This document shows, piece after piece, positions 1 through 64,000 of a DNA stretch of 64,000 bases; the first letter of the stretch is position 1; the number at the start of each line of letters is the position of its first letter. Made by a program: the position numbers and the translations under genes. Origin of the DNA: an uncultured Gammaproteobacteria bacterium (GTDB lineage Bacteria; Patescibacteriota; Microgenomatia; Daviesbacterales; UBA10151); NCBI GenBank assembly GCA_964489875.1, contig CAZAZW010000001.1, positions 183,816-247,815 on the forward strand, read 5' to 3'. The notes beneath the pieces were generated by a model, which had not been told where the DNA came from, made no database searches, and saw nothing but the letters and a program-made list of their open reading frames with translations.

Positions 1-93
1 ATTTTTTCTGACCGCATAAATTGCTGCAGTAATCCCCGAAGCTCCTCCACCAATAATAATTGTGTCAAAAATATCGGGCAGATTTTGGTCCAT
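1..93 (-). CDS. FAD/NAD(P)-binding pyridine nucleotide-disulfide oxidoreductase (TrxB-like), N-terminal fragment cut by the window edge
   Basis: Not in the ORF track. The reverse complement of 1-93 reads MDQNLPDIFDTIIIGGGASGITAAIYAVRKN. This is a GGGxxG dinucleotide-binding N-terminus, with ATG at 93-91. Confidence 0.5.
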   Translation of the reverse strand, partial: MDQNLPDIFDTIIIGGGASGITAAIYAVRKN

Positions 94-115
94 AAAAATA
101 TGTTACCATAATTTT

Positions 116-1753
116 ATGTCCCTAAAGGATGATCTACATAAAATAGTTGAAGGTGAAGTTTTCGATGATAGCGAAACTTTAACAATTTACAGCAAAGATG
201 CCTCTTTTTTTCAGATTCAACCCCAAGCAGTTATATATCCAGAAAATGCTGAGGATATTAAAAAATTAGTTAAATTTGCAACAGACAATCCTGGGGAGCA
301 TTTATCCTTGACTATCCGCTCCGGCGGCACTGATATGTCCGGAGCCGCCATCAGCGACTCCCTGATTTTAGATATGACCAAACACTTTAATAAAATTTTG
401 AAGATTGATCAGGACTCTGCCGTTGTGCAGCCGGGAGTTTTCTACCGGGATTTTGAGCCGGAAACCTTAAAAAAAGACCTATTGCTGCCAATTTATCCTG
501 CCTCTCGTGATCTGTGCACTTTAGGGGGGATGGTTAATAATAATTCAGCAGGGGAAAAGACGCTAATTTTTGGCCAAACGGAAAAATTTGTCCAATCCTT
601 AAAGGTAATCCTTTCCGACGGAAATGAATATACATTTGAACCATTGAGTAAAGATGAGTTGGATAAAAAAATTGCTCAAAAAAACTTTGAAGGGGAGATT
701 TACCAAAATATGTATAAATTAGTTACTCAAAATCAGGAGTTAATTAAATCTGCAGAACCAAAAGTATCCAAAAACTCTGCCGGTTATTTGCTTTGGAAAA
801 TCTGGGACGGACAGACTTTCGACCTAAGCAAACTGATCTGCGGAGCCCAAGGCACCCTGGGCATAGTCACTGAAACCAAATTCAGGCTAATCCAACCAAA
901 AAAACACACTAAACTGTTGGTAATGTTCCTTTATAACCTAAGTCATGTCGGTGAAATTGTGGAAGAAGTCTTAACATTTGCCCCCGAGAGCTTTGAAAGC
1001 TACGATGACCAAACTTTCCGATTTGCTGTAAAATTCTGGGCAGAACTTCTTCATGTTATCCACCCCAAAAACTTGCTGACACTCGCTTGGAATTTTATTC
1101 CGGAAGCCTACATGACTCTACAACATGGTTTTCCTAAATTAATTCTGCTGGCTGAATTTACCGGAGATAGCGAAGAAGAGGTAGCCGGAAAATGTTTGAC
1201 GGCACAAAAAGCTATTAAACATTTCCATGTCAAATCCAGGATGACTCGGGACGAAGATGATGAGAAAAAATATTTGACTGTGAGGCGGGAAAGTTTTAAT
1301 TTATTCCGCCACCATGCTGGAAATAAAAGAACAGCTCCCTTTATTGATGATGTTGTAGTAGAGCCTCGCTTTTTGCCGGAATTTTTGCCTAAACTCCAGC
1401 ATATATTAAAGCCTTATAAAAAATTTATGACCTACACCATTGCCGGCCATATCGGCAATGGCAATTTTCATATCATTCCTTTGGTAGATATGAAGGACCC
1501 CCGAGTCATCCAGGCTATTCCGGAGTTATCTAAAAAAGTATACAACCTGGTTTTTGAATATAAAGGTTCCATGACAGCTGAACACAACGACGGCTTGGTC
1601 AGAGGACCATACCTTGAACTAATGTACGGCAGAAAAGTCTATGAACTGTTTAAAGAAGTTAAAAAAATCTTTGATCCCAAAAATATCTTTAATCCTCACA
1701 AAAAGGTAGATGCCACTCTGGAGTATTCCTTAACCCATCTGGTAAAAAGTTAA
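116..1753 (+). CDS. FAD-binding oxidase, GlcD/D-lactate dehydrogenase family
   Basis: ORF 62..1753. It has an FAD-binding PCMH-type motif RSGGTDMSGAA and a C-terminal oxidase domain. ATG at 116 (MSLKDD) is preferred over GTG at 62, which would overlap the divergent gene. Confidence 0.8.
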   Translation: MSLKDDLHKIVEGEVFDDSETLTIYSKDASFFQIQPQAVIYPENAEDIKKLVKFATDNPGEHLSLTIRSGGTDMSGAAISDSLILDMTKHFNKILKIDQDSAVVQPGVFYRDFEPETLKKDLLLPIYPASRDLCTLGGMVNNNSAGEKTLIFGQTEKFVQSLKVILSDGNEYTFEPLSKDELDKKIAQKNFEGEIYQNMYKLVTQNQELIKSAEPKVSKNSAGYLLWKIWDGQTFDLSKLICGAQGTLGIVTETKFRLIQPKKHTKLLVMFLYNLSHVGEIVEEVLTFAPESFESYDDQTFRFAVKFWAELLHVIHPKNLLTLAWNFIPEAYMTLQHGFPKLILLAEFTGDSEEEVAGKCLTAQKAIKHFHVKSRMTRDEDDEKKYLTVRRESFNLFRHHAGNKRTAPFIDDVVVEPRFLPEFLPKLQHILKPYKKFMTYTIAGHIGNGNFHIIPLVDMKDPRVIQAIPELSKKVYNLVFEYKGSMTAEHNDGLVRGPYLELMYGRKVYELFKEVKKIFDPKNIFNPHKKVDATLEYSLTHLVKS

Positions 1754-2733
1754 ATCTCTTTAGCTATAATTTTAGAGTTCTGTTTCAATCTTTCCTGTAT
1801 TTGGTTCAAGGTTAAAAGTCCGGCTTGGGGACCGATTTGCTCTACTACTGCCGCCCCATTAGCTGCCCCCCACCTCATAGCCTCTGACAATTCCTTGCCG
1901 TGAAAGAGCCCGGCCAAAACTCCTGTAGCATACGCATCTCCTGCACCAGTCATCTCTACCAGCTCTGCTGGGAAAATTCCCAAATGATAGTATTTTTCCC
2001 CATCAGAACCAAAAGATCCTTCTCCTCCATCAGTGATAACCACCATTTTTGGACCTAAACTTAAAATTCCTCTGAGCAATTTTTTGACAGCAATATCTTC
2101 TGTATCTTTATGCCCTAAAATTCTCTTTGCTTCCTCTTTATTTACAATAAAAAGTTCAGTCAGTGATAGAAGTCTGGGATTTTTCTTAATTCCTACTTTA
2201 ATCTGATAAGTTCCGGGGTTATAAAGTAAATTGCACCCAGTTCTTTCTAAATATACTGTTAATTCACTCAGTAAATTAGACTCGGTAAAAGATGGAGAAA
2301 TAGAGGTAAAATATAGCCATCTTGAGGCGTCCAACTCCGGCAATCTATATTTCCAGGGTTGATGATAAACAAAAATTGTTCTTTCTCCTTTAAAGTTTAG
2401 TACTGTGGATAGATTAGATTCCATCCCTTCGTTCGCAACCACATACCTGGTACTTACCCCTTCCTCCTTAAACTTATCTATAATTTGTTTACCTGAAGTG
2501 TCAAACCCTATATTTGCATAGATGGCACTGCTCAGTTTCAACCTGGCTCCCCCCACGGCATTATTGGCAGCATTTCCAGCAACTAGATGAACAAATTTAT
2601 CAACAGAGATCTTATCCCCATATTCCACACATAACATACACTCAGTCTTGTTTAAATTACATCTAATCTCAGCATCATGAATTTGTACAAAATTATCAAT
2701 AGTAACATCACCAATGGATATTAGATCAAACAT
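1750..2733 (-). CDS. PfkB-family carbohydrate/nucleoside kinase
   Basis: ORF 1750..2763. It carries the PfkB signature GAGDAYATGVLAGL near the C-terminus and the N-terminal FDLISIGD motif. The likely start is the internal ATG at 2733. Confidence 0.8.
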   Translation of the reverse strand: MFDLISIGDVTIDNFVQIHDAEIRCNLNKTECMLCVEYGDKISVDKFVHLVAGNAANNAVGGARLKLSSAIYANIGFDTSGKQIIDKFKEEGVSTRYVVANEGMESNLSTVLNFKGERTIFVYHQPWKYRLPELDASRWLYFTSISPSFTESNLLSELTVYLERTGCNLLYNPGTYQIKVGIKKNPRLLSLTELFIVNKEEAKRILGHKDTEDIAVKKLLRGILSLGPKMVVITDGGEGSFGSDGEKYYHLGIFPAELVEMTGAGDAYATGVLAGLFHGKELSEAMRWGAANGAAVVEQIGPQAGLLTLNQIQERLKQNSKIIAKEI

Positions 2734-2763
2734 AGATTGCAAAAGCAGCGAAGTCACAAGCAA

Positions 2764-2834
2764 CCAAAAAATGTTGTTTGTTTTGTGCTATTTCACCTTA
2801 ATGATTTTAGTCTATGTCATTCGCAAAACAAACA
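2764..2834 (-). terminator. Possible terminator of the cop operon (11-bp inverted repeat plus T-run)
   Basis: TGTTTGTTTTG at 2775-2785 is a perfect complement of CAAAACAAACA at 2824-2834. On the minus strand a T6 run follows (plus-strand AAAAAA at 2766-2771). The stem is AU-rich and the loop is 38 nt, so the terminator is weak. Confidence 0.3.
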
Positions 2835-2887
2835 CAAGTGAGTAAGTCTCTACCGTACGAACGCTTTTTTGTGCTGTGACGAGCTGA

Positions 2888-3103
2888 TTAATCAACAAAG
2901 ATTGCTGTATAACCTGATTTTTTAATGGTTTCCAGGATTAAACTATCTGATACTTTGTCCGAATCAAACTCTACTTCTGTTTCTGCTTTAGCATAAGAGG
3001 TGCTGGAAGATTTAATCCCCGGGAGATCCTCTAAATCCATATCTATGGTTAGAGCGCAGGAAGAACAGTGCATGCCGGTAATTTTAAATTTCTTTTTATC
3101 CAC
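2888..3103 (-). CDS. copZ: Heavy-metal-associated (HMA) copper chaperone
   Basis: 71 aa with GMHCSSC (MxCxxC). It lies 1 nt downstream of the preceding gene in the copA operon. Confidence 0.85.
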   Translation of the reverse strand: MDKKKFKITGMHCSSCALTIDMDLEDLPGIKSSSTSYAKAETEVEFDSDKVSDSLILETIKKSGYTAIFVD

Positions 3104-3104
3104 T

Positions 3105-4139
3105 TTATACCACCTCCATAATTATATAATACATCCCCATTGAACAAGTACCGACTATTTTACCTTTTTGCTCCGGAGTAAACTCAATTGTGCTGGTAGT
3201 ATTCGGGCCTAAATTTCTGGCAATACCCAAACTGGGAATCCTAAATGAAGAGGCACAACCTAACCTACTTCCGGTGGTTAAATTAAGTTGTACAGGCACA
3301 CCGACTCTAAGTTGAACATAGCTCGGGCTATACCCATTTGGTAAAACCTGGACATTAACTTGCTGAATGCCATTTGCAGCTAACGAGCTGTTCTGCTGCT
3401 TAACTGCTCCTCCACTCAAATCTATCTGAATAGGAGAGTTATCAGCAATTGTTTGCAAAGTAACAGGGGATCCTGCCACTACTAATGCTCCGTTTAAAGA
3501 AGTTATCCCTAAATACAAAACTGCTACCCCTGCTAGTTTTAAAAATTTAGTCCTAAAGGCATCTCCCAAAACTGTAGTCAAAAACCCCAGGCCAAAAAAG
3601 AGCGGGGAAGTGCCTAAAACAAATACTCCCATGATAGCTGCTCCCAATAGCGGACTGCCAGAAGAGATAGCCAAAGCCTCCATAGCCAAAGTAGTCCCAC
3701 AAGGAATAAAAATTGTCATCACTCCTAAAAAGGCTGGGGCAAACAAATCTTTGCTTCTGGATTGGTTTCTGACCATCTTAGCTAAAAACTTGGGTGGCTG
3801 GATAATCACATACCTAAAAATTGGGTGGACATTTAATAAATTCATGGCCACCAAAATCATGTATATAGCAGCTGCAATCTGCATTACCACCCTGGCACCA
3901 TCAGATAAAGATAAAGCTGAACCAAAGCTGCCTAAAATAAAACCTAAAATTAAATAGGCAATAAATTTGGTAGTCAAAAAAGCTAAGGTCGGCCAGATAT
4001 TGTGCCTACGGTTGGCACCTGCTCTAATATCTTCCTCTTCGCGTGCGGCAATTGTAGACGCTAGTAACCCACCTTGCACCGCCATGCAAGATACTCCTCC
4101 CACTGTTAAACCGGTTAGAAAAACAACCCACAAATCCAT
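3105..4139 (-). CDS. Polytopic membrane protein (DsbD_2/TauE-like, Cys-bearing TM helices) fused to a C-terminal cupredoxin-like domain
   Basis: 344 aa with TM-embedded Cys motifs GGVSCMAVQGG and IFIPCGTT. The C-terminal roughly 90 aa end in EFTPEQKGKIVGTCSMGMYYIIMEVV, which is paralogous to the tail of ORF 6325..6693. Confidence 0.5.
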   Translation of the reverse strand: MDLWVVFLTGLTVGGVSCMAVQGGLLASTIAAREEEDIRAGANRRHNIWPTLAFLTTKFIAYLILGFILGSFGSALSLSDGARVVMQIAAAIYMILVAMNLLNVHPIFRYVIIQPPKFLAKMVRNQSRSKDLFAPAFLGVMTIFIPCGTTLAMEALAISSGSPLLGAAIMGVFVLGTSPLFFGLGFLTTVLGDAFRTKFLKLAGVAVLYLGITSLNGALVVAGSPVTLQTIADNSPIQIDLSGGAVKQQNSSLAANGIQQVNVQVLPNGYSPSYVQLRVGVPVQLNLTTGSRLGCASSFRIPSLGIARNLGPNTTSTIEFTPEQKGKIVGTCSMGMYYIIMEVV

Positions 4140-4153
4140 AAAGTATTATTGTA

Positions 4154-6328
4154 TTAAATTCTCGCCCTTTTAAGAAGCAGTGAATTACTGACCACCGATA
4201 TTGAACTCATGGCCATTGCCGCAGAAGCAAGTACCGGACTCAGTAAAATCTGAAATAGAGGATACAAGATTCCCATAGCAACAGGTATAAGGATAATATT
4301 ATACCCGAAAGCCCAGAAAAGGTTAAGTTTTATTGTCCTCATGGTTTTTTTAGATAAATTTATGGCCACAGCTACAGAAGCTAAATCTTTATTAATCAAA
4401 GTAATATCACCTGCTTCAATTGCCACATCTGTGCCTGAACCCATGGCAATCCCCACGTCTGAGGCAGCCAGTGCCGGAGCATCATTAATCCCATCTCCCA
4501 CAAACCCAACTTTTTTGCCACTCTGTTGCAGCTTTCTTACTTGTTGTTCTTTTTCATCAGGTAAAACTTCTGCTAAGATAGCTTTTATACCAACTTGTTT
4601 GGCAATGGCTTCTGCCGTCCTCTTGTTATCCCCTGTCAGCATCACTACTTCAATTCCCATCTTCTGCAGCTTTTTCACAGCCTGTTGAGCGGAATCCTTA
4701 ATGGTGTCTGCCACCGCAATTAAACCAGTAAGTTTTCCATCCACTCCCAACATCATCACAGTTTTTCCTTCAGTTTCCAGTTTTTCAACTTCCTTTTCAT
4801 TAATTTCAATCTTTTCTTGCTGCATCAATCTTCTATTACCCAGAACCACCTTTTTTCCTCCAATCAGACCTTCCACTCCATGCCCCGGGATAGCCTTGAA
4901 TCTACTCACACTTAAAAACTTAATTTTTTCCTCTTCGCCTTTTTTAACAATTGCTTCTGCCAAAGAATGCTCCGAACCTTTTTCCAGAGAAGCCGCCACC
5001 GGTAATACATCACCCACTACATCCGTTACTTCCGGCTTACCTTTAGTTAAAGTCCCGGTCTTATCAAAAACTACCGTATTAATTTTATGGGCGGTTTCCA
5101 AACTTTCGGCATCTTTGATCAGAATCCCCCTCTCTGCCCCTAGCCCTGTTCCTACCATAATGGCAGTCGGAGTAGCCAACCCCATGGCGCAAGGACAGGC
5201 AATAATGAGTACTGCCACCATATTAAGCATGGCAAACAAGAATGCAGGTTGAGGACCAAAAATATACCAAACCACAAATGTGGCAATCGCGAGCATTATC
5301 ACCACCGGTACAAAGTAGGAAGAAATCAAATCTGCCAGTCTTTGGATAGGCGCTTTTGAGCTTTGGGCTTCTTCCACCAGTTTGATAATTTGTGAAAGCA
5401 AAGTATCTCTGCCGACTTTAGTCGTTTTAAAAGTAAAAGTACCGGTTTTGTTTAAAGTGGCCCCTACTACGCTATCTCCTCTAGCTTTATCAACAGGGAT
5501 ACTCTCACCCGTCACCATTGACTCATCAATACTGGATTCCCCTTCTAAAATTTCTCCGTCAACCGGAATCTTCTCACCCGGTCTTACTCTAATCACATCT
5601 CCTACCACCACTTCAGAGATAGGAATATCTACTTCTTTGCCGGCTCTTACCACTCGGGCAGTTTTGGCTTGTAAACCAATTAACCTTTTAATCGCCTCGG
5701 ATGTTCCAGCTTTGGCTCTGTTTTCAAAATAGCGGCCCAACAAAATCAAACCAATAATAATAGTAGAGACATCGAAATAAGGCATCGGGTCAATGCCGAC
5801 TTTTTGTACTACCTGAGGTAGAATTGTCACAAAAGCAGAATAGCCAAAAGCTACCGTGGTGCCTAAAGCTACCAGTGTATCCATATTGGCAGTCCTGTTT
5901 CTAAGGGCAGGGATGGTGGCCCGGTAAAATTCCAGACCCACCCAAAATTGGACCGGGGCAGCCAAAATAAGCTGCAGGGAAGCCGGCATTCCCAAAAACA
6001 CTCCACCTACCACGAGTCCTCCTAAAATTAGACTAAATACCACCTTATTGCGTAAACTCTTAAGTTCTTTCTGCTTTTCCTCTTTCCGCTCATCTTCGGT
6101 TCTCACTTTTTGTTCCAATTCGGCTCTGTAACCCACACCCGAAACTGCGGAAGCTAAATCTTGATCACTGACTTGATTACCATCATAAACCACACTGGCT
6201 TGTTCAGTGGCCAAATTGACCGTAGCAACAGATACACCTTCCACTCTGGAAAGCGCCCTCTCAATCACCCGCACACAAGAGGCACAGTGCATGCCTTTTA
6301 TTGGAAATGTTTTTTTGAGTTCTGTCAT
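4154..6328 (-). CDS. copA: Copper-translocating P1B-type ATPase
   Basis: 724 aa. It has an N-terminal HMA motif GMHCASC, the CPC motif [11 protein letters not shown], the phosphorylation site DKTGTLT and the hinge GDGINDAP. Confidence 0.95.
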
Positions 6329-6693
6329 TTAACAATTATCTTTCCGTGGTACATATTCATACCACAAGTAAACTTGTACTCGCCCTCTTTTTCCGGTGTA
6401 ACTTCTATGCTAACTTTTTGGTTCATTGGTAATTCCCGGCGGATTTTAAAATCAGATAGCACTACTTCAGATAAACAATCTGACGGATCTGTACGGATGA
6501 AATTAATTTTTGTTGGTTTATTTTTTGGTATAGAAATCACTTCCGGCGAATAACCGCCAGATACAGTAATGTCTACCTGGTTTTTTACCACTACTTCTTT
6601 TTCCTTCTTCATCAGAAAAAACCAATAGGTAAGTAATATTCCTACTATTCCGGCTATAAGAACGATGATTTTATCTATACTCAAAGATTCCAT
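6325..6693 (-). CDS. Membrane-anchored cupredoxin-like domain protein
   Basis: 122 aa with an N-terminal TM helix. The tail is [25 protein letters not shown]. Its stop overlaps the copA start by 4 nt (ATGA). Confidence 0.5.
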
Positions 6694-7112
6694 ACAAAAC
6701 TCCTATCAAAACCTGATATGTTCACAATTATCAACTGCGCTGATATGGCTTTGGCAGAAATACTGGGAAAAACTAACTCACCATTTAAATGATGACCTCC
6801 GGATCCCCCGCTCCAGGAAATTGGTGTTAAACTGTTTCCTTTGTCATCCCTTAAATTAGACACTTTCAATAAATCATAATCCAATTCCACTGAATGTGTA
6901 TTAAAAACCACATCAAACTTAGCTTCCTTTCCTGGCTCTAAAGAAACAGGTGTTACTTCTATACTCACTTCACCCTGATCGCTAGATTGCTTAGTTAAGA
7001 ACTCCTGTTTTATTTCCTTTTGCGGTGTATGATCTGAACCTTTAACTGCCCAAATCCATAATCCTGCTAGAGTAATAAATATTAAAATTAAAGATATTCC
7101 TACTTTACTCAT
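6681..7112 (-). CDS. Membrane-anchored extracytoplasmic beta-rich protein with a GGSGGHH motif (unknown function)
   Basis: ORF 6681..7271. The start is chosen at 7112 (MSKVGISLILIF) because it forms an ATGA overlap with the upstream stop. It has a single TM anchor and the motif SWSGGSGGHHLNGELVF. Confidence 0.45.
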   Translation of the reverse strand: MSKVGISLILIFITLAGLWIWAVKGSDHTPQKEIKQEFLTKQSSDQGEVSIEVTPVSLEPGKEAKFDVVFNTHSVELDYDLLKVSNLRDDKGNSLTPISWSGGSGGHHLNGELVFPSISAKAISAQLIIVNISGFDRSFVWNL

Positions 7113-7534
7113 TTTTTCATTCTCCATACTTGTCTTAACATTAAAGAAACTCCTGCTAGATTTGATAAAATTCCCAATGATAAAAACCAAGTCTGATACT
7201 TTGCCAAAACTAAACTTACAGCCGATAAACCCAAAAGCGGCAAAACATCCGTTAAGTGATGAGCGCAACAAGCTAGCATAGCCACAGAAGATGTACTTGT
7301 GCCTGCAACTACTGTTCCCTGTTCTAACTTAGTTTCCTTATGACAATTTTTAAGGTAACTAAATAAGCCAACTTGTGTACTAAATCCTAAAACCAACGCG
7401 CCGATCCAGTAACGAAGGTCTATCAATTGCCTAACCGTATAATCCCAAGACCCAGACGCAAGACCCATTATCAAAAAATAAATAGCCAGCAGAGCTACCC
7501 CTGCCAAAAATCCATGTAAAACTGCTCTTTTCAT
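7109..7534 (-). CDS. Four-TM membrane protein with an intramembrane CCAHH motif (unknown function)
   Basis: 141 aa and hydrophobic throughout. SSVAMLACCAHHLTDVLPLLG lies in a predicted TM helix. Confidence 0.45.
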   Translation of the reverse strand: MKRAVLHGFLAGVALLAIYFLIMGLASGSWDYTVRQLIDLRYWIGALVLGFSTQVGLFSYLKNCHKETKLEQGTVVAGTSTSSVAMLACCAHHLTDVLPLLGLSAVSLVLAKYQTWFLSLGILSNLAGVSLMLRQVWRMKK

Positions 7535-7544
7535 CTATCTAACC

Positions 7545-7808
7545 TCACTTTGCCCACCGATTGTATAGCCAAATCGTCCCATATGTTGTCACCCATGTTA
7601 ATCCACCTATTGTCACCAGCCCCCAAACCAATGACCCAAAATCCGGGCTAAATGTCGCTTTGACTGACTCAAGATTAACCGTATGCATCCATGCTTTTCC
7701 GATACTAAAAATCAAATCAGGCGCAAGAGACGACAACAAAGCACAGGCTACGTAAAACACAACTGTCACAGCCGTGACTGCATTTGCAAAAGCTTTTGCA
7801 TTCAACAT
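7545..7808 (-). CDS. Small two-TM membrane protein (possibly DUF5676-like)
   Basis: 87 aa with two hydrophobic helices. The C-terminal WLYNRWAK resembles my memory of DUF5676 tails. An SD-like GGAGGTGAG lies upstream. Confidence 0.4.
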   Translation of the reverse strand: MLNAKAFANAVTAVTVVFYVACALLSSLAPDLIFSIGKAWMHTVNLESVKATFSPDFGSLVWGLVTIGGLTWVTTYGTIWLYNRWAK

Positions 7809-7820
7809 TTATCTCACCTC

Positions 7821-8162
7821 CTATCTACCCATCATTTGCATCATTCCACTTCCTCTTTCCATCATACTGTTCCCTTTATTTTGCATCATAGAACCATTTT
7901 CCTCTAATTCCCTCCCATTCTGCATCATTTCCTGATCTCCATATGTTTCACCTTTTTGCTGCATCATCTGACCGGAATCCATCATCATTCTACCCATCTG
8001 TACCATATTAGAACCATTATCTTTCATCGTCGAAGCAGTTTGATTCATGTAGCCTGCCGAAAAAGGCCTACTATTTTGACCTACAAGATAGCCAATTAAA
8101 CTTCCGACTAAAACTGCTATTATCAGATAGACAAGCGGATTATTACCGTTATTTTTTGCCAT
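7821..8162 (-). CDS. Membrane-anchored methionine-rich repeat protein (putative Cu(I) binder)
   Basis: 113 aa with one N-terminal TM helix. By my count about 20 residues are Met, concentrated in repeats such as GQMMQQKGE, GSMMQNKGN and GSGMMQMMGR. A strong SD, AGGAGGTGAG, lies upstream. Confidence 0.6.
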   Translation of the reverse strand: MAKNNGNNPLVYLIIAVLVGSLIGYLVGQNSRPFSAGYMNQTASTMKDNGSNMVQMGRMMMDSGQMMQQKGETYGDQEMMQNGRELEENGSMMQNKGNSMMERGSGMMQMMGR

Positions 8163-8184
8163 ATTCTCACCTCCTATATTTAGA

Positions 8185-9021
8185 CTACACCTTTTTTGAT
8201 ATCCAATAAATAAAATAAATTAGCCCACCCACGAACAAAATATTGACAAAAATATTATTTCCCAACATTCCGTTAACACTATTTAGCGCATTTGTAATAG
8301 TTTTGGTAAATACATCCATATTTTCAGCGGACAATTTTCCTGTTGCAGTCAGCCCCAAAGCCAACAGCCCGGTGATTAAAAAAACAATCGCTGCTATTAA
8401 ATTACTCATTATCACCACATAAGTTTTGCCAAAAAGCTTTAGATCTAAAACAGGCTTTCTAAGGAGGGTAAACTTGGGCATTTTATCCGACAGAAAAACC
8501 GCAATCAAAAGTAGGGGAACCACCATACCAAGGACATACATTCCACCCACTAGTATCGCTCCGAAAAAAGTAGGAGAAAGCAAAGTCAAAGTCATAATGC
8601 CGATTAGAACCGGGGCGCAACAAGCGCTAGTAATACCGGACACAATCCCCAAGGTAAAAATTGACACCACATCGGTTTTTCCGCTGGCATTGATTCCGCT
8701 CAAATTCGGCATTGGCAGCTTAATACCTAAGAAGGTCGTCACCGCCACCGCCAGCATGATAATTCCCCCTACAATGTAAATCATGTCATGATAGCGGAAA
8801 AGCAGTTTTGAAACAAAAGCTACCCCTAAAACTGCAGGCAGAAGTACTACAAAAATCCCGGCCCCAAAAACCAAGGTCATTAAAATAACCTTTTCTTTTT
8901 CCTTAAACACGCTGCCTAAATACGTAGGAAGTAAGAAGGTGATGCAACAAGGAGCAAACAGGGCTACCATCCCTGCCACAAATGCCGCTATAAGCGATGT
9001 CTGAAAAAGCACAGTTTCCAT
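8185..9021 (-). CDS. CcdA/DsbD-like thiol-disulfide transmembrane electron transporter with doubled Cys motifs
   Basis: 278 aa and polytopic. FAPCCITFLLPTYL and ITSACCAPVLIG sit in TM helices, in a layout like the cytochrome c biogenesis transmembrane-region family. Confidence 0.55.
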   Translation of the reverse strand: METVLFQTSLIAAFVAGMVALFAPCCITFLLPTYLGSVFKEKEKVILMTLVFGAGIFVVLLPAVLGVAFVSKLLFRYHDMIYIVGGIIMLAVAVTTFLGIKLPMPNLSGINASGKTDVVSIFTLGIVSGITSACCAPVLIGIMTLTLLSPTFFGAILVGGMYVLGMVVPLLLIAVFLSDKMPKFTLLRKPVLDLKLFGKTYVVIMSNLIAAIVFLITGLLALGLTATGKLSAENMDVFTKTITNALNSVNGMLGNNIFVNILFVGGLIYFIYWISKKV

Positions 9022-9074
9022 AAAATTCTAAAATTCATAACTTTGCACTTTGCATTTTAAACTTTGAACTTTTG

Positions 9075-10010
9075 TCATACCCCACAACCCCCTCCTTGAC
9101 CACCGACTCCTGGTACTGATTGCACTGCTTGTTTAATACGCTGTGCCCCCTGAGCAGAAGAGTAACTGGCCGATAAAGCTGACTTAGGATCAACATCTTT
9201 CCATTTAGTACCTTGCTTGTCAAAATACACTGCCATGTCTACATAATTTTGCGGGAACCAGAAAGAATTAAATGCCAACAGATCCTTATAAATCTGGTTC
9301 TCTGGCAAACCATTATATACAGCCCACTCAATATAGCCCAAAGCTGCCATACCATGATTACAATCAGGAAAGGCTGTGGAGTTGCCGCAACAAGGACGAA
9401 ATACATTCTCTGCAATTCTTTTAACTAATTCTTGTTGTTCATCAGTTAAAGGAATAATTGTTGCAGAAGAGTAAAGCTCCATGGCAGGTTTAGCGCCCAA
9501 AGTCCAACCGGCAGTAGAGGCAAAATTAGCGGTTGGATTCCCACCCGTTCTCATAGGACCGGCGTCCAAAACTTTGCTTTTTTGAACCAAACCCAAAGCC
9601 CATAAAGTATTAACCATAAATCGGGAATTTTTTTCATTAATAGTAATGTTTTCGTCAAAGTTACCGTCTAAATATTTCATATGGTCTTTCCCATCTGCCT
9701 CTGAAACAAAAATTTCTTCATATTTCTGTTTATCAATTGCTCCCACCTCAACCAGTTGCTTCCCTAAATCTTTCCATTTTAGGGCTGTTTTATAACCTGC
9801 TTGTGGCAATACTTCCTGTTTTAAAACAGCCACTAACTCTTCTGGGCTTTGGGTGGTTTTAGCAAGTTCACTTAAATTCTTTTGGATTTCTTGCCTTAAA
9901 AAATAATATTGGGCAAACCCCATCACCATAGTGGAATTTAAAACAATTAAAATAACCATCCATAAAGGCACTACTTTACTTAAGATTCCTAGGGCTTTTC
10001 CTTTTTTCAT
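9075..10010 (-). CDS. Membrane-anchored extracytoplasmic Cys-rich protein (unknown function)
   Basis: 311 aa with an N-terminal TM anchor, the motif RPCCGNSTAFPDCNHGMAALG, and a Gly-rich C-terminus GVGGQGGGCGV. Confidence 0.5.
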   Translation of the reverse strand: MKKGKALGILSKVVPLWMVILIVLNSTMVMGFAQYYFLRQEIQKNLSELAKTTQSPEELVAVLKQEVLPQAGYKTALKWKDLGKQLVEVGAIDKQKYEEIFVSEADGKDHMKYLDGNFDENITINEKNSRFMVNTLWALGLVQKSKVLDAGPMRTGGNPTANFASTAGWTLGAKPAMELYSSATIIPLTDEQQELVKRIAENVFRPCCGNSTAFPDCNHGMAALGYIEWAVYNGLPENQIYKDLLAFNSFWFPQNYVDMAVYFDKQGTKWKDVDPKSALSASYSSAQGAQRIKQAVQSVPGVGGQGGGCGV

Positions 10011-10012
10011 AA

Positions 10013-10513
10013 TTATTTATCTTTAACCACTACCCCTTTTAAAGAAAACTCTATCTTTGGGTTTTGAATATCATTTGTTTCAAGCGAAATCAACCTTTCA
10101 ACCGGTCCTACACCTGTCGGACCATGAAAAGCCGGATCAAAAATAACCAGAAGCTGTGCTTCTTTTCCCGGAGCCACTTGGCCAACCCAACCGGAAGTTG
10201 GGTGCATACTAAAATAAGGACTCCCTTTACCATCTATTGTAACCTGAGCTTTAGTACAGGTGCAAGAAGTTTTTACTCCGCTAAGTTGCAACACCCCGGT
10301 ACCGGTATTTTTTATAGTAAAAGTTTTGGTAGCATTGCCACCGCTGTAGGGGATATTACCCCAATCAAAAGTTCTCTCGGGAATTTCTACTTTGACATTT
10401 TGTGAGGGAGTAACTTGAGTCGAAGTAGCGGTGCTACTTAAAAAGTATACTCCGCCACCTAATATCAACATTGTCAGTACAATAAGTCCGATTATAATTT
10501 TTTTGTCAGCCAT
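10013..10513 (-). CDS. DUF1573 domain protein (membrane-anchored, Ig-like fold)
   Basis: 166 aa. TFDWGNI...FTIKNTGTGVLQLSGVKTSCTCTKA matches the DUF1573 pattern (F.F.N.G...L.I..V..SCxCT). Confidence 0.7.
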   Translation of the reverse strand: MADKKIIIGLIVLTMLILGGGVYFLSSTATSTQVTPSQNVKVEIPERTFDWGNIPYSGGNATKTFTIKNTGTGVLQLSGVKTSCTCTKAQVTIDGKGSPYFSMHPTSGWVGQVAPGKEAQLLVIFDPAFHGPTGVGPVERLISLETNDIQNPKIEFSLKGVVVKDK

Positions 10514-10518
10514 AGATC

Positions 10519-10788
10519 TTAATTACTTTTCTTGAAAACATTCATAATTTCTTTTATGGAAGCATCTGCTTCACCGTTTTTAATGTGGTCAACCACACAA
10601 GTTTTAAGATGGTTTTCCAAAACTACACCGTCAGCTTCTTCCAAGGCCCGCTGAATAGCTTGGGATTGATGAATTACATCAATACAATATTGTCCGGTTT
10701 CAACCATCTGGATCACTTTTTGCAGATGCCCTTTGGCAATTTTCAGCCGGTGTAATATTCGCTCCTGAGTATCTTTTGGTCTGTACAT
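10519..10788 (-). CDS. csoR: CsoR/RcnR-family metal-sensing transcriptional repressor (Cys-His-Cys signature, copper type)
   Basis: 89 aa. RLKIAKGHLQKVIQMV...YCIDVIHQSQAI...HLKTCV carries the C-H-C ligand pattern of CsoR. It is the first gene of the cop operon. Confidence 0.85.
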   Translation of the reverse strand: MYRPKDTQERILHRLKIAKGHLQKVIQMVETGQYCIDVIHQSQAIQRALEEADGVVLENHLKTCVVDHIKNGEADASIKEIMNVFKKSN

Positions 10789-10791
10789 TAA

Positions 10792-10838
10792 ATCCCCCTA
10801 TAGGGGATATAATATCCTAAATAGGGAAGTGATGTCAA
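10792..10838 (-). promoter_or_regulatory. Sigma70-type promoter overlapped by a candidate CsoR operator
   Basis: On the minus strand, TTGACA (10838-10833), an 18-nt spacer, then TATTAT (10814-10809). Directly downstream is the inverted repeat ATCCCC-N5-GGGGAT (10792-10808), whose core CCCCTATAGGGG is a perfect 12-bp palindrome. It ends 4 nt before the csoR ATG. Confidence 0.6.
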
Positions 10839-10856
10839 ATATTAAAATGAGGATTC

Positions 10857-11669
10857 TTAAGAAAGCAATACTCCGCCGTCGACTACAATTTGGCTGCCGG
10901 TCATGTATGAAGACATACCTGAAGCCAAAAATAGGGCAACTTTACCGATTTCATCCGGTTCCCCCATCCTGCGCATGGGAATTTTAGCTAGGAAAGCTTC
11001 CATCATCTTAGGCATGTCAACTCCTTGAGGTACCGGCATCTCTTTCTGTAGGTGTTCCACCCCCGGGGTTAAAATTCCACCAGGAGCTATGGCATTTACC
11101 CAAATTTTATGCGGAGCCAACTCTAAAGCGACATTTTTGGTAAACCCCCATACCCCGTGTTTTGAAGCATCATAATGGGCTAAACCCACGGACGAAGGAT
11201 GCAGAGCATCAATAGAGGTAACGTTAATAATCTTGCCACCCCGACCCTGTTTTATCATCTGCTCTGAAACGTACTTTGTACAAAGAAAAACCCCTTTTAA
11301 ATTAACTGCCAGTACTTTTTCAAAATCCGAGAGAGTCATCTTTGAAACAGGAATATTCGGATAAATCCCGGCATTATTAACTAAAATATCAACCGAGCCG
11401 GAATCCGAGACTACCTCCCCCACCAGTCTATTTACTTCCTCCTCATTTGAAACATCAACTCCTGCCCCTTTGGCTTTCCAACCTTTTGCTGTTAAATCTT
11501 TGGCAGCTTTATCTGCTTCTTCCTTATTCAAATCCGCAACCACCACACTAGCTCCTACCTCTGCCAAGCGATAGGCTATCCCCAAACCAATCCCATTGGC
11601 CCCACCCGTCACGATTGCCACTTTTCCGGAAAGATCTAACAATTTTCTTATTGGTAGAATATCAGTCAT
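10857..11669 (-). CDS. Short-chain dehydrogenase/reductase (SDR) family oxidoreductase
   Basis: 270 aa with TGGANGIGLG (TGxxxGxG) and the catalytic YDASKHG (YxxxK). Confidence 0.85.
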   Translation of the reverse strand: MTDILPIRKLLDLSGKVAIVTGGANGIGLGIAYRLAEVGASVVVADLNKEEADKAAKDLTAKGWKAKGAGVDVSNEEEVNRLVGEVVSDSGSVDILVNNAGIYPNIPVSKMTLSDFEKVLAVNLKGVFLCTKYVSEQMIKQGRGGKIINVTSIDALHPSSVGLAHYDASKHGVWGFTKNVALELAPHKIWVNAIAPGGILTPGVEHLQKEMPVPQGVDMPKMMEAFLAKIPMRRMGEPDEIGKVALFLASGMSSYMTGSQIVVDGGVLLS

Positions 11670-12316
11670 TTTTTCAGCTCCTCAGCTACCGCAGTGCTTA
11701 AATCATCAAAACTTCTTAAGTTTAGCTTTCGTCCATTGATAAAAAAGGTCGGCGTGGAATTGACTCCTAAACGCCGTCCTTCAGCTGTATCCTCTTCAAC
11801 TCTCAATCTCAAATTACTTTCTGTAACAGCTTGCTTAATTTTGTCCTCATCCAATCCCAACCCCTTAGTCAATTCTAGAAAGAACGCAGTCGCATCGTTC
11901 TCACTCATACCAGACCATTTCTCTTGAGTCTCAAAAAGTTTCTCATGCATTTCCCAAAACTTACCCTGCTCCCCGGCAGCTTCCGCAAAATACGCCGCCT
12001 GTTTTCCATATGCATGTTGAGGAAGAGGAAAATGGCGGTAAATAAATTGCACATCTTTCGGATAATCAGCTCGAACTTTTCTGACTGCTGGTTCAGCAGC
12101 CTGACAGGCTGGACACTGAAAGTCGGAAAATTCCACCAATTTTACCTTGGCGCTATCGCTACCAATCTTCTGTCCTTTAGTATAATCAATTTGTGAAACA
12201 GAAGTTCCGGTAATACCTGAAGAAGACCCTCCGCGACTTAAAAAAAATACACCACCAAACAAAAGTACTGCTGTTAGAACTAAAACTATTCCTAAAATTT
12301 TGGTTTCAGTTGTCAT
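11666..12316 (-). CDS. Membrane-anchored DsbA-family thiol:disulfide oxidoreductase
   Basis: 216 aa with an N-terminal TM helix, the active site FQCPACQ (CPxC) and a thioredoxin-like fold. Its stop overlaps the SDR start by 4 nt. Confidence 0.8.
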   Translation of the reverse strand: MTTETKILGIVLVLTAVLLFGGVFFLSRGGSSSGITGTSVSQIDYTKGQKIGSDSAKVKLVEFSDFQCPACQAAEPAVRKVRADYPKDVQFIYRHFPLPQHAYGKQAAYFAEAAGEQGKFWEMHEKLFETQEKWSGMSENDATAFFLELTKGLGLDEDKIKQAVTESNLRLRVEEDTAEGRRLGVNSTPTFFINGRKLNLRSFDDLSTAVAEELKK

Positions 12317-12734
12317 GTGGTTTTCGGGTAAACAGAAGGCTTCCTAAAATCCCCAGCGATATAATAAACGATAATACGCACCAAAAGCAATAAGCCCCAA
12401 TTACAAAAGCTTCCAGATATGTAAGATATACACCAAAACCTACACCCATAACAGCTACTAGAAGCTGTAATTTTCTGGCTAATTTCTTAGGTAAATCATG
12501 GGAATGAACTACTGAAAGTATTGCCATTGTGAGGTAAAAAATAATTCCCAAGAAAGGAATAGAGATTCCTAAAAAACTGGAATATGGACTGGCACGGACA
12601 ATATCACAACCTTTACCAGTGGGACAAATGATCGTACCAGTAATATTGTATTCATAAAATAAAAAGGAGGCTACCAGAAGTCCCAGTAAACTTAAAACAA
12701 AAATTATCCGGTTAGATAGCTTAGATGAAATCAT
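12306..12734 (-). CDS. Vitamin K epoxide reductase (VKOR) family protein
   Basis: 142 aa with four TM helices, loop cysteines (CPTGKGC) and a CxxC (CFWC) in the last TM. It overlaps the DsbA-like gene by 11 nt. Confidence 0.75.
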   Translation of the reverse strand: MISSKLSNRIIFVLSLLGLLVASFLFYEYNITGTIICPTGKGCDIVRASPYSSFLGISIPFLGIIFYLTMAILSVVHSHDLPKKLARKLQLLVAVMGVGFGVYLTYLEAFVIGAYCFWCVLSFIISLGILGSLLFTRKPHDN

Positions 12735-13720
12735 TTTCCCTTCATCCGCAATACCTGCACTGCAGCTTTAACAATTGCTTTTTCTGTTAAACCGAATTTT
12801 TCCATCAATTCATTAGGTGGCCCTGATTCCCCAAATCTATCTTCTATGCCGATAATCTTAAGCGGCACTGGAAAATTTTGAGACAAAACTTCTGCCACTG
12901 CTCCTCCTAAACCACCAATAGCCTGATGCTCTTCTGCTGTTACAACTGCTCCGCATTCTTCTGCAGCTTTCAGAATTACTTGTTTATCCAAAGGTTTAAT
13001 AGTGTGGCAATTTATTACTCGAACAGATATTTTGTGCGACTTTAGCTCTTCAGCAGCCAGCAAGGCTCTATAAACCATCTGGCCGGTAGCAATAACTGCC
13101 ACATCCTTACCGCCGTAATACACCTCTGCCTTACCTATCTCAAAATGAGTCTGCTGGGTAGTTACAACAGGTATTTTTTCTCTGGATAGTCTGATGTAGC
13201 AGGGTTTAGGAAGCCGGGCCGCTGCAACAGTGGCTTTCCTGGCTTCAATTGAATCCGTGGGAGAGATAACTATCATATTCGGTAAACTCCGCATCAAGGC
13301 AATATCTTCTAAAGCTTGATGCGTCGCGCCATCTGGTCCGACACTAACACCTGCATGGGATCCAATCACCTTAACCGGGACATCGTTATAACAAATAGTA
13401 GTTCTAATTTGTTCCCAATTTCTACCCGGGGAAAAAGTAGCATACGAGGCAGTAAAAGGGATTTTTCCCGCCAGCGCCATTCCGGCTGCTACGGTAACTA
13501 GGTTTTGTTCCGCTACTCCAACTTCCACAAATCTTTCCGGGAATTTTTTAGCAAAAGCATCCATTTTGGTAGATTCAGTTAGATCTGCGCAAAGTGCCAC
13601 TACCTGCTCGTTTTCTTCCCCTGCCAAAACTAATCCCTCGCCAAAACCGCTTCGTGACGGCACCAGCTCGATATCAGGATCAAAAAGTTTCGGATTTAAA
13701 TATGCTTGTGGGTTAATCAT
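12731..13720 (-). CDS. Transketolase, C-terminal subunit (pyrimidine-binding plus C-terminal domains)
   Basis: 329 aa with EQNLVTVAAGMA and GPDGATHQALEDIALMR. It forms a split-tkt arrangement with the upstream ORF. Confidence 0.9.
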   Translation of the reverse strand: MINPQAYLNPKLFDPDIELVPSRSGFGEGLVLAGEENEQVVALCADLTESTKMDAFAKKFPERFVEVGVAEQNLVTVAAGMALAGKIPFTASYATFSPGRNWEQIRTTICYNDVPVKVIGSHAGVSVGPDGATHQALEDIALMRSLPNMIVISPTDSIEARKATVAAARLPKPCYIRLSREKIPVVTTQQTHFEIGKAEVYYGGKDVAVIATGQMVYRALLAAEELKSHKISVRVINCHTIKPLDKQVILKAAEECGAVVTAEEHQAIGGLGGAVAEVLSQNFPVPLKIIGIEDRFGESGPPNELMEKFGLTEKAIVKAAVQVLRMKGK

Positions 13721-14558
13721 TTTCTTTAAGCTCTGCTAAAGCTAGTTTAGCTTCCTCCTCATTAGGTGGTTTACCATGCCATTCATATTTATTCTCCATA
13801 AAACTAACCCCTTTCCCGGGGATGGTATGGGCAAGAATTAAGGTAGGTTTTTCAAAAATAGCCTTTGCTTCGTCGAAAGCTGCAATAATCTCTTGCATAT
13901 TATGACCGTCAATTTCAATAACGTGCCAGTTAAAAGCTTCATATTTTGCTTTCAAATCATCAAGCGGCATGATATCTTCAGTAAACCCGTCAATCTGGAT
14001 ATTATTGCGGTCAAGCACAGCTGTTAAATTATGCAGTTTATTCTTCCCGGCTAACATAACGCCTTCCCAGGTATTCCCCTCATCCTGTTCTCCGTCTGAC
14101 ATCAAGCAAATGACGCGCCATTTGGCGTTGTCCATCCGACCAGCCAAAGCCAAACCCGTCGCTTGCGATAATCCAGATCCTAAGGGTCCGGATGTAGTTT
14201 CCAGGCCCGGCAGGGAACCCCGGTGGGGGTGACCTTGTAACCTACTGTCAAGCTTGCGAAGAGTCTTAAGTTCGGAAACAGGAAAATAACCGACCCGAGC
14301 CATGGCGGCATATCGCACCGGGCAGATATGGCCGTGAGAGAGTATCAATCTATCACGCTCACCCCAGTCCGGCTTTGCCGGATCATGGTTTAAAATATGA
14401 AAGTAAAGTGCAGTAAAGATATCCGCCATCCCCAAAGGGCCGGCAGAATGGCCGGATTTAGCCTCAACTAACATCTCGATAATATCCTGGCGGATGATAT
14501 TGGCTGTGTCTTCTAATTTATGGATCTCCTGAGCTGAAAGCGACATAAAACTAATCAT
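13713..14558 (-). CDS. Transketolase, N-terminal (thiamine-diphosphate-binding) subunit
   Basis: 281 aa with GHSAGPLGMADI, LILSHGH and the GDG-like SDGEQDEGNTWE. Confidence 0.9.
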   Translation of the reverse strand: MISFMSLSAQEIHKLEDTANIIRQDIIEMLVEAKSGHSAGPLGMADIFTALYFHILNHDPAKPDWGERDRLILSHGHICPVRYAAMARVGYFPVSELKTLRKLDSRLQGHPHRGSLPGLETTSGPLGSGLSQATGLALAGRMDNAKWRVICLMSDGEQDEGNTWEGVMLAGKNKLHNLTAVLDRNNIQIDGFTEDIMPLDDLKAKYEAFNWHVIEIDGHNMQEIIAAFDEAKAIFEKPTLILAHTIPGKGVSFMENKYEWHGKPPNEEEAKLALAELKEND

Positions 14559-15178
14559 ATACTAAAATCATCTGTAATTGCTTTAATATGCGTGTGTTGT
14601 CCTTGTTTTAGCTCCTCTTCGAAATCTAATATTGCTTGTAAAACAGCTTCCACATTATCCACAATCTTATAAACCTCCAGTTCTTCCGGCCGCAATATCA
14701 TATTATCCTTAAATGCTTGGATTATTTTTTCCCAAAATTTGCCATATAAAATTAACGGTTTATGGTGACCAAAATAAAGCTTTGCCAACCCCCAAGCCAT
14801 TCCAAATTCAGAAATAGTTCCGGTCCCGCCGTTAAAAACTACATAAACCTGACCTTCTTTCAAAAGAGTTAGGGTTCTCTCTAAGTAATTTTTTGTCTTT
14901 ATCTCTACATCCACCTTATTGCGGGGATCCCTTCCTTCAAAATGCATCCTTTCATTGCCCTCAAAAGTTACTCCAATAACTCTGCCTCCGCCGGCTTTTG
15001 CTCCTAAACTCGCCGCCCTCATTACTCCCGGGCCACCTCCGTCAACTAATGCATAACCTGCTTCTGCCAATCTCTTGCAGACCTCAAAAGTCTCCTTGTA
15101 TAACTGGCTCTTCTCGTCTGTATGGGATGAGCCAAAAATAGCTACTTGGTTTATTGATTTTGCCTTTAAATTATCCAT
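14555..15178 (-). CDS. LOG-family (TIGR00730) Rossmann-fold nucleotide-binding protein
   Basis: ORF 14555..15214 with GGGPGVMRAASLGA and GGTGTISEF. The internal ATG at 15178 (MDNLKAKS) is the likely start. Confidence 0.75.
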   Translation of the reverse strand: MDNLKAKSINQVAIFGSSHTDEKSQLYKETFEVCKRLAEAGYALVDGGGPGVMRAASLGAKAGGGRVIGVTFEGNERMHFEGRDPRNKVDVEIKTKNYLERTLTLLKEGQVYVVFNGGTGTISEFGMAWGLAKLYFGHHKPLILYGKFWEKIIQAFKDNMILRPEELEVYKIVDNVEAVLQAILDFEEELKQGQHTHIKAITDDFSI

Positions 15179-15815
15179 TGATTTTTTCCCAGAGATTCTC
15201 CAAATTCTCATCAATATTACCTTTCAAAAGATAAGAACCAATTGTTAACTGATCTACGCCTGCATCAATAATTTGTTTAGCGTTGGTGTCTGCAACTGCC
15301 CCGTCAACCGAAATTCTAACCGGCCAATTCAACTGCTTTAAAGCTCTTATCTTATTAAGAGCCTCCGGTAGAAATGGTTGGCCTTGAAATCCCGGGACGA
15401 TTGCCATTATCAGCACTAAATCTATTTTATCCTTAAATGGCTCTAATTTTTCAACTGGAGTATCAATATTTAAAGCGACTCCAACCTCCATTCCTAGTGT
15501 TTTTATTTTATTAATACACTCCGAAATATCATCTTTTGATTCATAGTGGAAAATAACCCTTTTGAAACCGGTCTCTTTAAGCTTATATATCCACTTGAGC
15601 GGATGAGCCACCATCAGATGTGCTTCTTTATTAAGAGTGTTAGGGTCTTTGGCAATAGTATCTATATCAATCGTTCCATTTTGAACAAATTCATTATCCG
15701 CGAAGTCAATATGTACCCAACCTTCTTTAAAAGATGCAGAACCTCTTAGCTGCTCCATATGATTTGTAAAATCTTCAGGAGTTTTATCTAATATGGCCGG
15801 GATAATCTGAACCAT
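15171..15815 (-). CDS. rpe: Ribulose-phosphate 3-epimerase
   Basis: 214 aa. It begins IIPAIL, then HIDFADN, has HLMV, then GFQGQPF and VDGAV. Confidence 0.85.
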   Translation of the reverse strand: MVQIIPAILDKTPEDFTNHMEQLRGSASFKEGWVHIDFADNEFVQNGTIDIDTIAKDPNTLNKEAHLMVAHPLKWIYKLKETGFKRVIFHYESKDDISECINKIKTLGMEVGVALNIDTPVEKLEPFKDKIDLVLIMAIVPGFQGQPFLPEALNKIRALKQLNWPVRISVDGAVADTNAKQIIDAGVDQLTIGSYLLKGNIDENLENLWEKING

Positions 15816-16318
15816 TATATTGTTTCTTCAATTTTTTTGATTTTTTCGATTCGCCTTACATGCCGCACATCACCATTGAAAGGAGATTTTAACCAAAGAT
15901 TAATAGCTGCTAGCGCATCTTCTTCTTTTAAAATCTTTGCCCCAATCGACAACATATTTGCGTCATTGTGTTCACGCGTCAAACGAATCATCTCTAAAGG
16001 ATTTTCGCTCATTCTACCTGTTACATCCACGTTATGGGAAGGGGTACACGGTGTATAGAAAACTACAGCTCTCACGTTCTTAAACTTATTAGCTAACATG
16101 GCCTCGCCCTGGCCGGAACTGCCAAATATAATCCCTTTGCTACTCGGATCCTTTGAGACAGCTTCTGCTGCTTTAGAAATAAAATCAGGATAATCATCAT
16201 CTTTATCGTACCCATATGCCCCATAATCTTCTACCTCATAACCCCCCACTTTCAGTAATTCCTTAACTTTTTCTTTTAGCTCAAAGCCTGCGTGGTCGGT
16301 GGCAAGATAGACTTTCAT
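15815..16318 (-). CDS. rpiB: Ribose-5-phosphate isomerase B
   Basis: 167 aa with an RpiB/LacAB-type N-terminus MKVYLATDHAGFELKEKV. It is the first gene of the pentose-phosphate cluster. Confidence 0.85.
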   Translation of the reverse strand: MKVYLATDHAGFELKEKVKELLKVGGYEVEDYGAYGYDKDDDYPDFISKAAEAVSKDPSSKGIIFGSSGQGEAMLANKFKNVRAVVFYTPCTPSHNVDVTGRMSENPLEMIRLTREHNDANMLSIGAKILKEEDALAAINLWLKSPFNGDVRHVRRIEKIKKIEETI

Positions 16319-16493
16319 TGAAGATACTATATCACAAGTTATTCTCTTAACGAAGCTCGTATTTCCAAGAAGCTTGATCTAGTTTGTACTACTTGACCAA
16401 GCTTAAGAATATTTGATATAAAAAATATGGTTATCGAAAGATAGCTTTTCAAGAAAACTCGCCTTGCGCGAGTTTTTTTGTGGTAAAATATAA

Positions 16494-16668
16494 CTGTTCT
16501 TTCGGGGATTTGTGTAAGTCAAAATCGGCAGTAAACTCTGCGACCCCGCACCGTCTGGTGCAGGGACGAACTGGTGAAAATCCGGTAGCGACCGTACAGT
16601 CGGGATGAAAGAAAGAATATTACACCACATGTGGTGTTGTAACCAAAATCCCCGAGAGGGGATTTTTT
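16494..16668 (+). promoter_or_regulatory. FMN riboswitch (RFN element) with intrinsic terminator
   Basis: The P1 halves are TTCTTTC (16497-16503) and GAAAGAA (16608-16614). Conserved blocks are TTCGGGG, AATCGGCAGTAAACTCTGCGACC, CTGGTGAAAATCCGGTAGCGACCGTACAGTCGGGATGAAAGAA. The terminator is AAAATCCCC-GAGA-GGGGATTTTTT at 16645-16668. An extended -10, TGgTAAAAT, sits at 16481-16489. Confidence 0.9.
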
Positions 16669-16713
16669 AGACCGTTTTACGGTCGCAAGGTTCTCGCAAA
16701 GCGAGGTTCTTAA

Positions 16714-17292
16714 ATGTTTACAGGAATAATTACAAATTTAGGGAAATTGACTAAAAAAGAGGCTGCTGTTTTTACATTTAGTACTGACCAGGATTTCTGC
16801 AGGAAAATTAAAAAAGGCACGAGTATTGCTATCAATGGAGTTTGCCTGACAGCCCTCAATCAACCAACCAAAACTCACTTTTCTATCGAGGTCATGCCTG
16901 AAACACTTGATAAAACAACATTAGGCTATCTTGAAGTAGGTGATTTAGTCAACCTGGAACTACCTGCCACACTCACCTCACTTCTGTCCGGCCATATTGT
17001 CCAGGGCCATATTGACGGCACCTCAAAACTGCTGGATATTAAAACCCGGGGTAGTAGCCGAATCTTAAAGTTCTCCACTTCCCCTGCTTTCTCAAAATAT
17101 ATAATCCCAAAAGGATCAATTACCATAAATGGAATCTCTTTAACTGTAATCGAAGCAAGAAAAGACTGCTTTACTGTTGGCATTATCTCCTATACCTGGA
17201 ACAATACTATGCTCCACACCATGAAAATTGGTAGTTTTACAAACATCGAGGTTGATATTTTAGCAAAGTATTTAGAAAGGCTTTTAAAATGA
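16714..17292 (+). CDS. ribE: Riboflavin synthase
   Basis: 192 aa starting MFTGII, with a duplicated lumazine-binding repeat (GVCLT and GISLT). Confidence 0.9.
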   Translation: MFTGIITNLGKLTKKEAAVFTFSTDQDFCRKIKKGTSIAINGVCLTALNQPTKTHFSIEVMPETLDKTTLGYLEVGDLVNLELPATLTSLLSGHIVQGHIDGTSKLLDIKTRGSSRILKFSTSPAFSKYIIPKGSITINGISLTVIEARKDCFTVGIISYTWNNTMLHTMKIGSFTNIEVDILAKYLERLLK

Positions 17293-17765
17293 TCCAAATA
17301 TCCAAAAATTTAACTAGATACAGTCAAGATAACCAAAAATTAAAAGTTGCTATCGTCCGGAGCAATTACTATCAAGATCTAACTCAAAGTTTAGAAAAAT
17401 CATGCAAAGAATATTTAGTCTCCAGCGGAGTCAAGGAAAATAATATAACCACCTTTGAAGTGCCTGGTTCTTGGGAAATCCCCCTCATCGCCAAAACTGT
17501 AGCTGCCGGCAAAAAATTCGACGGAATTATTGCATTTGGCATAATTATTAAAGGAGAGACTTACCATTTTGAAATTCTGGCTAAGGAGTGCAGTAGATCC
17601 CTAATGGATATTTCCTTAAAATTTGATATCCCTATTATTTTTGAGGTACTGGCAACCTACAATTTAGAACAGGCTAAAAAAAGAAGCGTGGGAAAAAATA
17701 ACAAAGGTAAAGAGGCAGCTTTAGTCTTGCTTGAAACCATTAAAACATTATCCAAATTACAATGA
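17289..17765 (+). CDS. ribH: 6,7-dimethyl-8-ribityllumazine synthase
   Basis: 158 aa with VPGSWEIP and a lumazine synthase fold pattern. Its start overlaps ribE by 4 nt. Confidence 0.9.
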
Positions 17766-18364
17766 AAGTTTCAACTCATTCTATTATTAAAACTGCAAGT
17801 TCAAGATTGCCTACAAAATATGGATTATTCAAGATAATAATCTATAAATGTTCAACCGATGACCGTGAACATGCGGTATTAACTTTGGGAAAACTTTTAA
17901 AACCAGTCTTAACCAGAATCCATTCCCAATGCTTAACCGGAGATACTTTTCTTTCATTTCGGTGTGATTGCGGGGGCCAGCTTAAAAAAAGTATGAAGAT
18001 GATCGGCAAAAAGGGTGCGGGGATTATCCTTTATCTAAACCAGGAAGGAAGAGGCATTGGCCTTACCAATAAGATTAAGGCGTATGCCCTACAAGATAAA
18101 GGTTATGATACGGTAGAAGCTAACGAGGCGCTTGGGTTCCCAAGAGACTTACGTAGTTACAAAATAGCGGCCGATATCTTAAAAGATCTGGGGGCAGAGG
18201 ACATTGATCTTTTAACAAATAATCCTGATAAACCCGACCAGCTCTCCAAATACGGAATTCATATTTCAAAAAGAATTGCCTTGGAAATTAAACCAAACAA
18301 GACAGATTTAAAATATCTTAAAGTTAAAAAACGGAAGATGAACCACGCATTAAAATTAGTGTGA
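17762..18364 (+). CDS. ribA: GTP cyclohydrolase II (monofunctional, no DHBP synthase domain)
   Basis: 200 aa. [23 protein letters not shown] and [28 protein letters not shown] align end to end with 196-aa E. coli RibA from memory. Confidence 0.9.
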
Positions 18365-19347
18365 CAAAAAAGGACATGAACAACGATATCTTCTTTTTAA
18401 AAGAAACCCTCAGACTTGCCAAAAAGGGATTGAGTTGGACCAATCCTAATCCAATGGTTGGGGCGTTAATTGTGAGAAATGGTCATGAAATTGGCCAGGG
18501 CTTTCATCACAAAGCAGGACACCCACATGCGGAGATTGAGGCTTTAAACAATGCAACCGAAGACCCTAAAGGCGCTACACTTTATGTCAACCTTGAGCCC
18601 TGTTCAAATCACGGAAGAACCCCACCCTGTACCGAGGCGATAATCAAAAGCGGTATTAAAAAAGTTGTCTGTGCTACCTTAGATCCAAATCCAGAAAACC
18701 ATGGTAAAGGAATACTAAAGTTACAAGAAGCTGGTATAGATACAATTATTGGGGCACTAGAAAATGAAGCCAGGAAATTAAATGAGGCATTTTTCACTTT
18801 TCATGAGAAGAAACGCCCCTTTGTGACAATAAAATTTGCTGCCTCTTTGGACGGAAAAATGGCAACCGGATCAGGCAATTCAAAATGGATTACCAATGAC
18901 AGCGCCAGAAGATATGCCAGGGCTTTGCGGAAACAATATCAGGCAGTACTGGTAGGGATAAATACTGTACTTTTGGATAACCCACATTTAGGTGTACGGA
19001 CTAAGTGTAAGAAAGATCCCTTGAGAATTATTCTTGGTTCCAAAAGACAAATTCCTAAAAATTTTCAAGTTTTACGCGATCAAAATGTCTTAATTATTAA
19101 TCCAAAAAATATCCATGAAATAATAAGTATCCTGGTTGAAGGCGGAGGAGAAACTCTGGGAAGTTTTATTGATTCCAAAATAATTGATAAAGTCTATGCT
19201 TTCCATGCTCCATTAATAATCGGAGGAGAAAATGCCATCAGTATTAGCGGAAAAGGTGCGGATACTATACGAAACGCGCTGAAACTAAAAAATATTTCCC
19301 ATAAAAAATTTGACGACAATCTTTTGACAATTGGTTATATAAACTGA
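18361..19347 (+). CDS. ribD: Bifunctional pyrimidine deaminase / uracil reductase
   Basis: 328 aa with the deaminase zinc motifs HAEIEAL and [11 protein letters not shown], plus a C-terminal reductase domain. Confidence 0.9.
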
Positions 19348-19365
19348 TAAATTAGTAAATAAACT

Positions 19366-19740
19366 ATGCAAAGATGGCAGGGATACATTCTTAATCTGGC
19401 GTTGGCATTAGTCTTTTTTGCCATGGCTGCTAAATCATTTCTGGCTCCTGATGAAATCACCGAAGTTATTGAAAACTCGCTGGTTTTTAAAGAACTCTTG
19501 GGAAAAGTGCCTGTTTTTTTGATAGGGATTCACGATGCAACTGTTGGTATGCTTATCGCTCTGCGATTGTGGCCTAAGTTGGTCACTACCTGGGCAGCCA
19601 TTTGGTTAGGTACAGTGATCATACTTTTGATCAGCAGCATGAATATGGAGGGGTTGCTGGATGCTATCGAGCATGCAGCAGTGCTTGGTATTGCCTTGTA
19701 TTTAAGCATTAAGGCTTTTACACCACAGAAAGAAGAATAA
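19366..19740 (+). CDS. Small four-TM membrane protein (unknown function)
   Basis: 124 aa and hydrophobic. It lies 18 nt after ribD on the same strand. Confidence 0.5.
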   Translation: MQRWQGYILNLALALVFFAMAAKSFLAPDEITEVIENSLVFKELLGKVPVFLIGIHDATVGMLIALRLWPKLVTTWAAIWLGTVIILLISSMNMEGLLDAIEHAAVLGIALYLSIKAFTPQKEE

Positions 19741-19815
19741 TTTAATTAATAATACCCCACTTCTACCTGGGAGGTGGATTCCTATTTAAGTTCTAAAACA
19801 GTTACGACCCTAAGA

Positions 19816-19843
19816 TTGACAGAAACGAGATTAATAGTATAAT
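19816..19843 (+). promoter_or_regulatory. Consensus sigma70 promoter giving a leaderless or near-leaderless transcript
   Basis: TTGACA (19816-19821), a 16-nt spacer, then TATAAT (19838-19843). The ATG of the next ORF is at 19851, about where the TSS is expected, and there is no SD. Confidence 0.55.
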
Positions 19844-19850
19844 CCATACG

Positions 19851-20105
19851 ATGGAAAGATTAAAAGACAGATCAGAAAGGCCTTACAAGAAAGTTTGTTC
19901 ACATTTAGTAATGCACCCTCGAGAAGCTGGTCATGCAGGACGAAAAGCGTTTTTTGTTACTTGTCCATTTAAATGGTCTAAGGAACAAATAGAATTAGCT
20001 GTTAACAGTAAATTCCCTCCTAATACGCCTAATACGCGTTATCCCGTATGGGAGACATTCGAATTAACTGCAAGAGACTTACCAACAGATGCAAGAAAAA
20101 AGTAA
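19851..20105 (+). CDS. Hypothetical small basic protein
   Basis: 84-aa ORF directly behind a consensus promoter. I recognise no motif. Confidence 0.45.
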   Translation: MERLKDRSERPYKKVCSHLVMHPREAGHAGRKAFFVTCPFKWSKEQIELAVNSKFPPNTPNTRYPVWETFELTARDLPTDARKK

Positions 20106-20233
20106 ACGGCGTAACCCTAATCCTACCTGAGATATGAATTTCTATTAGCACCTAAGGAAATATCAGAGTATTTGTGCCTAGCTGAGCAGGCCCCGGTCTA
20201 GGACTATTTCATCCTTATAACTCAAATTTCAAA

Positions 20234-20884
20234 TTAATTTGAGTCATTTCTATAAATTTTAATACCGTTGCCTGAATTTGTTGACAAAATTGTTCCTTCT
20301 AAGATGCTTATTCTTGTCCATTGGTCAATATCGATTTCTCTATCAGTTACATCAATAAATGATTTAATAGGAATTAATACTAATCGTTTGTCTTTTTTCC
20401 AGTTAATTGGAAATACTACTACCTTCGACGGATTAGTTTTTGTTATCTCACCAACTTTTGAAAATGTTGTTTCATCAACAAACCCTACAATCAATGTTTC
20501 ATCATTGTTTTTTTGGATTTCAAATTTATATTTATCCGGTTGATTTGTTAATGTTAAACTGTTTGTATCGTTCTGAATAAAACGTGCAATATTAAAAGCG
20601 TAAGCATATCCATAAATACCATCTGGCAATTTTGACATTTCCTTATTTGTTTCCAGTGGTTCTAGGGCTCGAAGAGTGTTAGGTTGACGATCGTCTTGTT
20701 TTGCTGAAGAAGATGCTAGAGAACTATCGCTAATAGCTGAGCGAGAAGGACTTTGGATTGTGGCAGGGCTACCTACGCCGAAAACAAAATAAAGGATTAA
20801 CCCGCCAATAATAGTTACCCCTATGCCCTCAACCCAAGGATTACTAAAAAATTTAGACAACTTTAAATTTGCCTCTTTTTTCAT
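20234..20884 (-). CDS. Membrane-anchored hypothetical protein
   Basis: ORF 20234..20998. The start is moved to ATG 20884 (MKKEANLKLSKFF) because 20885-20998 is a non-coding tRNA-repeat region. It has one TM helix followed by a Ser-rich linker. Confidence 0.55.
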   Translation of the reverse strand: MKKEANLKLSKFFSNPWVEGIGVTIIGGLILYFVFGVGSPATIQSPSRSAISDSSLASSSAKQDDRQPNTLRALEPLETNKEMSKLPDGIYGYAYAFNIARFIQNDTNSLTLTNQPDKYKFEIQKNNDETLIVGFVDETTFSKVGEITKTNPSKVVVFPINWKKDKRLVLIPIKSFIDVTDREIDIDQWTRISILEGTILSTNSGNGIKIYRNDSN

Positions 20885-20910
20885 ATTAAATATTCTTGGT
20901 GTCCAATTCT

Positions 20911-20926
20911 GCTGCGGGGCATGGAT
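20911..20926 (-). repeat. 16-bp perfect direct copy of the tRNA-Gln 3' end (att-like scar)
   Basis: GCTGCGGGGCATGGAT at 20911-20926 is identical to 21031-21046, which covers the T-arm 3' half, the acceptor 3' strand, the discriminator and 1 more nt of tRNA-Gln. Confidence 0.7.
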
Positions 20927-21000
20927 AATACACCCCCGCCAAAGGCGGGGCTGAACCGCTCTTCGAGCTGGGTACGAATCATTAGCCCAACATATCAAAA

Positions 21001-21026
21001 TTTAAGCTCGAATGAGCTCAAATTTT
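21001..21026 (-). terminator. Intrinsic terminator downstream of tRNA-Gln
   Basis: The minus strand reads TTTGAGCTC-ATTC-GAGCTTAAA followed by TTTTG. Confidence 0.5.
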
Positions 21027-21031
21027 GCTAG

Positions 21032-21102
21032 CTGCGGGGCATGGATTTGAACCATGATAGATAGCTCCAGAGGCTATCGTCCTGCCGTTAGACGACCCCG
21101 CA
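21032..21102 (-). tRNA. tRNA-Gln (anticodon CUG)
   Basis: 71 nt, folded by hand: TGCGGGG/TC/GTC-TAACGGCAG-GAC/G/ATAGC-CTCTGGA-GCTAT/CTAT/CATGG-TTCAAAT-CCATG/CCCCGCA/G. It has the U1:A72 pair typical of tRNA-Gln. No CCA is encoded. Confidence 0.9.
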
Positions 21103-21112
21103 ATGCATGTAG

Positions 21113-21141
21113 ATTTTACGTTTTTCCGGAAAAGAAGGCAA
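21113..21141 (-). promoter_or_regulatory. Candidate promoter of tRNA-Gln
   Basis: On the minus strand, TTGCCT, 17 nt, then TAAAAT, ending 10 nt before the tRNA 5' end. The spacer contains the 12-bp palindrome TTTTCCGGAAAA. Confidence 0.4.
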
Positions 21142-21170
21142 ATTGTAAAATTAAAGTGTGAACAAAAAGG

Positions 21171-21515
21171 TTATTTTGGAAATCTGCGAAGACCCCAACC
21201 AGCGATTATTGCTGAGACCGAAAAAATCACTGCAGGTCCTACTGGAAAACCTGTATTGGGTAAAACTTGAGTCCCATTCCTGGTACGATCCACTAATGCA
21301 TTATAAGCAGAGCTCGGAGTAGATGAAGGCGCTACAGAAGGTGTTGGGGTAGGAACATTTTGATTTTCTTGTCCCAAGACGGTAGGTGCCGGACTGGCTT
21401 GTGTTCTTGTGATACTACCGGGAGACAATCTTCCACTCAGTAAAAAATATCCCACGGCTACAGCCGCTAAAACCAACCCGATAGCCATAAATCTCAACCA
21501 CTTAGGATCATCCAT
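21171..21515 (-). CDS. Small LPXTG-motif cell-wall-anchored protein
   Basis: 114 aa. It has an N-terminal TM/signal (WLRFMAIGLVLAAVAVGYFLL), a Pro/Ser/Thr-rich linker, then LPNTG, a hydrophobic stretch and the RRFPK tail. Confidence 0.7.
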   Translation of the reverse strand: MDDPKWLRFMAIGLVLAAVAVGYFLLSGRLSPGSITRTQASPAPTVLGQENQNVPTPTPSVAPSSTPSSAYNALVDRTRNGTQVLPNTGFPVGPAVIFSVSAIIAGWGLRRFPK

Positions 21516-21550
21516 GCCGCAATTCTACCACAAAGCTATAAGATATGCAA

Positions 21551-22831
21551 TTAAGAAGATTGTAAGAATCTAAGAGCTTCTGCAACTCTTTTTATAGTCT
21601 CTTTTTCACCTAAAATTTCTATGCTTTCAAAAAGAGGCGGCGTGACAGTCTGTCCTGAGACTGCCACCCTGATAAGCTGAAACATTTGGGAAGCTGACAA
21701 TTCAGACTCCTCCGCTAGTTTCCTGAAAGTTTGTTCAAAAACATCTGCTTTCCATAGTTTATCCATTGCTTCCAGTTTACTCAGAACCCTCTCTAATGAA
21801 TCTGTGACGTCTTTAATATTTAGTTTTTCAAATTGCGCTTTATCATATTCCGGTTTTTCGAAAAGAAAGTCAGTCAACGGCACAAAATCCGATAACTTTT
21901 TAATCCTCTCTTTAACCAAAGGCACAACAGGAAATAGTTTGTCTTTAGCCGGGTGATCCACCAAAAACTCCTGCAGTCTTTTTGTCAGCTCCTCATCACT
22001 CATTTTCCTAATATATTCCCCGTTCATCCATTCGAGTTTTGTTATATCAAAAACTGCCGGCGTCGAATGAACATCTTTTAAATTAAAAGCCTTAATCATC
22101 TCCTCTAAAGTGATTATTTCTTTATCTTCGGGCGGCGTCCATCCCAAAAGCGCCATATAATTTAAAATCGCTTCAGGTAGAAACCCATCCTGGCGGAATT
22201 CCCCCACTGGCCTTGCTCCGTGTCTTTTGGAAAGTTTCGATCTGTCAGTCCCCACGATTAAAGGCAAATGTGCATACTGAGGCACTTCCCATTTAAAAGC
22301 CTGAAATGTTAAGACATGTTTTGGTATAGAAGGAAGCCACTCATCCCCTCTAATTATCGGATTTGTTTCCATGAAATGATCATCAACTACATGAGCTAAG
22401 TGGTAAGTAGGAAAACCGTCAGATTTTAAGAGGACAAAATCTTTTTGCTCCGATAAATCAAAGCTAATATCACGATTGCCAATTAAATCTGTAAACTTCA
22501 AACTACCTTCCTTTGGCATTCTAAACCAAATAGCACCTTCCTGCTCGTATGCCACACCTTTATCAATTAACTCTTTAGCATATTTTTGATAAATTTCTTT
22601 ACGCTCTGATTGAATAATAGGTTTTTCATCAAAATTTAAACCCAACCACTTAATGTTTTTGATAATATCCTCTGTTGCGCCGGGGACAAATCTATTTCTA
22701 TCCGTATCCTCAATCCTTAAAGTAAATGTTCCATTATTTTGGCGGGCTACTAAAAATGCATATAATGCTGTCCTAACACCACCTATATGCATCAATCCTG
22801 TCGGAGATGGCGCGAACCTGGTTTTAATCAT
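21551..22831 (-). CDS. gltX: Glutamyl-tRNA synthetase
   Basis: 426 aa with PSPTGLMHIGGVRTALY (HIGH) and KLSKRH (KMSKS). Confidence 0.9.
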   Translation of the reverse strand: MIKTRFAPSPTGLMHIGGVRTALYAFLVARQNNGTFTLRIEDTDRNRFVPGATEDIIKNIKWLGLNFDEKPIIQSERKEIYQKYAKELIDKGVAYEQEGAIWFRMPKEGSLKFTDLIGNRDISFDLSEQKDFVLLKSDGFPTYHLAHVVDDHFMETNPIIRGDEWLPSIPKHVLTFQAFKWEVPQYAHLPLIVGTDRSKLSKRHGARPVGEFRQDGFLPEAILNYMALLGWTPPEDKEIITLEEMIKAFNLKDVHSTPAVFDITKLEWMNGEYIRKMSDEELTKRLQEFLVDHPAKDKLFPVVPLVKERIKKLSDFVPLTDFLFEKPEYDKAQFEKLNIKDVTDSLERVLSKLEAMDKLWKADVFEQTFRKLAEESELSASQMFQLIRVAVSGQTVTPPLFESIEILGEKETIKRVAEALRFLQSS

Positions 22832-22871
22832 GCCCTAATTATACCAGTCTGTAACTCCTTCCTGTATAATT

Positions 22872-23888
22872 ATGTTAATGACCCTGACCCAAACTGCCAT
22901 CCTTGTAAAACGACTTATTACTATTTCTATTATTGTTTTAGTAGTGGGTATTGTAAGTTTTACAAGTTACAGAATTTGGTATGCATATTACCTTTCAAAC
23001 TTACCCCCGGTTGAGGAAAAACCGGATACAAAATTCGGCCTACTCCCCCCGCCTAATTTTCCGAGTAGCACTGTTTCTACATCAAATTTCTCCTATTCAC
23101 TGGATACAATAACAGGCGGTTTACCCAAAGTTGGAGCGGATCCGGGTTTTGAAAAGATGATTAAGGTTTATTTTGTAACCCAAACTTTTGCCACCTTGCT
23201 TTCGCCTGACAGATCAGAAGACCTAGCGGAAAAATTTGGTATTAGTCTTCCTCCAAATATCTTAAGTGAAACAAAATATCAGTTTAAAAATCAAAATAAA
23301 ACTCTCACCGTAAATTTGGATAATGGTAATTTTTCCTATATCAACGGCGCTTCTCCGTCTGCCGCGATCAGTCCTGATGATGATAAAAAGATCGTCTCGG
23401 ATTTCCAGCAGGTCCTTTCCAGCTTAGGAGTTTTAAAAGAAGACTTGAGGATTGGCAGAAGCAAAGTTATTCTTTTGAAAGAAGCGCAAACTGTCCAAGT
23501 TTCACTGTGGCCAGCTCCGGTGGATAAAAGACTAATTTTTACTGCTGACTTTAATAAGTCACTGGTTAATGCTGCCATCTCAGGCAACGCCAATAGTTTA
23601 GATAATTACTTAAATTTATACTTTACTTACTATCCAATTGATACTTCTACTTTTGCCACTTATCCGCTCAAAACTGCAGAGGCAGCATTTGATGATTTAA
23701 AAAATGGAAAAGGTGCTGTAGTAATTGAACCTGATAAACCTCAAGTTTCTATCACTTCTATTTCACTAGGCTATTTTCTGCCGGAAAATTACAGCCCGTA
23801 TTTGCAACCAATATACGTTTTTGAAGGACCCAACTTTGTCGCCTACGTTCCTGCAATCAACGAACAGTTTCAAACTCAAGCCAACTAA
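22872..23888 (+). CDS. Membrane-anchored hypothetical protein
   Basis: 338 aa with one N-terminal TM helix and no recognised motif. Its 3' end overlaps the convergent dacA-like gene by 32 nt. Confidence 0.5.
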   Translation: MLMTLTQTAILVKRLITISIIVLVVGIVSFTSYRIWYAYYLSNLPPVEEKPDTKFGLLPPPNFPSSTVSTSNFSYSLDTITGGLPKVGADPGFEKMIKVYFVTQTFATLLSPDRSEDLAEKFGISLPPNILSETKYQFKNQNKTLTVNLDNGNFSYINGASPSAAISPDDDKKIVSDFQQVLSSLGVLKEDLRIGRSKVILLKEAQTVQVSLWPAPVDKRLIFTADFNKSLVNAAISGNANSLDNYLNLYFTYYPIDTSTFATYPLKTAEAAFDDLKNGKGAVVIEPDKPQVSITSISLGYFLPENYSPYLQPIYVFEGPNFVAYVPAINEQFQTQAN

Positions 23889-24789
23889 AATTTGTATAGG
23901 TCCAATCTATTAACTTAGTAGTTTCTCCAAACCGATCATCGCTTCCCAAAAGAACCAGTAATATTTTGTGTCCTTTTCTCTCCACTAAAGTTACCAAACT
24001 TTCTTTTGCACCCTCGGTGGTTCCGGTTTTTACACCTAAAACTCCGTTAACAGAAGATAAAAGTTTATTTAAATTAAATAGCTGATGGGTGTATTTTTTA
24101 TTTAAAGAAACAATACTCGTTTCCTTAGTAGCAAAAATTTTCGCCAGTTGGTAATTTTTCAATGCCTCTTCCGTGATTTTAGAAAGATCTTCTGCAGATG
24201 AATAATGGTTTGGACTATCAAAACCTGCCGGGTTATCAAAATGCGTATTTACTAAACCGAGCTCTAAAGCTTTTTTGTTCATAGCCGATACAAAACCTAA
24301 AATTTTTCCCGGGTAATTTTCAGCCAAAGTATAAGCCGCATCATTGCCGGAGTTTAGAAGCAAACCATAAAGTAATGCTCGAAAGGTTAAATTCTCTCCA
24401 CTCACTAAACCCACTTTAGACCCCGGAGTATTAGCACTGCTACCAACAGTCAGCACTGAATTTTGTTTAAAATACTCGCTTGCTACCAATGCTGTCATAA
24501 TCTTGGTAGTAGAAGCAACCGGGAGAGAGATACCCGCATCTTTTTGATATAAAGTAGTACTGGTTGCTAAATCTTTTATCAAGACCGCCCGGGCGCTAAA
24601 TTCTGGAAGGGTTAAATTCTTACTTACGGGTGGGCTATTGTATTTTTGGATACCTGCCACTTGAGAGCTATTCTGAGGAATCTGTAAGCTAATAAGTAAA
24701 CCGTCAGTAAACTTAAATAGAAACGGAACAGCAGAAGCCACAATGACAGCAATTAAAATTAAACCGGCAGAATAAAAATAATATCTCAT
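23857..24789 (-). CDS. D-alanyl-D-alanine carboxypeptidase (S11 serine peptidase, PBP5-like)
   Basis: 310 aa with SxxK (ASTTKIMTA), SGN (LLNSGND) and KTG (VKTGTT). Confidence 0.85.
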   Translation of the reverse strand: MRYYFYSAGLILIAVIVASAVPFLFKFTDGLLISLQIPQNSSQVAGIQKYNSPPVSKNLTLPEFSARAVLIKDLATSTTLYQKDAGISLPVASTTKIMTALVASEYFKQNSVLTVGSSANTPGSKVGLVSGENLTFRALLYGLLLNSGNDAAYTLAENYPGKILGFVSAMNKKALELGLVNTHFDNPAGFDSPNHYSSAEDLSKITEEALKNYQLAKIFATKETSIVSLNKKYTHQLFNLNKLLSSVNGVLGVKTGTTEGAKESLVTLVERKGHKILLVLLGSDDRFGETTKLIDWTYTNFSWLEFETVR

Positions 24790-26150
24790 CAGAGCCTGAT
24801 ATCTACCCTCTCCATGTCTCTTGGGAAAAGCGAAGCTTCTCTAATATTAGCCAGACCTAAAACATGCATGGTGATTCTCTCGAGTCCAAAGGAAAATCCT
24901 CCCTCCGGGGGCATGCCATATTTAAAAGCCTGTAGATACATCTCAAAATTTTTAGGATCCATTCCCCTGCTCTTAATATTTTCAACCAATTGGTTATAAT
25001 CATTAATTCTCTGACTGCCACTCATAATCTCCACCCCCCGAAACAGTAAGTCATAGCTTAAAGAGTATTCCGGATCTTTCGGATCCGGCATTGTATAAAA
25101 CGGCTTAGCGTTAGTTGGAAAATGTGTTACTGTAACAAAATCACTGTCACGTCTTTCCTTAGACCACTGGCACAAATCGATTTCGTCCTGCGGAGTCAAA
25201 TCTTTTTCTTTTCTATTGTCACGCCCGAATTCTTTTAAAATGAGTTCTTGCGCTTCTCTTAAAGTTAGTCTGGGGATTTTTCCAAATGCAATCTTTTCAA
25301 CAGCAAAGTCTGATAAAATATTCGAGCACTCCTCTTCTGTAAGCTTTAGCATTTTAACTGCTACCCCCTCCAGAAAATCTAATAACTCTGCAAATTCTGT
25401 AAAACCAATCTCCACATCCATTTGAGTAACTTCTGTTAAGTGTCTGGTGGTAACTGAGGGTTCAGCTCGGTAAGCTTTAGCAATTGTAAATACCCGCTCG
25501 AACGGCGGCACTAACATTTGTTTATAAAGTTGCGGACTTTGAGAAAGATAAGCTTTGTGTTCAAAATAATCTATCTTAAAAACTTCTGCTCCCCCTTCTG
25601 TTGCTCCGGCCACAATTGTTGGCACCACAATTTCTGTACAACCCAGCTCCTTTGCAACTTTTCTAAATCCTTCCAAAAGACTGGCTTGAACTTTAAAAAT
25701 TGATTTAATTTTGGGATGCCTTAGAGTTAGGGAACGAAAATCGAGTAATGTTGGAAGTTGTAAATTTAAATCTTTCCCTCCCATGTCAAAAGGCAACTCT
25801 TCTGCTTTTGATAAAACTTCAATATTTTCCGCTGAAATCTCTATTTCTCCGGTGGGAATATTTTTGTTAACTAAATGTTCCGGCCTTTTATTAACTCTTC
25901 CAGTTATACAAACTACGTCTTGGGGGTGTAAACTTTCCAAATCACCTCGGATGGTGGCAGGCTGAGCTTGCGAAGCCATGACTCCTCCGAGGTGTACTAA
26001 ATTTGTTGCCACCACTTGGATTATTCCGGACCTATCCGTAATATCCAAAAATGAAATCTTTCCATGGTCTCGTTTTGTATAAACCCAACCACATACTTTA
26101 ACTTGCTCCCCAATTTTCTCTTTGCAGTCTAAAATTACTGTGCGCTCCAT
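24789..26150 (-). CDS. aspS: Aspartyl-tRNA synthetase, archaeal/type-2 form
   Basis: ORF 24789..26189, with the start moved to ATG 26150 (MERTVILD). It has QSPQLYKQML, YRAEPSVTTRHLTE and GGFSFGLERI class IIb motifs. At about 450 aa it matches the archaeal type. Confidence 0.85.
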   Translation of the reverse strand: MERTVILDCKEKIGEQVKVCGWVYTKRDHGKISFLDITDRSGIIQVVATNLVHLGGVMASQAQPATIRGDLESLHPQDVVCITGRVNKRPEHLVNKNIPTGEIEISAENIEVLSKAEELPFDMGGKDLNLQLPTLLDFRSLTLRHPKIKSIFKVQASLLEGFRKVAKELGCTEIVVPTIVAGATEGGAEVFKIDYFEHKAYLSQSPQLYKQMLVPPFERVFTIAKAYRAEPSVTTRHLTEVTQMDVEIGFTEFAELLDFLEGVAVKMLKLTEEECSNILSDFAVEKIAFGKIPRLTLREAQELILKEFGRDNRKEKDLTPQDEIDLCQWSKERRDSDFVTVTHFPTNAKPFYTMPDPKDPEYSLSYDLLFRGVEIMSGSQRINDYNQLVENIKSRGMDPKNFEMYLQAFKYGMPPEGGFSFGLERITMHVLGLANIREASLFPRDMERVDIRL

Positions 26151-26182
26151 GCTTTCTGCATCATAACAGCCAAAAGGGAATA

Positions 26183-26212
26183 TTGACAAGATGTCAGCTT
26201 CAATGTTAAAGT
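26183..26212 (+). promoter_or_regulatory. Candidate promoter of leader cassette A
   Basis: TTGACA (26183-26188), an 18-nt spacer, then an extended -10 TGtTAAAGT (26204-26212). Confidence 0.4.
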
Positions 26213-26237
26213 ACTAAAAGTTAGGCACACAAAAAAT

Positions 26238-26309
26238 ATGAATTTATTAAAAATTTGGTATTTTTACTTTACTTTTGCCTTCCGAAAGGAGGGAGGTTTA
26301 TTGGGATAA
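26238..26309 (+). CDS. Candidate aromatic-rich leader peptide (23 aa)
   Basis: Not in the ORF track. It reads MNLLKIWYFYFTFAFRKEGGLLG*. The W/Y/F codon run (26256-26282) overlaps hairpin segment 1. No clear SD is present. Confidence 0.3.
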   Translation: MNLLKIWYFYFTFAFRKEGGLLG

Positions 26310-26337
26310 CCTTATTTTAAAGGTCTTGACCAATTTT

Positions 26338-26362
26338 AGCCTCCCGAATGGGAGGTTTTTTT
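26338..26362 (+). terminator. Attenuator-type intrinsic terminator A
   Basis: CCTCCC (26340-26345), GAAT, GGGAGG (26350-26355), then T7 (26356-26362). It ends only 18 nt before the SD of the next CDS. An upstream GGGAGG (26291-26296) can pair with the same CCTCCC. Confidence 0.6.
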
Positions 26363-26393
26363 ATGAGAAAAATTATGAAAGGAGGTGTTTAAT

Positions 26394-26696
26394 ATGGCAG
26401 TTGAAAATGGAAGAGAGATTAGTTCGATCACAGAAGCTATGATCTTGGTAAAACGAGCAAAAAGAGGCGAAGAGGTTCTATCAATTTTCCCATGCGTTCA
26501 GGTTGATGACAAGGATAAAGAAATAAAATGTCCTAAGTTAGATCCAACACTTGATACTCTTTGCAAACATCCTGATGGTTTACTTTCAACAGGTAGAATC
26601 GTAGAGTGTCCTTTACAAAACGGGGTATTGGTTGATACACGCCAAGAACCCATGATAAACTCAGATGCAACATTAGTAGCAAGTTTGCGGAGATAA
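26394..26696 (+). CDS. Hypothetical small protein (100 aa, four Cys)
   Basis: ORF 26385..26696. ATG at 26394 sits 8 nt after the SD AAAGGAGGTG. No recognised motif. Confidence 0.55.
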   Translation: MAVENGREISSITEAMILVKRAKRGEEVLSIFPCVQVDDKDKEIKCPKLDPTLDTLCKHPDGLLSTGRIVECPLQNGVLVDTRQEPMINSDATLVASLRR

Positions 26697-26710
26697 TAGA
26701 GAACCAAAGA

Positions 26711-27433
26711 ATGAAGACTAAACCTTTATACCTTGACGATTCATATCTTAAAGAAATGGATGCGGAGGTTTTGGAAGTTTTGCCGGAAGGTGGAAACCAA
26801 TACCGGATGATTTTGGATCAAACGGTTTTTTATCCGATGGGCGGCGGCCAGGCTACTGATCAAGGAGAGCTAAAAGGAGATAATTGGTCAGGAGAAGTTT
26901 ACCAAGTTATAAACAGAGACGGAGAAATTTGGCATTTTGTAAAGGCAAGTACTGCTCCTATAATTGGAATTAAGGTACATGGCAGCATTAACTGGGATAG
27001 GAGATATAAAAATATGAAACTTCATTCAGCGGGTCACATTATAGATTTTGCCATGTATTTACTTGGGCTTTCCCCTAAAACCTTAGTACCGATGAAAGCG
27101 GACCATAATAAAAATCCCCACATTATTTACCAAGGCACTCTGGAAGAAGATATTAAACAAGAATTAAAAGACAAAGTTAATGAATTAGTTGCTAAAAACC
27201 TAAAACTTACTTGGTATTTTCAACCCTTAGAGGATTTACAAAAAGAAGCTATCTATCTCATCCCGGGTTTACCGACGAATAAGCCACTCCGTACTTTGAA
27301 ACTTGAAGGTGTAGGTGCAGTAGCAGATGGTGGGACTCAAGTTAAAACTACTAGTGAGGTTGGGAAAATAAACATTGACTCAATTGAAAAAGAAAACGGA
27401 CTAACAATTGTTAGATATTCCATCCTCAGTTGA
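26711..27433 (+). CDS. alaX: AlaX-type alanyl-tRNA editing protein (Thr/Ala-tRNA synthetase SAD family)
   Basis: 240 aa with HSAGHIIDFAM (HxxxH). The position of the CGGTHV motif reads ADGGTQV. Confidence 0.7.
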   Translation: MKTKPLYLDDSYLKEMDAEVLEVLPEGGNQYRMILDQTVFYPMGGGQATDQGELKGDNWSGEVYQVINRDGEIWHFVKASTAPIIGIKVHGSINWDRRYKNMKLHSAGHIIDFAMYLLGLSPKTLVPMKADHNKNPHIIYQGTLEEDIKQELKDKVNELVAKNLKLTWYFQPLEDLQKEAIYLIPGLPTNKPLRTLKLEGVGAVADGGTQVKTTSEVGKINIDSIEKENGLTIVRYSILS

Positions 27434-27458
27434 CAAATAGGTAGACTACAGTTAATAT
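27430..27458 (+). promoter_or_regulatory. Candidate promoter of leader cassette B
   Basis: TTGACA (27430-27435), a 17-nt spacer, then TAATAT (27453-27458). The leader ORF ATG at 27468 lies about at the expected TSS. Confidence 0.5.
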
Positions 27459-27467
27459 ATTAAGGTC

Positions 27468-27572
27468 ATGTCAAAAATGATCGCTATTGATTTACAAAGA
27501 GTAGAAAGTTTAGTCGTCCTCCTTATAGTGCTCCTTACCGGAGCATTCTTGGGAGGCCTTTTTAGATTTTAA
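27468..27572 (+). CDS. Candidate Leu/Val/Ile-rich leader peptide or small TM peptide (34 aa)
   Basis: Not in the ORF track. It reads MSKMIAIDLQRVESLVVLLIVLLTGAFLGGLFRF*. The branched-chain codon run overlaps hairpin segments. Confidence 0.35.
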   Translation: MSKMIAIDLQRVESLVVLLIVLLTGAFLGGLFRF

Positions 27573-27599
27573 TTAGAATCTAAAAAGAAAGGAAACTAA

Positions 27600-27624
27600 A
27601 GCCTCCCAAACGGGAGGTTTTTTT
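27600..27624 (+). terminator. Attenuator-type intrinsic terminator B (paralog of A)
   Basis: AGCCTCCC, AAAC, GGGAGG, then T7 (27618-27624). It ends 18 nt before the SD AAAGGAGGT. An upstream GGGAGGC (27551-27557) can pair with GCCTCCC (27601-27607). Confidence 0.6.
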
Positions 27625-27657
27625 GTGGAAAAAAATATGAAAGGAGGTAAATAAATA

Positions 27658-27897
27658 ATGGCAAGATTAGAAGGCGAACCAACTCATTCAAGAATATTTC
27701 GTAACGGCGAGAATGGTGTTTTACAAGCTAGGGGTTTTGGTGGAGTAGATCCAGATAATTGGAGGTTTAATCCTGACACACAAAATTATGATTATATAGG
27801 AGAACCTGATGAAATTGATCCTACTTCTGTTTTACCAGAACAACCCATGGACCAAAAGGTACCAGTAATCAAAGACGTTCCTCAAATAAGACAATAA
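27658..27897 (+). CDS. Hypothetical small acidic protein (79 aa)
   Basis: The ORF follows the SD GGAGG at 27643-27647. No recognised motif. Confidence 0.5.
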   Translation: MARLEGEPTHSRIFRNGENGVLQARGFGGVDPDNWRFNPDTQNYDYIGEPDEIDPTSVLPEQPMDQKVPVIKDVPQIRQ

Positions 27898-27908
27898 AGT
27901 TTTATCTT

Positions 27909-29486
27909 TTAACCGACCTTTATATCCCTAACTTTTAACTGTAGCTTATTGTTACCATTATAGTTATCAAGTTCCAGATTATATGCTAGGTCTATGATTT
28001 GGCCGGATTGCAACATACCTGCCCACTCGCCCATTCCAAAAGCAATAAAATCCAAGCCTTCTACTTTACCCTTCAAATGCTTACCTTCACCTACTGTTCT
28101 TAAATCCGAAGCTCTCATGCTTTTGGTAGCAAAAATAGGTTTTCTATTATCCAATCCGAAAGGTTCAAATTTTTGAAGTTCATCTATTAAACTTTTAGTC
28201 AAATGTTTGCCGATTACTTCAGCATCTATCTCCAAAACTCTTTCTTCCTCCGGTAAAATTATCTTCTGTTTTTCTAACCTTTTTTTAAAAATTTCTATGT
28301 GTTTGTTATAAAGGGAAAAACCTGCCGCACCGGGATGACCCCCTACATCAATTAAAATATCAACATGCTCTCTGATTAGCTCCACAATATTTATCCCGTC
28401 TATGGAACGGGCTGAGCCTTTGGAAATTTCTTCACCTATGGATATGGCTACTGTCGGACGATTATATCCTTCCGAAATTTTACCCGCCACCAAACCAATA
28501 ATGCCGGCAGACCAATCTTTGCTGGCTAAAACGTGAATCTTCTGCCCTTCATCAACCAACAATTTAGCTTGCTCAAATGCTTCTGTTGTCATCTTCTGAC
28601 GACTGGCATTGGTTTCACATAAAAGCTGGGCTAATTTCTTTGCCTTAAGTGGATCTTTGGTACAAAGAAGCCGCAGACTATCTATGGCATGCTCTAATCT
28701 GCCCATGGCATTTAACCGGGGTCCTATCATATAGCCTATTTCAAAAGAACCAATATCTTTTGGGCTGATACCACATTCATTAACTAATGCCAGTAACCCC
28801 AGATTAGTAGTCTTGTTCAGAATCTGCAATCCTTCAAAAACAAATGCCCGGCCCAAACCAACAAGAGGAAGAAGATCACAAACTGTAGCAATTGCTGCAA
28901 ATTGCAAGAGTTCCATTACTAACTCTTTTTTAACTAAGTCTTTAATTAAACACCAGGCTACTGCTGCCCCGCACATTTTAGTGGAATGCACTATCTCAAA
29001 AGCATCCGGTTTTTCCTTTCCCGGAACATGGTGATCTGTAATAATGAGATCTAAACCGATTTCTCTGGCAAATTTTGCTTGCTTCACTGCCACAATTCCA
29101 TTGTCCACAGTAATAACAAGCGAAGCTCCGCTGTCCCTCGCAAATTCCAATCCCAACTTTGATAATCCATAACCTTCCTTTTCTCGATGAGGAATGTAAG
29201 GCAAAACTTTTGCACCAATTGAGGTCAGGGCTTTATACAAAATCGCACTGGAGCAAATTCCATCAACATCATAATCACCAAAAACAATTATTAACTCGTC
29301 TTTTTCTATAGCTTGCAGAATCCTTTTAGTAGCCTTGGGAATCCCCGGAATTTTTAGGTCACTATCAAAATCTTTTATTGTGGGGTGGAAAAATTGTTCC
29401 TTGTCTTTAGCTGTTTTTATACCGCGGTTTATTAGTAATTGCTCAACCAAATCATCAGATTTTTTGGGGAGTATTTTCCATTTCAT
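27909..29486 (-). CDS. recJ: Single-stranded-DNA-specific exonuclease RecJ
   Basis: 525 aa with DHH-family motifs GDYDVDG, TVDNG and ITDHH, and DHHA1 GGHPGAAG. Confidence 0.9.
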   Translation of the reverse strand: MKWKILPKKSDDLVEQLLINRGIKTAKDKEQFFHPTIKDFDSDLKIPGIPKATKRILQAIEKDELIIVFGDYDVDGICSSAILYKALTSIGAKVLPYIPHREKEGYGLSKLGLEFARDSGASLVITVDNGIVAVKQAKFAREIGLDLIITDHHVPGKEKPDAFEIVHSTKMCGAAVAWCLIKDLVKKELVMELLQFAAIATVCDLLPLVGLGRAFVFEGLQILNKTTNLGLLALVNECGISPKDIGSFEIGYMIGPRLNAMGRLEHAIDSLRLLCTKDPLKAKKLAQLLCETNASRQKMTTEAFEQAKLLVDEGQKIHVLASKDWSAGIIGLVAGKISEGYNRPTVAISIGEEISKGSARSIDGINIVELIREHVDILIDVGGHPGAAGFSLYNKHIEIFKKRLEKQKIILPEEERVLEIDAEVIGKHLTKSLIDELQKFEPFGLDNRKPIFATKSMRASDLRTVGEGKHLKGKVEGLDFIAFGMGEWAGMLQSGQIIDLAYNLELDNYNGNNKLQLKVRDIKVG

Positions 29487-29531
29487 GCAAGCTGCATTGT
29501 ATCATAACCCACTAACAGGTAAAATTACATC

Positions 29532-30866
29532 ATGCACTACGCACTACCTAAAGAGGTAAAAAATATTTTTGACAAATTTGAGAAAAATAATTTCCAAATC
29601 TATATTGTGGGAGGGGCGGTCCGTGACCTGTTGATGAAAAAGCCGATCTCTGACTGGGATTTTACCACTGATGCATCTCCAGAGAAGATTCTTAAGTTAT
29701 TACCGGAAGGATTTTATGACAACAAATTTGGAACAGTGGGAATTTCCTCTGACTTAGGTATTTTAGAAATCACCACCATGAGGAAAGAGGGTTTATACAA
29801 AGATTTCCGCCATCCCACGAAAGTTGGTTGGACTAATAAAATTGAAGAAGATTTAGCAAGAAGGGATTTTACTGTCAATGCTCTTGCCTTATCTCCTACC
29901 GATGACATAGTAGATCCATTCCATGGCCAAGACGACATCAAAAACAAAATTATCAAGGCCGTGGGAGACCCAAATCAAAGATTCAAAGAAGACGCTCTCA
30001 GATTGATAAGAGCTATCAGAATAGCAACAGAATTGGAATTTGAAATAGACCCTGAAACTGCTCAAGCCATTAAAGAAAATGCTCATCTTATAAAAGAAGT
30101 TGCCAATGAGCGAATACGCGATGAATTATTTAAACTCCTTCAATCAGATAGTCCCTACACAGGAATTATAAAACTTAGGGAAACAGGATTAATGCAAATT
30201 ATCCTGCCTGAGCTGGAGAGCTGTTTCGGCATAGTTCAGGAAGGACCAAAACATGACCGGATCTACGATATCGGAGAACATTCTTTACTTGCATTAAAAC
30301 ACACCCCGTCTAACGATCCCTTAGTGAGATTTGCCGCACTTTTGCATGACATCGGTAAAGTTAATACTGTTAAAACTGCACCGGATGGAAATGTCACTTT
30401 TTATAACCACGATCTGGTTGGCGGAAATTTAATTTTAAAAATCGCCAGAAGATTTAATTTATCAAAAAAACAAAAAGATAAACTATACCGTCTGGTCAGA
30501 TGGCACTTATTTACGGTTGACGAACGACAGACCGATTCAGCTATTAGACGTTTTATTAAAAATGTGGGGCTGGAAAATATTGATGATATGACGGCACTTC
30601 GAATCGGCGACCGGTTGGGCGGCGGGACACAAAAAGCAGTTTCCTGGAGGATGGAAAAATTCGAAGAAAGAATAAAGCAAGTCCTTAAAAAACCATTTTC
30701 AATTTCTGATTTAAAAGTAAACGGTAAGGATGTAATGAAAACTTTAAACATTAAATCCGGCCCGAAAGTTGGTGAAATTTTAAGTAAACTTTTTGAAGAA
30801 GTATTAGAGGATCCATCAAAAAACAAGAAAGAAACTCTCTTAGAAAAAATCAAACAGCTGACTTAA
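29532..30866 (+). CDS. cca: CCA-adding tRNA nucleotidyltransferase with HD domain
   Basis: 444 aa with a polymerase-beta head (GGAVRDLL, DWDF) and an HD domain (LLHDIGK). Confidence 0.85.
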   Translation: MHYALPKEVKNIFDKFEKNNFQIYIVGGAVRDLLMKKPISDWDFTTDASPEKILKLLPEGFYDNKFGTVGISSDLGILEITTMRKEGLYKDFRHPTKVGWTNKIEEDLARRDFTVNALALSPTDDIVDPFHGQDDIKNKIIKAVGDPNQRFKEDALRLIRAIRIATELEFEIDPETAQAIKENAHLIKEVANERIRDELFKLLQSDSPYTGIIKLRETGLMQIILPELESCFGIVQEGPKHDRIYDIGEHSLLALKHTPSNDPLVRFAALLHDIGKVNTVKTAPDGNVTFYNHDLVGGNLILKIARRFNLSKKQKDKLYRLVRWHLFTVDERQTDSAIRRFIKNVGLENIDDMTALRIGDRLGGGTQKAVSWRMEKFEERIKQVLKKPFSISDLKVNGKDVMKTLNIKSGPKVGEILSKLFEEVLEDPSKNKKETLLEKIKQLT

Positions 30867-31750
30867 TGGCCTAATTTTTCCTCCCACCAAACGAGCAAAG
30901 CTGTTGCATTAAAGATGGAAGAGTAGGTACCGGAGATTATGCCCACCAAAAGCGCCACCACAAACCACCTCAAGGTCTCACCCCCAAACAAAAACAGAGC
31001 CAGTAATACAAAAACTACTGTTAAAGAGGTATTTAAAGATCTTCCCAGAGTTTGAATTACAGATAGATTAGTCACATCAATGAATTTTCTCCCCAAGTGT
31101 TTGCTTAAATTTTCCCTGATTCTATCAAAAACCACAATCGTATCATGCACAGAGAAACCAATAACTGTCAGGAGAGCTGTTACAAAAAGCGTATCAATCT
31201 CAACCCTTAGAAACTTTCCCAATATTGCAAACACTCCCACAACCACTAAAATATCATGAATTAGCGCCAAAACTGCGGTAACACCAAATCTCCAAGATGA
31301 TGCCGGTTTAGGTATCTTCCTAAAAGAAAAAGCAATATATAAAACTATTATTACCGATGCCAGCAATACTGCAATAATTGCTTTTTGTCTAAGCTCTGAT
31401 CCGATAACCGGTCCGACGAATTCTACCCTTCTCTCAGTCACCTCACCAAACTTTTCTTTAAGATAAGATTTGAGATTGTTTAATTTTTCCTGTTCAACAG
31501 GCTTAGTCCTAATAATGTAAGTATTGTTTTCAGAAAAGGTTGTTTGACCTATCTCAATCCCTTGTGAAGAGATCTGTTTATTTAGTTCATCTACATTTAT
31601 TTTTTTTTCAAAGCTATATTCAAGTAAAGCTCCTCCGGTAAAATCTATTCCGAGTCTAAGTCCCGAGGTAAGTAGATAATATAACCCCGGTAAAATAATC
31701 AGCAAGGAGAAAACAAAATACCAAGTTTTATATTTCATCAGGTTATTCAT
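30863..31750 (-). CDS. secF: Protein translocase subunit SecF
   Basis: 295 aa with GIDFTGGALLEY and six TM helices. Confidence 0.9.
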   Translation of the reverse strand: MNNLMKYKTWYFVFSLLIILPGLYYLLTSGLRLGIDFTGGALLEYSFEKKINVDELNKQISSQGIEIGQTTFSENNTYIIRTKPVEQEKLNNLKSYLKEKFGEVTERRVEFVGPVIGSELRQKAIIAVLLASVIIVLYIAFSFRKIPKPASSWRFGVTAVLALIHDILVVVGVFAILGKFLRVEIDTLFVTALLTVIGFSVHDTIVVFDRIRENLSKHLGRKFIDVTNLSVIQTLGRSLNTSLTVVFVLLALFLFGGETLRWFVVALLVGIISGTYSSIFNATALLVWWEEKLGH

Positions 31751-32073
31751 TTATCCTTCGCCTCCTTTAAATCTTCATGCAACTCGTTTTTCAAATCCCC
31801 AGCAGCTTTTTTAATTCTCTCTTCAATCTTATCAACTTTCTCATTTAAAAATTTCCAGATTTTACTGTGATCGCCTTCCTTTAAGTGATTTAAAAAGACT
31901 CTTTTATCCGAAGGTGTCAGTTCTGATAATACAGCATCCAAAATTGTGTGGTGCAAGCTAGAATCAATTAGACCTGTCAGATGGATCTTCTGCTCCTCTG
32001 ATAAATCCAGCTTATCCAGCTCTATGATAATCGACTCTATCTCAATTAGATGGGTGTAGAATTGTTGTTTCAC
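31747..32073 (-). CDS. Hypothetical helical cytoplasmic protein encoded between secD and secF
   Basis: 108 aa, charged and helical, with no TM helix. It has 4-nt ATGA-type overlaps with both neighbours. Confidence 0.55.
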   Translation of the reverse strand: MKQQFYTHLIEIESIIIELDKLDLSEEQKIHLTGLIDSSLHHTILDAVLSELTPSDKRVFLNHLKEGDHSKIWKFLNEKVDKIEERIKKAAGDLKNELHEDLKEAKDK

Positions 32074-32939
32074 GCTTCCTCCTTAACTTTAACCGGACCC
32101 AGTGGAACTTCATCTTCCAGGTCATCAATAAAAAAGTATAACACCGGGCCTTTTCTGGAACCGGTTGCGAGCCCCAATGCATCCATAACTTCAGGTGATC
32201 CTCCCAAATGTTTGCCGGTCCAGTCGGCAGGACCAGCGTCGCCAATAACTGCCACAATCGCCTGGCCGGTTTTGGGATTAACAACCAACATTTTTCTGAA
32301 TTTAAAAAAATCCCTATATTTCCCAAAGTTCTCTGCAAAACCAGGAGCTAAAAATGTCTGAATCGCCAAATAATAACGTTCCCTACTTTTGTCAACTTCG
32401 CTAAACTCTTGTTTAGAAGACGAGAAATATCCCCAGGCGCCTAAGCCCGGCGCGATTCCGGCTCCACCATAGTTTGCAAAATCAGAAGCAGAATCTGCAT
32501 GAGCGTATAAATTATCACCCGGGTAACGATACAAATGTTGCTCCCCTCCAATTAAACCATAATTTCTGTTAAGCCGGATGTTATCCATTTCTGCTGTTAT
32601 TCTAAAACCAAAATTACTGGATAAGATATCAACTATATCCTTTTCCTCCTCTGGATCTAAGGGCCTTATCTCTTTGGGTATCTTATTAGATAAGATTTCT
32701 GCAAGCAATACATTCTGATCATAACCCTTCAAGATCCCTTCGCTACTGACAATTAAGTTAGGAGTGGGCAGTTGTTTGTGAGGAGCAGACAATAACATTA
32801 ATCCTCCCAAAGACCCCACGGCTAAGTGTTTTAGAGACTGCCCATGTTTTTCCCAGAATTTATTTTGGATCGCGCCATGGCGAGAAATCCATTTTTTTCT
32901 TAAATACTCGTAATGCGGTGTCTTGGATGCAAACTTCAT
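32070..32939 (-). CDS. Membrane-anchored protein with a possible RlpA-like double-psi beta-barrel C-terminus, encoded between secD and secF
   Basis: 289 aa with the TM helix LAVGSLGGLMLLSAP. The C-terminal VVNPKTGQAIVAVIGDAGPADWTGKHLGGSPEVMDALG resembles the DPBB/RlpA pattern (V.N..G.S..V.V.DRGP...R.IDLS..A...L). The domain call has low confidence. Confidence 0.5.
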   Translation of the reverse strand: MKFASKTPHYEYLRKKWISRHGAIQNKFWEKHGQSLKHLAVGSLGGLMLLSAPHKQLPTPNLIVSSEGILKGYDQNVLLAEILSNKIPKEIRPLDPEEEKDIVDILSSNFGFRITAEMDNIRLNRNYGLIGGEQHLYRYPGDNLYAHADSASDFANYGGAGIAPGLGAWGYFSSSKQEFSEVDKSRERYYLAIQTFLAPGFAENFGKYRDFFKFRKMLVVNPKTGQAIVAVIGDAGPADWTGKHLGGSPEVMDALGLATGSRKGPVLYFFIDDLEDEVPLGPVKVKEEA

Positions 32940-32940
32940 A

Positions 32941-34260
32941 TTATTTCTCGCGTATCAGGAATCTAAGTAATGTCCTTGTTACCACATAACTTGTAAACAT
33001 AGAAACCATTACCCCAATTGCTAAAGTAACAGCAAATCCTCGAATTAAAGATGTCCCCATCCCATAAAGGATCGCTGCAGTAATAAGAGAAGAAACATTT
33101 GAAGCCCAGATTGAAGACCAGGCTCTTTTAAATCCTAAATCCAGTGCAAAAACTTTACTTTTCCCCCAACGAATTTCTTCTTTCATTCTTTCAAAAATCA
33201 AAATGTTGGCATCAACTGCCATACCAATTGATAAAATAAATCCGGCAATTCCTGCCAGAGTTAGCGTCACAGGAGGTAAAATAAAAAGACCGGTCTTAAA
33301 AATTGCTAATACTAACAGGGTATAAATAACCAAAGCTAAATCTGCAATTAACCCTAAAATGCCGTAATATGCTGCCATATATACAGCCACTATAGTAAGT
33401 CCTATTATGCCGGCTACTAAACTTTTATTTACAGATTCTTGACCTAAGGTTGGCCCGATAGATCTTTGTTCAATAATTTTAATCGGCACCGGCAATGCTC
33501 CGGCATTAAGTTGTATACTCAAATTCTTTGCTTCCTCAGTTGTAAATTGTCCGGTAATCACGGCATTGCCGCCCACAATCTCCTGTTGAACCACAGGCGG
33601 AGGCCAACTAATCGGTACTCCATCCAAAAACATGCCTAAAGGTTTATTGACATTCCTTTTAGTAATTTCAGCAAATTTCTCTGCTCCCTCGCCGGTAAAC
33701 TCAATTGTAACCTGTGGCCCTGACCTCCCCCCTTGGGCCGAGCCAAAAGTTACTTGGGCTTTTTTTAAATCAGCACCGGTCAACCCTGTTGGCTTAAAAG
33801 TGTCAAGTAAAGAAGCTGCAGATTCTGTTGCCTCAGCCGATGGAGTTCCCACCATTTCCCTAAATTCCAATTGAGCAGTTTTACCAACCAGATTAGCTGC
33901 ATCTGAGGCATTTTTCAGCCCAGGCAGCTCAATCAATATTCTTCTTTGATTGCCGATTTTAGAAGATTGTACCAGCGCCTCGGAAACTCCGTATAGATTA
34001 ACTCTTTTTTCTAAAACTTGTTTTGCTGACTCCAAAGCACTGTCCCTATTTTCTGGATCAATCTTCTCCATCTGAGTCTCAAGAATTAACTGGGTGCCTC
34101 CTTGTAAATCAAGTCCCAACTTTAAAGGAAAGAGGCCGAAAACATCTACCCTTTTGCCGAGGATTCTTAAAGCAGGCATTTGTTTGAATGAGGGAATATC
34201 AACCCAGACTGCCAGGATTGTTAAAAACAAAATTATCCATAAAACTACTCGCGGCCGCAT
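32941..34260 (-). CDS. secD: Protein translocase subunit SecD
   Basis: 439 aa with LGLDLQGGTQLILE, a periplasmic domain and six C-terminal TM helices. Confidence 0.9.
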   Translation of the reverse strand: MRPRVVLWIILFLTILAVWVDIPSFKQMPALRILGKRVDVFGLFPLKLGLDLQGGTQLILETQMEKIDPENRDSALESAKQVLEKRVNLYGVSEALVQSSKIGNQRRILIELPGLKNASDAANLVGKTAQLEFREMVGTPSAEATESAASLLDTFKPTGLTGADLKKAQVTFGSAQGGRSGPQVTIEFTGEGAEKFAEITKRNVNKPLGMFLDGVPISWPPPVVQQEIVGGNAVITGQFTTEEAKNLSIQLNAGALPVPIKIIEQRSIGPTLGQESVNKSLVAGIIGLTIVAVYMAAYYGILGLIADLALVIYTLLVLAIFKTGLFILPPVTLTLAGIAGFILSIGMAVDANILIFERMKEEIRWGKSKVFALDLGFKRAWSSIWASNVSSLITAAILYGMGTSLIRGFAVTLAIGVMVSMFTSYVVTRTLLRFLIREK

Positions 34261-34274
34261 TAAAAGATTATACC

Positions 34275-34865
34275 TTAAACCATGACTCCTTCCAAAAGCT
34301 CATCTTCATCCCCAATCAACATCACTTTTGGTTGGATTAATACCCGTAAGATAAATGGATCTCTTCTTTTAACTCTAAACTTAAACTCCGCTTCATCCAT
34401 AAATGAATAGTTAATTTCTACCTCCCGTTTGGCCTGCTCATCGGAGATAATTGCTTGTAGCTCCGGCAGAACGATACTACCTACCACCAAAATATCAACG
34501 TCATCTGTGGCTGAAACCTTACCTTTTAAAAATTTTGTGGAGATAAAAGCAAACTTTACTTTACCGAGCTTTTGTTTATCTTTAATTATATTTCCTCCTA
34601 TCCCGGTAGTTTTGGCAACTAAAGATAGAAGTTCCTTATGGAAAACATAATCCCTTCTAAACCTATACAATCTTCTATTGGCCCGCCATTCAGAAGAAAC
34701 CATGCCAAACTTTTCCATCCTGGCCAACTCACGTCTAACTGCATTAATCTCTTCAGATACTCGTCTTACTATCTCACGAACATGGAAAAGCGTATCGAAA
34801 GAAGCAGATAAAAAAAGTTGTAGTACTTTTACCCGGACTCTTGAGACAAAAAGTTCCTCAAGCAT
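34275..34865 (-). CDS. Winged-helix (ArsR-like) transcriptional regulator with an uncharacterised C-terminal domain
   Basis: 196 aa. The N-terminal RVRVKVLQLFL...FHVREIVRRVSEEINAVRRELARMEKFGMV is a wHTH pattern. Confidence 0.6.
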   Translation of the reverse strand: MLEELFVSRVRVKVLQLFLSASFDTLFHVREIVRRVSEEINAVRRELARMEKFGMVSSEWRANRRLYRFRRDYVFHKELLSLVAKTTGIGGNIIKDKQKLGKVKFAFISTKFLKGKVSATDDVDILVVGSIVLPELQAIISDEQAKREVEINYSFMDEAEFKFRVKRRDPFILRVLIQPKVMLIGDEDELLEGVMV

Positions 34866-34904
34866 AATATTTTAACACCACCTTTCTGAGCAGTGGAGTA
34901 TACG

Positions 34905-34922
34905 CTAGAGCCTAGGCTCTAG
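34905..34922. promoter_or_regulatory. Perfect 18-bp palindrome upstream of the wHTH regulator (candidate operator or hairpin)
   Basis: CTAGAGCCTAGGCTCTAG at 34905-34922 equals its own reverse complement. It overlaps the stop codon of the DUF3048 gene and lies 40 nt upstream of the regulator ATG. Confidence 0.4.
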
Positions 34923-36118
34923 TAGCTAACTTTAGATCCTTCCGGGACAGTTTGAATCCAAATTTGACCCCTATTAAACTCTATTTCCTTGCCATTGCCA
35001 TCTACATATTTTGTTCTTATAGTTCTTTTAAGTTTAATCCATTTACCCTCTACCACATTACCATCCTGGAAGATTAACGCCTTGCCAGAACCGACTGTCC
35101 CATACAAAAGATGGACATTACCCGGATAACCGTCATTGGCATTGGATTCTTTCTCAAATTGAACAACAACAACTTTCGCATCAAGTTGCTGTTTATTATT
35201 TAAATCAATGTGAGGTTCGCCGTTTTTCCTCTTGTAGGAATTTGTGGCGGCGTCGTAATCCCATTCTACCTGGTAACCCGGTTGACTCTCCCAGAAGTTA
35301 ACTGTAATTTTAGAGGTAGTGCTGCCACCTTTATCATCTTTAAACTTCCAAGGGGCAAAATCATCATCCCATTTTATCCCCGCTGAATCTGTGGCGGTGA
35401 AGCCGCGTTTTGCTCCCACCTCCCAAAGCTTTTGAGTAGTTGAATACATGGTATGTTCTGTAGCAACTGAATGACCTAACCTTTGATAATCTCTCCAGAA
35501 AACAGGAAACCCGATGCTAAATTGATTCAAATCCTTAACACCGTATTTAATAATCTGTCCCAATGCATCAGCCGGGCCTGGAGTATTAGCTCCTCCGACG
35601 TGCGCGTAAAGCGCATCATACTCCCCTAACCAATCAAGAAAATAAGTTCTCGCTGATCTAACTGGTCCAACCTGAATATCTGCCAGATTACAGTAAAATA
35701 TCGCCATAAACCTGGTAATTCCACCTTCGGCAATTGCTTCATATATTATATCTGCAGAGCTTAAACCCGATTGAGGCCTGGCTTCTGTGTGGTTTTCAAT
35801 CATTACAGCCAAAGGCCTTCTTCTTTCCCAAAAATCCCTGGCTTTTTTAGTCCGCATAACCCCATTTAACGGACAGCTTTCCGTTTTTGGGTCGTTTGGA
35901 TCTTCTAAAAATGCATTACTGGGGGTAGGAAGGGAAGCCAAGCTTTCTTTGGTGGATGAAACTGGCCTGAATTGACTAAACAGGAAATAAGATAAGCTTG
36001 TTGAAAGACCGTATAAAACTATCCCTAAAATAATTAAACTCAATATTCTTTGTAAGTTAGTTAAACCCTGAAATATTTTTATTAAGCTAGTAACAAAATT
36101 GTTTATTCCCTCTTTCAT
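34919..36118 (-). CDS. DUF3048 (YerB-like) extracytoplasmic protein
   Basis: 399 aa with an N-terminal TM helix. VMIENHTEARPQSGLSSADIIYEAIAEGGITRFMAIFY matches the DUF3048 N-domain pattern. Confidence 0.7.
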   Translation of the reverse strand: MKEGINNFVTSLIKIFQGLTNLQRILSLIILGIVLYGLSTSLSYFLFSQFRPVSSTKESLASLPTPSNAFLEDPNDPKTESCPLNGVMRTKKARDFWERRRPLAVMIENHTEARPQSGLSSADIIYEAIAEGGITRFMAIFYCNLADIQVGPVRSARTYFLDWLGEYDALYAHVGGANTPGPADALGQIIKYGVKDLNQFSIGFPVFWRDYQRLGHSVATEHTMYSTTQKLWEVGAKRGFTATDSAGIKWDDDFAPWKFKDDKGGSTTSKITVNFWESQPGYQVEWDYDAATNSYKRKNGEPHIDLNNKQQLDAKVVVVQFEKESNANDGYPGNVHLLYGTVGSGKALIFQDGNVVEGKWIKLKRTIRTKYVDGNGKEIEFNRGQIWIQTVPEGSKVSY

Positions 36119-36121
36119 AGT

Positions 36122-36589
36122 TTATTGCTCTGCCATTGCTTTCTTAATCACCAGTTCCTCTTCTTTTGATAACTCTTGATTTTTGCTTTTTCCGGAAAGT
36201 ATTTCTTTGCCGAAAACTCTTGTCCCTGATCTTGCGTGTAAACTAGTTATTACAATACCCGATCCCTGGTGATCCAACAAGCATACCGTAAAGCTAATAT
36301 TGCCCCCTGTATCATCATAAGGATTAAATCGCAATAACCCTACCCGCTGTATATACTCTAACCCTCTGGTTTCCACTATCTTAACTTTATTTTCCAAATC
36401 TGATAACTCATCCCTAAAGCTTTCAATTGTTTTCTTAAGCTCTTCAAATTTTTTTCTGATATCCCTTTCTCCGGACTTTGGAAAAATTAATTTTAGGAAC
36501 TTATTTTGCTGCCAAACCAGAAAACTTAAAAATCCTAGCCAAACTATTACTAGTCCCACCACTAGGAGACTAATCCAATCCGAATACAT
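36122..36589 (-). CDS. DUF4446 family protein
   Basis: 155 aa with an N-terminal TM helix, a coiled coil, and RFNPYDDTGGNISFTVCLLDHQGSGIVITSLHARSGTRVFGKEI. Confidence 0.7.
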   Translation of the reverse strand: MYSDWISLLVVGLVIVWLGFLSFLVWQQNKFLKLIFPKSGERDIRKKFEELKKTIESFRDELSDLENKVKIVETRGLEYIQRVGLLRFNPYDDTGGNISFTVCLLDHQGSGIVITSLHARSGTRVFGKEILSGKSKNQELSKEEELVIKKAMAEQ

Positions 36590-36638
36590 AAGTTACTCTT
36601 TAAATATAACTATCTTACTAAACTTTGTCAATGATAGC

Positions 36639-37351
36639 TTAAGAAGATAAATCTATATCAGTTAATATGGTCACCTTCGCTGAAATTTTTGCATAAAATA
36701 CAGCTGGAAGTCTCTTTGCATCCTGTTCTTGAAACATCTTTATGAGCATTTCCTTTTTAGTCTGAGAGGTAGCGGAACTCTGCTCGTTTTCTCCAAAGAC
36801 AAGAATTATAAACTCATCAACTTCATCCAAGGCCTCAAAAGTTAAAGTTATTCTCTTACCGAAGGGTCCGTTTATATCATTAAAAGCGACTACCAATCTA
36901 CCATGATCATAATCTAACCCCGGCTTGATACTTGCTGTATGACCATCTGCACCAATTCCCATTACTGCCACTTTTTTAGAATATTTATTAAAAAGATTTC
37001 TAATAGTCTTTTCATACTGCTCCGCAATATTTTCTAAATCTTCCTCTTTCAATACTCCATAAAAAGGGATGCCTGCAGTGAGTAAATACTTCAATAAATG
37101 AGTCTCATAAATCATTTTCTCATTGCTATTTTCGTGCATAGGTAGTCCGAATCTTTCATCTATCAATGCCACCGATCCCGGCTTTAAGGTTCCATTGCGG
37201 GCGATCAGTTGATATAGTAAATCTGAGAAGTGCCACCTGATAGAAGTAGTAATGTTTCTTGATCAACCTTGCCCGAAATGATCGCTAAAGCATTTTTGGA
37301 AGCTTCATTTTTATCCTTGCACTGAATAATTTCAATACCATTTTTAATCAT
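36639..37351 (-). pseudogene. 6-phosphogluconolactonase/glucosamine-6-P isomerase family gene disrupted by a 1-nt frameshift
   Basis: The N-terminal part (ATG 37351) reads MIKNGIEIIQCKDKNEASKNALAIISGKVDQETLLLLSGGTSQIYYIN*. The other frame continues ...DLLYQLIARNGTLKPGSVALIDERFG... through GIGADGHTASIKPG to 36639. Restoring one nucleotide near 37224-37230 would give SGGTSPDLLYQL. Confidence 0.7.
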
Positions 37352-37411
37352 CCTTATTAAGGATATCACAAGTAATCCAGCATATCCCGTAGTCTTAGGT
37401 TCAGTTGGTGC

Positions 37412-37440
37412 TTGACAGGCTTATCGTATCGTGCTAGGCT
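37412..37440 (+). promoter_or_regulatory. Candidate sigma70 promoter
   Basis: TTGACA (37412-37417), 17 nt, then TGcTAGGCT (extended -10, 37432-37440). Confidence 0.4.
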
Positions 37441-37468
37441 CAACTGAGCGTAGAAATTTAAGTTTAGC

Positions 37469-37753
37469 ATGGCTATCATTCAAACTAAAAAACAGTCAGA
37501 CCTGGAAAAACGCCTTCAATTACTGCGCAGACAAGTCTATGGTCGGGAACCAGAGAGTCAGTATATCAGTAAATCAGTGGATCAGCCTAAAACACCGATT
37601 CACCGAACCACCGATACACCGATCTCATCCGACCTTACCTACCTTCACCACGATTTACTAAAGATTTTAACTTTTTCGTCTTTCGCAATCGGCGCACAAG
37701 TAATTCTTTTCTTTCTTTTGAAAAACCATATTTTGAATCTAAATTTTTTTTGA
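37469..37753 (+). CDS. Hypothetical tail-anchored small membrane protein
   Basis: 94 aa with the C-terminal TM helix FSSFAIGAQVILFFLL. No SD is seen. Confidence 0.4.
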   Translation: MAIIQTKKQSDLEKRLQLLRRQVYGREPESQYISKSVDQPKTPIHRTTDTPISSDLTYLHHDLLKILTFSSFAIGAQVILFFLLKNHILNLNFF

Positions 37754-37771
37754 AAGGGGGTGAAGATCATT

Positions 37772-37912
37772 ATGGCACAAATGTATTGTGTGAAGTGTCG
37801 ACAAAAAAGAGACGCTGAAAATGTACAAGAGGTGACTATGAAAAATGGCAAGAAAGCCAGCAAAGGTACTTGTCCTGTTTGCGGAACCTCGATGTTTAGA
37901 ATTGGTGGGTAA
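37772..37912 (+). CDS. Small zinc-ribbon protein (DUF5679-like), 46 aa
   Basis: Not in the ORF track. It reads MAQMYCVKCRQKRDAENVQEVTMKNGKKASKGTCPVCGTSMFRIGG*, with two CxxC pairs. The SD GAAAGGGGGTGAAG lies upstream. Confidence 0.75.
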   Translation: MAQMYCVKCRQKRDAENVQEVTMKNGKKASKGTCPVCGTSMFRIGG

Positions 37913-38018
37913 AGTTGTCTAAATGACAATTTTACGGGTTACTACCAATATTCAGCGGAGCGATACCATAAAATAAAGAAGTAACCCAGGAAGTTCTGGT
38001 GAACGTTCACCATTTCGA

Positions 38019-38062
38019 AAAATCCCACGAATCCGGCTAAGCCGGAGTAAGTGGGATTTTTC
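38019..38062 (+). terminator. Intrinsic (possibly bidirectional) terminator
   Basis: AAAATCCCAC (38019-38028) pairs with GTGGGATTTT (38051-60), with an inner hairpin CCGGCTAAGCCGG and flanking A and T runs. It lies between convergent genes. Confidence 0.6.
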
Positions 38063-38090
38063 TTAAGTTGTCCCAAGTAAAACCGATTGA

Positions 38091-38537
38091 TTAATGGGGA
38101 GGAATCTGTGGTGAGGGAGGGATGGTAACTTGTTGCGGATAATGCGGAGGCTGTTGGATAAAGTTATCTGATTGTAAAAATATATTTCTATCTACTATAA
38201 AAACGTAAAGAGTAAATACATCTAAAAGAAAGGGTAGCATTGAAAAAGGCGAAAATGCTACTACCAATGAAACCAGATTTCCTATCGTAACTAACGATAT
38301 CGTAATAATTCCTGCATACCATGACCATCTTTTATGAGCTTTAACTGCCGAACCTAGAAAAAAAGCATAAATTCCTAAACAGAATCCCAATACCCCGAAC
38401 ACCTTCCCACTTAATAGCAGTCCAATACCAGCAAGTATAAAAATGGGGGCTGCTATTATAAAAAGCCAACCAATTATTTTTATTTTCATTAATTTAATTA
38501 AATATCTTTTAGATAATAAAAACAATGCCTTAATCAA
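38091..38537 (-). CDS. Hypothetical polytopic membrane protein with a Pro/Gln-rich tail
   Basis: 148 aa with four hydrophobic helices and the C-terminus QQPPHYPQQVTIPPSPQIPPH. Confidence 0.5.
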   Translation of the reverse strand: MIKALFLLSKRYLIKLMKIKIIGWLFIIAAPIFILAGIGLLLSGKVFGVLGFCLGIYAFFLGSAVKAHKRWSWYAGIITISLVTIGNLVSLVVAFSPFSMLPFLLDVFTLYVFIVDRNIFLQSDNFIQQPPHYPQQVTIPPSPQIPPH

Positions 38538-38556
38538 AGAAAAACTGTGTATTTAA

Positions 38557-39099
38557 CTATCTAATAGTTAGTCCATTAAAATACCCATAAATCAGCGCCA
38601 ATACGAGAATCGTAAAACAAATCACACAGTAGACTATACCCATCAGCATAGGTTTAATAATGACTTGTTTCATATCCTCACCTTCGGCTAATTGCTCTGA
38701 ATTGGAATAAGTCATTTCGCTTGCTTTGCCTCGAGATAAATAGCGAGCTAGAAATAATTCTTTATCTTGAGAAATAATAACATGCTCATATATAAATTTT
38801 GTTAATAAAAAAATTCCATTAAAAAATAACAATTTAATTAAAAAGAAAAGCATGATTTGTTGCTTTGCAAATTGGCTTCCCAATAGAAGCGGCCAAAATA
38901 ATACTGAATAAAAAAAACTAGCTGCATAAATTATGGCTCCAAAGTACAGAAATTTAATGAATGACAGATTAAACCAAACACTTAAATATTTATCTGAAGG
39001 AATTTTATCTTTTAACGTTTTGGGTAAAGGATTTACCGCTATAGTTATGAAGGTTGATATAAAAACTAAAGCCAGATCAAATATAGCTTGATTCGACAT
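38557..39099 (-). CDS. Hypothetical polytopic membrane protein
   Basis: 180 aa and hydrophobic, with no recognised motif. Confidence 0.5.
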   Translation of the reverse strand: MSNQAIFDLALVFISTFITIAVNPLPKTLKDKIPSDKYLSVWFNLSFIKFLYFGAIIYAASFFYSVLFWPLLLGSQFAKQQIMLFFLIKLLFFNGIFLLTKFIYEHVIISQDKELFLARYLSRGKASEMTYSNSEQLAEGEDMKQVIIKPMLMGIVYCVICFTILVLALIYGYFNGLTIR

Positions 39100-39142
39100 T
39101 AATTAAACTGTGACATAAAAAAGACCCTGGGACAAGGATGTA

Positions 39143-40675
39143 TTAAGATTCTTCGCGGGCGCGGTATTGCAAAGCTTCGGCTATATGTTCTGCTTGGATA
39201 TTTTCCGAAGCGGCCAGATCCGCAATGGTTCTGGAAAGTTTAAGTACCCGATGATAGCCACGGGCAGACAGATTAAGTGAGGAGACGGCCATCTTTAATA
39301 GATCCAAACCCTCCTGAGTCAAAGAGCAATATTCTTTAATATCTTTATTTCCCATCTCCGAATTAGCCAAAATCCTCCCCTTGAATCGCTCTAATTGAAT
39401 CTTTCTGGCTACAGTCACCCTCGTTCTGATTTCGGCAGAACTCTCTGTTTTTAAATCAGTAGATAATTTATCTACCTCCACCGGAGGCACTTCCAGGTAA
39501 ATATCTATTCTGTCCAAAAACGGCCCAGAGATCCGACGCTTATATTTGGCAATTTGCCCTGGCATACAAGTACAATTCCTTTTTCTGTCTCCTAAAAAAC
39601 CACAAGGACAGGGATTTTGGGCAGCAAACAGAACAAACTGCGCAGGTAAACTTATTGACCCTGATGCTCGGGAAATTGTGATACGGCGATCTTCTAAAGG
39701 TTGTCTTAAACTTTCTAAACTCTGGCGGGGAAACTCTGCCACCTCATCCAAAAATAAAACCCCTCTATGTGCCAGCGAAATTTCACCCGGTCTAATATTA
39801 TTTCCGCCGCCAAGAAGCCCGACATACGAAGCGCTATGATGAGGCGAGCGAAAAGGACGGGTAGTGACGAGTGACTTATTGCCATCCAAAAGACCGGCTA
39901 TAGAATAAATCTTGGTTACCTCTATTGCTTCTTCAAAAGTTAAAGGCGGCAAAATTGAAGGGAAACTTCGGGCCAACATAGTTTTTCCTGCTCCCGGCGG
40001 CCCTTTGAGTAATATATTATGTCCGCCTGCCGCTGATATTTCCAAAGCCCGCTTGGCGCTTTCCTGCCCTTTAATTTGGGAAAAATCATATTCATAATTT
40101 AAACCGTCTTCCAAACTTAAAACCGGCCTTTTTACAAATCCCAAATCTTCTTGTCCCAAAAGCCACCTGGTTAGCTGCTGTAGCGACTCGGGAGCTAAAA
40201 CTTCCAAACCTTCTATAATTGCAGCTTCTTGTCCATTCTCCTTAGGCACTATCATCCTTTTTATACCAGCTTGTTTGGCTGAAATCGCCAAAGGCAACAC
40301 CCCATTAATTTTCCGCAAAGTTCCATCCAAAGATAACTCCCCCACAATTAAAGTATTCCCAATATCTAATTTTTCCGGATTGGAACTTATCTGACCTGAA
40401 GCTAGAAGCAACCCCAAAGCAATTGGAAGATCATATGCCGGACCTTCTTTTGGCATATCGGCTGGTGCCAGATTCACAGTAATTCTATGAAGAGGAAAAT
40501 CAGCCCCGGAGTTTCTAAATGCTGCCCGTACTCTTTCCTTACTTTCTTCGACTGCCCGATCTCCCAAACCTACTATAGTAAAACTGGGCAAACCCTGGGC
40601 GGAAATATCTACCTCACAAGTAACTAAACTTGCATCTAGTCCAATATTTGCGCCAGAGATTATCTTTGCCAGCAT
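39143..40675 (-). CDS. comM: YifB/ComM-family Mg-chelatase-like AAA+ ATPase
   Basis: 510 aa with a Lon-like N-domain, Walker A GPPGAGKT, Walker B VLFLDE, and the Cys cluster CPCGFLGDRKRNCTC. Confidence 0.9.
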   Translation of the reverse strand: MLAKIISGANIGLDASLVTCEVDISAQGLPSFTIVGLGDRAVEESKERVRAAFRNSGADFPLHRITVNLAPADMPKEGPAYDLPIALGLLLASGQISSNPEKLDIGNTLIVGELSLDGTLRKINGVLPLAISAKQAGIKRMIVPKENGQEAAIIEGLEVLAPESLQQLTRWLLGQEDLGFVKRPVLSLEDGLNYEYDFSQIKGQESAKRALEISAAGGHNILLKGPPGAGKTMLARSFPSILPPLTFEEAIEVTKIYSIAGLLDGNKSLVTTRPFRSPHHSASYVGLLGGGNNIRPGEISLAHRGVLFLDEVAEFPRQSLESLRQPLEDRRITISRASGSISLPAQFVLFAAQNPCPCGFLGDRKRNCTCMPGQIAKYKRRISGPFLDRIDIYLEVPPVEVDKLSTDLKTESSAEIRTRVTVARKIQLERFKGRILANSEMGNKDIKEYCSLTQEGLDLLKMAVSSLNLSARGYHRVLKLSRTIADLAASENIQAEHIAEALQYRAREES

Positions 40676-40709
40676 CTACAACAGTATACTATGGGGAGAA
40701 TAAAGAAAA

Positions 40710-40979
40710 AATGCCTAGGAGGAGAGTAAGCCAGATTCTGTTTTAGATGATCATTTATCTAACGCTCCTGATTTCGACAATTAAGCAAGCAGCTCTGTCG
40801 GTTCTAGGATTGCAGCGGGGAGGATTGCCACGTTTCACCCGAGCTTTACCCCGGTTCGTCACTGTTGCTCTAACTAGGCCTTGCGGCTTCCGGCTTACGC
40901 CGGACACCCTGCTTTATGCTGTCTGGACTTTCCTATCTGTACCAAATGGCACAGATTAATCATCCTTCTTCCTAGGCTT
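40710..40979 (-). ncRNA. rnpB: RNase P RNA (bacterial type A-like, compact, about 270 nt)
   Basis: The minus strand shows AGGAAAGTCCAGACAGC (CR-I, consensus GAGGAAAGUCCGGGC), GGGTGAAACG, and ACAGAATCTGGCTTA (CR-V, consensus ACAGAACCCGGCUUA). P1 is GCCTAGG...CCTAGGC. TATAAT lies just upstream (40983-40988) and a T-run follows the 3' end. Ends are approximate to within 5 nt. Confidence 0.85.
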
Positions 40980-40992
40980 GTATATTATACAA

Positions 40993-41961
40993 CTAACTCT
41001 TTTCTCCTTCAATTATCTCTGCTGCTATAATTTGAAATACTACTGCCATCGGAACTGCCAAAAGCGCCCCGGCTATACCTAACAACCTACTTCCGATAGC
41101 AATTGCTAAAATTACTATGAGGGGATTTAAACCAACAGCTCGCTTCATAACTTGAGGCACTATTAAACTATTTTCCAATTGCTGGATGATAAGATACATA
41201 ACGGCAACCATTACACTTAAGAAGGGAGAGATTGTTAATGCAATAAGAATTGCCGGTATAGCTGAGATTATCGGACCTATCACAGGTATGACTTCCATCA
41301 CTCCGGCTATCAGGGCAAGCGGTAGTGCATACGGAATATTTAAAATCATTAGACCAATATATGACATAAGGCCGACGAGCAAGCTTAGAATTAACTGACC
41401 CTGTAACCATGACCCTAATTTTTCTTCTATCTTTACAATTGATTTCCTAACTCTTTCTTCTCTATTTTTAAATAGAGAAGAAATACGACTTTCTAGGTTT
41501 TCTTTTTCCAACAACATATAAAAAGTTAAAACCAACATAAATATAATTGCTAATAAGTTATCAAATACCGATAAGGTGATTGAGAATAGGTTCTTTGAAA
41601 GATCTGTCAGTTCAGAAGATAAAACAGATCTATCAATGTTGATGGCATTTAGAAACTGGGTAATCAGCGGAGGAGATGAAACTATCAATCTATTACTCTG
41701 TTCCACTAACGGGGGTATGATACTCACCAGAAATGCTGCTAGCGCAGATATTATAATGATGTAGGTCATTGCAATGCTTAAAACTTTTGGCAACCTTAAT
41801 CTGATAAAAAAATTGACTAAGGAGGAGAGGGCGGAAACAAAAATAACTGCCACGAATAAAATTATTAAGAGATCACGGATTAGGTATATTATCCAAAGGG
41901 ATAAAATAAAAAGCGCCACAAATATAATTGTTTTATGAGAAATGTCGACTTTATGCGGCAT
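40993..41961 (-). CDS. AI-2E family transporter (PerM/UPF0118)
   Basis: 322 aa and polytopic. The block VMEVIPVIGPIISAIPAILIAL and the tail region are typical of the family. Confidence 0.8.
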   Translation of the reverse strand: MPHKVDISHKTIIFVALFILSLWIIYLIRDLLIILFVAVIFVSALSSLVNFFIRLRLPKVLSIAMTYIIIISALAAFLVSIIPPLVEQSNRLIVSSPPLITQFLNAINIDRSVLSSELTDLSKNLFSITLSVFDNLLAIIFMLVLTFYMLLEKENLESRISSLFKNREERVRKSIVKIEEKLGSWLQGQLILSLLVGLMSYIGLMILNIPYALPLALIAGVMEVIPVIGPIISAIPAILIALTISPFLSVMVAVMYLIIQQLENSLIVPQVMKRAVGLNPLIVILAIAIGSRLLGIAGALLAVPMAVVFQIIAAEIIEGEKS

Positions 41962-41975
41962 ATTTTATTTTGATC

Positions 41976-42995
41976 TCATTTATCATACCACTTGATCACT
42001 AATTTTTCTATTTTCTCAGCAAACCCCTCTTCTGTCATATCAAACCAGAAAACTTCTTTTTCTTTCTTAAACCAAGTAATTTGGCGTCTGGCATAGCCGT
42101 GAATTTTCCCCTGCAGCAGTTTAATTAATTCTTCTTTATTTCTAATTTTATTCTCCAAATAATCTGCCAGTATTCCATATTCAAGTCCTAGCTGTCTCAT
42201 CCTTTTAAGACTTAAACCGCTACTGTGTAATCTCCTGGCCTCATCTATCATACCCTGATCTATTCTGCTCATCACTCGTTCATCAATTCTTTGATATAGA
42301 ACTTCCCTTGAAGTGGTTAAACCGATCTTTAATATATTCTTCTGGGGTTTATCTCTATTTGCTGTTGACAAAAAGTTGACGATCGTTAGATTTTTGTCAA
42401 CTTCATTATCTGCTTTGGTTTTAACAGCTATCTCAATTGCCCTAATTAACCTTCTGGGATTTTGCCTATCAGACTCATTAAGACTTCCCCATTTATCAGG
42501 TGAGATTTGTTGTAACTTCTTTTGTAACTGTTCTTTAGAAAACTTTTCTAATTTCTTTCTTAAATTTTTATCTACTGGAATCGCTAAATTAGGTAAACCT
42601 TCAAGTAAGGCTTTCAGATAAAAACCAGTTCCTCCAACTACAATAGGCAGTTTCTCCCTCTTCCAAATATCATTTATCACCCTCCCGGTATCTTTGACAT
42701 AATCATAAACTGTATATTGCTTCTTTGGATCCACCACATCATACATCCACACTTTTACCCCATTCATCTCCCAAAACTTTTTGCCTTTTTTAATTGTCCA
42801 TTGTCCATTGTCAATTCTCAATTTTACTGGCAATTTTCCTGTCCCAATATCTAGACCCACATAAACTTGTCGAGAATCCACCGAAACAAGTTCACCCTGA
42901 AACTTGCTTGCAAGTTGAAGGGCTAAATCAGTTTTTCCAGTTGAAGTAGGTCCTAAAATAACCAGCAGTTTAGATTTGATAGATTTTGTAACCAT
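41976..42995 (-). CDS. miaA: tRNA dimethylallyltransferase
   Basis: 339 aa with the P-loop GPTSTGKT, VDSRQVY, and GGTGFYLKALL. Confidence 0.85.
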   Translation of the reverse strand: MVTKSIKSKLLVILGPTSTGKTDLALQLASKFQGELVSVDSRQVYVGLDIGTGKLPVKLRIDNGQWTIKKGKKFWEMNGVKVWMYDVVDPKKQYTVYDYVKDTGRVINDIWKREKLPIVVGGTGFYLKALLEGLPNLAIPVDKNLRKKLEKFSKEQLQKKLQQISPDKWGSLNESDRQNPRRLIRAIEIAVKTKADNEVDKNLTIVNFLSTANRDKPQKNILKIGLTTSREVLYQRIDERVMSRIDQGMIDEARRLHSSGLSLKRMRQLGLEYGILADYLENKIRNKEELIKLLQGKIHGYARRQITWFKKEKEVFWFDMTEEGFAEKIEKLVIKWYDK

Positions 42996-44874
42996 CCTGG
43001 TTGTATATTAACGGATATCTATTAATGAAGTCATAATTGATTACATAATTACTCTGTTCATTCTCGAAAAGAATTACATAACTAATATTATATTTTTTGA
43101 ATAAATCTTGACTGCTTTGACCTGCTAATATATTTCTTACATCTAATTCTCTTTGGGAATAATTTAGACCATAAGTCCAAAGCCACCCATGAAACCCAAC
43201 TACAACCTTACGACCCGAAAGAGCTACAACCGGATTATCAAATTTATCCACAGATAAAAAAACCGCATCTTGTTTTGTATTGCTTTTAACAAATTCCGCC
43301 AGTTTGATTGCCTGAGGAGAGTAACTTTCATATCTTGTTCCAGATGAAGAAATTAATCGAACAATATCCAAGAATCCTGAAAAACTTACTAAATATATTG
43401 CTGTGATTGCCAAAATTATATTTGTTACCTGGCGCGTTAATATTAGCTTACTCAACAGATAGGCCAGGATAAATAGCGAAGATAAATACCAGTAGATAAA
43501 AAACTTAGTGTTATCAAAATCCCAAGGTTGAAAAATAAATAGACTTGGCAATATAAACCATAGTTGCCCAACTATAGCAAAATATGCTAATTTCAAATTT
43601 TTCTTTAGCCCCAATAAAATGGCTATTGGTATTAAAAGTAAATTAAAACCGAAGTTTTTAATATAAAAGGAAAGTATTCCCCCTTTGGGAGCCATCCAAC
43701 CTAATTTATATTTCATTAAAGAAAACGGGTTTTCTGATTGTTCTAAGAAAAGCTTGCTTAGTACTAAAATTATCACAATCCCGATAGATCCCAAGACAAA
43801 AATGACACTTATTCTATTTTTGTTTTTTAGAATTATCTGAATGGTTAACCAAAGCAAAAAGGGAGCTAGTACAATCAAGCTATGGACGTGAATTATAGGC
43901 AACAGTGAGACTAGCAATATCCCGAGAAAAAGCTTTCTTACATCAAATCGTTCAGATAAATCCCAAAAAATATATAGAATCAAAATTGCCACCGGTAAAC
44001 CCAGTAGAAAACTTCTCTGCGGCAAAAGCATAGACAAAACCACATTAATCCAGAAAAAACCTAAATCTTTTAAGGCAGTATAATCCCTCGGTAAAGCCTG
44101 AATAAACTGAAAGAAATTTGAGTTACTATTTTGCAAATCATTAAGGAAATATAAGAATCCTAAGCCACCGTTAAAGAAAAATAAGAAAAGAACCAAACAG
44201 GCTGCCAATTTATTTCCTATAACTTTCAATGAAAAATAACTAAGAAGTATTATTAAAACAACCATCATTAATACTCCTACTAAAGCTACTGCCTGATCAA
44301 ACCTTAAAGATAGTGGGTTTACAAATACTGCAGTTATAAAATCAATCAAAAATGGATAGGAAATTTTTGCACCTGAAAGTATTGGGCTCTGGGGAGGAAA
44401 ATTATTGCCGAAAGCAAAAGATGAAATGATGCTGAGGTGGAGTGATATATCACCATATGAATGTACCGGTTGCACAAAATATCTCCCGTTATTAAAAGTC
44501 AGCAGTTGAAAAGCTAAATAACCAAATAACACTACAAAAAAACCAATAAACAGTAGATATAACTTCCAAGAAGATTCCTTCAACCGACTTCTAAAGCCTT
44601 CCAACTCATATCTAATTTTCTCTGTATTTCTTTTAAGAAGAAATAGACCAACTGAATTAATGATTCCCAAGAATATTATCATCCCCAAAAGATTCAGTCC
44701 TAAAAAATATGAAATAAACAAGGACAAAGATCCTAAAAGCAATGTTCCGAGTAAAGCACCAACTGCAATTCTTGTCTCGAAAAATAATTCCAAGTTAAAA
44801 AAATAAGTAACTAAAAATCCCACAAAAGTTACATCTAATAACAGAATAATCGAAGGGAGATACTCAAAAAACAT
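42970..44874 (-). CDS. Large polytopic membrane protein (GT-C-like glycosyltransferase candidate)
   Basis: 634 aa with more than 12 TM helices and a soluble C-terminal domain. It overlaps miaA by 26 nt and is divergent from a GT39 gene. Confidence 0.45.
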   Translation of the reverse strand: MFFEYLPSIILLLDVTFVGFLVTYFFNLELFFETRIAVGALLGTLLLGSLSLFISYFLGLNLLGMIIFLGIINSVGLFLLKRNTEKIRYELEGFRSRLKESSWKLYLLFIGFFVVLFGYLAFQLLTFNNGRYFVQPVHSYGDISLHLSIISSFAFGNNFPPQSPILSGAKISYPFLIDFITAVFVNPLSLRFDQAVALVGVLMMVVLIILLSYFSLKVIGNKLAACLVLFLFFFNGGLGFLYFLNDLQNSNSNFFQFIQALPRDYTALKDLGFFWINVVLSMLLPQRSFLLGLPVAILILYIFWDLSERFDVRKLFLGILLVSLLPIIHVHSLIVLAPFLLWLTIQIILKNKNRISVIFVLGSIGIVIILVLSKLFLEQSENPFSLMKYKLGWMAPKGGILSFYIKNFGFNLLLIPIAILLGLKKNLKLAYFAIVGQLWFILPSLFIFQPWDFDNTKFFIYWYLSSLFILAYLLSKLILTRQVTNIILAITAIYLVSFSGFLDIVRLISSSGTRYESYSPQAIKLAEFVKSNTKQDAVFLSVDKFDNPVVALSGRKVVVGFHGWLWTYGLNYSQRELDVRNILAGQSSQDLFKKYNISYVILFENEQSNYVINYDFINRYPLIYNQDGYKIYQI

Positions 44875-44901
44875 AATTTGTACTATTATATAGACTAAGT
44901 T

Positions 44902-46104
44902 ATGAAATTAAAACCATTTACAATTTTAATCGTTATTGTTCTTATAGCTGCATTTTTAAGACTTTATCGGCTTGATTATCCAAACAAATATGTTTTTGAT
45001 GAAGTTTATCACGGCTTTACAGCCAAAGAATATTTAGTAGGACACAAGGAAGCCTGGGAATGGTGGACTAAACCACCGCCAGGAGTGGCATATGAGTGGA
45101 CTCACCCACCTCTGGCAAAAGAGATCATGGCCGCCTCTATGTTTATCTTTCGCACTCAAGAAGCTTGGGCCTACCGACTGCCAGGCGCAATGCTCGGGGT
45201 TTTATCCGTCTATCTGGTTTATTTGTTAGGTGTCAAATTGATAAATCGCAGTGCTGCGCTAATTGCCGCATTTGTTTTTTCCTTAGACGGATTAAATTTT
45301 GTTCAATCCAGAACCGGTATGAATGACATTTATTACATCACTTTTTTCTTGGCAGCATTACTACTTCTCCTCAACAGAAAATATTTATTTTCCGCTCTCC
45401 TTTTAGGATTAGCACTTTCCAGCAAGTGGGCGGCAATTTACGGATATCTAATTTTTATACCTTTATTAATAAAGGACAAACAATATCGCCAAATATTATT
45501 TCTTCTTATCATCCCCCCAATAATCTACTTTATTACTTATCTGCCTTTTTTCCTCACTGGACACAGCATAGATCAATTTAAGCAGTTACAACAGCAGATG
45601 TGGTGGTATCATACTAACCTTAAAGCCACCCATACCTATTCCTCGCCCTGGTGGTCTTGGCCTCTTAATTTATACCCGGTTTGGTATTTTGTGGATTATC
45701 AAAAAAATAGCATGGCCAATATATTTGCATCAGGTAATCCGGCAGTTTTTTGGCTAGGCAGCATTGCAGTCATATTAACAGTATGGAAGGTGATTAAAAA
45801 AAGATCAATAAACTTAATTTTGATTCTCTTAGGTTTCTTCGCATTTTGGCTACCTTGGGCACTTTCACCCCGGATTATGTTCTTATATCACTTTTCCCCC
45901 TCAGTTCCTTTCTTAACCTTAGCTTTAGGACACCAACTAAATACACTTCTTAAAGATAGAAGAGGAAAACAACTGGCATTTGTACTCCTATTCTTAATAG
46001 TCTTAAGCTTCCTTTTGATTTTTCCCTTCTTAACAGGAATCCCTCTCCCCAGAAATTTTATTGACTTTTTCTTACTGACTAATCTATCAAAAAATCCTTT
46101 TTAG
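44902..46104 (+). CDS. Phospholipid-carrier-dependent glycosyltransferase (GT39/PMT family)
   Basis: 400 aa. The first-loop motif FDEVYHGFTAKEY (DE.YH) and the polytopic layout are typical of PMT/GT39. Confidence 0.7.
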   Translation: MKLKPFTILIVIVLIAAFLRLYRLDYPNKYVFDEVYHGFTAKEYLVGHKEAWEWWTKPPPGVAYEWTHPPLAKEIMAASMFIFRTQEAWAYRLPGAMLGVLSVYLVYLLGVKLINRSAALIAAFVFSLDGLNFVQSRTGMNDIYYITFFLAALLLLLNRKYLFSALLLGLALSSKWAAIYGYLIFIPLLIKDKQYRQILFLLIIPPIIYFITYLPFFLTGHSIDQFKQLQQQMWWYHTNLKATHTYSSPWWSWPLNLYPVWYFVDYQKNSMANIFASGNPAVFWLGSIAVILTVWKVIKKRSINLILILLGFFAFWLPWALSPRIMFLYHFSPSVPFLTLALGHQLNTLLKDRRGKQLAFVLLFLIVLSFLLIFPFLTGIPLPRNFIDFFLLTNLSKNPF

Positions 46105-47051
46105 AGACTCGTCACCCAATCCTGAAAACCCTTAGCATATTTATAATCAGATTTCTCACTTAATGATTCATCTAAAAATCCTCCGATTGCTCTGGCTGCC
46201 AGCACTACTTTTAATTTATCCTTTTGATATCCTTTTTCCTTTAATCGAGAATAAATATCCTTGGCAATATGGGGATTTTTTAATACACTAAAAGTTCGTT
46301 GGACAAAATAACAAATATCATAACCTTCAACACTCTTTGGTAGCGCATGTTCTCCATCAATCAATCCCAATATTTTATCCGGTAATTTAACAATATGCCA
46401 AGGGGCAAAGTCTCCATGCCTTGGTCTGCTAGATAATTCACAAATTCCTTTCTCAGCTATTTCCAAAAGACTTTCTATATTAAATTTTTTAGAAACACCG
46501 GCTGGTATATCACTAAACCAATTACGTGTCTTACTTAAAAATCTTACCTTATAATTAACATCTTCATATTTATCGTCTGCAAAATTAACCCGTGGTAATT
46601 GCTGGATAATCTCGGAGAGTTCAATAATCTGCGGTATGTATTTAACTAAATTAGAGGCTTTTTGATAACCCCTGCGAGTTTCACAGAGTAATTTACCGTC
46701 AAAAAAATCTGTTATTAAATAAAAATATTTGTTCTCATATAAACCACTGTCATAATTTTTAGGAACTAAGTATCTTATATCTTCCGAATAATTATTAAAA
46801 TAATTATTCCAATAGTATTCATTTTGAGTAACAACACTAATCCCTTCGCTAGTAGCCAGTTTCAGGAAGTAAATTTGATTATTCTTTATTAAAATTCCCA
46901 AGACATGCCTCGGACCCTTCCATAACTTTTTAACCTGATAAATTTTTTGAAAGAAAGATTTAATCTTTTTAAGAAAAAAATCTTCACCTAAGCGGTAATC
47001 AAAGATCTTATTTCCCAGACGAATCTTAAAGGAATTCAAAACTCTGGTCAT
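46101..47051 (-). CDS. Aminoglycoside/choline-kinase-like phosphotransferase family protein
   Basis: 316 aa with the catalytic-loop-like HGDFAPWHI and the DxE/D motif IDGEHA. Confidence 0.6.
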   Translation of the reverse strand: MTRVLNSFKIRLGNKIFDYRLGEDFFLKKIKSFFQKIYQVKKLWKGPRHVLGILIKNNQIYFLKLATSEGISVVTQNEYYWNNYFNNYSEDIRYLVPKNYDSGLYENKYFYLITDFFDGKLLCETRRGYQKASNLVKYIPQIIELSEIIQQLPRVNFADDKYEDVNYKVRFLSKTRNWFSDIPAGVSKKFNIESLLEIAEKGICELSSRPRHGDFAPWHIVKLPDKILGLIDGEHALPKSVEGYDICYFVQRTFSVLKNPHIAKDIYSRLKEKGYQKDKLKVVLAARAIGGFLDESLSEKSDYKYAKGFQDWVTSL

Positions 47052-47061
47052 AAAAACGGAG

Positions 47062-47334
47062 CTATTTAATTAATCTCTTAAGCGTTTTGCCGGAGGTAAA
47101 ACCGGGAGTTTTTTTATTTGGGATTTGTATAGTTTCTCCTGTTTGAGGATTCCTGCCCCGTCTGGCAGCTCGGGATCTGATCAGGAATGTTCCAAAACCG
47201 GTTATGACCACCTTTTCCCCTCTGACCAAACCGTCTTTTATTAAATTGAATGTAGTATTAACTGCATCGGCAGCAGCTCTTTTGGTTAAATTTGCTTTCT
47301 TGGCAACTTTTTCAATTAATTCGTTCTTAGTCAT
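47062..47334 (-). CDS. hup: HU-family DNA-binding protein
   Basis: 90 aa starting MTKNELIEKVA, with GFGTF and RNPQTGETIQIP. Confidence 0.9.
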   Translation of the reverse strand: MTKNELIEKVAKKANLTKRAAADAVNTTFNLIKDGLVRGEKVVITGFGTFLIRSRAARRGRNPQTGETIQIPNKKTPGFTSGKTLKRLIK

Positions 47335-47373
47335 GGCCTTAAATTACCAGATTTTTTGCCCTTTAGCAAGCCC

Positions 47374-47394
47374 CAAAACGAAGCTTTGCTTCGT
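47374..47394 (-). terminator. Intrinsic terminator after rny
   Basis: The minus strand reads ACGAAGC-AAA-GCTTCGT followed by TTTTGGGG. Confidence 0.6.
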
Positions 47395-47427
47395 CCTGAG
47401 GAGGCATTAAGCCGACGAAGGATCTCG

Positions 47428-48801
47428 CTAGGGAGTCGTCATAGTACTTTCACTATAACGGGTTTCCCTAATGGCTGTTATCTTAACAGCCCCCGGTACC
47501 ATCACTTCTTTGGAAATTCGCTCTGCTATATCGTGTACCAACTTTGGTAATTCATCATCTGGAATCCTCTCCGGAGTCACAATTACCCTGACCTCTCGTC
47601 CGGCTTGTACGGCAAATGCTTTTTCCACCCCTTCATATGAAGTGGCAATCCTCTCTATGTCATCCATTCTCTTAATATAATCGCCGACATTCTCATGTCT
47701 TGCCCCAGGTCTTGCCCCGGATATCGCATCAGCAATATAAACCAAGACTGATTCTACAGCTGAGAATTGTTTATCTTCATGATGTTCGGCAATACAATTA
47801 ATCACTTTCTCCGGCAGTCCGAATTTTTTAGCTAACTGGACACCTTTTTCAACATGAGTCCCTTCCTCTTCCTCCATCGCCACTTTCCCTATGTCATGCA
47901 ACAAACAACCAAGTCTGACTACATTAACATCTGCCCCGGTCATTTTTGCCAGAGCTATACCAATTTGGGTTTCTTCCTGAGTATGTTGAATTAAATTCTG
48001 ACCATAAGAATATCTATATTTAAATCTGCCAATCATATCTATCAGTTCAACAGGTAAATTGTAAACTCCGACATCATGACAAAGCTTTTCGCCGGCTGAT
48101 CTCATTAGTTTATTAATATCTGTCTCAGTTTTCTCTACGATTTCTTCAATCCGCTGAGGTTGAATGCGGCCGTCTTCCATGAGTCTCTCCAACGCCACTT
48201 TAGCAATTTCGCGTCTGATCGGATCAAATGAGGAAAGAATCAAAGTATCCGGAATCTCATCATCCATTACCACATCAACACCTGTTACTTGTTCAAAAGT
48301 CCGAACATTTCTACCTTCTTTTCCAATAATCCTACCCTTCATCTCCTCATCAGGCAGTTTGACTTTGGAAGTAGTAAACTCAGAAATATAATCTGTTACA
48401 CCGTGGCGCATTGCCTCGGTTAAAATTTCTTTGGCTTTCTCATCTGCCGTTAGCTTAATTTCTTCTTCCGCTTCTTTGATTTTTTTGGAAACCTCAGCGG
48501 CCAACTCTCTATCAACGTTTTCCAGCAGGATTTTTTGGGCTTCGTCTTTAGACATGGAAGAAACTTTTTCTAACTTGGAAACCAAATCTTTGCGGACTTT
48601 CTCCAGCTGCTCCAATTTTTCATCAATCAGTTTCTGTTTTTCACTAATTTGCCGCTCTCTCTCTTCCAAAATCCCCTCTCGCTTGGCGAGTTCTGTTGCA
48701 TCAGTATTTGATTGTGTCGGATTAGCAGCCGGCTCGCCTCGCACGCCTCGCTGCGACGCGGGCGAAGCGGGCGAATTAATCGGTCCAAATGTTCGTTGCA
48801 T
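47428..48801 (-). CDS. rny: Ribonuclease Y (KH plus HD domains), without the usual N-terminal TM helix
   Basis: 457 aa with a coiled coil, KH (GRIIGKEGRNVRTFE) and HD (LLHDIGK). The N-terminus MQRTFGPINSPASPASQRGVRGEPAAN is hydrophilic. Confidence 0.85.
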   Translation of the reverse strand: MQRTFGPINSPASPASQRGVRGEPAANPTQSNTDATELAKREGILEERERQISEKQKLIDEKLEQLEKVRKDLVSKLEKVSSMSKDEAQKILLENVDRELAAEVSKKIKEAEEEIKLTADEKAKEILTEAMRHGVTDYISEFTTSKVKLPDEEMKGRIIGKEGRNVRTFEQVTGVDVVMDDEIPDTLILSSFDPIRREIAKVALERLMEDGRIQPQRIEEIVEKTETDINKLMRSAGEKLCHDVGVYNLPVELIDMIGRFKYRYSYGQNLIQHTQEETQIGIALAKMTGADVNVVRLGCLLHDIGKVAMEEEEGTHVEKGVQLAKKFGLPEKVINCIAEHHEDKQFSAVESVLVYIADAISGARPGARHENVGDYIKRMDDIERIATSYEGVEKAFAVQAGREVRVIVTPERIPDDELPKLVHDIAERISKEVMVPGAVKITAIRETRYSESTMTTP

Positions 48802-48916
48802 AAATGGTTTGAAGTCTGGAAAACCTCTCGACTTAACCGAGAATTTGAGGGATATTTAATTTTAGAAAGTATACTTTCATGAATTTACCTCAGTTTTTAA
48901 GACTTCCAAAACTATT

Positions 48917-49582
48917 TTACTCCTTTTTGGTAAAATTTTCAATTATTTCCTTAACCACATCATACTCAAACCCTTTTCTCATTAAATATTCATAAGCTTT
49001 TTTTTTGAATTCTAAAGAGGGTAAATTCTTCCAAGATTTCATCTTTTTTTCTAACGCCTGTTTTGCCAATTCTTCTTCACTGTACCCTGTACCCTGTACC
49101 CTAACCACTTCCTCAATAATCTCCCTATCAATCCCTTTTTGAAAAAGTTCGGCTTTAATTGCCTTAATCCCTTTTTGCTTGCTTTTTCTTCTGGCTTCTG
49201 TCCAGGCTTTGGCAAATTCCAGGTCATTTACCATCCCCTTTTTCTTTAAGATTTCCACCAACACATCGACTGTTGCTTGGCTTCTTTCTTCTTTTCCCTT
49301 GATTCTTGATTCTAAATTCTTGATTCTAAAATACTCCCTAACCTCTTTTTCCGAATGCTGCCTGATACTAAACCATCTGTACATCCTCTCCATCAACTTT
49401 CCCACTTCTGCCTCAAATAAAATCTTTTCTATATCCTCTGGCGCTATTACCTTACCAACCACCAATCTTCTGTTAACCACTAAATCTTCATCTGCTCCAA
49501 AGGCAAACTCACCGTCTAAAAAAATATTGAATCTCTTGGGGTTTTTCTTTTGAGGTTCTACTGAGGTAATTTTTGCCATCAA
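48917..49582 (-). CDS. recX: RecX family regulatory protein
   Basis: 221 aa with a helical-repeat pattern. It lies immediately downstream of recA and overlaps it by 4 nt. Confidence 0.75.
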
Positions 49583-50634
49583 GCGACTTCTTGAACTTCT
49601 TCTTGCGGACCGACTACAATCTTTTCTTTACCTTCTTTTTGTTTTCCCCAAGCATCCCTTATTTCTTTTTCCAGTTTCTCTGCTTCTTTTTTATTCTCTT
49701 TTAAATAAGCAATTGATGCTGGGCGGCCTTGACCTAACATTTTTTCTCCCCAGCGGATAAAGGCACCGGACTTTGTTAAAATTCCCAGTTCTATTCCTAT
49801 ATCTAACAGTTCCCCTTCATGCGAAATCCCATTTTCATTCATATCAAATTCGGCAATCCGGAATGGGGGAGCCACCTTATTTTTGACAACTTTCACCCGG
49901 TGCCTTGAACCAACCACCAAATCCCCTTCTTTGATATTTTCAATTTTTCTAATATCTAATCTGACAGAGGAATAAAACTTGAGAGCCAGTCCTCCCGTGG
50001 TTGTTTCCGGATTACCGAACATTACGCCGATTTTTTGCCGCAGTTGATTGGTAAAAATTACGATAGTATTTGTATTAGAAACTGCACCGGTTAATTTTCT
50101 AAGAGCCTGCGACATTAAACGGGCTTGCACACCCATTGAGGAATCTCCCATTTCTCCTTCCAGTTCGGACCTGGGTACCAATGCTGCCACAGAATCTATT
50201 ACTAAAATATCCACCCCGCCGGAGCGAATCAGCGCCTCTGCAATCTCCAAGGCCTGCTCACCTGTATCAGGTTGGGAAATCAGAAGATCGTCTAAATTAA
50301 CCCCGATTTTCTGGGCTCTTTGGGGGTCTAAGGCATGTTCCGCATCAATAAAAGCCGCAACGCCGCCTTTTTTTTGAGCCTCAGCAATTACATGAAGCGT
50401 AACCGTTGTTTTTCCACCTGCTTCAGGACCATAAACTTCTATAATCCGGCCTTTAGGAAGACCGCCAACACCCAACGCCAAATCCAGCGCAAGGGAACCT
50501 GTCGGGATAACATCTGTTGCAAATTTCTCAGCTCGTTCACCCAAACGCATAATGGAACCAGTACCATATTGTTTTTGGATTTGTGCCATAGCGGCATCAA
50601 TCGCCGCTTTTCTTGCATCACCGTTTTGTGTCAT
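49579..50634 (-). CDS. recA: Recombinase RecA
   Basis: ORF 49579..50661, with the start moved to ATG 50634 (MTQNGD). It has Walker [10 protein letters not shown], and the L1/L2 regions are conserved. Confidence 0.95.
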
Positions 50635-50680
50635 ATTTATAAGATACCAAATATTTCCCAAAGGTCAAGACCCAAAAATG

Positions 50681-50752
50681 TCGGGGTGACAAGAATTGAA
50701 CTTGCTGCATCCGCGACCCCATCGCGGCGGTCTACCGATGACCTACACCCCG
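50681..50752 (-). tRNA. tRNA-Pro (anticodon GGG)
   Basis: 72 nt, folded by hand: CGGGGTG/TA/GGTC-ATCGGTA-GACC/G/CCGCG-ATGGGGT-CGCGG/ATGCA/GCAAG-TTCAATT-CTTGT/CACCCCG/A. Confidence 0.85.
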
Positions 50753-50800
50753 GAACTTGTTGTATTTTAACACTAGGCTTACTAGAATAGAATACTATTC

Positions 50801-51586
50801 ATGAAACTCATTTCTTTAAATACCTGGGGCGGGAAAATTTATCAGCCTTTAATGGATTTTATTAGGCAACACTCGAAAGATACTGATATATTTTGTTTGC
50901 AGGAAGTTTACGATACAGAAACTAAGATTAAAGAATATAAAGACATTAGAACTAATCTATTGAATGAGCTTAAAAAGCTATTGCCAGATTTCCAAGTCTT
51001 CTACTCAATCGAAATCCGTGGCTTTGATCCCGCCTCTGGACCTGTAAATTTTGACTTAACTTTCGGCAAGACCATATTTATCAAGGATCATTTTAAAGTA
51101 AACAATCCTAAGGATATTTTACTGTATGGTAACAGAGAGCAAAAATCCTTAAAAAAAGATTTTTCTAATCTTGCTGTTACTCTGCAATCTATACAATTTA
51201 CTGTCCACGAAAAAGAGTTCACTATTGTTAATATTCACGGTACACCATTTCCAGGAGATAAATTGGATACAAGCTTAAGAATTGAACACTCTCATAAAAT
51301 AAAAAGATTTTTAAATTCTAAACCCGGCGCAAAAATTATGGTTGGTGATTTTAACCTATTACCAGCAACCAAGAGTATTAAAATGCTTGAAGATAATATG
51401 AGAAATCTAATTAAAGAATTTAATATCCAAAGAACCAGAAGCAAGTTGAGTCCTTTTTACGGTAGAAGAGATTTCCAAAAGTTTGCCGATTATATTTTTG
51501 TGTCTAACGAAATTCAAGTAAAGAGTTTCGAAGTACCAAAGGTAGAAATATCAGATCATCTACCTATGATATTGGAATTTTCATGA
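50801..51586 (+). CDS. Endonuclease/exonuclease/phosphatase (EEP) family protein
   Basis: 261 aa with N-terminal LNTWGG, LQEV, GDFN and the terminal SDHLP. Confidence 0.75.
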   Translation: MKLISLNTWGGKIYQPLMDFIRQHSKDTDIFCLQEVYDTETKIKEYKDIRTNLLNELKKLLPDFQVFYSIEIRGFDPASGPVNFDLTFGKTIFIKDHFKVNNPKDILLYGNREQKSLKKDFSNLAVTLQSIQFTVHEKEFTIVNIHGTPFPGDKLDTSLRIEHSHKIKRFLNSKPGAKIMVGDFNLLPATKSIKMLEDNMRNLIKEFNIQRTRSKLSPFYGRRDFQKFADYIFVSNEIQVKSFEVPKVEISDHLPMILEFS

Positions 51587-51852
51587 AAAAACATTTTAAC
51601 ATCCAAATTTATGGACTAGTCCAGGGGGTATTTTTCCGGACCAGTGCCAAAGAACAGACTGATAAACTAAAAATCAGTGGACTTGCCAAAAACATGCCGG
51701 ACGGGTCAGTTTACATAGAAGTAGAAGGAGAAAAAGAAAACTTAGATAAATTTATTAAATGGTGTCATCTCGGTCCAATGCTAGCCCGGGTAGAAAAAGT
51801 CGAAGTTTCTGAAGGTTCCCTAAAAAATTTCAAAGAATTTACAATTAATTAA
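51583..51852 (+). CDS. acyP: Acylphosphatase
   Basis: 89 aa with the VQGVFFR signature, then G.A.N..DGSV. Confidence 0.85.
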   Translation: MKKHFNIQIYGLVQGVFFRTSAKEQTDKLKISGLAKNMPDGSVYIEVEGEKENLDKFIKWCHLGPMLARVEKVEVSEGSLKNFKEFTIN

Positions 51853-52967
51853 ACAATCTTTTCCCAGGGGAACTGTTCGCGGCCGAAGTGGCCATAGGCG
51901 GCAGTTGGCAAATAGATCGGCCTTTGCAAATCTAGGCCTTCAATAATCCCTTCCACCGAGGTATCCAAAATTTTCTCCATAAAAGAAAGGATTGCTTTGT
52001 GGGATTTTTTGGCGGTGCCAAAAGTTTCCACATCCTGCATAGTAGGTTTTTTCGCCCCGATAAAATAGGCGAGCCTTACCTCTGCCCTATCTGCTAATCC
52101 TTGAGCCACAATATTTTTGGCCAGGAATCTCGCTGCATAAGCTCCTCCCCGATCAACTTTTGACGGCTCTTTACCCGAAAAAGCTCCTCCCCCCACCCTG
52201 GCATAACCGCCATAAGTATCTACCACAATTTTTCTACCTGTCACACCACAATCTGAGGCCGGACCGCCGTGGTGCCAAATACCGGTGCCGTTTACAATAA
52301 TATCCTTTTTTTCGATTTTGAAGCCGAAAATATCCAACACCGGGATTATTACAATGTTGTAGATATCATCTTTAACCTCGTCTAAATTTATGGATTCTTT
52401 ATGAGGTACAGCTATAACCACCTGATTAACTTTATACGGCTTTCCTTGTCTATATTCTATGGTTACTTGCGATTTACCATCCGGACGCAGGTATTTAACT
52501 ATATTCTCCTCCCGAACCTGATCCATTCTCTTAACCAAAGCATGTGCCACAGATATTGGAAGCGGCATCAAGTGCTCAGTTTCCCGGCAGGCAAAACCAA
52601 ACATCATGCCTTGGTCTCCTGCACCTTTTTTCTTCACCCCCACTGCAATTTCTGATGACTGTTCATGAACAAAGACTTCAATAGGTGATTTATCTGAAAA
52701 ATTAAATTTCGGGTCTATATAGCCCAGCCTTTTTATCTGATCCCGGGCTATTTTTTTAAAATTCACCCTGGCTTTGGCCCCGATTTCTCCGGCAATAACT
52801 AATCTATTGTTGCCAGCCAGACACTCAATTGCCGTCCGGCCTTTCGGATCTTGTGCTAACACTGCATCCAAAATCGCATCGGAGATTGCATCACAGATTT
52901 TATCCGGATGACCGGCGCAAACTGATTCAGATGTAAAGGTTGTTACAGCACCATTAAGATGACTCAT
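51849..52967 (-). CDS. metK: S-adenosylmethionine synthetase
   Basis: ORF 51849..53039, with the start moved to ATG 52967 (MSHLNGAV) because 52968-53110 is a riboswitch. It has SESVCAGHPDKICD and GAGDQGMMFG. Confidence 0.9.
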   Translation of the reverse strand: MSHLNGAVTTFTSESVCAGHPDKICDAISDAILDAVLAQDPKGRTAIECLAGNNRLVIAGEIGAKARVNFKKIARDQIKRLGYIDPKFNFSDKSPIEVFVHEQSSEIAVGVKKKGAGDQGMMFGFACRETEHLMPLPISVAHALVKRMDQVREENIVKYLRPDGKSQVTIEYRQGKPYKVNQVVIAVPHKESINLDEVKDDIYNIVIIPVLDIFGFKIEKKDIIVNGTGIWHHGGPASDCGVTGRKIVVDTYGGYARVGGGAFSGKEPSKVDRGGAYAARFLAKNIVAQGLADRAEVRLAYFIGAKKPTMQDVETFGTAKKSHKAILSFMEKILDTSVEGIIEGLDLQRPIYLPTAAYGHFGREQFPWEKIV

Positions 52968-52976
52968 TTTTTTCCT

Positions 52977-53110
52977 TTTAAAAAACCTCTCAGGACGAGA
53001 GGTTAAAAGTTTTCCTGTACCAGACGGTACGGGACACATCTTCCTCGCGGATTTGGCACCGTGACTTTACGGTTGCCGGCTCGCCTTTTAGGCGGCACTC
53101 CTGATGTAGG
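52977..53110 (-). promoter_or_regulatory. SAM riboswitch of the SAM-I clan (SAM-IV or SAM-I/IV-like core) plus terminator
   Basis: The minus strand reads ACATCAGGAGTGCCGCC-TAAAA-GGCGAGCCGGCAACCGTAAAGTCACGGTGCCAAATCCGCGAGGAAGATGT, with P1 ACATC/GATGT. The GCCGGCAACC and GGTGCCAAATCC blocks match the SAM-I/IV core. The terminator is AACCTCTC-GTCCT-GAGAGGTTTTTT (52977-53004). Confidence 0.75.
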
Positions 53111-53131
53111 TATTAGTAAACCATAAACACT

Positions 53132-54544
53132 TTACTTTGGCAAGTCCTCAAAAACCGCCTGTTTTTCTATTTCTGCCAAAAGTTCTTGCTTCTTACCTTC
53201 CAAAGCCTCTTTACCAACATGCTCAATATTAAGGCGAAGCAGTGGTTCTGTATTGGAGCTGCGGAGAGAAAAACGCCAATCTTTATACGATACCGCTACC
53301 CCATCTAATGTACTAATTTGTGCATCCGAATATTTTTCTTTTAAAGCCTCAATGATTTCCAAAGCGTTTTTTACCCTAAAATTAGTTTCTCCGGATTCAT
53401 GGCTTCTTTTTAAACCCTCTATTATCTCAGATAAAGGACTACCCTCTCTACTCATTACTTTAAGTACTATCAAAATCATCGGCAGCTGCGATTCGGCATT
53501 ACCTGTTTCTCTAAAAAAGTAATGAGCAGAGGATTCACCAGCGAAAACAGCCCCAGTTTCGTGCATTTTTTCCGTTATAAAAGCATGACCCACTTTGGTA
53601 ATCTCATATTTCCCTCCATATTCTTCCACAATTTTTTTGGGGGTTAAAATATAGCGGATATCAAAAAGAATAGTCTCTCCTTTTTTCTCTGACAGCAGTT
53701 CCCTGGCAACTAAGGCAGTAATTAAGGAGGGCTGAATAATCTGCCCTTTTTCATCAATAAAAAATAACCTATCGCCATCGCCATCAGGAGCAAGCCCTAA
53801 GTCAGCTTTTTCTTCCATCACTTTTTTCTGCAAATCCCTTAAAGTCTCAAATTGCAAAGGATCAGCCTGATGGGCCGGAAAAGTTCCGTCCAGCTCAAAG
53901 TTCAACTTGATAAGTTCTCCGGGAATAGCTTTAAACAAAGCATCAATATAAAGGGAACCTAAAGCGTTGGCCGCATCAGCTGCTATTTTAAATTTCTTAA
54001 TTTCCGGATATCCGGCAATCCTCAGTGCATTTTGAACTTCTTCTTCTAGTACGTCTTCCTTTTTGGTAATACTGCCTTTCCCCCGACTAATGATTTCTAT
54101 CCCTTCCCTGCTCATCTTTTTTATTTCATCCATACCAGTGTTTTTACCAATTTTTACCAAACCTGTAGATGATCTCCTAACGATTTTGATTCCGTTATAC
54201 TCTTTCGGATTATGGGAAGCTGTGATTTGCAATCCTCCATCATAATTGTATTTAAAAACTGCAAAATAAAAAGTTGGTGTCGATACTATCCCCAAATCAA
54301 CTACCTTTGCCCCCAACTCCACCAAAGTTTTACTGACTGCCTCAAAAATAGCCGGGGAGGAAAGTCTCATGTCCCGGCCCACTGCAATTGTTAAAGGCTT
54401 GGTAGAAGATAATTGATCAGAAATTAATTTATAGATGGCGCGGGTTATCGAAACAGCAAACTCTTCGTTAATCTCTTTAGGATAGATACCTCTAATATCA
54501 TAACTTTTGAAGATATTTTCCGGGGGTATATCCATAAGATGCAT
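53132..54544 (-). CDS. Phosphomannomutase/phosphoglucomutase
   Basis: 470 aa with the active-site TASHNPKEYNG, metal-binding DGDGDR, and GESSAH. Confidence 0.9.
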   Translation of the reverse strand: MHLMDIPPENIFKSYDIRGIYPKEINEEFAVSITRAIYKLISDQLSSTKPLTIAVGRDMRLSSPAIFEAVSKTLVELGAKVVDLGIVSTPTFYFAVFKYNYDGGLQITASHNPKEYNGIKIVRRSSTGLVKIGKNTGMDEIKKMSREGIEIISRGKGSITKKEDVLEEEVQNALRIAGYPEIKKFKIAADAANALGSLYIDALFKAIPGELIKLNFELDGTFPAHQADPLQFETLRDLQKKVMEEKADLGLAPDGDGDRLFFIDEKGQIIQPSLITALVARELLSEKKGETILFDIRYILTPKKIVEEYGGKYEITKVGHAFITEKMHETGAVFAGESSAHYFFRETGNAESQLPMILIVLKVMSREGSPLSEIIEGLKRSHESGETNFRVKNALEIIEALKEKYSDAQISTLDGVAVSYKDWRFSLRSSNTEPLLRLNIEHVGKEALEGKKQELLAEIEKQAVFEDLPK

Positions 54545-54611
54545 CCCACTATAGCTAATTCTTAAATTAAATTCAAGCTCTTAATATCTAGTTCTAAATT
54601 GTATATTATTA

Positions 54612-55262
54612 ATGATGCTAATGTTTTTATCACTTATATTTAGCTTAGCTTTTATTGTTTTCAGTCTCTTGGTAAGGAGAGGTTTATTCTTGTCGATCGA
54701 CCAATATATCGATCAAACCCTACCTTTTGTACTAACTAGTCCGGTATATTTTATTTCCAAAGCTCTGGCCTTTGTGTATGTTCCCTTAAGCACAGTAGTA
54801 GCTGCATTATTTATTAAATTCCTGATAAAAAAACAAAACAAAGAAGCGGCGGTCAGCGTGATGAGTTTTTCAGGCGCCATATTAGCTGAGTTTATTTTAA
54901 AACCATTGTTTAATATTTCCTGTCCGCAAAGTTATTACAGCAAATTCTTAGCTAATCAGGAAGTTTTTGGTTTATTACAAGCCCTTCAATCCATCGGGTT
55001 TTTTGAAACCTGTTACCCTTCAAGTCATACTGCTTCCTATGTAATCTTTTGCGGATATCTGGCTTATCTTGTTTCAAGATATATTAAGAAGAAGCGGAAA
55101 CGTTTTATTTTACTTGCCACTTTATCCACCATTATTATACTAGTGGGCCCTTCCAGGCTTTATCTGCACGCCCATTGGTTCTCTGATGTAATAGGGGGTT
55201 ATTTACTGGGTTTTGCCCTACTTTTTGCTATAATTTCTCTATATCGCAAACTAATCCGCTAA
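54612..55262 (+). CDS. PAP2-family phosphatase (membrane)
   Basis: 216 aa with PSSHTA and SRLYLHAHWFSDV (the PAP2 C2/C3 motifs). Confidence 0.8.
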   Translation: MMLMFLSLIFSLAFIVFSLLVRRGLFLSIDQYIDQTLPFVLTSPVYFISKALAFVYVPLSTVVAALFIKFLIKKQNKEAAVSVMSFSGAILAEFILKPLFNISCPQSYYSKFLANQEVFGLLQALQSIGFFETCYPSSHTASYVIFCGYLAYLVSRYIKKKRKRFILLATLSTIIILVGPSRLYLHAHWFSDVIGGYLLGFALLFAIISLYRKLIR

Positions 55263-55364
55263 TTTCCCCCTCTTCGTCAATACCACATTTTGCCAAACAA
55301 CAGTAAAAGAAAAGCAAGAATAGCAAAATGCATAATTTGTGTTATCATAATGAAATAAAAATCT

Positions 55365-57077
55365 ATGCCTGAACAAAAAGATACTCTTTTGCCACCTCTT
55401 AACGAACGTATAGCCAAGCTAGATACTTTATCTAAGCAATACGGCGGATCAGAGGGAATACCTGATACAGAACTAAAGAGCTTAGGCTATTATCGGGAAC
55501 AAATAGAAGGCGGTTGGAGACTGATACCGGTAGAACGAATGGATCAACGAGCAAAAGAGCAGTTAGCAGAACAAACAAAAATGCAGGAAAAAATTGAGAG
55601 AACACCGCTTAAAGGAGTTTCTGTACAAGTTCCAGAAACTGATATTCCTTTCCGAGACTTATTTTATGACGACGTAACAGAACTCACTAATCGAGTAGAA
55701 GATTTGATACGCTTTACTGATAGGGCTCATGGGTCGATTGATAGTGTAATAAAGCATACTCTTTCTCCTGATAGTCCTTATTGCTATTTATTTAATGATT
55801 TCAGCAAGTTTTTAGATCAGTCAAAAGACAAACTAGGCTTTCAAGAACAAGAAACTAGTAGACTAAAAGAGGAGATTTTCGGGTATTGCTCCCTCTATTC
55901 TAGTAATTTTTCAGACATTATTCCGGAAGGCAGTGATGCTTTTGTCCAAGGCTTCATTGAAGATGAAAGAGCTGTCACCATCTCACAATCAAAAAGTGAG
56001 GCTCTTTTCACTTTCTTTGAACGCCAGAGAGGTACTTTTGCTGATATGCATCAACTAAATGAGGACTTTCAGGACGCATTCAATGATGAGATCGACATCG
56101 GAGAACACCCTGAGAAAAGATATCCTCAATTACAACGTTATATTACAAGTCATAAATTAACCGATAATTATACTCTCATAACAAATGTTTTTGGTGCTTA
56201 CCTTGAACATCTGAATCTTGAAGGTATAGCTGCTACCCTTCAACATGCTGCCTCTCCCCAAGAAGCAACAAAATTACTTCAGGAAGCCAATTTTACTCGA
56301 GTTTTAGATGAAGAAAGAAGAACTATTAAAGCTAGCATTCAATCAGCTTCTATTGAAGAAAAGAAACAAGTTAGTAAACAACTAAAGGAAATTGAACAAG
56401 AGATTAAAAGAAGAAAACAAATCCAAAAGGGTATGCAGGAATATTTTTCTTCTCCTCAAATAGAAGCAAAAATCTTAGGAGATAAGATAAAAAATATTCA
56501 GGAATTATTAGCAAATGAAAAAAAAGAAACAGGGCAATCAACTACTCTCTATTTGGATGCAACACCAGATCCTGCATATGATACAGACCCAGGTGTCGTC
56601 AGTGGAGACTGCACAGAAGGCGAACCGCTTCCATTCATCGAGCCTAGTATACCACTCTATAACACTAAAGTTTTTAATAATAAGAGACAACATATAGGAA
56701 ATATGTATTTGTTGGTAACAACTACAGAAACAGTAATTGATCATAATCCTATGCAGGTCTGGCACTTTGATGCTATCCAAATCCCAAATCGGCGGATAGA
56801 TTGGAAGAAAGCTATTCAATACTTAATTGAGAGCATAGGCAAAGAAGCAGCAAAGCAAGATATCGATTTAATAACTGTTAACGGTCAAGAATATAGAATT
56901 TCAAATTACGATTATATCGATGAAGCAGTTAGAGAATACGGTGAAGAAAGAGGCGATCAATTCGTATCTGTGAATATTCCTGAGGTGGAAGAAGAATTTA
57001 AAGGTAAAAATTATAGCAGTCTTCAAGGAAATGGCGGTGCATTGGTTTTATGGACCAAACCCTCATCAAGTAAATAA
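55365..57077 (+). CDS. Large hypothetical cytoplasmic protein (570 aa), no recognised domain
   Basis: A long clean ORF with no TM helix or signal peptide. It has a central Lys/Glu-rich coiled-coil-like stretch (EEKKQVSKQLKEIEQEIKRRKQIQK) and a C-terminal roughly 170-aa beta-rich region. Confidence 0.6.
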   Translation: MPEQKDTLLPPLNERIAKLDTLSKQYGGSEGIPDTELKSLGYYREQIEGGWRLIPVERMDQRAKEQLAEQTKMQEKIERTPLKGVSVQVPETDIPFRDLFYDDVTELTNRVEDLIRFTDRAHGSIDSVIKHTLSPDSPYCYLFNDFSKFLDQSKDKLGFQEQETSRLKEEIFGYCSLYSSNFSDIIPEGSDAFVQGFIEDERAVTISQSKSEALFTFFERQRGTFADMHQLNEDFQDAFNDEIDIGEHPEKRYPQLQRYITSHKLTDNYTLITNVFGAYLEHLNLEGIAATLQHAASPQEATKLLQEANFTRVLDEERRTIKASIQSASIEEKKQVSKQLKEIEQEIKRRKQIQKGMQEYFSSPQIEAKILGDKIKNIQELLANEKKETGQSTTLYLDATPDPAYDTDPGVVSGDCTEGEPLPFIEPSIPLYNTKVFNNKRQHIGNMYLLVTTTETVIDHNPMQVWHFDAIQIPNRRIDWKKAIQYLIESIGKEAAKQDIDLITVNGQEYRISNYDYIDEAVREYGEERGDQFVSVNIPEVEEEFKGKNYSSLQGNGGALVLWTKPSSSK

Positions 57078-57196
57078 CTTTTACCTCTTTGGAGATTGTT
57101 TTTTCGCCCTCGTCCTACAAATCTTACCACTCGCCTTTCTAATTCTATTCGAATACGGCTCGTGGAGCGATTAAGAAGGACTGCGAGCTCAGAAAA

Positions 57197-57589
57197 TTAA
57201 CGCTTAGGAGACTGCTTCTTCGCTCTCGCTTTTTGGGCTAGGCCGTATTTTCTTCTCTCTTTCACCCGCGGATCACGGGTTAGAAAACCTGCTTTTTTTA
57301 AAGTAGTCCGGGCGGCCGGAGCTGTTTTAGCAATAGCTCTGGCAATTCCATGCACAAACGCATCAAGTTGCGAAGCTTGCCCACCGCCTGCTACCTTGAC
57401 CGAAATTGTAAACTTACCCAAAGTATCCGTAATTTCCAAAGGTTTGTTATATTGTTTTTGAAGTAGCGGACCAGGGAAATATTCCACAATAGGTTTACCG
57501 TTAACAGTTACCTGTCCTTTACCTTCTGATAATCTAACTCTAGCTATTGCCTCTTTACGACGACCAACAGTAGAAATATTTCCCATCAC
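57197..57589 (-). CDS. rpsI: 30S ribosomal protein S9
   Basis: 130 aa with [10 protein letters not shown] and the C-terminal [19 protein letters not shown]. Confidence 0.95.
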
Positions 57590-57999
57590 CTTGCCTCCTT
57601 TGCCTCGCCTTGGGCGGGACCTGCAAATACTTTTAATTTTTTAATCATTTGGCTGCCTAATCTGTTGTGAGGTAACATACCTTTGACCGCATGTTCAATA
57701 ATATACTCGGGCTTGCGAGTTAGCATCTTATCAAAGGTCTCAACTTTAAGGCCACCTGGGTACCCTGAATGACGCGTATAGGTTTTGTACTTCCATTTCT
57801 TTCCTGTTACCTTAATATCCTTTGCGTTTGTTACCACTACAAAATCTCCCGTATCTAAATACGGCACAAACTGCGGCTTTTTCTTACCCATCAAAATAGT
57901 TGCCACTTCTGTTGCCAGTCTACCCAAAATTTTTCCGCTGGCATCAATAGTATGAGTTTCTCTTCTTATATTTTTAGCTGATAATTTATTAGTCGACAT
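57586..57999 (-). CDS. rplM: 50S ribosomal protein L13
   Basis: 137 aa with [13 protein letters not shown] and HSGYPGGLK. Confidence 0.95.
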
Positions 58000-58030
58000 A
58001 AGTTAGTGACTAGTCGCTAGAGTCAAGAGT

Positions 58031-58510
58031 CTAGGACTTTTTTCCTCCTCTTCTTGTTGTAGATGCTTTAGTTACTTTCTTTGATGGCTTAGTCTGTACA
58101 GTTTCTTTTTCTGTCTTTACTGCCTGAGTGCTTTTTTTACTTGACTCTTGACTCTTGACTCTTGACTCTATTGGTTTTAATTCCTCTGCTCCAATCAGGC
58201 TCATACGGACCATGGTAGTTTGGTCTCCTAACCGTGTTCCCATTCTGACTACTTGAGTAAAGCCGGATGTTCTGGCTCCTAATTTTGGAATGATTCTGCC
58301 TATCAACTCTTGTAAATCTAAAGGGGCCGATTTTGGATTTTTTTTGACCGAATTTATGACTTTATCCACTAAACCTTTGATTGCCTTAGCCTTAGCCTCA
58401 GAAGTTTGTATTGTCCCATGAGACAAAAGAGAATATATTAACCCTTTAAAAAGGTTTTTACGCTGATCCTTATTTCTTCCAAGGTGTTTACCATAAACTC
58501 TATGCCTCAC
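58031..58510 (-). CDS. rplQ: 50S ribosomal protein L17 with a Lys/Ser-rich C-terminal extension
   Basis: 159 aa starting MRHRVYGKHLGRNKDQRKNL. The tail contains a tandem heptanucleotide repeat. Confidence 0.9.
   Translation of the reverse strand: MRHRVYGKHLGRNKDQRKNLFKGLIYSLLSHGTIQTSEAKAKAIKGLVDKVINSVKKNPKSAPLDLQELIGRIIPKLGARTSGFTQVVRMGTRLGDQTTMVRMSLIGAEELKPIESRVKSQESSKKSTQAVKTEKETVQTKPSKKVTKASTTRRGGKKS
58141..58168. repeat. Tandem heptanucleotide repeat (TTGACTC)x4 inside rplQ
   Basis: Four perfect head-to-tail copies at 58141-58168. The coding strand reads GAGTCAA x4 and encodes ESRVKSQES. Confidence 0.9.
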
Positions 58511-59405
58511 TGAGAGTCAACCCCCTCTCAACTAACTTCTCTGATATCAAACGTATAGATTTGGTACCTAGGTTTTTGGCTTTTAGGAGCTGTTGTCTCG
58601 GAGTATTGATTAAATCTTCAATAGTATTAATCTCTATTGCCTTCAAGGCATTAGTAATCCTGACTGGTAAGTCCAACTCTTCAATAGTCAATTTCAAGGT
58701 CTCTTCGGAAATTTTAGAACCGGAATCTTCTACTTCTTCTTCAATCTGCGGTTCGAATACTGCATGAAAAGTATCTGATAAAATCTTTGCAGCAGAATTT
58801 AAGGCCTCCAGAGGAGAAAGAGTTCCGTCAGTTGCCACATCTAAAACCAACTTGTCAAAATCTGTCCTTCGCCCTACCCTCGTTGGCTCGACAGTGTAAT
58901 TAACCGACACAACCGGACTAAACAATGCATCTATTGGTATCACACCAATTTCATTGGTTTTTCTTTCATCTGAAATTGAATAACCCTTACCCGACACAGC
59001 TTCCATTTCTATATTCAGTTTGGATTTAGCATCAGTTAGAGTTGCTATATGTTGGTCTGGATTTATAATTTCTCCGTCTCCTAAAATTTCCAAATCTCCT
59101 GCTTTAACAACGCCTTTACCTGATGCTTTAAGGATTAGCTTCACGGATTTATCGGACGGGATGCTTAAGCGAATTTTTTTAATATTTAAAATAATCTCAA
59201 TAACATCTTCCAAAACACCATCAATTGTGGAGAATCTGTGGGCAACACCATCAATCTTAATTGAAGTTACAGCAGCACCTGACAAAACAGTTAACAGTAC
59301 CCTCCTTAAACTATTGCCTAAGGTATGACCAAAACCTGCCTCAAGCGGTTCGAGTGCAATACTAGCGAAATTTTCTGATTCTTTTTCTGTTTTAACTTTA
59401 AACAT
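58500..59405 (-). CDS. rpoA: DNA-directed RNA polymerase alpha subunit
   Basis: 301 aa with an N-terminal dimerisation domain (GFGHTLGNSLRRVLL) and an alpha-CTD (ELDLPVRITNALK). Confidence 0.95.
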   Translation of the reverse strand: MFKVKTEKESENFASIALEPLEAGFGHTLGNSLRRVLLTVLSGAAVTSIKIDGVAHRFSTIDGVLEDVIEIILNIKKIRLSIPSDKSVKLILKASGKGVVKAGDLEILGDGEIINPDQHIATLTDAKSKLNIEMEAVSGKGYSISDERKTNEIGVIPIDALFSPVVSVNYTVEPTRVGRRTDFDKLVLDVATDGTLSPLEALNSAAKILSDTFHAVFEPQIEEEVEDSGSKISEETLKLTIEELDLPVRITNALKAIEINTIEDLINTPRQQLLKAKNLGTKSIRLISEKLVERGLTLSEA

Positions 59406-59414
59406 AAATACCCC

Positions 59415-60017
59415 TTATCTGGAATAAAATTCTACGATAAGCTGTTCATCAATTGATTGCTCCATCTCTTCCCGCTCCGGCATTCTTAAAACCTTGCCTA
59501 TTGTAGCTTTTCTGTCGAGCCACTCCGGCAAGGTTGATTCTTCCTCTAAACTCTTTTTAACCTGTGTATTATCTCTCATTTGGGGTGAAATTTCAATAGT
59601 CTGATTGATGCTGACTTTGAAGGAGGGAATATTCACCTTTTTGCCATTTACCTTGATATGTCCATGGCTTACCATTTGTCTTGCTCCGGCTCTGCTTTTG
59701 GCAAAATTTAACCGATAGACTACATTATCTAATCTTGTTTCCAAAGTCCGAAGCAAGGCAAGGCCGGTTGCACCCCTCACTTTACTTGCTTCCTCAAAAT
59801 ATCTCTTAAATTGTTTCTCAAGTAATCCAAAAATCCTTTTGGCTTTTTGTTTTTCTCTAAGCTGCACACCATATTCTGATATTCGCCGCCTTCTACCTAA
59901 ACCGTGTTGTCCCGGAGGCACTGCGCCTTTCTTCTCCAAGGATTTGGCATCTTTTGCAAATAAAGCCAAACCTTCTCTCCTAGAGAGTCTTCTCTTCGGA
60001 CCAGTATAACGTGCCAT
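59415..60017 (-). CDS. rpsD: 30S ribosomal protein S4
   Basis: 200 aa starting MARYTGPKRRLSRREG, with an S4 RNA-binding domain. Confidence 0.95.
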   Translation of the reverse strand: MARYTGPKRRLSRREGLALFAKDAKSLEKKGAVPPGQHGLGRRRRISEYGVQLREKQKAKRIFGLLEKQFKRYFEEASKVRGATGLALLRTLETRLDNVVYRLNFAKSRAGARQMVSHGHIKVNGKKVNIPSFKVSINQTIEISPQMRDNTQVKKSLEEESTLPEWLDRKATIGKVLRMPEREEMEQSIDEQLIVEFYSR

Positions 60018-60412
60018 TAAACTCTTCTCCTTTTCTTAGGCCTTGGGCCATTGTGGGGAATAGGAGTTACATCGGCAATCATCGTAATATTAATACCTGC
60101 TCCTCTTAAGGCTTTGATTGTAGCATCTCTACCCGAACCGGGGCCTTTGATATATACCTCAACTGAACTCATTCCGAATCCTTTGGCAGTTTGAGCTAGC
60201 TTCTCCATGGCAGAAATTGCCGCATACGGCGTTGCACGTCTCGCCCCCTTAAAACCTGCCGTACCGGAAGTCCCCCAGGCTAGGGTATTGCCGGAGGTAT
60301 CTGTTAAAGTAATCAGGGTATTATTAAAAGTCGCGGTAACGTACACTCTTCCACTGGTAACTTTCTTCTCTACTGTTTTCTCTTTCTTAATCTGAATCTT
60401 CTTCTTAACCAT
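60017..60412 (-). CDS. rpsK: 30S ribosomal protein S11
   Basis: 131 aa with ATFNNTLITLTD and GPGSGRDA. Confidence 0.95.
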   Translation of the reverse strand: MVKKKIQIKKEKTVEKKVTSGRVYVTATFNNTLITLTDTSGNTLAWGTSGTAGFKGARRATPYAAISAMEKLAQTAKGFGMSSVEVYIKGPGSGRDATIKALRGAGINITMIADVTPIPHNGPRPKKRRRV

Positions 60413-60860
60413 TAGCTTTTAGTTTCTCCTCCCCCACTTGTTGGTCCGCCCGTTTTAGCAACAACTTCTTTTCTGACAGTACCAACAGTCTTTCTTTTAC
60501 CTCGCTTGGTTCTGGCATTGCTCCTAGTCCGCTGTCCCCGAGACGGCAAACCTTTCCTATGCCTCGTACCTCTGTAACTACCAATTTCTTCCAGTCTTTT
60601 AATGTTTTGTTCGACCTCTTGTCTTAAATCTCCTTCAACTTTAAACTGTTCAACCCTCTTTTGTAATTTACAAAATTTTCTAAAGCTTTTTGTAAACGAC
60701 TAATTTCCTCTTCTGTTAAATCTTTTACTCTTTTCGCTCCGTCTACGCCTGCATCCTTTAAAACTGAAACCACATTAGAGCGACCTATCCCAAAAATATA
60801 GGTTAAGCCAATATCAACTCTTTTTCCCTCCGGTAAATCAACTCCTGCAATTCTAGCCAT
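60412..60860 (-). CDS. rpsM: 30S ribosomal protein S13, split over two frames by a -1 shift at 60639-60645
   Basis: The N-terminal part (60860 down) reads [28 protein letters not shown]...NSLK, then hits a stop at 60626-60624. The -1 frame continues [47 protein letters not shown]... to TAA at 60414-60412, overlapping the rpsK ATG. The span is 449 nt, which is not a multiple of 3. Confidence 0.85.
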
Positions 60861-60863
60861 AAA

Positions 60864-60980
60864 TTATCCCTGCCTTTGCTTGTGTCTTGGGTCACGGGGG
60901 CAAATGACATACAAAATGCCCTCGCGCTTGGCTATTTTACAAAATTTACACCGAGCCTTAATTGATGCCTGAACTTTCAT
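60864..60980 (-). CDS. rpmJ: 50S ribosomal protein L36
   Basis: Not in the ORF track. It reads [38 protein letters not shown] (38 aa). Confidence 0.9.
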
Positions 60981-61017
60981 AGTATAATTTTTATAATCAT
61001 TATAATAGTTATAATTA

Positions 61018-61260
61018 TTATTTGAGCCTGAACGTTATCCGTCCCTTATCCAAATCATATTTTGGACTCATCTCTATCCTCACTCTGTCACCTTCCAAAA
61101 GCCTGATATAGTGCATCCTCATTTTACCCGAGATATGACACAAAATAACCCGTCCCAGAAGCTCCGGCACATCAACACTCCTGTCAATCTCTACCCTAAA
61201 TAAAGTATTGGGCAGAACCTCTTTAACCTTACCTTCAACATTTATAACATCCTTAGCCAT
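61018..61260 (-). CDS. infA: Translation initiation factor IF-1
   Basis: 80 aa with [17 protein letters not shown] and [13 protein letters not shown]-like sequence. Confidence 0.9.
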
Positions 61261-61306
61261 TAGTGCTATTTAAGCTGATTGATTCTAACAGATTACGCAC
61301 GAATCG

Positions 61307-62080
61307 TCAACCCACTATAGGATCGCTAGAATTAACGTTTCGCCAATCCGTCAGCACCTCAGCCTCCTTTCTGTCTACAACTACTGTCATCTCAAAAAGT
61401 CCTCCCAAGGAACGATCGGAGGAACTAAAAGTCCAACCGTCATCATCCAAAACTACCTCCGGCGAGCCTACTGTGTAGATAACTTCAATCGCCAAGCTCA
61501 TACCGCTTCTTAGTAGCGGTCCTGTACCCGCTTCTCCAAATCCGGGTATCTCCGGATCCTCATGCAAACTTCTACCCACACCATGTCCTACCAAACTCCT
61601 GACTACAGAATACCCTGATCCTTCCACTTTGGCTTGAATGGCGGCAGATATATCTCCCACTCTTTTTCCGTCTGCTACCTGGGCAATGCCTGACCAAAGC
61701 GCTTCTTCTCCTGTTTTTAGAAATTTCTCTTTTTCCCTGTCTTTACCAACTAAAACACTCCAGGCGCAATCTGTGTGCCAACCTTTATATATTACCGCCA
61801 AATCCACACTCACCACATCACCAATCTCAAATTTCCTAGATGTTGGTATCCCATGAACCACCTGCTCGTTTACCGTGATACAGGTAGCAAACTTGTATCC
61901 CGGCACCGTCTTATAAGACAAATCTCCACCGAGTTTGAAGATTTCTCTTTTGGCAATCTCATCAACCTCAAGTTCTGTTACCCCAACCTTAATTGCTTCC
62001 ACCGCCCGCTTTAAGGCTCTTGCAGCAATAATACCTGATTTCTTCATCAAGCTTTGCTCGTAGGTATTTCTTGCTTTCAT
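61307..62080 (-). CDS. map: Methionine aminopeptidase type I
   Basis: 257 aa with VVHGIP, DLAVIYKGWHTD and GHGVGRSLHE. Confidence 0.9.
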   Translation of the reverse strand: MKARNTYEQSLMKKSGIIAARALKRAVEAIKVGVTELEVDEIAKREIFKLGGDLSYKTVPGYKFATCITVNEQVVHGIPTSRKFEIGDVVSVDLAVIYKGWHTDCAWSVLVGKDREKEKFLKTGEEALWSGIAQVADGKRVGDISAAIQAKVEGSGYSVVRSLVGHGVGRSLHEDPEIPGFGEAGTGPLLRSGMSLAIEVIYTVGSPEVVLDDDGWTFSSSDRSLGGLFEMTVVVDRKEAEVLTDWRNVNSSDPIVG

Positions 62081-62083
62081 CCC

Positions 62084-62608
62084 TTAAACTTGCTTTCTAA
62101 TCTCATCCTGAATCTTCTCAATGCTTCCTACCCCATCAACTTCAACTAAAATACCCTGTTGCTTATAATGATCGAGCAACGGCTGTGTTTGCTGATAATA
62201 CAAATCCAGACGTTTATTAATAAGCTCCTCCGTGTCATCCGCCCTACCTCTTTGCAAAAGCCTTTGAACCACTTCCTCCCGTGGGACATTTAGATAAATC
62301 ACCTTGTCAAAATCCGGCTCAAAGATATTTACTTGTTCTATAGTCCTCGGATAACCATCTAAAACAAAACCATTTTTTGTATCTTCTTCGCCAACTCTTT
62401 TCTTCACTAACTGCGCTGTAGTTTGATCATCCACTAATTGGCCGGAGTCCAAAATCTGCTTGATCCTTTTTCCATCCTCAGAATTGGAAGCCCCAATTTG
62501 GCGGAAGAGATCACCTACCGTAATTTTTGGAAAACCCAAAAACTCCGCCAAAAGAGTAGCCTGAGTTGATTTACCAGATCCTTGCGGCCCAATCAGTAAT
62601 ATTTTCAT
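62084..62608 (-). CDS. adk: Adenylate kinase (short-LID form)
   Basis: 174 aa with the P-loop GPQGSGKSTQ, GFVLDGYPRT and a short LID (RGRADD). Confidence 0.9.
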   Translation of the reverse strand: MKILLIGPQGSGKSTQATLLAEFLGFPKITVGDLFRQIGASNSEDGKRIKQILDSGQLVDDQTTAQLVKKRVGEEDTKNGFVLDGYPRTIEQVNIFEPDFDKVIYLNVPREEVVQRLLQRGRADDTEELINKRLDLYYQQTQPLLDHYKQQGILVEVDGVGSIEKIQDEIRKQV

Positions 62609-62617
62609 ATTTCGTCT

Positions 62618-63910
62618 TTATCTTCTTGCAAATACGTCATAACTTCTTTCAATTAATTTACTTTCAAACTGTTTGGCAGTATCTAAGATAACCGATACCA
62701 CGATCAAGAGTCCTGTTCCCCCCAAAACCAGAGTTTGAATCCCTGTCACGGAAGATGCAATCGAGGGTAAAATTGCAATTGCGCCTAAAAATATTGCTCC
62801 GGCTAAAGTGATTCTAACCATAATATAATTTAAGAAAGCTGCCGTCTGAGTCCCCGGTCGTATCCCCGGAATAAACCCGCCGTATTTTTTAATTTCATCT
62901 GCCACTTTTGTAGGATTAAAAATAACGGCAGTATAGAAAAAGGTAAAGCCCACCACCAAAAGAAAATAAACCAGATTATAAACTAAGCTGTTTGGATTAA
63001 AGTTGACCGCCAAAAAATTACCTAAGGCAGACAGTTGTGGTTGAGGTAAACCAGACAGATATGACCCGGCGAAAGAAGGAACTAAAACCAGTGAAACTGC
63101 AAAGATAATCGGAATCACCCCGGCTTGATTAACCCGCAAAGGTAAATAAGTTTCTGCGCCTGTTTTCCCCTCTCTTCCGCCTACAAACCTTCTGGCATAA
63201 TGAACTGTAATCTGTCTTCTTCCTTCATTAATGAATACTACCCCTGCTACTACCAAAATCGAAAGGGCGGCAAAAATCAGCATATTTATTAGTTGTGTTT
63301 GATCCACAACAGAAGCTGTCTGCGTTAAAACAACCGGCACTCGGGATACAATCCCGGCAAAAATTAAAAGCGATATTCCATTACCAATACCATATTCTGT
63401 AATCAGCTCCCCAATCCACATCAAAAAAATTGTTCCCGCAGTCATACCGACAATAATAGCGGCTATTTGAAGCGGACTAATTTGAGTAATTATCCCCTGG
63501 TTCTTCAGCAATACAAACATACCGATTGCTTGCAAAATAGCAAGCGGAACAGTTAAGTATCTCGTATATTGATTAATCATTTGCCTGCCCATTTCACCTT
63601 CTTTAGATAAAGCCTCCAGTTTAGGGCTGACCATTGTAAGCAGTTGAAATATTATTGAGGCATTAATATAAGGGTTAAGCCCCAAAGAAATAACAGAAAA
63701 GTTGGCCAGTGTTCCACCTGAAAAAATATCCAAAAGCCCTAAAAATTGGTTAGAGGCAAATAACTCACGAAGCCCAGCCAAATCTACTCCGGAAACAGGT
63801 ATATGCGCGGCAATCCTAAAAATTATAACTAAAATTGTTGTAATAATTATTTTCCGCCGGAGATCTGCAATCTTAAAAGCATTAATAATAGGAGATAATA
63901 TGTTAGACAT
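62618..63910 (-). CDS. secY: Preprotein translocase subunit SecY
   Basis: 430 aa with ten TM helices and [14 protein letters not shown]. Confidence 0.95.
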
Positions 63911-64000
63911 TTTCTACTTTCCCGCCCGCTTTTTCAATTTTTTCTCGGGCAGCAGTTGACGCGGAAAGCTTAACCACCAAAGCACTACTCACCTCTCCGT
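63903..64000 (-). CDS. rplO: 50S ribosomal protein L15, C-terminal fragment cut by the window edge
   Basis: The reverse complement reads ...[31 protein letters not shown]. The stop TAA at 63905-63903 overlaps the secY ATG. The position is the canonical one upstream of secY. Confidence 0.75.

Follow-up and report, generated by a model that had tools for sequence, protein, structure and literature searches.

Among the closest described counterparts of the locus analysed here are the leaders of the enterobacterial leu (RF00512), ilvGMEDA and ilvBN operons. Like the leader described below (leader B), they combine a short ORF carrying a run of Leu, or of Leu, Val and Ile, codons with alternative 1:2, 2:3 and 3:4 RNA pairings and with an intrinsic terminator ahead of the structural genes, and they are read through when the cognate charged tRNA is scarce, a behaviour that for leader B is a prediction. 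The ilvG leader peptide (32 aa) is similar to that of leader B in length and in its mixed L/V/I composition. The pheL leader ORF has a Shine-Dalgarno (SD)-led start. In mycobacteria, polycysteine leaderless short ORFs form a 'Cys ribulon', in which stalling frees a sequestered ribosome-binding site, so that control is translational (Canestrari et al., bioRxiv 10.1101/834739). Outside Proteobacteria, leader-peptide attenuators of ilvB, leu and trp were found in Actinobacteria, including Corynebacterium, by comparative genomics, and a uORF rich in branched-chain codons controls the acetolactate synthase gene ilvB (PMC1262725; PMC10272879).

Within the window, the whole 64,000-nt stretch of DNA that was analysed, positions 27430-27657 very probably form a ribosome-mediated leader-peptide transcription attenuator that responds to leucine supply (charged tRNA-Leu) and gates a 79-aa gene at 27658-27897. 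All window features given here are on the plus strand. The host is a CPR bacterium, and the leader family is large in this group. CPR bacteria, which are uncultured and have very small genomes, are regarded as poor in regulation and host-dependent for amino acids; CPR/Patescibacteria are usually described as being without most amino-acid biosynthesis. No report of leader-peptide attenuators in CPR bacteria was found in the literature on Patescibacteria/CPR leader peptides, attenuation and riboswitches.

Leader B opens with a sigma-70-type promoter (27430-27458), present as originally predicted: a -35 box TTGACA (27430-27435), a 17-nt spacer and a -10 box TAATAT (27453-27458), with 10 of 12 consensus positions matched. 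The -35 box overlaps the stop codon of alaX, and equivalent promoters occupy the same place in relatives. Nine nucleotides past the -10 hexamer is the ATG of a 34-codon leader ORF (MSKMIAIDLQRVESLVVLLIVLLTGAFLGGLFRF, 27468-27572, stop codon 27570-27572). This ORF had been described as near-leaderless; promoter geometry suggests that it is leaderless, with transcription probably starting at the ATG (27468) or a few nucleotides before it. The arrangement recurs among the matches listed, where 27 of the 43 family leaders with a good promoter have their first ATG, which opens the leader ORF, 6-9 nt past the -10 box. Eight of the 34 codons are Leu. The putative regulatory run, LVVLLIVLL (approximately 27510-27536), lies on RNA segment 1 and consists of 5 Leu, 3 Val and 1 Ile, so that, as in leader-peptide attenuators, a short ORF with a codon run stands between promoter and gene. 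The peptide is kept in nine protein-ascertained relatives as ...ESLVVLLxVLL..LGGLFR(F). The original likening of the run to ilv/leu leader peptides was refined: judged by composition, leader B looks Leu-specific, although the run also contains Val and Ile.

Segment 1 (CCUCCU, 27518-27523) lies within the Leu/Val codons and in the folds pairs with segment 2 (GGGAGGC, 27551-27557). Nested in this 1:2 helix is an inner hairpin (AGUGCUCC-UUACC-GGAGCAUU, 27527-27547), probably a stabiliser or pause hairpin. Segment 2 can pair instead with segment 3, and this 2:3 helix is the antiterminator; a middle hairpin (CCUUUUUAGAUUUU-AAUU-AGAAUCUAAAAAG, 27558-27587), which spans the leader stop codon, sits in its loop and in the folds draws segments 2 and 3 together. 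The intrinsic terminator (27598-27624, approximately -15 kcal/mol) is made up of segment 3 (AAAGCCUCCC, 27598-27607), the loop AAAC, segment 4 (GGGAGGUUUU) and U7 (27618-27624). It lies between leader ORF and gene, as leader-peptide attenuators have it, and the terminator scan listed its copy in cassette A. The GGGAGG in its 3′ arm (27612-27617) doubles as an SD sequence. The pairing motifs of the original prediction, CCTCC (27518-27522), GGGAGGC and GCCTCCC (27601-27607), could all be read in place, and the inner hairpin within the CCTCC/GGGAGG pairing (GTGCTCC/GGAGCAT) was present in minimum-free-energy folds. Codons V17-L23 coincide with segment 1 and the 5′ strand of the inner hairpin (27516-27536), and the stop codon at 27570 lies 13 nt past segment 2. 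Assuming the standard ribosome footprint, which is established knowledge, this placement fits masking of segment 1 by a stalled ribosome and of segment 2 by a ribosome at the stop codon.

The leader B RNA folded at -66.5 kcal/mol, compared with -40.0 +/- 4.0 in shuffles (z = -6.6), and all 12 type-B leaders folded independently into one four-helix architecture. When segment 1 was blocked, the minimum-free-energy fold changed to the 2:3 antiterminator in eight of these 12 leaders, the window's included, while four kept the terminator; in constrained folds, blocking through stop+12 left the terminator only. Folds and covariation thus both point to the mutually exclusive 1:2, 2:3 and 3:4 pairings of an attenuator, with few informative sequences for 2:3. 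The thermodynamic fold of the nascent leader up to 27611, with no ribosome, already favoured 2:3, which makes the default terminated state a matter of folding kinetics.

We propose that transcription starts at or just before the ATG at 27468 and that the leader ORF would be read as a leaderless message, its translation coupled to the polymerase from the first codon. With Leu-tRNA plentiful, the ribosome would pass LVVLLIVLL, reach the stop codon at 27570 and cover segment 2 and the 5′ half of the middle hairpin, whereupon segment 3 (GCCUCCC) would pair with segment 4 (GGGAGG) and the polymerase would terminate at U7. With Leu-tRNA scarce, the ribosome would stall at the Leu codons on segment 1 and leave segment 2 free to pair with segment 3, in a helix closed by the middle hairpin; no terminator would form, and transcription would read through into the 79-aa gene. 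Segment 4, single-stranded in the read-through state, could then serve as the SD for a start codon 7 nt downstream, which would add a second, translational layer of control. Both the stalling and the efficiency of termination are predicted here from sequence.

That start codon opens a nine-codon uORF (GTG..TAA, MEKNMKGGK*, 27625-27654), starting 7 nt past GGGAGG. It overlaps the main SD of the 79-aa gene (AAAGGAGGU, 27640-27648), a box also found before many genes in relatives, and ends 3 nt before the main ATG. Cassette A and five other leaders (L009, L129, L130, L135 and L136) have equivalent uORFs, which stop 1-4 nt short of the main start, and a regulatory role for the uORF may be suspected. 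The module could also be taken to mean that the hairpin acts only or mainly on translation, as in erm/cat leaders and mycobacterial Cys short ORFs, with 3:4 sequestering GGGAGG, stalling freeing the SD and no real termination. GGGAGG-U7-RUG is a well-spaced SD-spacer-start module, the main gene itself starts at that codon in eight leaders (L047, L053 at 3205, L091, L096, L101, L108, L109 and L134), 10 of the 12 leaders found independently of the RTG pattern have a start codon just behind their U tract, and the mycobacterial precedent does sequester a ribosome-binding site (10.1101/834739). However, an unbroken run of 6-8 U follows a G+C-rich stem in nearly all members, covariance-model finds included, and such a run is an intrinsic terminator signature that SD spacing does not need. 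Moreover, the strong SD of the 79-aa gene lies outside the hairpin, so sequestration of GGGAGG alone would not control this gene. We therefore consider a purely or mainly translational device improbable. The two layers are compatible, and we think that both operate, transcription attenuation being the preferred reading.

The comparison covered approximately 90 related leaders, drawn from CPR genomes that include those of Daviesbacteria and Levybacteria; most were retrieved with one terminator pattern, and its counts are minimum values. A MAFFT alignment of full leaders misaligned the hairpins and was replaced by a covariance-model alignment. Building such a model from the copies had been recommended, and the resulting model (R1, from 12 type-B leaders) was used to align 17 leaders, of which 90.6% of cells were paired, in an alignment that leans towards the model's own structure; slid controls gave 48-67%. 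Among these 17, 11 pairs changed on both sides, against 4.7 +/- 1.7 in shuffles, none of 500 reaching 11. Helices 1 and 2 were 95.6-97.1% paired. Six of the eight pairs in helix 3, the inner hairpin, had changes on both sides (variants GUGCUCC/GGAGCAU, GGGGUAAU/AUUACCCC and GGCACUC/GAGUGCU), while helix 4, the middle hairpin, was 94.1% paired, AGAU/AUCU alternating with AGGU/ACCU (AU in eight and GC in eight at one pair). Segments 2, 3 and 4 are nearly invariant (CCUCCC/GGGAGG), and for this reason the covariation of 2:3 comes from a handful of divergent leaders. In model-found leaders with different terminators the three segments change in concert: L051 (AAGGAGGCC / GGCCUCCUU / AGGAGGCU), L113 (UGUUUGGGAGA / UCUCCCAAACA / GGGAGAUU), and L103 and L091 (GGGAGGUC / GACCUCCC). 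Compensatory changes thus accompany the alternative pairings, which are conserved. An extension of the 2:3 helix past its 7-bp core was inconsistent in complementarity by eye and is not claimed.

A putative sister attenuator, A, lies upstream (26183-26393). It has a promoter (26183-26212), a leader ORF reading as an aromatic-codon sensor (MNLLKIWYFYFTFAFRKEGGLLG, 26238-26309), segment 1 (CCUUCC, 26278-26283), segment 2 (GGAGGGAGG, 26288-26296), a terminator (26338-26362) and a uORF (26363-26392), and is followed by a 100-aa ORF (26394-26696) and alaX (26711-27433). A near-identical copy of leader A precedes a DAHP synthase gene in L057, as does another aromatic-run leader in L108. In L001, a 189-aa gene call runs through leader A. 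The similarity between cassettes A and B, estimated by eye at about 85% over about 55 nt, was measured at 88% over 49 nt (26338-26386 against 27600-27648), and among the direct repeat pairs listed for the 64 kb window this one (family D4) is the longest. With up to two mismatches, GCCTCCCNNNNGGGAGGTTTTT occurred exactly twice in the window (0.02 expected from shuffles, none of 100 reaching two), and AAAAAWTATGAAAGGAGGT likewise had two occurrences only. The coding sequences flanking the cassettes are indeed unrelated, and neither has a Pfam match. The idea of paralogous cassettes survived in part: the repeat is real, but in its 3′ third, where the GAAAGGAGGT box is joined to an A-rich tract, both copies probably have the strong ribosome-binding site that is standard in these genomes. 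Relatives carry this element ahead of many genes unrelated to one another, and some of the A/B similarity is thus shared consensus and not paralogy.

This common box, and the fact that read-through transcripts from leader A and alaX must also meet terminator B, would suit a simpler account, in which the hairpin simply ends the alaX operon, the box behind it is the next gene's strong ribosome-binding site, and the mini-ORF and pairings are fortuitous. Against it, GGGAGG was found within 120 nt upstream in 60 of the 78 hairpin matches listed from CPR-like genomes, where the mini-ORF ends 21-56 nt before the hairpin, but in only 1 of the 49 listed from other phyla, which have plain terminators; the remaining 48 were without it. 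Any mini-ORF call was made in 8 of these 49, three of them Vibrio Phe-run leaders carrying the shorter GGAGG only. In addition, promoter, ORF and four covarying helices are conserved in at least 17 leaders, and no separate promoter was predicted in the 33-nt gap between the terminator and the 79-aa gene, which leaves no room for one. The gene downstream thus lacks a predicted promoter of its own and the cassette is not a generic terminator with a ribosome-binding site, both as the attenuator reading expects; we regard the simpler account as largely refuted and its chance as minimal.

Tabulating the bias of upstream mini-ORFs, as the original prediction advised, revealed a match between codon runs and downstream enzymes (Phe/Tyr, Ile/Val, Cys and Thr/Lys), the leader classes being assigned by eye. 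Aromatic (Phe/Tyr) runs precede DAHP synthase in L057 (TIGR00034, 418.6 bits against a cut-off of 173.2), L093, L108 and L076, and prephenate dehydratase in L040. The large subunit of biosynthetic acetolactate synthase follows Ile/Val/Leu leaders in L053 and L067 (TIGR00118, above cut-off) and in L047, where the gene is cut at its end. An Ile run (L071) precedes citramalate synthase (TIGR00977, above cut-off), a Cys-Cys leader (L104) cysteine synthase (TIGR01136, above cut-off), Thr/Lys-rich leaders (L044, L060) aspartate kinase, and a leader with Ser codons (SPSS, L128) a SerB/phosphoglycerate dehydrogenase fusion. Among the matches listed, poly-Cys leaders of the CPR family were L038, L068, L077, L078, L095, L104 and L105. 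A positive control came from the Vibrio leaders with their Phe-codon run (MPLTHLFFFDLFFLR), also retrieved by this DNA pattern; they precede a 392-aa ORF, an apparent pheA by its PheA-like N-terminus alone. On the evidence of these sequences, the amino-acid bias of the leader ORF is predictive of the downstream pathway wherever an enzyme is recognisable; together with the conserved pairings, this supports the predicted modular family of amino-acid-sensing attenuators on a shared terminator/SD platform.

The family also bears on whether the product of the 34-codon ORF might instead be a small hydrophobic peptide with a function of its own in the membrane, such as a type I toxin or another transmembrane micro-protein, with the hairpin as its terminator and the 79-aa gene expressed by leaky read-through. 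Part of the peptide (LVVLLIVLLTGAFLGGLF) looks like a transmembrane segment, the peptide as a whole is conserved in amino-acid sequence among relatives, whose changes are both synonymous and non-synonymous, and leader peptides acting in trans are known (peTrpL, PMC7298713). Yet the same type of peptide and RNA architecture stands directly upstream of acetolactate synthase (L053 at 3205, and L047), and across the family the hydrophobic run is swapped for Phe/Tyr, Ile, Thr and Cys runs matching the downstream pathway while the pairings are kept. The antiterminator strand coincides exactly with the conserved LGG at the C-terminus, the differences in the inner hairpin, inside the ORF, are compensatory at the RNA level, and no antisense promoter or antitoxin-like feature, as a type I toxin would have, was seen at the locus. 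This toxin or membrane-peptide alternative, also raised at the outset, is very unlikely; the codon-sensing attenuator accounts for the ORF better.

The 79-aa protein has 3 Leu (3.8%) and a conserved core (IFRNG..GVDPDNWRFNPDTQNYDYIG), and it belongs to a small orphan family with 2.9% Leu against 8.7% Ile. A search for its homologues, as had been suggested, found a type-B leader directly upstream at nine of nine loci (eight new, one being the L001 species), at 64.6-116.9 bits, the homologues ranging from 70% down to 33% identity to the window protein. The core ESLVVLLxVLL was present in seven of the eight distinct homologue leaders, L131 having LLVLLSLVL. A metagenome scan with the protein profile recovered only the L001 species again. 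Neither Pfam nor NCBIfam matched the mini-ORF or the 79-aa and 100-aa proteins, and two AlphaFold2 runs on the 79-aa protein gave poor models (pLDDT 52 and 61) with one confident beta-hairpin only. Matches of its profile to repeats of giant proteins were rejected as compositional, the hosts being heterogeneous and unrelated (YDG, cadherin-like, SprB). The idea that the small ORFs are decayed remnants of the enzymes found behind the same leaders in relatives was rejected, as no such relationship emerged when every small ORF was compared by BLASTP with every downstream protein.

The sole tie of this target to leucine is its Leu-poor composition, ties to enzymes being seen in sister leaders. Small proteins behind type-B leaders had a median of 3.8% Leu against 8.3% for others (p = 2.7e-4), with Ile and Val normal; proteins behind aromatic leaders were likewise poor in Phe/Tyr, and those behind Ile leaders in Ile. 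A target gene without a link to leucine metabolism would also suit a leader with an incidental hydrophobic run that senses stalling from another cause, such as translation stress in general or an antibiotic. The type-B peptide N-terminus (M-x-K-x-[VIL]-x-[IL]-[DN]-L) shows more conservation than the counting of codons alone would call for, which may hint at a nascent-peptide role. The amino-acid-specific match of leader runs to enzymes across the family and the selective depletion of Leu, not Ile or Val, in the regulated proteins argue against such a sensor, as does the absence of resistance-type genes (ABC-F, methyltransferase, efflux) downstream of the type-B leaders examined. We hold such a general stall sensor to be highly improbable and retain leucine supply as the probable signal.

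Taken further, the data suggest a CPR multi-amino-acid 'ribulon', in which dozens of leaderless attenuators would share the CCUCCC/GGGAGG-U7 platform, acting on transcription and translation, each tuned to Phe/Tyr, Leu, Ile, Thr, Cys or another amino acid, and many driving fast-evolving orphans of 55-150 aa poor in the sensed amino acid. We put this wider reading at slightly under an even chance. If it is true, the 79-aa protein would be a new kind of leucine-starvation effector, with a part in, for example, growth arrest, scavenging or the manipulation of a host. An abundance of such amino-acid-specific attenuators would mean that CPR bacteria monitor single amino acids through the ribosome, and the response of each CPR genome could then be read from sequence alone. 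Orphan small proteins would be singled out as starvation-induced products, a first functional handle on them, and depletion in the sensed amino acid would be an independent sign that they are real and made under starvation. The use of a terminator's 3′ arm as the SD of the next start codon would be a compact joining of transcriptional and translational attenuation. The leaders are without an Rfam family, and gene callers probably miss the leader ORFs and many small ORFs or extend them wrongly, as in the L001 call.

An Rfam scan of the whole window in gathering mode found nothing at 26-28 kb, its only matches being an FMN riboswitch, RNase P RNA and two tRNAs elsewhere. No T-box or other curated Rfam cis-regulatory RNA matched in 26100-27700, where E-value mode gave weak, chance-level matches only. 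Leu_leader (RF00512) scored 21.9 bits (E = 0.11) at 27556-27625, below its gathering score of 50. The best sub-threshold match was Phe_leader (RF01859), with 35.6 bits at 27544-27627, covering the terminator/antiterminator part only, and 25.6 bits at 26245-26364 (gathering score 55). Filing the leader under either family was rejected on these sub-threshold scores.

Unlike the enterobacterial leu and ilv leaders, leader B has a probably leaderless ORF, an extra conserved hairpin between segments 2 and 3, a terminator 3′ arm that is an SD followed by a start codon, and a CPR host, and its target is an orphan 79-aa protein and not a leu or ilv enzyme. Gammaproteobacterial pheL (RF01859; PMC3082878) has the same GCCUCCC...GGGAGG-U(n) terminator and antiterminator, and the Vibrio Phe-run leaders score 42-44 bits with model R1; however, pheL senses another amino acid and has no middle hairpin, so the likeness is in the expression platform only. 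With the mycobacterial 'Cys ribulon' the CPR family would share a leaderless sensory short ORF as first cistron, remodelling of the RNA by stalling on a codon run and many independent loci answering one amino acid, and it too has poly-Cys leaders; it differs in having a canonical U-tract terminator in addition and at least five amino-acid classes, not Cys alone. The Actinobacterial attenuators are unrelated in sequence and belong to another phylum, with no shared CCUCCC/GGGAGG platform reported, and their targets, unlike that of leader B, are always biosynthetic operons. The type-B leaders L047 and L053 stand in the same position as the ilvB uORF there.

Leader B, the proposed leucine-sensing attenuator at 27430-27657, opened with a promoter (TTGACA-17-TAATAT, 27430-27458, plus strand) matching 10 of 12 consensus positions, followed on the same strand by an ATG-initiated leader ORF (27468-27572) with the product MSKMIAIDLQRVESLVVLLIVLLTGAFLGGLFRF. 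CCTCC (segment 1, 27518-27522), GGGAGGC (segment 2, 27551-27557) and GCCTCCC (segment 3, 27601-27607), also on the plus strand, completed the set, and all of the elements described in the original prediction were present at the coordinates given there. Its cassette and that of leader A, the aromatic sister at 26183-26393, had been judged about 85% identical by eye. They were measured as 88% identical over 49 nt (26338-26386 and 27600-27648) and formed the longest direct repeat pair among those listed for the window. The pattern GCCTCCC-N4-GGGAGG-T5, with up to two mismatches, had two sites in the window, both of them the cassettes, against a shuffle expectation of 0.02. Folding of the leader B RNA was far above that of shuffled sequences (z = -6.6). 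An AspRS-like gene (24789-26189, minus strand) lies upstream of leader A, which is followed by a 100-aa ORF (26394-26696) and an AlaX-type editing protein (26711-27433). After leader B comes the 79-aa ORF (27658-27897), next to a convergent recJ (27909-29486).

Leaders from the window and from related loci (numbered L), mostly in candidate phyla radiation (CPR) genomes, were assigned by eye to classes according to the codon run of the mini-ORF: aromatic (NFGFYFT, WYFYFTF; window leader A), Ile (IIEIII; L108), Thr (TTTTT; L106, L116), Cys (CCC, CCCC; L038, L078), Val/Leu (VVVLLL; L028) and type B, with 30-36 codons rich in L/V/I and ending in LGGLF(R), as in window leader B. Recognisable downstream genes fitted the leader class in every case. 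DAHP synthase was found behind a leader near-identical to window leader A in L057 (TIGR00034, 418.6 bits, cut-off 173.2) and behind aromatic leaders in L093, L108 and L076, and prephenate dehydratase behind an aromatic leader in L040. The large subunit of biosynthetic acetolactate synthase (TIGR00118, above cut-off) followed type-B and Ile/Val leaders in L053 and L067, and was also present in L047, where the gene is cut at its end. Other pairs were citramalate synthase (TIGR00977, above cut-off) behind an Ile-run leader in L071, cysteine synthase (TIGR01136, above cut-off) behind a Cys-Cys leader in L104, aspartate kinase behind Thr/Lys-rich leaders in L044 and L060, and a SerB/phosphoglycerate dehydrogenase fusion behind a Ser-codon leader (SPSS) in L128. 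A codon run matching the downstream pathway is the standard comparative-genomic mark of leader-peptide attenuation (e.g. PMC1262725, PMC2965389). The alternative reading of the 34-aa ORF, as a small TM toxin or peptide, was not supported, since the same type of peptide precedes acetolactate synthase.

Three attenuators of differing specificity were arranged in series on a single contig in L053 (2421-5110): a Leu-rich leader with a 95-aa ORF, an Ile/Leu leader with acetolactate synthase and an aromatic leader with a 98-aa ORF. L071 (208-3333) likewise carried three on one contig, namely an Ile leader with citramalate synthase, an aromatic leader with a 380-aa protein and a YYYY leader with a 323-aa protein, the latter two proteins having no Pfam match. 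Poly-Cys leaders (CCC, CCCC) in L038, L078, L105 and L068 were located ahead of PIG-L/LmbE-type deacetylases and a class I methyltransferase, not cysteine synthase. Such targets may be a sign of a low-molecular-weight thiol pathway, or of some other pathway that consumes cysteine, in CPR bacteria.

Folded singly, all 12 type-B leaders had a common architecture. An outer helix joined segment 1 (CCUCC, within the hydrophobic codons) to segment 2 (GGGAGG) and enclosed an inner hairpin, a middle hairpin spanned the leader stop codon, and segments 3 and 4 formed the terminator. A covariance model built from these 12 recovered additional type-B leaders with different terminator sequences. When 17 leaders were aligned to the model, 90.6% of cells were standard pairs, in an alignment that is model-fitted and so biased towards the structure, and pairing fell to 48-67% when the partners were slid as a control. 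Changes on both sides affected 11 pairs among the 17 model-aligned leaders, compared with 4.7 +/- 1.7 in shuffled alignments (none of 500 shuffles reached 11). The inner hairpin was the most informative (GUGCUCC/GGAGCAU, GGGGUAAU/AUUACCCC and GGCACUC/GAGUGCU). Segments 2, 3 and 4 were close to invariant, yet they had changed together in divergent leaders: AAGGAGGCC/GGCCUCCUU/AGGAGGCU in L051, GGGAGGUC/GACCUCCC in L103 and L091, and UGUUUGGGAGA/UCUCCCAAACA/GGGAGAUU in L113. With leader codon classes that fit the downstream enzymes, and pairings conserved through compensatory changes, the predicted modular family of amino-acid-sensing attenuators was supported. The tip of the middle hairpin (window 27563-27582) is an imperfect palindrome, tagattttaattagaatcta, and the version in L001 (3901-3920) and L009 (64-83), tagattctaattaaaatcta, is its exact reverse complement. 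The difference comes either from two substitutions that coincide (U.G to C-A) or from inversion of this tip.

Blocking the 5′ part up to segment 1 stood in for ribosome stalling at the Leu/Val codons. The minimum-free-energy fold then traded the terminator for the 2:3 helix (the antiterminator) closed by the middle hairpin, in 8 of the 12 type-B leaders including that of the window. A block extending to 12 nt beyond the stop codon left only the terminator in place. For nascent leader B RNA ending at 27611 and free of ribosomes, the thermodynamically best fold already included 2:3, and the default terminated state must therefore depend on 1:2 forming first.

Among the 43 family members whose promoter agreed with the consensus at 10 or more of the 12 positions, 27 had a leader ORF opened by the first ATG, 6-9 nt past the -10 hexamer; the gap is 9 nt in window leader B. 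Given this spacing, the leader peptides are most likely translated from leaderless transcripts. Mycobacterial Cys attenuators are leaderless too (10.1101/834739). At the other end of the leader, an ATG, GTG or TTG directly followed GGGAGG-U7 in 10 of 12 leaders picked independently of the start codon, and at several loci this was the start of the regulated gene proper (acetolactate synthase in L047 and L053). In the window the start codon, 7 nt past GGGAGG, opens a 9-codon uORF (27625-27654 in B, 26363-26392 in A) that overlaps the main Shine-Dalgarno (SD) sequence and stops 1-3 nt ahead of the main ATG. Equivalent uORFs of 8-9 codons, stopping 1-4 nt before the main start, occurred in L009, L129, L130, L135 and L136. 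Loci differed in the frame in which the SD box is read (KGG or ERR), and from this we take it that the arrangement, rather than the peptide, has been kept. The SD within the terminator would add translational control as a second layer. At L001 and L134 the start codon past GGGAGG shares the reading frame of the main ORF.

A scan for GCCTCCC-N4-5-GGGAGGTTTTTTTRTG, limited to one genome per species and a single terminator sequence, returned at least 119 stretches. Among the matches listed, the CPR side comprised low-GC genomes of Daviesbacteria, Levybacteria, Curtissbacteria, Gottesmanbacteria and Saccharimonadales, together with many MAGs that look CPR-like despite the label "uncultured Gammaproteobacteria". 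GGGAGG was found within 120 nt upstream of the hairpin in 60 of 78 CPR-like matches listed versus 1 of 49 elsewhere, and CPR-like mini-ORFs ended 21-56 nt upstream of the hairpin. In the other phyla listed (Flavobacteria, Chitinophagales, Azospirillum and others) the hairpin was mostly behind a gene with an unremarkable upstream region, and a mini-ORF of any sort was called in 8 of 49 non-CPR hairpins. Among these matches the cassette was thus more than a common terminator, with a mini-ORF and GGGAGG upstream in CPR-like genomes and rarely elsewhere. Three Vibrio matches served as a positive control, with a Phe-codon-run leader (MPLTHLFFFDLFFLR) ahead of a 392-aa ORF with a PheA-like N-terminus. 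L012, L014, L015, L019 and about 40 other "uncultured Gammaproteobacteria bacterium" (TPA_asm) loci come from MAGs at 33-42% GC, many of which share leaders and small ORFs with Levybacteria and Daviesbacteria. The taxonomic label of these MAGs looks wrong.

Close homologues of the 79-aa protein were very few, and their contigs were syntenic and kept both leaders. A profile search defined a small family of 55-84 aa with the motif IFGNG..GVDPxNWRFNxxTQNYDYIG. Giant repeat proteins were rejected as members, as their matches spread over unrelated repeat types and looked compositional. Structure prediction for the 79-aa protein was poor. Nine loci were fetched through its homologues, independently of the RNA, and in all nine the gene was directly preceded, in the same orientation, by a type-B leader scoring 64.6-116.9 bits. 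The leader peptide ...ESLVVLLxVLLxGAxLGGLFR(F) was present in 7 of 8 distinct leaders, and the leader peptides were better conserved than the regulated proteins, whose identity to the window protein fell to 33%. In L131 (60-300, minus strand, and 757-2190) the type-B leader adjoins a second attenuator-like hairpin of divergent orientation, and the small protein is encoded convergently with a homologue of RelA/SpoT, the stringent-response enzyme.

Composition was compared using one protein per homologous cluster, with classes set by eye and modest samples. Small ORFs were depleted in Leu behind type-B leaders (median 3.8% vs 8.3% in other groups, p = 2.7e-4), in Phe/Tyr/Trp behind aromatic leaders (3.0% vs 8.1%, p = 1.4e-4) and in Ile behind Ile leaders (5.7% vs 8.1%, p = 0.018). 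Ile and Val were at normal levels in proteins behind type-B leaders, and the 79-aa family had 2.9% Leu, 8.7% Ile and 5.9% Val. Such depletion supports the view that the small ORFs are translated and that the codon run of each leader shows which amino acid it senses. On this compositional basis we call leader B a putative Leu sensor. The main interest lies in the leader family and the unexplained, putatively starvation-linked small proteins.

Leader A (WYFYFTF; window 26183-26696 with its ORF) was almost identical to the leader before DAHP synthase in the Daviesbacteria locus L057 (2866-4077, minus strand). The 100-aa ORF behind it in the window has only one aromatic residue; its homologue in L072, an 87-aa ORF (34% identity, E = 7e-9), also follows an aromatic leader, a different one. 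L001 had the same leader A with an unrelated 149-aa ORF downstream. Outputs appear to have been exchanged behind a conserved sensor. A called 189-aa product in L001 (2467-3036) begins within leader A and crosses the terminator; the 149-aa call of other contigs, which begins at the ATG just past the U tract, is plausibly the right one. Leaders of this type can lead to wrongly extended gene calls. In the window, L057, L130 and L137 the alaX gene, a free-standing alanyl-tRNA editing domain, was the final gene of the stretch that runs from the aromatic leader to leader B. Ahead of it stood small ORFs in the window and L001, DAHP synthase in L057 and a prephenate dehydrogenase/dehydratase gene in L137. 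From its position behind the aromatic leader, alaX may be co-regulated by the supply of aromatic amino acids.

At the gathering threshold, Rfam matched nothing in the whole window beyond an FMN riboswitch (16494-16620, plus strand, 91 bits), a bacterial RNase P RNA (40711-40975, minus strand, 112 bits; a short match, 265 nt of a 367-position model) and two tRNAs (21032-21102 and 50681-50752, both minus strand). The leader region scored below the gathering score for Leu_leader (21.9 vs 50 bits) and Phe_leader (35.6 vs 55 bits). In the library searched we found no paper on leader-peptide attenuation in CPR/Patescibacteria, which is not proof of absence. The CPR leaders would act by the mechanism known from the leu, ilv and pheA attenuators, the classical cases. 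Unlike these, they have a probably leaderless leader ORF, a conserved middle hairpin and a terminator that would also serve as SD, and a single platform is common to at least five amino-acid classes. They also differ in their CPR host and in their targets, which are often orphan small proteins.
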